Below, piece by piece: positions 1 to 7,754 of a stretch of DNA of 7,754 nt. Both the position numbers and the translations under genes were made by a program. Below the pieces are notes generated by a model that saw nothing but the letters and a program-made list of their open reading frames with translations, had not been told where the DNA came from and did not search any database. Within the stretch, counting starts at the first letter, position 1; every line of letters begins with the position of its first letter. The stretch comes from a virus, in the IMG/VR virus record IMGVR_UViG_3300008250_000003; one strand, written 5' to 3'.

Positions 1-123
1 AATGAAAGCTTCGGCTGTTGCGGCTTCTGTTGGTACTTCTGTTAGTGCTTTCGCTGTTGATCATTCAACTGCAATTACCGCGGCTGGTACTGACGGAACA
101 ACAAACACAAGTGCGGCTGTTGT
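1..123. repeat. Terminal redundancy: identical to 7632-7754 (circular-genome overlap, unit length 7631 bp)
   Basis: Base-by-base comparison of nt 1-123 with 7632-7754 shows identity along the whole overlap. The gene split by the window ends is restored when the ends are joined. Confidence 0.95.
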
Positions 124-190
124 AGCTGTTCTAGGTATCGCGGCTGTTGTTACAGGTGTTGGCATTGTTTATCGCTTATTAACTAAGTAA
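1..190 (+). CDS. Major coat protein (pVIII-type), 3' part; the 5' part of the same gene is at 7609-7754
   Basis: In frame from nt 2, stop TAA 188-190. Joined product: MKIFKSWKMKASAVAASVGTSVSAFA / VDHSTAITAAGTDGTTNTSAAVVAVLGIAAVVTGVGIVYRLLTK. It has a signal peptide with an AFA cleavage motif. The predicted 44-aa mature protein has an acidic N-terminus, a hydrophobic core and a basic C-terminus (R, K), the classic inovirus coat layout. Confidence 0.85.
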   Translation, partial: MKASAVAASVGTSVSAFAVDHSTAITAAGTDGTTNTSAAVVAVLGIAAVVTGVGIVYRLLTK

Positions 191-255
191 TAACGTGCTT
201 ACCTCAATTATGTTTGCATCTATTTTTACATACTGTTTTATCGAGGGCTTTTCGA

Positions 256-2016
256 GTGGAATTCGTAGTTCATAATAATTGCAAAAACATAACATTAAAG
301 GCGACTTTCATAGTCGTTTTTTTTGCTTCATTTTTTGCCAATGCTGAAATTGATTATTCTAAATTAACCGCTAAGTCTCCAAAGGTGGAACAGCTTGACG
401 GTATTACTGGGGTTACTAATGTTGGTTTTAATTATTTGGTTGGTGGTCCTTTAAGTGGCTTTGATGTTGCCGCCACTTGTAAGGCTTCTTATACCGAAAG
501 TTCAACCTTAAAAAACCTTACTGGTGAATGGGAATTGGTAGAAGAATTTAATGAGTTTGATAAAAGATATGCGGCCACGTGTGTTTATGACCATTGGGAC
601 AATTGGGGTGGTCCTCACTATGTTCAAACAAATAGAATCCCTTTGTTTTATGCCGATACTTCAACACGTACTTTTAAATTTTGTCCTCCTGATAATGCAC
701 CTGATTTTACTCATGCAACTTACAACGATGATGGAGAGCCTGATTTTTGTTATAGCTTAAAAGAAATGCAAGAGCTTTTAGAGCATGAGGCTTATCTAGA
801 TGAAATTAACGGTAATTGCGATAATTTGGTTTTAGATGCAGGAAATAATTCTGCTCAAGATATGTGTATGACTTCTCCCAATGGAACATCATGTAATGTT
901 GAAAAAGTTACTACAAATTATGGTGGTTCTAATTTTACTTATTACCAAGGTACAACGGCTGAAGTTTTAGGCTGTTCAAGTTCTGATAAACCTGATTTTG
1001 ATAGAGATGGAATAGGAAGTACATCAGACGGTTGTTTTACTGATAATTCAAAAAATTATTGTGAAGCAAAAAAAGAGGATAAATGCCTTTCGCCTAACGG
1101 TGTTGAAGTTTGCGATGATGGATGCCTTGAAACTGCTGATGGTTTCTTTTGTGATACTGATTTACACCCCCCTGAAACTTCTGATAATTCTGATTACTTT
1201 GATACAAATGGAACTTGTACTGTTGTTGCAGGCTCAGCGTATAAAGGAGCTTGTGAGGATTTAGGCGGAATTTGGGAAAAAACGGCTGATTATACTAATA
1301 CGTCCTGCCCTTCGACTTCAATAGCAGGAACATGTTCTGTTACTACTGGTGGAGGTTGTTTTGCTTGTCTTGATGTTGGTGGAACTTGGACACCTGATCC
1401 AAATGCAGTTCTAAGCAATGCTGAAAAAGGTATTCAAGATGTAGCAAGTCTTACTCAAGCAACAAATGATAAATTAACTGTTTTAGAACTTACCCAAAGA
1501 AAAGGAAATGAAGCACTTTTAGCGGCAACTGACTCAGGAAATAAAAAAGTATTAGATAAATTAATACAAATAACGGGTAAAGGTGAAGGGGGCTTAGGTG
1601 GTATATCTAAACGATTAGACGGGATAAAAGAAGCAATTGAAAATCAGACTTCAGGCCCATCAACTCCTGATGAAACTCCTGAACAGGAAAAATATACAAC
1701 CACAACACAAGATACTAATAAATCATTAATGAATTCACTTTTTGATGCTTCTCAAGTTGCCGAAGTTAAAGCGGCCTCTGAAGTTTTAAAGACTGATATT
1801 AAAACTTTTGTTAGTTCATCTAAGTCTGAACTTTACGCATTATTAACGATAACAGCCCCTACATCTTCTGGTTATTCTTCTCGAAGTGTCGATTTAAAAG
1901 GCTCAACTTTTGACTTGTCATTAAATCGTATGTCTGACTTTTTTAGCTTGCTTGCAGGTCCTGTAATGTTGCTTTGTTCAATCATTGCTTTATTCATAAT
2001 TTTAGGGAAAGACTAA
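256..2016 (+). CDS. pIII-type minor coat / host-adsorption protein, Cys-rich (start uncertain: GTG 256 preferred, TTG 214 is the longest ORF)
   Basis: Largest ORF, directly after the coat gene. There is no in-frame ATG before the signal peptide KATFIVVFFASFFANA/EIDY. GTG 256 has GAGGG (243-247) 8 nt upstream; TTG 214 has no SD. The ectodomain carries 20 Cys, followed by a Gly-rich linker (GKGEGGLGGIS), a Ser/Thr/Pro-rich stretch and a C-terminal membrane anchor (FFSLLAGPVMLLCSIIALFIILGKD), as in pIII/OrfU. Confidence 0.8.
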   Translation: MEFVVHNNCKNITLKATFIVVFFASFFANAEIDYSKLTAKSPKVEQLDGITGVTNVGFNYLVGGPLSGFDVAATCKASYTESSTLKNLTGEWELVEEFNEFDKRYAATCVYDHWDNWGGPHYVQTNRIPLFYADTSTRTFKFCPPDNAPDFTHATYNDDGEPDFCYSLKEMQELLEHEAYLDEINGNCDNLVLDAGNNSAQDMCMTSPNGTSCNVEKVTTNYGGSNFTYYQGTTAEVLGCSSSDKPDFDRDGIGSTSDGCFTDNSKNYCEAKKEDKCLSPNGVEVCDDGCLETADGFFCDTDLHPPETSDNSDYFDTNGTCTVVAGSAYKGACEDLGGIWEKTADYTNTSCPSTSIAGTCSVTTGGGCFACLDVGGTWTPDPNAVLSNAEKGIQDVASLTQATNDKLTVLELTQRKGNEALLAATDSGNKKVLDKLIQITGKGEGGLGGISKRLDGIKEAIENQTSGPSTPDETPEQEKYTTTTQDTNKSLMNSLFDASQVAEVKAASEVLKTDIKTFVSSSKSELYALLTITAPTSSGYSSRSVDLKGSTFDLSLNRMSDFFSLLAGPVMLLCSIIALFIILGKD

Positions 2017-2017
2017 T

Positions 2018-2416
2018 ATGAAAATTTTAATACTTGTTGTTTTAATGTTTCCTGTTTTTGTGCTTGCTGATACTTATCAGGATGCGGCAGGAACGTCCCA
2101 AATGATTGCAGATGGTTTTGATGATTTATGGGTTTTTCTTTTTACAGATACCCCAAACATGATGCAAAGATTTATGGCTTATTTGTTAGAACTTTGGGTA
2201 CAAATGAAACTCATTGCTTACTACGAATTTATTAAATTATCTTACAACATCGCTAAGGTTATTTTAGAAGATCTCAATGTTATGTCTGTGATTGCTTCTA
2301 ATATGACTTTGCTCCCACAAGATGTAAGACAAATGTTAGTTGAAACGCGCCTTTTTGATGGGGTTAATCTTCTGATTCAAGCTTATGCAACCAAATTTGT
2401 AATGAGGATTGTCTGA
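2018..2416 (+). CDS. pVI/Ace-like small membrane protein (minor coat or assembly protein preceding zot)
   Basis: 132 aa. ATG lies 1 nt after the pIII stop, and its own stop overlaps the zot ATG (TGATG). It has a hydrophobic N-terminus (MKILILVVLMFPVFVLA) and further hydrophobic helices. The position is the same as ace/gVI in Vibrio-type inoviruses. Family assignment is positional. Confidence 0.55.
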   Translation: MKILILVVLMFPVFVLADTYQDAAGTSQMIADGFDDLWVFLFTDTPNMMQRFMAYLLELWVQMKLIAYYEFIKLSYNIAKVILEDLNVMSVIASNMTLLPQDVRQMLVETRLFDGVNLLIQAYATKFVMRIV

Positions 2417-3726
2417 TGTCTGCTTCTATTTTTCATGGTGCACCCGGCTCTTATAAATCATCAAGCGCGGTTTGGTTTGAATTACTTCCTGCTTTACGCG
2501 CTGGTCGTTTGGTTGTAACAAACATTGAAGGCATTCAGGATAAAGAATTTATTGAGCTTGAACTTGGAGAAGAATTTCCTGAAAGCGCGGATATTTGGCG
2601 TTTAAGTTCTCAGACTGATAAAGGGAAATTTCTATGGATGCGTTGGTTTTGGTGGATGCCTGTTGGGGCTTTTATCATTATTGATGAAGTTCAAGATGTA
2701 TTCCCTAATGATTCCACTGTTTTTAAACCTGTTGAACTCGATAGCAAAGGTATAGATTCATTAATAGATAAGTTACCAGAAAAGTACCACCAATATTTTT
2801 ATGAAGTTATTGAAAGTTTTAAACCTCCTGAAGACTATCGAGATGATACAGGTGAACAAATCCTCGATGAAAATGGACATATTATTTATCCCATTACTAT
2901 GCGTGAAGCAAATATGCGCCATAGAAAATATAATTGGGATCTTATCTATTGCACCCCTGAGATTACGGAAATACATAAGCTAGTTAGGTCTGTTTGTCAG
3001 TATGCCTATAAACATGTTTATAAAGAATTTCTTGAATTTATCCCTTACTACAAAAGAAGGACACGTATAAATGAACACACCCCTAAGTCTTCAGGCGAAA
3101 CAATTAAAAAGGGAGACACGACCAAGTGGCGTAAGCTCCCCCTCGAAGTGTTCAAGCTTTACCGAAGCACCTCAACAGACGAAATTACAGAGGGAAGAGG
3201 ACTTAACGCCTTTAAAGACCCTAGTCTTATTTTTGCTCTCGCCCTATTACTTCTTTGTTTCAGTTATGTCACATGGTGGGCGTTTATTAAAGAAGATAGT
3301 AAAAATCGTTTTCTCGAAGAGTCGAATTTACCTCAAGAAACCATTCAAGTTCATTCTAAGAATGCTAGGTCGTCTAGTAGTTCTGTTCCTTCTGCTAACA
3401 GCTTTCAGACTGATAATGTCAACAATCTTCCTTTAAAACTTCCATACGATGCAAGTAAGATTTATTTTACTGGTTATCAAGATGTTATTTTAAATAAGAA
3501 TAAAAAGTATAAAGAGTATTTTTTTACTTTGACTTTGGAAGAGGATGAGTTTTCTTTAAATGATTCCGATCTTCAGTATTTCGGTATTAAGGTTCATTAC
3601 ATTAATGAATGTGTAGTTGAACTATCTAGCGGTAAATATACAAAGCTCGTTTATTGCACCCCCAAGACTATTCACAAGCCATCAAAAGAAGAGTTAGTTT
3701 CTTTTTCTAATAACGAGTCCATCTAA
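2416..3726 (+). CDS. zot: Zot/pI-family phage assembly NTPase (inner-membrane morphogenesis protein)
   Basis: N-terminal Walker A HGAPGSYKSS (aa 7-16) and Walker B-like AFIIIDEVQD (aa 85-94). A single TM helix LIFALALLLLCFSYVTWWAFI (about aa 271-291) is followed by a roughly 145-aa C-terminal domain. Size and position match gene I/zot. Confidence 0.88.
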   Translation: MSASIFHGAPGSYKSSSAVWFELLPALRAGRLVVTNIEGIQDKEFIELELGEEFPESADIWRLSSQTDKGKFLWMRWFWWMPVGAFIIIDEVQDVFPNDSTVFKPVELDSKGIDSLIDKLPEKYHQYFYEVIESFKPPEDYRDDTGEQILDENGHIIYPITMREANMRHRKYNWDLIYCTPEITEIHKLVRSVCQYAYKHVYKEFLEFIPYYKRRTRINEHTPKSSGETIKKGDTTKWRKLPLEVFKLYRSTSTDEITEGRGLNAFKDPSLIFALALLLLCFSYVTWWAFIKEDSKNRFLEESNLPQETIQVHSKNARSSSSSVPSANSFQTDNVNNLPLKLPYDASKIYFTGYQDVILNKNKKYKEYFFTLTLEEDEFSLNDSDLQYFGIKVHYINECVVELSSGKYTKLVYCTPKTIHKPSKEELVSFSNNESI

Positions 3727-3854
3727 TGAAAAAACTTCTTAAACACTATCCTAACGCTTTATTTGTTTCTGGTTTAACTGCTCTTTCAGTTTTTACATAT
3801 CTTAATTTTGATTATGTATATTTTCTTTCTGCTATGAGATTGTATGGTGGTTAA
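3726..3854 (+). CDS. Small hydrophobic protein, 42 aa (not in ORF track), translationally coupled to zot
   Basis: ATG 3726-3728 overlaps the zot stop TAA 3724-3726 (TAATG). Product: MKKLLKHYPNALFVSGLTALSVFTYLNFDYVYFLSAMRLYGG, with a basic N-terminus and one predicted TM segment. Stop TAA 3852-3854 lies inside the left arm of the 3851-3909 hairpin. No strong SD; the call relies on coupling. Confidence 0.4.
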   Translation: MKKLLKHYPNALFVSGLTALSVFTYLNFDYVYFLSAMRLYGG

Positions 3855-3909
3855 TGGTACCAATAAAATACCTTATAACTGCTATAAGGTATAAATAAAG
3901 TACCATTAA
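3851..3909. repeat. Bipartite perfect hairpin/palindrome: 10-bp stem, 7x7 nt bubble, 10-bp stem, 5-nt loop
   Basis: TTAATGGTAC (3851-3860) pairs with GTACCATTAA (3900-3909). ATACCTTATA (3868-3877) pairs with TATAAGGTAT (3883-3892). The unpaired CAATAAA (3861-3867) faces AAATAAA (3893-3899), and the loop is ACTGC (3878-3882). No T-tract follows on either strand. Confidence 0.85.
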
Positions 3910-3912
3910 TGC

Positions 3913-3940
3913 TTGCACTCTTTGTTTGATTTGGTATAAT
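3913..3940 (+). promoter_or_regulatory. Sigma70-type promoter with extended -10 for the accessory two-gene cassette
   Basis: -35 TTGCAC (3913-3918), 16-nt spacer, TG at 3932-3933, -10 TATAAT (3935-3940). AAGGAG (3958-3963) and ATG 3972 follow. Confidence 0.65.
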
Positions 3941-3949
3941 GGTACCAAT
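3937..3949. promoter_or_regulatory. Candidate operator: TAATGGTACCAAT box (core palindrome TGGTACCA) overlapping the -10/+1 of the cassette promoter
   Basis: The exact 13-mer TAATGGTACCAAT occurs at 3852-3864 and 3937-3949, and an inverted copy of TTAATGGTAC lies at 3900-3909. TGGTACCA is a perfect 8-bp palindrome. Confidence 0.5.
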
Positions 3950-3971
3950 TCAAACAAAAGGAGTTTATAAA

Positions 3972-4280
3972 ATGGATAAACGAAGAGAGTTAATATCAGA
4001 ATTTAGAATAATCATTAAAGGCTTACCAAAAGTTCCTGAAGGTTCACCTTTTAAAGAGTATGAAGAGTTAGCAAGGCTTCAGTTCAATGTTACTCAAAAC
4101 TTTTTGTTAGACAATTTACATCATAGTCTTATTGCTAATGATTGTTGTGGTCGTGGTTTGCCTTCTTATCGTTATGCAAGCCTATCTAGATTGCATGGTT
4201 TTAAGATGGATGAAACCTTAGAGGCTGAGATTATGAAAGTAGCTTATTTACGCGTTAACGCATTAAATTTGGAGTCTTAA
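3972..4280 (+). CDS. Hypothetical protein, 102 aa, first gene of the accessory cassette (no family recognised)
   Basis: AAGGAG (3958-3963) lies 8 nt upstream of ATG 3972. The track start ATG 3939 lies inside the predicted -10 box and has no SD. Product: MDKRRELISEFRIIIKGLPKVPEGSPFKEYEELARLQFNVTQNF... It has no TM segment or signal peptide and looks mostly helical by eye. Confidence 0.7.
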   Translation: MDKRRELISEFRIIIKGLPKVPEGSPFKEYEELARLQFNVTQNFLLDNLHHSLIANDCCGRGLPSYRYASLSRLHGFKMDETLEAEIMKVAYLRVNALNLES

Positions 4281-4282
4281 AG

Positions 4283-4537
4283 ATGTTAGTTAAATTTCAA
4301 GCAAACGAAGAGATAGAAAAAAGTATTTTACATATTCAAAAGCGCTTGGGTGAGCAAACAGTTTCAAAAACTGTTCAGCTTGTCTTGGGTCACTACAACG
4401 AGCTTTTAAATAAGTATCAAGAAAAGTGTAATGAGTTCGATGAATTAGATAAATCTTTTAATGATGCTAGAGAGGCTTACTGTAGCAAGCTGAAAGCTGA
4501 AGAGGATTTAGAACTAATATTTTTTGATGAAAACTAA
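4283..4537 (+). CDS. Ribbon-helix-helix-like (CopG/Arc/MetJ-type) DNA-binding protein candidate with an acidic coiled-coil tail, 84 aa
   Basis: GGAG (4271-4274) lies 8 nt upstream of the ATG, which is 2 nt after the upstream stop. The N-terminus fits the RHH pattern: strand LVKFQA, helix NEEIEKSILHIQKRLG, turn, helix TVSKTVQLVLGHY. The C-terminal half is charged and helical. The fold call comes from sequence pattern only. Confidence 0.6.
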   Translation: MLVKFQANEEIEKSILHIQKRLGEQTVSKTVQLVLGHYNELLNKYQEKCNEFDELDKSFNDAREAYCSKLKAEEDLELIFFDEN

Positions 4538-4539
4538 AT

Positions 4540-4633
4540 AGTACCTTTTTAGTTTCCCAGGGTTTAATTGATTGAATTGTTTTAGTACCAAAATCGCTTT
4601 ACCGGTTTTAATCCTGGAAACCTTTTTGGTACT
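4540..4633. repeat. About 94-nt imperfect hairpin with three AGTACC boxes spaced 44 nt apart
   Basis: AGTACC at 4540-4545 and 4584-4589, GGTACT (reverse complement) at 4628-4633. Pairings: 4540-4545/4628-4633; TTTCC 4553-4557/GGAAA 4616-4620; AGG 4559-4561/CCT 4613-4615, plus further A:T pairs. An alternative perfect 10-bp pairing is AGTACCAAAA 4584-4593 with TTTTGGTACT 4624-4633. Confidence 0.65.
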
Positions 4634-4736
4634 GTTTTAAGCATCGCAGATATAAACTTTTTTGTTCTGTGGTTAGCAAATTAGCTTGCGATGTGGGAAG
4701 GGTCGAAACTGTTTAAGCTCTTGGTACATTCGAGGG

Positions 4737-4863
4737 CGCACAGTGTTAAATTGATTTGCTTTAGTGTTTATTGTGCAAAGCTTTTTATTTTTGAAAACCC
4801 CTACCGTCCTGCAAAACTTGTCTTAGTGTTTTTATTAGTGTCGCACTGTAGCAATTTGATAAG
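4737..4863. repeat. Intergenic direct repeats (iteron-like), candidate origin region
   Basis: CGCACAGTGTTAAATTGAT (4737-4755) versus CGCACTGTAGCAATTTGAT (4842-4860) gives 14/19 identity. TTAGTGTTT occurs at 4761-4769 and 4823-4831, with partial TTAGTGT at 4835-4841. Confidence 0.55.
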
Positions 4864-4894
4864 TTTTCTTTTACTATATTTTAGGCAAAAAAAT

Positions 4895-4923
4895 GGGTTG
4901 AACGTCTACCAAACATTCAACCC
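4895..4923. repeat. Stem-loop upstream of rep (8-bp perfect stem, 13-nt loop)
   Basis: GGGTTGAA (4895-4902) pairs with TTCAACCC (4916-4923). Confidence 0.6.
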
Positions 4924-4972
4924 GTTGTCTTTGCTCCTTAACACCGTCTAAAGCACCAAAGGAACCGACAAA

Positions 4973-6382
4973 ATGAATTATAATGATGCAACTCCCAATT
5001 TACAAGTAAAAGCGCTTTGCTCCTCGACGATGGCGAAGCCTGAGCAAAGAGGAGAGGCGCAAAGCGCCGACCTTCTTGGAAGTACCTACGGAAGTTCTTC
5101 CAACTCTACAAAAATTTCGAAAAAACAAAAAGATAATCTAACTCTTACTAGAAATAACTCCTACTTCTTCCAAGACAACTTGCGTCAAATTATTCATAAC
5201 CACCATGAAAAAGGTTCTGACCATCGTTTGTGTTCCTGCGGTGTTGTACCAACCGAACAATTTATGAAGGTGAAAGGCGAGCAGGGCGTGGCAATTCAAA
5301 GCCCCGTATTTCTTAGGAGAGATAAAACAGGCGCGGCTTTTACTGGTCTAGCAAAATGCGATAACCCCTTCTATTGTCCCGTCTGCGCTCCTGTTCAGTT
5401 GATTGATAAATCTAATGAGATCAAGTCGATTGTTTCTAATTTTTTAGAAGAAAATGAAAACCATACTACGTTGATGGTAACTCAAACTTTTTCTCATTCT
5501 ATAGATGATAAATTAAAGCCACTTATTCAGCTTTTGACTAAGGTTAATGGTTCACTTAAAGCAGGACGTTTCAGAAAAGATTTAGAGGCTAATTTTGGTT
5601 TTTTTAGTGCTATTCGTGCAATTGAATCAACGTATTCTGACGTTCACGGATGGCACCCACATTTACATGAAATTTGGTTTTTTAAGAAAAAATTAACTGT
5701 TTCAGATGTATTAAATTTAAAAGATGTTTTATTTAAAAAGTACGTTACTTTACTAGAAAAAAAAGGCTATTCCGCATCTGCTGAAAGAGGTATAGATATC
5801 TCATTTACTACCACTGAAGGTACAGAGGTTATTAAGTATTCTACTAGTACATTAATGCCAACTGATAAGACTTTAGTTGTTAGTTCTTCAGCGTCTGCGG
5901 CTCTTTATGTATCTAAGTTTGATAAAGAATTAACCTTTGAATTTACAAAAATACAGAAACTAAAAAACCTTAGCTTTTTCGGTTTACTTGCTCGTTATTC
6001 TTATGAAAATAATACGCATGATCGTTTGCTGATTATTGAATTTGTTAATGCTGTTTTTCGTCAACGTAGAATCTTTGTCCCTAAGCAATTAAAAGCATAT
6101 ATTTCAGATGTTGAAACTGTTGAAAATCTTGATAATGAAAGACCTGTAATTTTTGAATTCACTAGAAAAGAATGGCTACAAGTTTGTTTTAGAAAACAAC
6201 GTCAATCTATTATTTCTATTGCTAATAATAAAGCCTATACGGATGAAATGGTTTGTAAGTTTGTTCGCGCTTTACTTGACCAGCCGCATGTAATTATTCC
6301 GCCTGATGAATATAAATTTTTGAACCAAAGAAGGGTTCGAGACATTAGCGAGTGGGATTGGACTTTTAATAATGCTGCTTAA
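4973..6382 (+). CDS. Rolling-circle replication initiator, HUH endonuclease (pC194/Rep_1-like motif order)
   Basis: AAGGAA (4959-4964) lies 8 nt upstream of the ATG. Motif 1-like TLMVTQTF (aa 166-173). HUH motif GWHPHLHEIWFF (HPHLH = aa 228-232, nt 5654-5668). Candidate catalytic Tyr in AALYVSKFDKE (Y312, nt 5906-5908; Y-x-x-K). Cys cluster CSC (aa 87-89) and C129, C135-x-x-C138. Confidence 0.82.
   Translation: MNYNDATPNLQVKALCSSTMAKPEQRGEAQSADLLGSTYGSSSNSTKISKKQKDNLTLTRNNSYFFQDNLRQIIHNHHEKGSDHRLCSCGVVPTEQFMKVKGEQGVAIQSPVFLRRDKTGAAFTGLAKCDNPFYCPVCAPVQLIDKSNEIKSIVSNFLEENENHTTLMVTQTFSHSIDDKLKPLIQLLTKVNGSLKAGRFRKDLEANFGFFSAIRAIESTYSDVHGWHPHLHEIWFFKKKLTVSDVLNLKDVLFKKYVTLLEKKGYSASAERGIDISFTTTEGTEVIKYSTSTLMPTDKTLVVSSSASAALYVSKFDKELTFEFTKIQKLKNLSFFGLLARYSYENNTHDRLLIIEFVNAVFRQRRIFVPKQLKAYISDVETVENLDNERPVIFEFTRKEWLQVCFRKQRQSIISIANNKAYTDEMVCKFVRALLDQPHVIIPPDEYKFLNQRRVRDISEWDWTFNNAA
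5012..5103. repeat. GC-rich cluster of overlapping inverted repeats inside the 5' end of rep
   Basis: GCGCTTTGC (5012-5020) pairs with GCAAAGCGC (5059-5067). The mutually exclusive alternative is CTTTGCTC (5015-5022) with GAGCAAAG (5042-5049). TTGGAAG (5076-5082) pairs with CTTCCAA (5097-5103). CTTTGCTCCT also occurs upstream of rep at 4929-4938. Confidence 0.7.
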
Positions 6383-6391
6383 AATATAAAA

Positions 6392-6440
6392 ATAATTTCT
6401 GACATTTACGGCAACCACTTCCTATGATGTCAGAAATTAT
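6392..6440 (-). terminator. Hairpin between convergent rep and the minus-strand regulator; best fits an intrinsic terminator for the minus-strand transcript
   Basis: Perfect 14-bp inverted repeat ATAATTTCTGACAT (6392-6405) / ATGTCAGAAATTAT (6427-6440) with a 21-nt loop. Read on the minus strand it is followed by TTTTATATTTTA. On the plus strand only CTTTC follows. The loop is large for a canonical terminator. Confidence 0.5.
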
Positions 6441-6518
6441 CTTTCAACGGTTTACTTCAAAAGTTCTTTTTTTAGTCTTCTGTAACTTATTTTTTCCTTG
6501 TTAGCTAACTTGATTAAA

Positions 6519-6698
6519 TCATTTTTCAGTGACTTCTTTTTTAGTAATGTTTGATTTCGCATTGTCGATAAATTCCAAAAGTTCGTTTATTAACTCACTA
6601 ACGGTAACTTTCCTTTGAAGCTGTGCCGCTAGTTCCCTTGATGTCTGCTCTAATGTTGCCGCGTCTGCTAGTCGTGCTCTTATGCTTTTAGTTTTCAT
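6519..6698 (-). CDS. Small ribbon-helix-helix-like regulator, 59 aa (candidate phage repressor; not in ORF track)
   Basis: Minus-strand ATG is the complement of 6696-6698, with GAGG (complement of 6707-6710) 8 nt upstream. Stop TGA is the complement of 6519-6521. Product: MKTKSIRARLADAATLEQTSRELAAQLQRKVTVSELINELLEFIDNAKSNITKKEVTEK. Strand KSIRARL plus two helices, with the VTVSELINELL helix typical of RHH helix 2. It is the only credible minus-strand gene and is divergent from the 6756 promoter. Confidence 0.6.
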   Translation of the reverse strand: MKTKSIRARLADAATLEQTSRELAAQLQRKVTVSELINELLEFIDNAKSNITKKEVTEK

Positions 6699-6739
6699 AT
6701 CTATTACCTCGTTTTGATTGCAAAGATATTATTTCACAT

Positions 6740-6797
6740 TTTCTCACTTTATGTCTTGACACTTTGAGATCTTGTATATTAGTATCAATTTCTCACT
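6740..6797. promoter_or_regulatory. Candidate operator repeats TTTCTCACT flanking the main promoter
   Basis: TTTCTCACT occurs at 6740-6748 (8 nt upstream of the -35) and at 6789-6797 (4 nt downstream of the -10). Related TCAC-core copies lie at 6733-6739 (TTCACAT) and 6809-6816 (ATCACTTA). Confidence 0.4.
6756..6785 (+). promoter_or_regulatory. Sigma70-type promoter for the ssb-like / structural / assembly operon
   Basis: Consensus -35 TTGACA (6756-6761), 18-nt spacer, -10 TAGTAT (6780-6785). It lies in the divergent intergenic region between the minus-strand regulator and the first + gene. Confidence 0.55.
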
Positions 6798-6834
6798 GAT
6801 TCAAATGAATCACTTACTCAAAAAAGGTAAAAAC

Positions 6835-7140
6835 ATGAAAATACCTATGGATATTCTTCGCATATCAGCGGGAAAAATCGAAGACGGTGGAATGTTATAC
6901 GCAAGCGCTTTTGTACTTGATGAAACCGTTAACCATACATTAGAGCCAGACCGTATAGATGTCGGTAAGCAATACGCGAAAGTAAGAATGTCTACTGATA
7001 ACGAAAACGCTCTAGCAAAACGCCTAGCTTCAACTGGCTTAGTTCCTTGCATCCTAATGTGTGAAGTTGAAACTTCTGTTCGCAAAAATGAAATTTCAAT
7101 GCGCATTGTTAATTTTGATGTTCCTAAGCAACAAGCTTAA
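6835..7140 (+). CDS. 101-aa protein in the gV/RstB position; candidate ssDNA-binding protein
   Basis: ATG 6835 has AAGG (6824-6827) 7 nt upstream. The track start 6772 is a TTG that overlaps the predicted promoter spacer and -10. The protein is small and soluble and sits first in the operon upstream of the coat genes. The function call is positional only. Confidence 0.5.
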   Translation: MKIPMDILRISAGKIEDGGMLYASAFVLDETVNHTLEPDRIDVGKQYAKVRMSTDNENALAKRLASTGLVPCILMCEVETSVRKNEISMRIVNFDVPKQQA

Positions 7141-7142
7141 TT

Positions 7143-7562
7143 ATGAAAAACAGAAACAATTTCGATAAAAAATTGGATAAAGCTTGGCTTTCTTTACATA
7201 AAGAAAAAACACCTCGTTTTGATGTACGGGAGCATTTAAGCAGCACCTTTTTATTGAAAATGTTTGTATTAATTATTGTTGTTTTACTTAGTTTTAAATC
7301 GAACGCTTCTTACTGCCTTCTTGAAACTCCTGAAGGTAATTTAAGAATTGATAGCTCGTCTGTTGAAAGCTGTACAAGCGGTCTGATTTTATTATCAAAG
7401 ACTGAATATGACGCTGTAAACGCTGAGTCTATCGTTTCGACACTAATAGATTTATTTGAATTCTCGGTTGAAGATTTCGCCCTTTTTAATGCGATTTGTT
7501 TAATCGGTTTTATTTCTGGTCACGCTCTGGGTCGTGTGTCGAGAATATTAGGTAAGACCTAG
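7143..7562 (+). CDS. 139-aa membrane protein (two hydrophobic segments), candidate minor coat or assembly protein
   Basis: ATG lies 2 nt after the upstream stop (coupled). Hydrophobic segments are FLLKMFVLIIVVLLSF (about aa 36-51) and FALFNAICLIGFISGHALG (about aa 112-130). It sits directly before the major coat gene, where the psh/gVII-gIX analogues lie. Confidence 0.65.
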   Translation: MKNRNNFDKKLDKAWLSLHKEKTPRFDVREHLSSTFLLKMFVLIIVVLLSFKSNASYCLLETPEGNLRIDSSSVESCTSGLILLSKTEYDAVNAESIVSTLIDLFEFSVEDFALFNAICLIGFISGHALGRVSRILGKT

Positions 7563-7564
7563 AA

Positions 7565-7589
7565 AACTTTAACTTTTAACTTTTAACTA
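7565..7589. repeat. Short tandem heptamer repeat (AACTTTT) upstream of the coat gene
   Basis: AACTTT (7565-7570), AACTTTT (7571-7577), AACTTTT (7578-7584), AACTA (7585-7589). Confidence 0.7.
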
Positions 7590-7608
7590 TTCCTATAAGG
7601 GAAATATT

Positions 7609-7754
7609 ATGAAAATTTTTAAATCTTGGAAAATGAAAGCTTCGGCTGTTGCGGCTTCTGTTGGTACTTCTGTTAGTGCTTTCGCTGTTGATCATTCAAC
7701 TGCAATTACCGCGGCTGGTACTGACGGAACAACAAACACAAGTGCGGCTGTTGT
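7609..7754 (+). CDS. Major coat protein (pVIII-type), 5' part; continues at nt 124-190 of the circular unit
   Basis: AAGGGA (7597-7602) lies 6 nt upstream of ATG 7609. The reading frame is continuous with the ORF at 2-190. An internal ATG at 7633 (= nt 2) is an alternative start and would give an 18-aa signal peptide. Confidence 0.85.
   Translation, partial: MKIFKSWKMKASAVAASVGTSVSAFAVDHSTAITAAGTDGTTNTSAAV
7632..7754. repeat. Terminal redundancy: identical to 1-123
   Basis: See the 1-123 feature. Confidence 0.95.

What the first reader, a model, noticed from the sequence alone, without database searches (positions are those of the whole stretch)
3913..4537. Autonomous two-gene cassette (102 aa of unknown family plus an 84-aa RHH-like protein) in the ctxAB-equivalent cargo slot
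Two tightly linked genes (2-nt gap, each with a strong SD) sit just after the morphogenesis genes and before the origin-like intergenic region. They have their own near-consensus promoter (TTGCAC-16-TGnTATAAT). A perfect TGGTACCA palindrome covers its -10/+1, and the same 13-mer box recurs 85 nt upstream. In CTXphi this slot carries ctxAB, and in other inoviruses it is where cargo or regulatory genes vary. The second protein reads as ribbon-helix-helix with an acidic coiled-coil tail, and I cannot place the first in any family. A small effector followed by an autoregulating RHH partner resembles reverse-order toxin-antitoxin modules (BrnT/BrnA-type organisation). It would also fit a lysogeny or superinfection-immunity switch, or an anti-defence or host-manipulation module. 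The function is open, and this is the best candidate for an undescribed system in the window.
Basis: partly seen in the sequence, partly recalled or inferred. Interest (0 to 1): 0.75.

Follow-up and report, generated by a model that had tools for sequence, protein, structure and literature searches.

The report
Phage regulator module carrying inserted cargo
In this small filamentous-phage genome the two linked genes are not a toxin-antitoxin pair: the second looks like a conserved self-repressing DNA-binding regulator with its own array of binding boxes, and the first is an unrelated passenger gene of unknown function inserted between that regulator and its promoter.

Summary
Comparison with eight related uncultured inovirus lineages changes the interpretation.

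The conserved unit has three parts:
- an array of TGGTACCA-type boxes spaced 41-44 bp apart;
- a promoter whose -10 is fused to the last box (TAWAATGGTACCA);
- a gene for an 84-89 aa protein with an invariant MLVK N-terminus, a ribbon-helix-helix (RHH)-like helix pattern and a long coiled-coil tail.

In six lineages this gene follows the promoter directly. Only the window (102-aa gene) and one relative (a 166-aa RNA-polymerase alpha-CTD-like gene) have a gene inserted in between.

The 102-aa protein belongs to a tiny unannotated family (motif DCxGxGLP). Elsewhere it is a stand-alone gene in conjugative-element or prophage islands of marine Gammaproteobacteria, and never sits beside an 84-aa homologue.

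Contigs that share the same origin hairpin but lack the regulator gene also lack the box arrays.

Best reading: an autorepressing RHH-like regulator, working like CopG or Mnt, that gates a variable cargo slot. It may also tune rep and the origin together with a predicted antisense RNA. The toxin-antitoxin reading is not supported. RHH membership is not proven by sequence. This is a new variant of a known kind, of moderate interest.

The parts
3726..3854 (+). 42-aa membrane ORF overlapping the Zot stop; upstream boundary of the module.
   Evidence: Positional counterparts of 42-51 aa are present in L002, L038 and L042.
3852..3864 (.). Box U1, TAATGGTACCAAT (palindromic core TGGTACCA).
   Evidence: It aligns with box 1 of L002, L038 and L042.
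3868..3892 (.). Inner hairpin ATACCTTATA-actgc-TATAAGGTAT, the core of a long ssDNA hairpin spanning 3850-3910.
   Evidence: I16, I21; the DNA fold of 3846-3962 has z = -7.45. The same 28-nt element is in L001 142-169 at 93% identity.
3897..3909 (.). Box U2 (aaaGTACCATTAA), 43 nt from U1.
3913..3940 (+). Promoter: -35 TTGCAC, 16-nt spacer, extended -10 TGgTATAAT.
   Evidence: Read from the sequence. The architecture TTTACW/TTGCAC-16-TGnTAWAAT is conserved in L002, L038 and L042. L001 has TTGACA-17-TAATAT with a box in the spacer. The consensus scan did not call the window promoter because the -35 matches at only 3 of 6 positions.
3937..3949 (.). Box U3, TAATGGTACCAAT, fused to the -10 and covering the predicted +1. 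It lies inside a 38-bp dyad (3921-3958).
   Evidence: I4. TAWAATGGTACCA is invariant in four aligned lineages.
3972..4280 (+). 102-aa cargo gene of an uncharacterised family with the motif DCxGxGLP(S/A)xxY...F.M.
   Evidence: Seven family members were found in about 15 billion proteins. There are no Pfam, PHROG, PADLOC, NCBIfam or PDB matches. Homologues stand alone in ICE or prophage islands.
4283..4537 (+). 84-aa RHH-like regulator: ribbon MLVKFQAN, helix 9-22, turn GEQTVS, then a long helix 26-81 with an acidic tail.
   Evidence: Model pLDDT is 82. Foldseek hits are only RHH proteins, but with E values of 4-10. Homologues are in L001, L002-4 and L005. Distant homologues are in L038, L042 and L087 (hhalign E 4.9e-5). 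dN/dS is 0.05-0.2.
4537..4636 (.). Downstream box array D1-D3 (GTAC at 4541, 4585 and 4629; 44-nt spacing).
   Evidence: The same three-box array precedes the origin hairpin in L002, L038 and L040; L042 has two of the three boxes there.
4640..4694 (.). Conserved origin-like hairpin AGCATCGCAGATATAAAC...TTAGCTTGCGATG.
   Evidence: It is 90-93% identical in L001 and L038 and is also present in L002. It was found in 8 IMG/VR contigs.
4887..5005 (-). Predicted antisense countertranscript against the rep leader: promoter 5005-4977, RNA about 4970-4887, terminator 4923-4895.
4973..6382 (+). Rep_1-type rolling-circle initiator; the next gene downstream on the same strand.
   Evidence: PF01446, E 1.5e-8. 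No + strand terminator-like site lies between 4537 and 4972.

Best explanation
The region is a portable regulatory module of a small clade of uncultured inoviruses, and in this phage a passenger gene has been inserted into it.

The module has three parts. The first is an array of palindromic TGGTACCA boxes about 43 bp apart, roughly four helical turns, so they lie on one face of the DNA. The second is an extended -10 promoter whose -10 is fused to the last box. The third is a gene for a small protein with an invariant MLVK N-terminal ribbon, two helices in the RHH pattern and a long coiled-coil tail.

Inferred mechanism: dimers of the 84-aa protein read the GTAC cores with their N-terminal beta-ribbon. 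The coiled-coil tails link dimers bound to neighbouring boxes. Occupancy of the box at -10/+1 then shuts off the promoter, which is negative autoregulation.

The 102-aa gene sits between promoter and regulator. It should therefore be made in a pulse when the phage enters a cell without regulator, and then held low.

No terminator-like site separates the cassette from rep, and a second three-box array lies 11 nt from the origin hairpin. The regulator probably also tunes rep transcription or origin use. It would do so together with a predicted antisense RNA against the rep leader, a circuit that works like CopG plus RNAII of rolling-circle plasmid pMV158.

The 102-aa protein is a stand-alone accessory protein shared with conjugative elements and prophages. 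Its function is unknown; host manipulation or anti-defence is a guess from its neighbourhoods.

Shown: the sequence anatomy, the conservation, the co-occurrence and the gene swapping. Inferred: DNA binding, repression, oligomerisation, read-through into rep and the function of the cargo.
For: 1. The 84-aa family recurs at the same place in related inoviruses, with or without an upstream gene.
- L001 and L005 have none.
- L002-4 carry a 166-aa protein with an RNA_pol_A_CTD domain, E 3.9e-10.
- L038, L042 and L087 carry divergent 87-89-aa versions directly after the promoter.
- hhalign of the 84-aa type against the 89-aa type gives E 4.9e-5 and is colinear over residues 1-67.

2. Across seven sequences as low as 19% identical, the invariant residues are M1, L2, K4, E10, R21, T26 and S28. 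These are the ribbon and the N-cap of helix B, which are the DNA-contacting parts of RHH proteins. The GGTACC core of the boxes is the same in all lineages.

3. The boxes are periodic in every lineage.
- Window: 3857, 3900, 3942 and 4541, 4585, 4629.
- L001: 223, 267, 310, 354.
- L002: 201, 244, 285 and 1056, 1110, 1154.
- L005: 905, 948, 989, 1032.
Twelve of the 13 spacings are 41-44 nt. One box always overlaps the promoter.

4. The four contigs that share the origin hairpin but lack the gene (L037, L039, L041, L043) have no box arrays.

5. The module behaves as a swappable unit.
- L002 and L038 are 90% and 97% identical in the flanks, but the interior is exchanged.
- L005 and L043 are 89% identical through Zot, with the module present in one and absent in the other.

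6. The model shows a coil at 1-8, helix 9-22 and helix 26-81, with pLDDT 82. All nine PDB Foldseek hits are RHH proteins (CopG, Arc, TCP), though not significant.

7. The N-terminal 55 codons have dN/dS of 0.05-0.2.

8. The 102-aa family is found in three kinds of setting:
- Shewanella frigidimarina, next to the TraI relaxase, ArdC, TraD and a T4CP;
- a metagenomic island with an integrase, Gp49/HTH_37 and an AcrVA2-like gene;
- a Cocleimonas MAG island of small ORFs with a CI repressor and a DNA methylase.
It has no conserved neighbour.

9. The antisense RNA is supported by several observations.
- The minus-strand promoter TTGTAA-17-TATAAT and a minus-strand terminator are conserved in L001.
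- The minus strand folds at -29.9 and -26.3 kcal/mol (z -4.1 and -4.8), against -19.2 and -15.1 for the plus strand.
- The stem changes between window and L001 are compensatory.

10. In L001 the order is origin hairpin, boxes and promoter, RHH-like gene, antisense-RNA target, rep. This is the same order as the pMV158 origin, copG and repB, as I recall it. CopG is an autorepressor cotranscribed with repB and acts together with RNAII (PMC5717011, PMC4485353).

11. RHH proteins recognise short core tetramer boxes with AT-rich flanks (PMC3413123). Here the core is GTAC and the flanks are A/T-rich.
Against: - No profile method places the protein in an RHH family. Pfam gives nothing even for the N-terminal 48 residues at E up to 10. 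hhalign against Arc, Mnt, CopG, NikR and ParD aligns in the right register but is not significant (E 0.15-0.31).
- The Foldseek hits have E above 1.
- The monomer model cannot show the ribbon.
- The protein is acidic overall (pI 4.8).
- A 43-bp spacing is unlike the contiguous or near-contiguous operators of characterised RHH repressors.
- GGTACC is its own complement, so boxes can also pair as ssDNA hairpins. The window's upstream region folds strongly as ssDNA (z -7.5).
- In the window and L002, 435 nt containing the origin lie between the regulator gene and rep. Co-transcription is therefore unproven, and the simple scan could have missed a rep promoter.
- The window's C-terminal tail has diverged from that of the relatives (dN/dS 0.65-0.97), which could reflect adaptation to the 102-aa protein.
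Confidence: 0.6

Rival explanations
1. Reverse-order type II toxin-antitoxin module: the 102-aa protein is a toxin, and the 84-aa RHH protein is an antitoxin that neutralises it with its acidic tail and autorepresses the operon.
For: - The genes are tightly linked (2-nt gap), the upstream gene is small, and the downstream protein is acidic and RHH-like with an operator over the promoter.
- Toxin-antitoxin pairs, including shuffled partners, are common inovirus cargo (PMC6813254).
- The window's 84-aa C-tail is diverged relative to the homologues.
Against: - The 84-aa family occurs with no partner in six lineages and with an alpha-CTD-like partner in another.
- The 102-aa family occurs alone, followed by a terminator or by unrelated genes. 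That would be lethal for a real toxin.
- There are no toxin or PADLOC matches.
- The 102-aa protein is neutral (pI 6.8), not basic.
Confidence: 0.08
2. Superinfection-immunity or exclusion module: the main role of the regulator is to bind the box arrays next to the origin and promoter of incoming related phages and block their establishment. Autoregulation is secondary.
For: - The module is accessory, present or absent among close relatives.
- A three-box array abuts the origin hairpin.
- Several box-sharing phages co-occur in the same samples.
- Excess CopG in a recipient blocks establishment of pMV158 (PMC5717011).
Against: - In L001 there is no array beside the origin hairpin.
- The phage has a separate divergently transcribed 58-aa RHH-like gene at the classical repressor position.
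- Nothing here tests immunity. This rival overlaps with the best explanation rather than excluding it.
Confidence: 0.15
3. The boxes are structural ssDNA elements (packaging signal or minus-strand origin hairpins). The 84-aa protein is a coiled-coil protein with some other role and does not bind DNA.
For: - Window 3846-3962 folds into two strong ssDNA hairpins (z -7.45).
- The palindromic boxes pair with each other (I16, I19).
- There is no significant RHH match.
- The C-terminal half matches only coiled coils.
Against: - The ssDNA folds of the equivalent regions are not significant in L001 and L002 (z -1.5 and -1.1) and intermediate in L005 (z -3.9).
- The fusion of a box to the -10, the regular 43-nt spacing and the co-occurrence with the MLVK gene are conserved.
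- Contigs with the same origin hairpin but no gene lack the arrays, although they still need packaging and minus-strand origins.
Confidence: 0.1
4. Partition-like system: an RHH centromere-binding protein of the ParR, ParG or omega type, with centromere-like repeat arrays, stabilising the episomal replicative form.
For: - Repeat arrays flank an autoregulated RHH-like gene.
- An omega-like RHH protein next to an unknown ORF has been proposed to act in episome maintenance in inovirus PMBT54 (PMC10534721).
Against: - The genome encodes no ParA- or ParM-type NTPase.
- As I recall, centromere repeats of characterised RHH partition proteins are contiguous, not 43 bp apart.
Confidence: 0.04

Closest known systems
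CopG + RNAII copy-number control of rolling-circle plasmid pMV158 (PMC5717011, PMC4485353)
   Same: - A small RHH-type autorepressor gene lies upstream of rep on the same strand, with a symmetric operator overlapping its promoter.
- A short antisense RNA with a strong terminator hairpin is directed against the rep leader and RBS.
- The replicon is rolling-circle.
- In L001 the order origin, promoter and operator, regulator, antisense target, rep is, as I recall, the pMV158 order.
   Different: - No sequence homology to CopG was detected.
- The protein is twice as long and has a coiled-coil tail.
- The operators are 3-4 boxes 43 bp apart rather than one 13-bp element.
- In the window the origin lies between the regulator and rep, and a cargo gene precedes the regulator.
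- Rep belongs to Rep_1 (PF01446); as I recall, RepB of pMV158 is Rep_2.
Mnt repressor of phage P22 (RHH domain plus C-terminal coiled-coil tetramerisation domain; from my own knowledge)
   Same: About 83 aa, with an N-terminal RHH domain followed by a C-terminal helical oligomerisation domain; a phage-encoded repressor acting on a symmetric operator.
   Different: hhalign is not significant. Mnt binds one 17-21-bp operator as a tetramer, not a periodic array.
ORF12/ORF13 of Pseudomonas inovirus PMBT54 (PMC10534721)
   Same: An unknown ORF plus an omega-like RHH repressor gene in an inovirus, proposed to control episome maintenance or copy number.
   Different: ORF13 is recognisably omega-like, whereas the protein here matches no RHH family. 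The relatedness and operators of that pair were not compared here.
Variable cargo position after pI/Zot in Vibrio inoviruses (ctxAB in CTXphi from my own knowledge; Vpf497 in VfO3K6; Doc-like gene in a V. cyclitrophicus phage)
   Same: The same genome position carries non-core, lineage-specific genes.
   Different: Here the cargo is inserted inside a regulator's own transcription unit, between the promoter-operator and the regulator gene, rather than being an independent unit.
Type II toxin-antitoxin cargo of inoviruses (Roux et al. 2019, PMC6813254; PfiAT of Pf4, PMC12328805)
   Same: A two-gene, tightly linked arrangement that includes a small acidic RHH-like protein with an operator.
   Different: Neither gene co-occurs consistently with the other, and there is no toxin homology.

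Membership tests
Ribbon-helix-helix (Arc/MetJ/CopG) superfamily - 84-aa protein | Significant sequence or profile match to an RHH family. | tested here: not met
   - Pfam gives no RHH hit for the full protein or for residues 1-48 at E up to 10.
- PDB sequence and profile searches return only coiled coils.
- hhalign against Arc, Mnt, CopG, NikR and ParD gives E 0.15-0.31 in the correct register.
Ribbon-helix-helix (Arc/MetJ/CopG) superfamily - 84-aa protein | N-terminal beta-strand, helix A, a G-x-(S/T) turn, then helix B. | tested here: inconclusive
   - The model has a coil at 1-8, helix 9-22, the turn G23-E-Q-T26-V-S28 and a helix from residue 26.
- A monomer model cannot form the ribbon.
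- All nine PDB Foldseek hits are RHH proteins, but with E of 4-10.
Ribbon-helix-helix (Arc/MetJ/CopG) superfamily - 84-aa protein | The dimer inserts an antiparallel ribbon into the major groove of short repeated boxes. | not testable with these tools
   Indirect support only. The ribbon (M1, L2, K4) and the helix-B cap (T26, S28) are invariant, the GTAC boxes are invariant, and the two co-occur.
Type II toxin-antitoxin, reverse order (BrnT/BrnA- or HigBA-like) | The two genes co-occur as a conserved pair. | tested here: not met
   Each family is found without the other in every other locus examined.
Type II toxin-antitoxin, reverse order (BrnT/BrnA- or HigBA-like) | The upstream protein belongs to a toxin fold or family. 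| tested here: not met
   There are no Pfam, PHROG, PADLOC, NCBIfam or PDB matches. The structure model is unusable (pLDDT 43).
Type II toxin-antitoxin, reverse order (BrnT/BrnA- or HigBA-like) | Toxicity that is relieved by the partner. | not testable with these tools
   This needs expression experiments.
CopG/RNAII-type replication control of rolling-circle replicons | Autorepressor gene upstream of rep in one transcription unit. | tested here: inconclusive
   - In L001 the regulator stop lies 135 nt before the rep ATG, and the scan finds no + promoter in between.
- In the window the gap is 435 nt, includes the origin, and has no + strand terminator-like site.
- There are no transcript data.
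CopG/RNAII-type replication control of rolling-circle replicons | Antisense RNA complementary to the rep leader. | tested here: met
   Computational evidence only.
- A conserved minus-strand promoter and terminator are present.
- The fold is strand-specific (z -4.1 and -4.8) with compensatory stem changes.
- There is no Rfam family match.
CopG/RNAII-type replication control of rolling-circle replicons | Homology of the repressor to CopG. | tested here: not met
Inovirus post-pI cargo slot (ctxAB-equivalent) | Gene content at this position varies among related phages while the flanks are conserved. | tested here: met
   - The position holds the 102-aa gene, the 166-aa alpha-CTD-like gene, or nothing.
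- L002 and L038 have flanks 90% and 97% identical with the interior exchanged.
- Cultured relatives are shown.

The most novel reading that the evidence does not exclude
The gap between the box-gated promoter and the regulator gene is a dedicated expression slot. Inoviruses load it with host-manipulating genes, here the DCxGxGLP protein and in a sister phage an RNA-polymerase alpha-CTD mimic, so that these genes fire as a short pulse on cell entry. On this reading the 102-aa family would be a new anti-defence or host-takeover effector shared by inoviruses, conjugative elements and prophages.
Probability: 0.15. Interest if true: 0.7.

Novelty: new variant of a known kind. Interest (0 to 1): 0.45.

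Why it matters
Inoviruses are widespread, yet how most of them control replication and cargo expression is unknown outside a few model phages.

If the model holds, it gives three things. The first is a compact, portable operator-plus-repressor unit with an unusual four-helical-turn operator spacing. The second is an inovirus whose replication control looks like that of a rolling-circle plasmid, combining a repressor with an antisense RNA. The third is a defined position where passenger genes are plugged in under that control.

It also flags two untested small proteins as candidates for host manipulation. One is the DCxGxGLP family shared with conjugative elements. The other is a phage-borne alpha-CTD-like protein.

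It removes a tempting but unsupported toxin-antitoxin annotation.

Tried and rejected
- DNA and protein searches of GenBank phages and PLSDB plasmids with the whole window and with both proteins found nothing.
- Peptide-pattern scans for the 84-aa family found nothing in IMG/VR or in GTDB genomes. The metagenome scan only re-found L002.
- A scan of GTDB genomes with the Rep alignment gave only distant Reps (21-38% identity) in unrelated phyla, so no host could be assigned. The nearest cultured relatives by Zot are Vibrio f237-type phages at 32% identity.
- The single-sequence AlphaFold model of the 102-aa protein was unusable (pLDDT 43). Both prediction slots were used before the family alignment existed, so no fold search was possible for it.
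- BLASTP of the 102-aa protein against the 166-aa alpha-CTD-like cargo found no similarity.
- Rfam found nothing in the window.
- The 86-aa ORF at 4691-4951 in the intergenic region is treated as spurious because it overlaps conserved non-coding elements.
- L086, from the box-pattern scan, sits among non-inovirus genes (HTH and P-loop-like ORFs) and was set aside as a chance match without further study.
- The idea that the promoter hairpin acts as an ssDNA promoter, like Frpo of conjugative leading regions, was rejected. The packaged plus strand is the sense strand for these genes.
Full report
**What the window is.** The window is a complete circular inovirus genome of about 7.63 kb. Bases 1-123 repeat 7632-7754, and identical copies with different start points were assembled from four JGI samples. 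The gene order is as follows:
- coat;
- a g3-like gene;
- a g6/Ace-like gene;
- Zot/pI (2416-3726, PF05707, E 8.5e-38);
- a 42-aa membrane ORF;
- the 102-aa and 84-aa genes;
- a 435-nt intergenic region;
- Rep_1-type Rep (4973-6382);
- a divergent 58-aa ORF;
- pV-like and further structural genes.

Nothing similar exists in GenBank phages or PLSDB plasmids. The nearest cultured relatives by Zot are Vibrio f237-type phages at 32% identity.

**Checking the observation.** The -35 matches at only 3 of 6 positions, and the simple consensus scan does not call the promoter.
- a third box at 3900;
- three more boxes after the 84-aa gene, at 4541, 4585 and 4629, ending 11 nt before a conserved origin-like hairpin;
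- the 42-44 nt spacing within each array.

GGTAC is enriched in the window: 19 copies against 5.6 expected, with 0 of 200 shuffles reaching 19.

**The 84-aa protein is the conserved element.** Searches of 5.8 billion proteins gave three relatives. Their contigs are related inoviruses.
- In L001, a circular 6.75-kb genome, and in L005, the homologue has no upstream gene.
- In L002-L004 the upstream gene encodes a 166-aa protein with a genuine RNA-polymerase alpha-CTD domain (PF03118, E 3.9e-10). Its stop overlaps the regulator's start.

A DNA search with the conserved origin hairpin, and another with the box-and-promoter pattern, recovered more inoviruses from IMG/VR: L036, L038, L040, L042 and L087. 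They carry the same box arrays and the same TAAAATGGTACCA promoter. Directly behind the promoter is an 87-89-aa protein that tblastn did not link to the 84-aa protein. That protein is colinear with it by profile comparison (hhalign E 4.9e-5).

Over seven sequences as low as 19% identical, the invariant residues are M1, L2, K4, E10, R21, T26 and S28. Codons 1-55 are under strong purifying selection (dN/dS 0.05-0.2, dS above 1.2). The window's C-terminal tail has diverged.

**Boxes and gene go together.**
- In all lineages the boxes are 41-44 nt apart, apart from single spacings of 54 nt in L002 and 32 nt in L087, and one box overlaps the promoter. It is fused to the -10 in the window, L002, L005, L038 and L042, and lies in the spacer in L001.
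- Four contigs that share the origin hairpin but have no MLVK-type gene (L037, L039, L041, L043) have no arrays.
- L002 and L038 are 90% and 97% identical in the flanks, while the interior is exchanged: 166 aa plus 82 aa against 89 aa.
- L005 and L043 are 89% identical through Zot, with the module present in one and absent in the other.
- In L001 the whole module sits at a different place in the intergenic region, directly upstream of rep.

The module is therefore portable and self-contained.

**Is it ribbon-helix-helix?** Several things fit. The AlphaFold model (pLDDT 82) has a coil at 1-8, helix 9-22, the turn GEQTVS and a long helix 26-81. All nine PDB Foldseek hits are RHH proteins (CopG, Arc, TCP), but with E values of 4-10. 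BFVD hits include RHH, NikA and repressor entries, equally weak. The invariant residues coincide with the ribbon and the helix-B cap. The palindromic GTAC core with A/T-rich flanks fits what is known of RHH sites (PMC3413123).

Against this, Pfam, PDB sequence and profile searches and hhalign against five classical RHH proteins are not significant. My conclusion is that the protein works like an RHH repressor, but membership is unproven.

**The 102-aa protein is cargo.** An exhaustive phmmer search and a profile search found six relatives in about 15 billion proteins. They share the motif DCxGxGLP(S/A)xxY...F.M. Their settings are:
- Shewanella frigidimarina, just after a TraI relaxase and next to ArdC, TraD, topoisomerase III and a T4CP;
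- a metagenomic island with an integrase, a Gp49/HTH_37 pair and an AcrVA2-like gene;
- a Cocleimonas MAG island of small same-strand ORFs with a CI repressor and a DNA methylase;
- short contigs where the gene is bracketed by terminators.

No neighbour is conserved, and none resembles the 84-aa protein. There is no match in Pfam, PHROGs, PADLOC, NCBIfam or PDB. The single-sequence model is unusable. A toxin that regularly occurs without an antitoxin is implausible.

**Wider circuit.** No + strand terminator-like site lies between the cassette and rep. Inside the first codons of rep there is a minus-strand promoter, TTGTAA-17-TATAAT, and 50 nt further on a strong minus-strand terminator. Both are conserved in L001.

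The ~84-nt RNA folds into two hairpins far better on the minus strand than on the plus strand: -29.9 against -19.2 kcal/mol in the window, and -26.3 against -15.1 in L001 (z -4.1 and -4.8). The stem changes are compensatory, and wobble pairs form only on the minus strand. Rfam has no match.

Together with the regulator, this resembles the CopG-plus-RNAII control of pMV158 (PMC5717011, PMC4485353).

**Verdict.** The best reading (about 0.6) is an autorepressing RHH-like regulator with a periodic operator array that gates a variable cargo slot and probably feeds into rep and origin control. The toxin-antitoxin reading is about 0.08. The other rivals, which partly overlap the main reading, are an immunity function, ssDNA structural elements and partition. 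This is a new variant of a known kind, with interest 0.45.

Noticed in passing
window 4887-5005 (minus strand); L001 672-788: A predicted ~84-nt countertranscript lies antisense to the rep leader and RBS. It has a conserved promoter inside the first rep codons, a strong minus-strand terminator, a strand-specific two-hairpin fold and compensatory stem changes. It matches no Rfam family.
   Followed up: partly
L002 314-814 (also L003, L004): A sister phage carries, in the same slot, a 166-aa protein whose C-terminal 60 residues are an RNA-polymerase alpha-subunit CTD domain (PF03118, E 3.9e-10). Its stop overlaps the regulator's start. It may be a transcription decoy or mimic.
   Followed up: partly
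window 6519-6698 (minus strand): A divergently transcribed 58-aa ORF between rep and the pV-like gene has an RHH-like pattern by eye (KSIRARL...VTVSELINELL). It is conserved in L001, L036, L038 and L040 at 54-70% identity. Its promoter region contains no GTAC box, so it is probably a second regulator with a different operator.
   Followed up: partly
window 1-123 and 7632-7754: A 123-nt terminal redundancy comes from assembling a circular genome. The true length is about 7631 nt, and the coat gene at the window start is the 3' part of a 70-aa gene.
   Followed up: yes
window 3850-3910 and 3921-3958: Two strong ssDNA hairpins are predicted (fold z -7.45). The first is a 60-nt hairpin made of boxes U1 and U2 around an inner hairpin that is also present in L001 142-169. 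The second is a 38-bp dyad enclosing the -10. They may be a packaging signal or a minus-strand origin in this phage. Relatives do not show comparable folds.
   Followed up: partly
window 4640-4694; L001 15-75; L002 1173-1225; L036-L043: A conserved origin-like hairpin (AGCATCGCAGATATAAAC...TTAGCTTGCGATG) is shared by inoviruses whose Rep proteins are only ~25-29% identical and whose Zot proteins fall into two groups. This suggests a shared origin cassette.
   Followed up: partly
L036 (14,310 nt): This IMG/VR contig holds two different but related inovirus genomes in tandem, one L038-like and one L042-like. Each has its own box arrays, regulator, Zot and Rep. It could be a tandem prophage, a co-integrate or a chimeric assembly.
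   Followed up: no
L005 1040-1246: The regulator homologue is cut to 68 aa, and the sequence beyond residue 56 is unrelated to the other phages. A rearrangement or assembly junction is likely.
   Followed up: partly
L087 5888-6541 (minus strand): In this inovirus a 217-aa ORF of unknown function follows the regulator gene. Cargo can therefore also sit downstream of the regulator.
   Followed up: no
window 3726-3854: A 42-aa single-pass membrane ORF overlaps the Zot stop (ATGA). Positional counterparts of 42-51 aa exist in L002, L038 and L042. No family match is significant.
   Followed up: no
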